This document shows positions 1 through 6,692 of a DNA stretch of 6,692 nucleotides, one piece after another. The stretch comes from Paramicrosporidium saccamoebae KSL3 (taxonomy: Eukaryota > Fungi > Cryptomycota), in contig MTSL01000153.1 in the NCBI GenBank assembly GCA_002794465.1, positions 5,461 through 12,152 on the forward strand, read 5' to 3'. How positions within the stretch are numbered: the first letter of the stretch is position 1; the number at the start of each line of letters is the position of its first letter. The translations under genes and the position numbers were made by a program. The notes beneath the pieces were generated by a model. The model was not told the DNA's origin and did not search any database. It saw only the letters and a program-made list of their open reading frames with translations.

Positions 1-72
1 TACGACAGAACCTAAGGTATCCGAAATCCAAAATACCTCCCAGCCCAACATTGAGAAAGTCGGTAGCTTGCA

Positions 73-1002
73 ATGGAGAAAGACTTTGATACAATTATAG
101 CTAACAGTACCTCTGAGACGCTGATAGTGAGGAGAGAGTTTAAAAGGGAGATTGCCATGGCCTTTGAATTCGACGATCCCGAAGGTAGAGATGAGGAAGA
201 GATTGGTGCTCTTGGGCATCTCGAGGGAATGGTGTTTGGTAAGTGCGCAAAGGACACCAAAGACACGTTGGAACGCATGGACAAGCTCGTGGAGAGCTTT
301 GAGGGCTGTGAGTTTGAGCCATCCTTAAGAACAAACGATGGAATGTTCAGCATTCTTAATTATGTTTACAAATATGGATTGATGGCTTTTCGATGCGGCA
401 AAGTGCCGGATGAGCCGTTCACTAAGGATGAGCTTCCTCGTCTTTTTACCCAAGAGGTTGTCCGTATAACCGGGATTAAAGTCCCAATAGAAGATGTGAG
501 TATTTGCTGGGATGTCCGAGTGAGCAAGCACCTTGATGACTACACAAGCCTACATGAGTATTTCCTGGATGATGGATTGCTGGGCTGGGACTATGAGCCA
601 AAGGCTCGCATCCCGGGACAACGCTGGAGGATAAATGTGTCTCAGGCATCGCATGAGATAAGTGCTGTCCTGTGGCGGATTAAAGCATTCAAGGAGGGCT
701 ATCTTACAGTTGAGGAGCGACTCACAAGGTGGGGCATTGTGATGCAAGTCGCTTCCAAGATCAAAGAGTTTCAGCGTGGCCACTTGGAGCGTCCAGGAGA
801 ATGGTGTCGTGTCCTTACTCTCCTCGACGTGTGCGAAGAGGACGTCCAGACTACGCTGGACTTTACCGCTGGGATGCACCTTCTTGATCCTGTCCATGAC
901 CTCATTCCGATCCGGGTCCTCGAGGTTATCACAGTGTTTCGGGTACTTTTCCGATTGTCATTGAGACAATTCGAGCTGGCGCATAGTGTCTCTGTAAAAT
1001 AA
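73..1002 (+). CDS. Family A protein, copy A1 (309 aa, function unknown)
   Basis: Long ATG-TAA ORF. It aligns along its whole length with the interrupted paralog at 3707-4678, with many synonymous differences. No known domain motif recognised. Confidence 0.9.
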   Translation: MEKDFDTIIANSTSETLIVRREFKREIAMAFEFDDPEGRDEEEIGALGHLEGMVFGKCAKDTKDTLERMDKLVESFEGCEFEPSLRTNDGMFSILNYVYKYGLMAFRCGKVPDEPFTKDELPRLFTQEVVRITGIKVPIEDVSICWDVRVSKHLDDYTSLHEYFLDDGLLGWDYEPKARIPGQRWRINVSQASHEISAVLWRIKAFKEGYLTVEERLTRWGIVMQVASKIKEFQRGHLERPGEWCRVLTLLDVCEEDVQTTLDFTAGMHLLDPVHDLIPIRVLEVITVFRVLFRLSLRQFELAHSVSVK

Positions 1003-1180
1003 TTTCAACTCCTCGTGGCCCCAATGTCAGCGCGTATAAAAATACAGAAATATCCATTACAATAAAAGTCTTGCCCATTCTAGAACTGTGGCACATATAG
1101 CATCAAGGAATCCGTTGGTTCATTATCCAGGCGGAATTTTCTCGACGCACAATATTTCCGGATTAGGCATATGGTGAAAG

Positions 1181-1187
1181 TATAAAA
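1181..1187 (+). promoter_or_regulatory. TATA-like element upstream of B1
   Basis: TATAAAA ends about 25 nt before the B1 ATG. TATTTAA sits at a similar distance before B2 (2167-2173) and B3 (5148-5154). Confidence 0.4.
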
Positions 1188-1211
1188 ATCGGCAAGAGAC
1201 TCGCGTAGGAG

Positions 1212-1775
1212 ATGGATACTCGTCGAGAGGAGGAGAGTCGCACAGACGTCGGAACAGGTCCACGTGTGTGGGTGATGTCATTTGACTCTGAGGACGCTGG
1301 TAGACCGCTATACGATGCTCAGAGTATACGAGGGGCAGTGAGGGATCTCTTGGTAAATCCAAGCATCGGGCTGGCAAGCCCAATGATCCCCAACAAATCA
1401 GCCAATGATATATCATACTCGGAAGATATTAGTATTATCGGTTCTCAACACGGAGTACTTGCGACAAGGACTGCATCTTTACCGAATGGGGTCATCGAAT
1501 CCGTGCTTCTAATCTGCGAAAAACTTGGCGTTCTGGAAATGGCGAACCAAAGAATGCCTGGATTATTTACAGAAGTTTCTGGGATTCAGAGGGAATCTAA
1601 ATTTGACAATATTGCCGCCAAGTTCAGGAAGTATAGGAACAGAATAGCCCATCCGGACCCCACTAGGATTAGCGAAGAAGACGTTGATCTCTCGGAGATT
1701 CCCAAAGCCTATAGGAGATTCGCGAAACTTCTTTTGCAATGGGACGCTTCACCATATCGAGGCGCTCCAAAGTAG
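1212..1775 (+). CDS. Family B protein, copy B1 (187 aa), putative HEPN-type RxxxxH ribonuclease
   Basis: Intact ORF with gapless alignment to B2 from PRVWV to WDASPY (about 50% identity). Contains FRKYRNRIAHP (R-N-x3-H) about 40 aa after an 'EKL' helix, followed by one more predicted helix, as in HEPN domains. Confidence 0.8.
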   Translation: MDTRREEESRTDVGTGPRVWVMSFDSEDAGRPLYDAQSIRGAVRDLLVNPSIGLASPMIPNKSANDISYSEDISIIGSQHGVLATRTASLPNGVIESVLLICEKLGVLEMANQRMPGLFTEVSGIQRESKFDNIAAKFRKYRNRIAHPDPTRISEEDVDLSEIPKAYRRFAKLLLQWDASPYRGAPK

Positions 1776-1854
1776 GCCTCCTCTCGCAATCATAGTAATT
1801 CGCATACGTAAAATAAGCAATTGAGTGAGCTGGGAGCCATCGCGACACGACTTC

Positions 1855-1998
1855 CTATTTGTTAGTCGCCTCTGATGTTACGAGATGTCCATTAAACTCT
1901 GTTAAACGGTGTTCGCCCGTGGTTGGCTGTTCCGATTCAGACAACGACCCAAAATCCATTCCTGTCTTGTCGAAGATAGCGGCCTGTAAGAATACCAT
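1855..1998 (-). CDS. Possible 47-aa micro-ORF divergent from B2 (MVFLQAAIFDKTGMDFGSLSESEQPTTGEHRLTEFNGHLVTSEATNK)
   Basis: ATG has A at -3 and G at +4. A matching ORF is open in the duplicate (4849-4977) with a few synonymous changes. It could be merely inherited non-coding sequence. Confidence 0.3.
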   Translation of the reverse strand: MVFLQAAIFDKTGMDFGSLSESEQPTTGEHRLTEFNGHLVTSEATNK

Positions 1999-2074
1999 AC
2001 TTTGATAAAAAATAATTTCGCTCTTTCGACAGACCCCCTATGATTCCCTAGACCGCACATATACTATCAGGCAA

Positions 2075-2141
2075 TAACAATATAATAATTGATTTCCCTC
2101 CAATATACCATATATGGGTTATTATGCGTCAACTTAGAGTC
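2075..2141 (+). promoter_or_regulatory. 67-nt identical non-coding block containing CArG-type palindrome CCATATATGG (2108-2117)
   Basis: Identical to 5055-5121 while the flanks and the coding sequences have diverged. CC(A/T)6GG is the established SRF/Mcm1 MADS-box site. Confidence 0.55.
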
Positions 2142-2200
2142 TATAATATTTGATAACGGGGGTGCATATTTAAGGCGAAGCACAAGCCACCGCGGACAGA

Positions 2201-2755
2201 ATGAGCGAGCTTCAGACACCGAGCCACCGTATTGAGTCACAACCTCGAGTTTGGGTCAAGGCCTTTGATGCGAAAAGCCGTGGGCGCTCACTGCACAGGG
2301 CACAAAGCATTGGCGATGCGGTAGACGACCTTATGGAAGATCCGACCATTGCTCTGGCCCTTCCCCTTCTTCATGACACACCGGCAGAAGAGATTGACTA
2401 CTTAGAAGACATCAGTGTCATCGGTTCTCAACAGGGGATGTTGGTCACTCTGGCTGCGACACTGCCTGATAGTGCCATCGCGACAGGGTTCTTGATTTAC
2501 GAGAAGCTATGCGTACTTAGGAAGGCGAGCGAAGAGAACCCTGATCTTTTTCAAAAAGTTCTTGGGATTCGAGAAAGGTCACGGTTTGACAATTTCTTTT
2601 TTCGATTTCGAGACCAAAGGAACAGGCTCGCCCATCCTACTCCCATTGGGGCCATTGAAGGAGACATTGACTTTAGAATGATCCGCGAAGAGCATAGACG
2701 CTACGCACGACTCTTGATTGAGTGGGATGCATCACCGTATCTAGGATACCGGTAG
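2201..2755 (+). CDS. Family B protein, copy B2 (184 aa), putative HEPN-type RxxxxH ribonuclease
   Basis: Intact ATG-TAG ORF containing FRDQRNRLAHP. About 79% identical to B3 (38 differences in 184 aa) and about 50% to B1. Confidence 0.85.
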   Translation: MSELQTPSHRIESQPRVWVKAFDAKSRGRSLHRAQSIGDAVDDLMEDPTIALALPLLHDTPAEEIDYLEDISVIGSQQGMLVTLAATLPDSAIATGFLIYEKLCVLRKASEENPDLFQKVLGIRERSRFDNFFFRFRDQRNRLAHPTPIGAIEGDIDFRMIREEHRRYARLLIEWDASPYLGYR

Positions 2756-2813
2756 GAAGCTCTTGTGTAGTAATTAGTGTTAATATATCCTGGGGATTTG
2801 TAAAAAAGGCGAC

Positions 2814-2958
2814 AAAGAGGACCGAGATCTTTACAGCTGCCTCTTTAAGCACACATAGCGTTTTATAGGCCAAATCCGACTTCAATGGTACTGATGTTAC
2901 TTGAACATTCAGCCTTTTCGGTCGGCGCATCCAGGCGAAACGGAGACTCCAGCATGAT
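2814..2958 (-). pseudogene. Inverted, internally deleted and frameshifted family B fragment
   Basis: Minus strand reads IMLESPFRLDAPTEKAECSSNISTI (cf. B3 IALALPLLHNIPTEEIDYSEDISTI, B1 IGLASP). After a deletion and frameshift near 2870 it reads LAYKTLCVLKEAAVKISVLF (cf. B2 LIYEKLCVLRKASEENPDLF, gapless). No RxxxxH is retained. Confidence 0.75.
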
Positions 2959-3706
2959 TCTCAGATAAAGTCAGACGTGCCGACCAAGGAAAAGTTTGGG
3001 CAGCCATTTAGCCCAATTATAAAGAAAGCTTTTGGTACATTGAAAAAAGATACTAATTACGTAATAATGGAGCCTTTGGGTATGAAAAGATACATGACGA
3101 ACACAAAAGCGAGGTTAGCCTTGCTTTCAAATTCTATATCGACTACTGCAAGCAATTGGCTTCATATAATGTTTTAATCCCAGCGGCAAATACTGGGACG
3201 AAATAGAGCGCCCGAGTCACTACCCAGTGTTCTTGTGATGGAATTGTCTATTATAGCGTTCCTTTGCAGACAGTAGTTATATGGAAGTTTACCAATATTA
3301 AAATTGGTCTCTCTAATTGGCATTGAAAGCATGGCTGTAGATCGGACACTCAGAATCGCAGCAGGCTCGAGCCATGCCCGTATAAAACGTATTGATTTTG
3401 ACAAGACTGCACGTAGTCTTATTGGCCGTAGTGCTATGGCATTTGTACATTCCCAAGTAATAAGTCATATGCTGTTAAGGGCAGGTCTGAAGTGTTGCTA
3501 TACCAACTATTCTTGAGAGTTGGGTGTTTCGTATTGTTGATTCTTATTGGCCCCCTGAAACTCGTTGCCCAGCCTCACTTTTAGGAGCCGTTAACGCCGC
3601 AAAAATACAATTACATCGATAGGACCAACATGAAACATGTGACAAAAGTTGAAAGTGTTGGTATTCGAAACACCATTGAGCCGAATATTAGAACGGGTAT
3701 AACATA

Positions 3707-4678
3707 ATGACGGAAGACATTGATACAATAATAGATTCTAGCAACGATGTGCGCAGAAGGGTAAAGGATGAATTCCTGAGAGAATCTTGTCTTATTTTCG
3801 ACTTTGAGATCAAAGCTCCCGAGGATGAAGATGCTGCTCTCGACAATTTGGAGCAGACCGTATTTAAAGCAAAGACTGAAAGCACAGATTGCATAGAGCG
3901 TGTGGCAAAACTCGTAGAGCATTATAAGGACTCGGAATTTGAGCAAGAACTAAGGTATCTCTAATATACTAGGTCTCAATAATGTAGAACTAAGGATGGA
4001 ATCTTCAGCCTTCTTTATTATGCCCATGGGTGGGGGGTGAAAGCTGTCCGTTGTGGTAGGCTACCCGACGACAAGCTTCCCAAGGATGAAATTTTGCATT
4101 GGATATCTGCAGAAGTTGCTCGAATCACTGGCATTAAAATGCCTTTAGAGGACGAAGAAATTTCATGGAACGTACGTACTCATCAAAAAGTTGAGGACTA
4201 CTCAAGCCCTCGCGAATATTTCCTCAACAACGGCTTGGTGCGATGGTACTATCTACCGAAGACTCGCATCCCCGGACAGCGCTGGAGGATGCTCATTTCT
4301 CAGGCTTCGCATGAAATTAGCGCTGTCATTCAGCGTATTAGAGCTTTCAAAGAGGGTTACCTTACGATTGAAGAACGTCTCACAAGGTGGGGCATTGTGA
4401 TGCAAGTCGCCTTCAAGATTAAAGAGTTCCAGCGTGGTTACTTGGGGCGTCCAGAGGAATGGAGTCGTGTCCTTACTCTCCTCGACGTGTGCGAAGAGGA
4501 CGTCCAGACTATGCTGGACTTTACCGCTGGGATGCATCTTCTTGATCCCGTCCATGATCTCATTCCAATCCGGGTCCTCGAGGTTATCACAGTGTTTCGG
4601 GTACTTTTCCGATTGTCATTGGGACAATTCGAGATGGCCTACGATTGCCACCTGCAGAATGAACGCCGCCACCTATAG
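3707..4678 (+). CDS. Family A protein, copy A2, two exons (3707-3954, 3988-4678; 312 aa if spliced)
   Basis: The track ORFs 3707-3964 and 4037-4678 are in the same frame. Removing 3955-3987 gives ...EFEQELR/TKDGIFSLLYYAHGWGVKAVRCG..., gapless against A1 ...EFEPSLRTNDGMFSILNYVYKYGLMAFRCG... Confidence 0.8.
3955..3987 (+). other. 33-nt GT-AG (spliceosomal-type) intron in A2, absent from A1
   Basis: AG|GTATCT...AATGTAG|A, about 30% GC, with two in-frame TAA stops. Excision at these boundaries restores colinearity with the intronless paralog exactly. Confidence 0.75.
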
Positions 4679-4848
4679 CGCCTCGACCATATATATATTT
4701 CTGAGATAGTAAATAGCGGACTGGGAGCCCAATAAAAGGGTCTGTTAGATAGTATCTGTCTACGGTTAGTGGTCCTGATCTAAAATGCTATTCCATAAAA
4801 TATGCTCACACTATTAACAGCGACGGTCTATAAAAGGTGCCACCGATT

Positions 4849-4977
4849 TTAATAAGTAGCTTCAGTTTCAACAGGGTATGTTAAATAGTGCTCGCCAGTA
4901 ATTGGTGGGCCCGATTCAGATAACGACCCACAATCCATTATTGTCTTGTCGAAGATAGCGGCCTGTAAGAATACCAT
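4849..4977 (-). CDS. Possible 42-aa micro-ORF divergent from B3 (MVFLQAAIFDKTIMDCGSLSESGPPITGEHYLTYPVETEATY)
   Basis: Counterpart of 1855-1998. The first 12 codons are identical and the alignment is gapless for 33 codons. Confidence 0.3.
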   Translation of the reverse strand: MVFLQAAIFDKTIMDCGSLSESGPPITGEHYLTYPVETEATY

Positions 4978-5054
4978 ACTTTAGTAAAACTAATTTCGCT
5001 CTTTCAACAGACCCTTTACTGAAACCCCTGGGCCGTATATATACTACCTAGCAG

Positions 5055-5121
5055 TAACAATATAATAATTGATTTCCCTCCAATATACCATATATGGGTT
5101 ATTATGCGTCAACTTAGAGTC
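5055..5121 (+). promoter_or_regulatory. Second copy of the 67-nt identical block with CCATATATGG (5088-5097)
   Basis: Identical to 2075-2141. Confidence 0.55.
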
Positions 5122-5181
5122 CATCAGATTTGATACCGGGGGGTGCATATTTAATGCGAAGCACAAGCCACTGCGGACACA

Positions 5182-5736
5182 GTGAGCGAACCTCAGACAC
5201 CAAGCCACCGTATTGAGTCAAGGCCTCGAGTCTGGGTCAAGGCCTTTGATGCGAAAATTCGTGGCCGCTTACTGCACAGGGCCCAGAGGATTGACGATGC
5301 AGTAAAGGATCTTATGGACGACCCGACCATTGCTCTAGCCCTTCCTCTTCTTCACAACATACCCACGGAAGAGATTGACTACTCGGAAGATATAAGCACT
5401 ATTGGTGCCCAACAAGGGATGCTGGTCACTCTGACCGCAGCACTGCCCGATAACGCCATCAATACTGGGTTTCTGGTATATGAGAAGCTATGCGTGCTTA
5501 GGAAGGCGAGCGACGAGGATCCAGAACTTTTTAGAAGAGTCCTTGGAATTCGAGACAAGGCTCGCTTTAACAATTTCTTTTTCCGATTTCGGGACCAAAG
5601 GAACAGGCTCGCCCATCCTACCCCCATCGCGGCTGTTGGTGGAGACATTGACTTTGGAATGATAAACGAAGAGCACTGGCAATACGCACGACTCTTGATC
5701 GAGCGGGATGCGTCACGACGTTTAGGATACCGGTAG
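5182..5736 (+). CDS. Family B protein, copy B3 (184 codons from GTG), putative HEPN-type RNase, possibly decaying
   Basis: Open frame with RNRLAH intact. GTG lies at the position of the B2 ATG, and the WDASPY shared by B1 and B2 is changed to RDASRR. Confidence 0.65.
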   Translation: MSEPQTPSHRIESRPRVWVKAFDAKIRGRLLHRAQRIDDAVKDLMDDPTIALALPLLHNIPTEEIDYSEDISTIGAQQGMLVTLTAALPDNAINTGFLVYEKLCVLRKASDEDPELFRRVLGIRDKARFNNFFFRFRDQRNRLAHPTPIAAVGGDIDFGMINEEHWQYARLLIERDASRRLGYR

Positions 5737-5759
5737 GAAGCTCTTGTGAAACGATTGCG

Positions 5760-5964
5760 GAAATTTCCAGCCAGTGCATCTATATGCACAGAGTAAAGAT
5801 CGACATTCCCTTTACTGGCTTTAAATGTCATATCTTCGAGCTACCCGAGAATATAACCCTTCTCATCAAACTCAAATACAAGGCTCAAGTGGATAAGGTA
5901 CTCGATCGCATTGTCAAGCGCTTTATAATTTTTATCATGGGATTATAATGGTGAGTTAAAAGTC
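5760..5964 (-). pseudogene. Inverted decayed N-terminal fragment of family A
   Basis: Minus strand reads EYLIHLSLVFEFDEKGYILG*LEDMTFKASK...HIDALAGNF versus A1 EFKREIAMAFEFD...ALGHLEGMVFGKCAK...RMDKLVESF and A2 EFLRESCLIFDFE...ALDNLEQTVFKAK. There is a TAG at 5841-5843, and a frameshifted DF*LTII (cf. A1 DFDTII) near 5964-5944. Confidence 0.6.
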
Positions 5965-6047
5965 TTAATGACGCGAGAGCGTCCGCCAATCTGTGGTATA
6001 AGAATGATGATTTAACAAAAGCCAGCAAAGAGCCATTATAATAGTCA

Positions 6048-6113
6048 CCAATACTCGAGTCTGAAATGATGGTCCTATCTAAATGCGACTAGCATTTCAG
6101 ACTCGAGTATTGG
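6048..6113. repeat. Perfect 21-bp inverted repeat with 24-nt spacer
   Basis: ccaatactcgagtctgaaatg (6048-6068) is the exact reverse complement of catttcagactcgagtattgg (6093-6113). Confidence 0.95.
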
Positions 6114-6144
6114 GATGGTAACTACAATTAAACGTTAGAAAACA

Positions 6145-6692
6145 CTATCCCCCAATAATGACTGGCCAGCGCCTACCCGAGTACATGTTCAGTGCACGTT
6201 CAACGCAGTCTCGTCGAGTTTCCTGGTCAAATTTTCCGTCCTTCCAAAGGAAGCGCACCAAACTGACCAGCTTCACGTTGCAGAATTCCCTGAAGAATTT
6301 CCACAACATGGCGTTCTCGACGAACTACTCCCTGCGATCTCGGTAGAGTCAACAAGGAGCAGTAGAATGGCACGCTTGGCAAAATCCCTGCTATTTCTAA
6401 CAGTGATGCCGCGAGAACACTCGGCTTCAAACTCGACGCGTCTCAGCCGTTGACTTTGAGGTGGATGACTCGAGGCCACAGACTGCAGGGTCGACAGGGG
6501 CAGGTGGTGGACATGCGCCGTGTCGATTCCTCCATAGCGGTGAATGGCAATCTATGAAAGTGAATATAACTGACAAGCGACATACCGACAAGAGACGTGG
6601 AAAGGTCGTTGTCTCGTCCCATGTGCCGTCTGGGCACATGTCAGCGCACTGCCGTGCAAGCTTCCGCTTCCGGTGGTACCTCCAGCCGTACC
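6145..6692 (-). CDS. Probable 3' part of a spliced gene of unknown function, truncated by the window edge; exon structure only partly resolved
   Basis: GC-richer segment. An open frame from the edge (YGWRYHRKRKLARQCADMCPDGTWDETTTFPRLLS) joins across a 34-nt intron to IAIHRYGGIDTAHV...RVEFEAECSRGI... A protein-like terminal frame at 6324-6145 (FVENAMLWKFFREF...RRWPVIIGG*) ends where GC drops. The junction into this last frame is not resolved. Confidence 0.4.
6552..6585 (-). other. 34-nt GT-AG intron
   Basis: Minus strand GTATGT...TATTCACTTTCATAG: consensus donor, pyrimidine-rich 3' end, about 35% GC within GC-richer flanks. Confidence 0.6.

Follow-up and report, generated by a model that had tools for sequence, protein, structure and literature searches.

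The window analysed here, a stretch of 6,692 nucleotides, lies on contig MTSL01000153.1 of Paramicrosporidium saccamoebae (Rozellomycota), an amoeba parasite with an obligate intranuclear lifestyle (PMC5701793). It contains five genes from two families, A1, B1, B2, A2 and B3, together with a weak inverted remnant of A and a borderline inverted remnant of B, which confirms the order A1-B1-B2-psiB-A2-B3-psiA that an initial annotation had proposed, with all seven elements in their proposed places. The features are listed below.

73 to 1002, plus strand: A1, intact and intronless, an uninterrupted open reading frame of 309 aa with a pI of 5.1.
1212 to 1775, plus strand: B1, an open reading frame of 187 aa with an N-terminal domain and a HEPN-like C-terminal half carrying R-N-R-I-A-H-P.
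1900 to 2200, plus strand: conserved region upstream of B2, with a copy upstream of B3 at 4879-5181.
2201 to 2755, plus strand: B2, an open reading frame of 184 aa and an annotated gene in the assembly, carrying R140-N141-R-L-A144-H145-P146.
2814 to 2958, minus strand: borderline inverted B remnant covering approximately residues 50-117, frameshifted and lacking the RNxxAH motif.
3707 to 3954, plus strand: A2 exon 1, the acidic N-terminal region, from alignment to A1.
3955 to 3987, plus strand: A2 intron of 33 nt, GT..AG, with in-frame stops; its removal restores the alignment to A1.
3988 to 4678, plus strand: A2 exon 2, from alignment to A1; spliced A2 has 312 aa.
4879 to 5181, plus strand: region upstream of B3, a copy of 1900-2200, from DNA repeat comparison.
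5182 to 5736, plus strand: B3, an open reading frame of 184 aa with its catalytic-type motif intact.
5751 to 5903, minus strand: A exon 1 remnant, inverted and containing a stop, from the exon-1 HMM.
6048 to 6113, strand unassigned: conserved hairpin with 27-nt arms inside a 180-nt element.
6178 to 6692, minus strand: partial, frameshifted duplicate of gene 'C' (a 3-TM protein).

Within each family, the copies are related far beyond chance: A1 and A2 align with a tblastn E of 4e-119 (59-62% amino acid identity), B2 and B3 with an E of 1e-88 (79%) and B1 and B2 with an E of 2e-53 (49%). B1 shares 73% amino acid identity with the B protein of a metagenome locus, L009. The two families are not homologous to each other (hhalign probability 0.3%). 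Direct DNA repeats at 1900-2457 and 4879-5438 are 84-90% identical, and the upstream regions of B2 and B3 within them average approximately 88% identity, exceeding the coding sequence, with most 60-nt windows at 90-93%. B3 may be decaying, because it has GTG at the position of the B2 ATG and its near-invariant W175 is replaced by R; the assembly annotates it from Met45, as a 140-aa product (P0002). The inverted A remnant comprises exon 1 only and was found with the family exon-1 HMM (domain E 7e-5, 12 bits). The inverted B remnant is made up of two collinear pieces that lie in different frames (summed E 0.004, range 0.004-0.06, first piece alone 0.05) and is missed by the family HMM at 2814-2958; clearer inverted B fragments directly 3' of intact B genes in three related loci (L005, L006 and L012) lend support to its position.

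The window is the middle part of a larger tandem array. In total, the contig carries seven A and three B genes, with A-A-A runs flanking the window on both sides, and gene 'C' (contig 947-2234, minus strand) borders the array. On a second P. saccamoebae contig, where A and B are again linked, we found approximately nine further A copies together with B copies and fragments. The N-terminal domain of B also exists as stand-alone proteins of 103-109 aa ('short B'), and the 180-nt hairpin element recurs 3' of the 'short B' genes in this second cluster. Rfam and tRNA scans of the window returned solely a sub-threshold miRNA-like match, on the hairpin, and a scan of the window for bacterial promoters and terminators, which is irrelevant to a eukaryotic host, showed no enrichment. 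An intron of 29-34 nt occupies one fixed site in nearly all A copies, A1 being without it, in agreement with the earlier reading of the source as a eukaryote with tiny introns. Both families show signs of turnover, namely pseudogenes, fragments, segmental duplication and gene conversion tracts, bearing out the view of two unrecognised families evolving by birth-and-death.

We also identified eight related loci in metagenomes or read assemblies, and A and B material occurs together in seven of them, with an intact-looking pair lying adjacent on one strand in six. The first six distinct metagenome/Logan loci, three obtained with a B query and three with an A query, had the two genes adjacent in every case. 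In the seventh locus, a B fragment sits within an A pseudogene, and in the eighth (L014), B has no A in the 1.3 kb upstream and the contig stops 326 nt downstream. Paired loci are flanked by differing housekeeping genes, the ratio of A to B is roughly 1:1 in the contigs of relatives, and the divergence of neighbouring A and B copies is correlated (Mantel r 0.73, p 0.03, n 6). Co-occurrence in other genomes was one of the points at which the initial annotation had exposed itself to refutation, and linkage was found; tight linkage across genomes and sites is a property expected of toxin-antitoxin modules. Its statement that each intact A is followed by B holds inside the window, but breaks down in the A-A-A runs of the contig beyond and among relatives, where single-pair loci have B-then-A as often as A-then-B. 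One partner gene per toxin gene, also expected of such modules, is not the arrangement in P. saccamoebae, where the two clusters together hold approximately 16 A and four full-length B, and the 1:1 pairing that had been implied does not hold.

Unequal gene numbers of this kind are odd for a strict toxin-antidote pair, and the genes could be adjacent because an ancestral segment carrying both was duplicated, with no functional link between them.

Both families are under purifying selection, with dN/dS of 0.09-0.23 in A and 0.18 in B; pairwise comparisons yielded no value above 1 and no diversifying selection, including on the acidic N-terminus of A. The copies are old, with dS from 0.5 to above 1. 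These properties bear on a reading in which a repetitive mobile element carries A and B as cargo or uses them as its machinery, with A repeat-encoded and hence masked in annotation. The A family is indeed absent from the assembly gene calls at both clusters, a RepeatScout library was applied before the genome was annotated, pairs occur at several unrelated sites and a conserved hairpin element is found close to the genes. We nevertheless consider this reading very improbable, as scans of A and B gave no sign of a transposase, integrase or reverse transcriptase, no unit is bounded by terminal repeats, the old copies are constrained like ordinary cellular paralogues, A contains a conserved spliceosomal intron, and no viral relatives of A were found by Foldseek against BFVD or in a viral scan.

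The B protein combines a family-specific N-terminal domain of approximately 90 residues with a basic C-terminal half that is predicted to be all-helical. All three B copies in the window carry the R-x4-H motif noted initially, as R-N-R-L/I-A-H. In an alignment of 22 diverged members (30% mean column identity), R140, N141, A144, P146 and K102 never vary, H145 is kept in 21 and E101 in at least 90%. A survey of HEPN domains describes Rx4-6H with a polar N, D or H as the next residue, and a conserved acidic position upstream of it (PMC3710099); B has the x4 spacing, N141 directly after R, and E101-K102 as a candidate for the upstream acidic position. In the low-confidence predicted model of B (mean pLDDT 56.6, 70-84 in helices and 45 in the loop, built from five sequences), helices would span residues 90-112, 116-121, 126-142 and 163-174, with E101-K102 in the long first helix and R140-N141 ending the third, followed by a loop, a placement that fits the position of Rx4-6H in the survey (PMC3710099).

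The sub-threshold Pfam matches of B members point the same way, 11 of 14 falling on five HEPN families (Swt1 5, Apea 2, RiboL-PSP 2, DUF4145 1, Abi_2 1), with B1 itself weakly matching HEPN_RiboL-PSP and HEPN_Apea; the family consensus weakly matches HEPN_Swt1 and HEPN_Cthe2314 only, so that members and consensus converge on six HEPN families. As a control, 29 A members gave eight weak Pfam matches, none of them to HEPN. No Pfam HEPN profile matched B significantly (best E 0.019, 12-14 bits against curated cut-offs of 24-28), NCBIfam and PADLOC scans gave nothing above threshold, PDB profile searches with full B and with its C-terminal half recovered no HEPN, and Foldseek of the B model against the PDB returned nothing with E < 1, because that model is poor. 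When the B profile was run with HMMER exhaustively against 1.8 billion representatives, it yielded 33 proteins, all close kin, with no bridge to known HEPN families; the B consensus had no tblastn match in plasmids. Two scans of metagenome collections and one of viruses came back empty. The A/B module is restricted to Paramicrosporidium and its close relatives. We consider it likely, short of proof, that B belongs to the HEPN superfamily, because its weak Pfam matches point to HEPN families yet stay below threshold. The HEPN RNase originally proposed fits the motif, the site where the low-confidence model puts it and the Pfam convergence, but no profile match attains a curated cut-off. A literature search for HEPN in Rozellomycota or Microsporidia, or for HEPN toxin-antidote systems in eukaryotes, returned nothing relevant.

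The same evidence weighs on the possibility that B binds or processes RNA without being toxic and has a helical domain either similar to HEPN or unrelated to it, that A is an unrelated lineage-specific protein, and that the array is an ordinary tandem expansion with no function in conflict. The sub-threshold HEPN membership and the strong purifying selection, with no dN/dS above 1, would suit such a factor, as would the best weak matches being Swt1-like, since the HEPN of Swt1 is itself viewed as possibly inactive (PMC3710099). However, loss of the R...H motif is usual in inactive HEPN domains (PMC3710099), whereas in the 22 diverged B members R, N and H hardly vary, and pseudogenes, fragments, inverted partial copies and paired dispersal are features sooner expected of conflict genes than of housekeeping genes; we regard this alternative as quite unlikely.

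Family A is uniformly acidic (median pI 5.1), and its first 86 residues, which include a conserved F-E-F-D-D-F-E-E-type motif, have a net charge of -11 to -12. The AlphaFold2 model of A1 is confident (pLDDT 79, pTM 0.82) and would place a ubiquitin-like beta-grasp, and then a six-helix C-terminal bundle, after the acidic N-terminus. The top Foldseek matches of residues ~88-175 are ubiquitin, SUMO and ISG15, all weak (E 0.1-0.3, TM 0.45-0.49 on target), and the model gave no significant match in the PDB or the viral BFVD. Nothing in Pfam, NCBIfam or PADLOC exceeded threshold, the A profile had no meaningful match among PDB sequences, and profile searches found no distant relatives. Two specific identities were considered and rejected. 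A minimal nucleotidyltransferase, the classical HEPN partner, does not fit, as the G-I...D of A lacks conservation in the form G-S...D-x-D and A is predicted to fold differently; a HEPN motif of its own, R186...H194, has x7 spacing, an H that is not invariant and no profile similarity to B. Because no relative of A and no match to its fold could be detected, its role is read from its position and its charge, which is complementary to that of the B C-terminal half (pI 9.0-9.4).

Taken together, our tentative preference, held at somewhat less than even confidence, is that B acts as an RNase effector of the HEPN type, inhibited or controlled by its linked partner A. The window would then lie in the middle of a tandem array in which a two-gene module evolves by birth-and-death. 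As suggested by the HEPN signature in its C-terminal half, B would act as a metal-independent endoribonuclease effector, and A would bind B and restrain or gate it. The module may have dispersed pairwise to several genomic sites and then been amplified locally, a pattern of conflict genes that could reflect a toxin-antidote or selfish element or else an immune effector paired with its sensor.

A different view is that both are co-amplified parasite-specific families aimed at the host amoeba, for example with B as an RNase and A as another factor delivered to the host nucleus, with no mutual regulation and with adjacency reflecting shared regulation or duplication history. This would accord with the obligate intranuclear parasitism of the organism (PMC5701793), with the lineage restriction and multi-copy clustering of both families, with old paralogues being held under purifying selection and with the basic, nuclear-localisation-like N-termini of several B members; the excess of A over B also suits independent families better than cognate pairs. 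Yet the A and B sequences inspected have no evident signal peptide, and the adjacency kept at single-pair loci among differing housekeeping genes is unexpected for unrelated effectors, and we judge this view unlikely, though a serious competitor.

A more elaborate form of the nuclease-controller reading, which we consider decidedly unlikely, is a three-layer cassette of B RNase, acidic new-fold A antidote and motif-less B copies as extra control, spreading as a selfish or kin-discrimination element in a diploid, meiosis-capable intranuclear parasite. The third layer could consist of 'short B' in dead heterodimers, or of an inverted partial B directly 3' of B giving rise to hairpin RNA.

Among known HEPN RNases, B most resembles the Abi2/Swt1-like clade (PMC3710099), sharing R-x4-H with N after R and a small, basic domain and giving weak Pfam matches to HEPN families; in the low-confidence model the domain would be all-helical and the motif would end a helix, with a loop and a final helix after it, and E101 is a candidate for the upstream acidic residue. 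It differs in having no significant profile or structure match, an E-K pair where E-x3-[KR] in helix 2 is typical, and the family-specific N-terminal domain. Where HEPN genes have expanded within single eukaryotic lineages, as with the 46 Swt1-like copies of Daphnia, Caenorhabditis paREP1/8 and Oikopleura KEN, the pattern is one typical of defence genes (PMC3710099). Here too a HEPN-type gene has probably multiplied independently in one lineage, which is taken to indicate a defence or conflict function; unlike the eukaryotic Swt1-like (Ava_2192-type) copies, which are solos (PMC3710099), it belongs to a two-family module with a fixed partner. Prokaryotic two-gene HEPN modules include HEPN-MNT, RnlA-RnlB and MAE_18760-ParA (PMC3710099). 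The A/B module is similar to these in pairing a small, probably HEPN-type protein, its putative nuclease half basic, with one acidic same-strand linked partner at many sites. It differs in residing in a eukaryote, as separate genes with an intron and no operon, in the variable order and unequal numbers of its genes, and in A being no nucleotidyltransferase, ATPase or known antitoxin family.

Eukaryotic toxin-antidote and drive loci such as wtf in fission yeast, Spok in Podospora and peel-1/zeel-1 in C. elegans are likewise multi-copy, fast-turnover loci with intact, diverged and decayed copies. In wtf and Spok, poison and antidote come from one gene; A and B share no sequence or fold relation with these systems. 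Drive is conceivable in P. saccamoebae, because the organism is diploid with a complete meiosis gene set. Clustered, lineage-restricted, multi-copy families in reduced parasite genomes also include InterB and NemLGF, large species-specific families of Microsporidia, which are single-family expansions, often with signal peptides, whereas here two unrelated families are interleaved.

If B is active and controlled by A, the module would represent a eukaryotic nuclease and partner built like a bacterial toxin-antitoxin pair, with the partner drawn from a previously unseen family and fold. To our knowledge, intragenomic conflict and immunity are undocumented in Rozellomycota, at the base of Fungi and Microsporidia. 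The whole A family, with at least 16 copies, is missing from the gene calls of the only public genome of this organism, and comparative analyses of gene content in the clade have therefore overlooked it.

ORF listing and tblastn confirmed the five genes proposed in the initial annotation, namely A1 and A2, members of an acidic protein family of about 310 aa, and B1, B2 and B3, members of a family of about 184–187 aa with a HEPN-like R-x4-H motif. The two inverted remnants also proposed there fared unequally: the A remnant was recovered by the family exon-1 HMM, and the B remnant, missed by the family HMM, is borderline.

Features of the window (window positions, strand, description)
73–1002, plus: A1, 309 aa, intron absent
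1212–1775, plus: B1
2201–2755, plus: B2
2958..2814, minus: inverted B remnant made of two collinear segments that lie in different frames (E 0.004–0.06)
3955–3987, plus: 33-nt GT..AG intron splitting A2
5182–5736, plus: B3
5903..5751, minus: inverted A remnant, exon 1 only, containing a stop (domain E 7e-5)
6178–6692 (last 515 nt), minus: psiC, frameshifted partial copy of the three-TM protein gene C, 89–94% at the nucleotide level

Removal of the A2 intron gives a 312-aa protein and restores the alignment with A1 across the junction, in line with the proposed eukaryotic host with tiny introns, here Paramicrosporidium saccamoebae, a member of the Rozellomycota that lives in amoeba nuclei as a parasite (PMC5701793). 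Comparison by tblastn gave E values of 4e-119 (A1/A2), 1e-88 (B2/B3) and 2e-53 (B1/B2), and the DNA repeats at 1900–2457 and 4879–5438 share 84–90% identity. In B3, GTG stands at the position of the B2 ATG and the near-invariant W175 is gone; the annotated B3 product begins at Met45 (P0002, 140 aa). A 21-nt motif, GCACATATA..ATCA.G.AAT, precedes B1 (1091–1111) and B2 (2055–2075) by 120–150 nt and recurs in looser form ahead of B3; it may be a promoter element.

The surrounding contig, MTSL01000153.1 (assembly GCA_002794465.1; 22,046 nt), contains B2 by exact sequence, and the window occupies its positions 5461–12152. It carries seven A copies, every one in plus orientation, with only three B copies among them. 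That each intact A has a B behind it, as proposed earlier, is thus an artefact of the window's boundaries, as the contig has runs of A without B.

Array on MTSL01000153.1 (contig positions, strand, description)
947–2234, minus: C, 359 aa, three N-terminal TM helices; left border of the array
starts 3001, 4316, 5533 (A1), 9167 (A2), 12888, 14300 and 15534, plus: A copies

The order is C (minus), A pseudogene, A, A1, B1, B2, inverted B remnant, A2, B3, inverted A remnant, hairpin, psiC (minus), A pseudogene, A, A, and a MutS/HisRS gene follows the array. Premature stops occur in the A copies at 3001 and 12888. Nearly all A copies carry a 29–34-nt intron at one fixed site. Most of its lengths are not divisible by three, so splicing is required. 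Within the tandem family, the intron has been lost from A1 and from the copy at 3001–3912. Since psiC copies the left-border gene, the array grew partly by large segmental duplication. The C protein had no Pfam match, and C-like N-termini adjoin A/B genes at two relatives' loci (L007 2–118, minus; L014 825–1028). A 124-nt fragment at contig positions 4107–4230, 95% identical to the A1 promoter region and first 18 codons (start at 4177), is fused directly to the sequence upstream of the A copy that follows, and this junction marks a recombination or duplication breakpoint.

A second P. saccamoebae cluster, on MTSL01000025.1 (L003), has about nine A copies, which are spread over both strands. 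Of B it contains a single full gene and a partial fragment, along with two intact 'short B' genes of 109 aa. The hairpin on the first contig (window 6048–6113; 27-nt arms, 93% complementary, RNA MFE -45.9 kcal/mol, z -9) is embedded in a 180-nt element (window ~6002–6182) that recurs in the second cluster at 11036–11212 and 18021–18089, each time just 3' of a 'short B' gene. One base pair is changed compensatorily between the element copies (T-A to C-G), and Rfam gave a single sub-threshold miRNA-like match.

None of the approximately 16 A copies, several of them intact, is among the gene calls of the P. saccamoebae assembly (unannotated stretches: 3001–6459 and 12888–16482 on the first contig, 5702–7801 and 12277–20900 in the second cluster), and no NCBI-sourced A protein was found. 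Annotation of this genome was preceded by masking with a RepeatScout library (PMC5701793), which likely explains the missing calls; A was probably taken for a repeat and masked.

Contigs of relatives, reached from three B and three A proteins, gave six distinct loci, and in all six A and B are neighbours on the same strand, 180–820 nt apart, bearing out the expectation that the two are linked in other genomes.

Gene order at the relatives' loci (minus marks inverted genes)
B, A, choline kinase
GPN GTPase, B, B remnant (minus), A, DJ-1
C (minus), A, B
A, B, A, B
A, B, B remnant (minus)
B fragment, B, A

This same-strand adjacency indicates that A and B have stayed paired at several unrelated sites, with either gene first. 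At a seventh locus (L013 426–1345, from a metagenome relative), an A pseudogene adjoining an intact A has a C-terminal B fragment (residues about 134–186) inserted mid-gene, and at an eighth (L014) B stands without A in the 1.3 kb upstream, on a contig ending 326 nt downstream. Distances between A copies correlate with those between their downstream B copies (Mantel r 0.73, p 0.03, n 6), a weak signal that duplication as a unit would yield anyway. A reading of A and B as proteins of a mobile repeat seems to us very improbable.

The 36 relatives of A all come from JGI metagenomes 3300042203 and 3300042204 and one Logan run, with none distant in the profile search, and comparisons with Pfam, NCBIfam, PADLOC and PDB sequence profiles were negative. 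The AlphaFold2 model is good (pLDDT 79, pTM 0.82), with N-terminal helices, a beta-alpha-beta unit at ~88–175 and a six-helix bundle at 194–308 (pLDDT above 90); Foldseek against PDB and BFVD found no match for the whole protein, and for its middle part only weak ones of ubiquitin-like type (E 0.1–0.3). A is unrelated to B and uniformly acidic (median pI 5.1, n=21). The segment encoded by its exon 1 includes a conserved motif resembling F-E-F-D-D-F-E-E and has a net charge of -11 to -12; B is basic in its C-terminal half (pI 9.0–9.4).

Searching 1.8 billion representative proteins exhaustively with HMMER yielded 33 proteins, every one a close member of the B family. Across 22 aligned members (mean column identity 30%), the invariant residues are I71, G79, K102, R140, N141, A144 and P146, and H145, E101 and W175 occur in at least 90% of members. 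The resulting motif, R-N-x-x-A-H, may be compared with the HEPN survey, in which Rx4-6H with a polar N/D/H after the R is one of four defining features, others being an acidic residue located upstream and inserts that often separate helices 2 and 3 (PMC3710099). In a weak AlphaFold2 model (pLDDT 56.6, five sequences), with which Foldseek came back empty, the motif ends helix 126–142, followed by a loop and helix 163–174; E101 lies within long helix 90–112, and a short helix (116–121) stands in between. The HEPN assignment in the initial annotation held in part: no B member matched Pfam at its cut-off, and 11 of the 14 sub-threshold matches were to the HEPN families Swt1, Apea, RiboL-PSP, DUF4145 and Abi_2. 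The survey counts Swt1, Apea, DUF4145 and Abi2 as HEPN (PMC3710099), and RiboL-PSP has HEPN in its Pfam family name. The B consensus matched only HEPN_Swt1 and HEPN_Cthe2314, below cut-off, and the same scan of 29 A members gave no HEPN match. We consider it likely that B carries a HEPN-type domain, its membership being unproven. The conserved motif speaks against, and the lack of a match at cut-off for, the rival reading of B as a non-toxic RNA-binding family that underwent ordinary expansion, which appears rather improbable.

The N-terminal 90 residues of B form a separate, family-specific domain, which also stands alone in 103–109-aa proteins (P0051, P0053, P0054) conserved between P. saccamoebae and metagenome relatives. 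The two intact 'short B' genes (second cluster, 11291–11620 and 18167–18496, both minus) encode this domain only, and in 'short B' the invariant glycine of the D-I-S-x-I-G motif is replaced.

The A and B copies are old paralogues under purifying selection, with dN/dS of 0.23 (A1/A2), 0.11 (A2 versus the copy at 4316), 0.16 (14300 versus 15534) and 0.18 (B2/B3), no region above 0.25 in the pairs compared, and dS from 0.5 to above 1. Identity between A1 and A2 is 90–97% across 240 nt close to the 3' end but 40–60% in the 5' half, indicating gene conversion. B2 and B3 share on average about 88% identity in the 250 nt that precede them (most 60-nt windows 90–93%, one 77%). Their synonymous sites differ by 43%, which means that the upstream region is under constraint or has undergone conversion. 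At three loci an intact B is followed directly on its 3' side by an inverted partial copy of the gene, with arms of 246 nt (L012 2115–2360/2543–2788, 87% complementary) and 111 nt (L005 1998–2108/2626–2736, 75% complementary) at two relatives' loci and a decayed copy in the window (2814–2958); the RNxxAH motif is absent from all three. If co-transcribed, B and its inverted copy would give a long hairpin RNA.

We tentatively read the pair as a nuclease-plus-partner conflict module, and infer that B would act as a HEPN-type endoribonuclease that acidic A would bind and restrain or gate. Of this, the anatomy and linkage, the motif, and the patterns of selection and charge are observed; the enzymatic activity, the interaction and the biological role are inferred. 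The unequal numbers of A and B genes are among the main weaknesses of this reading, and it is conceivable, if unlikely, that both are host-directed effector families without mutual regulation. In its working, the nuclease-plus-partner module would come closest to the HEPN toxin-antitoxin dyads of bacteria. It also resembles the eukaryotic lineage-specific HEPN expansions reported in the survey (PMC3710099); it differs in its eukaryotic host, a partner of unknown family and fold, and a stand-alone N-domain paralogue. In the library searched, we found no paper that connects HEPN with Rozellomycota or with toxin-antidote elements of eukaryotes; two papers mention both 'HEPN' and 'microsporidia', neither term standing in title or abstract. 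As a conflict element, the module would be a toxin-antidote pair or an effector with its sensor and, since P. saccamoebae is a diploid that has the complete set of meiosis genes, a drive-type function is possible, if unsupported.
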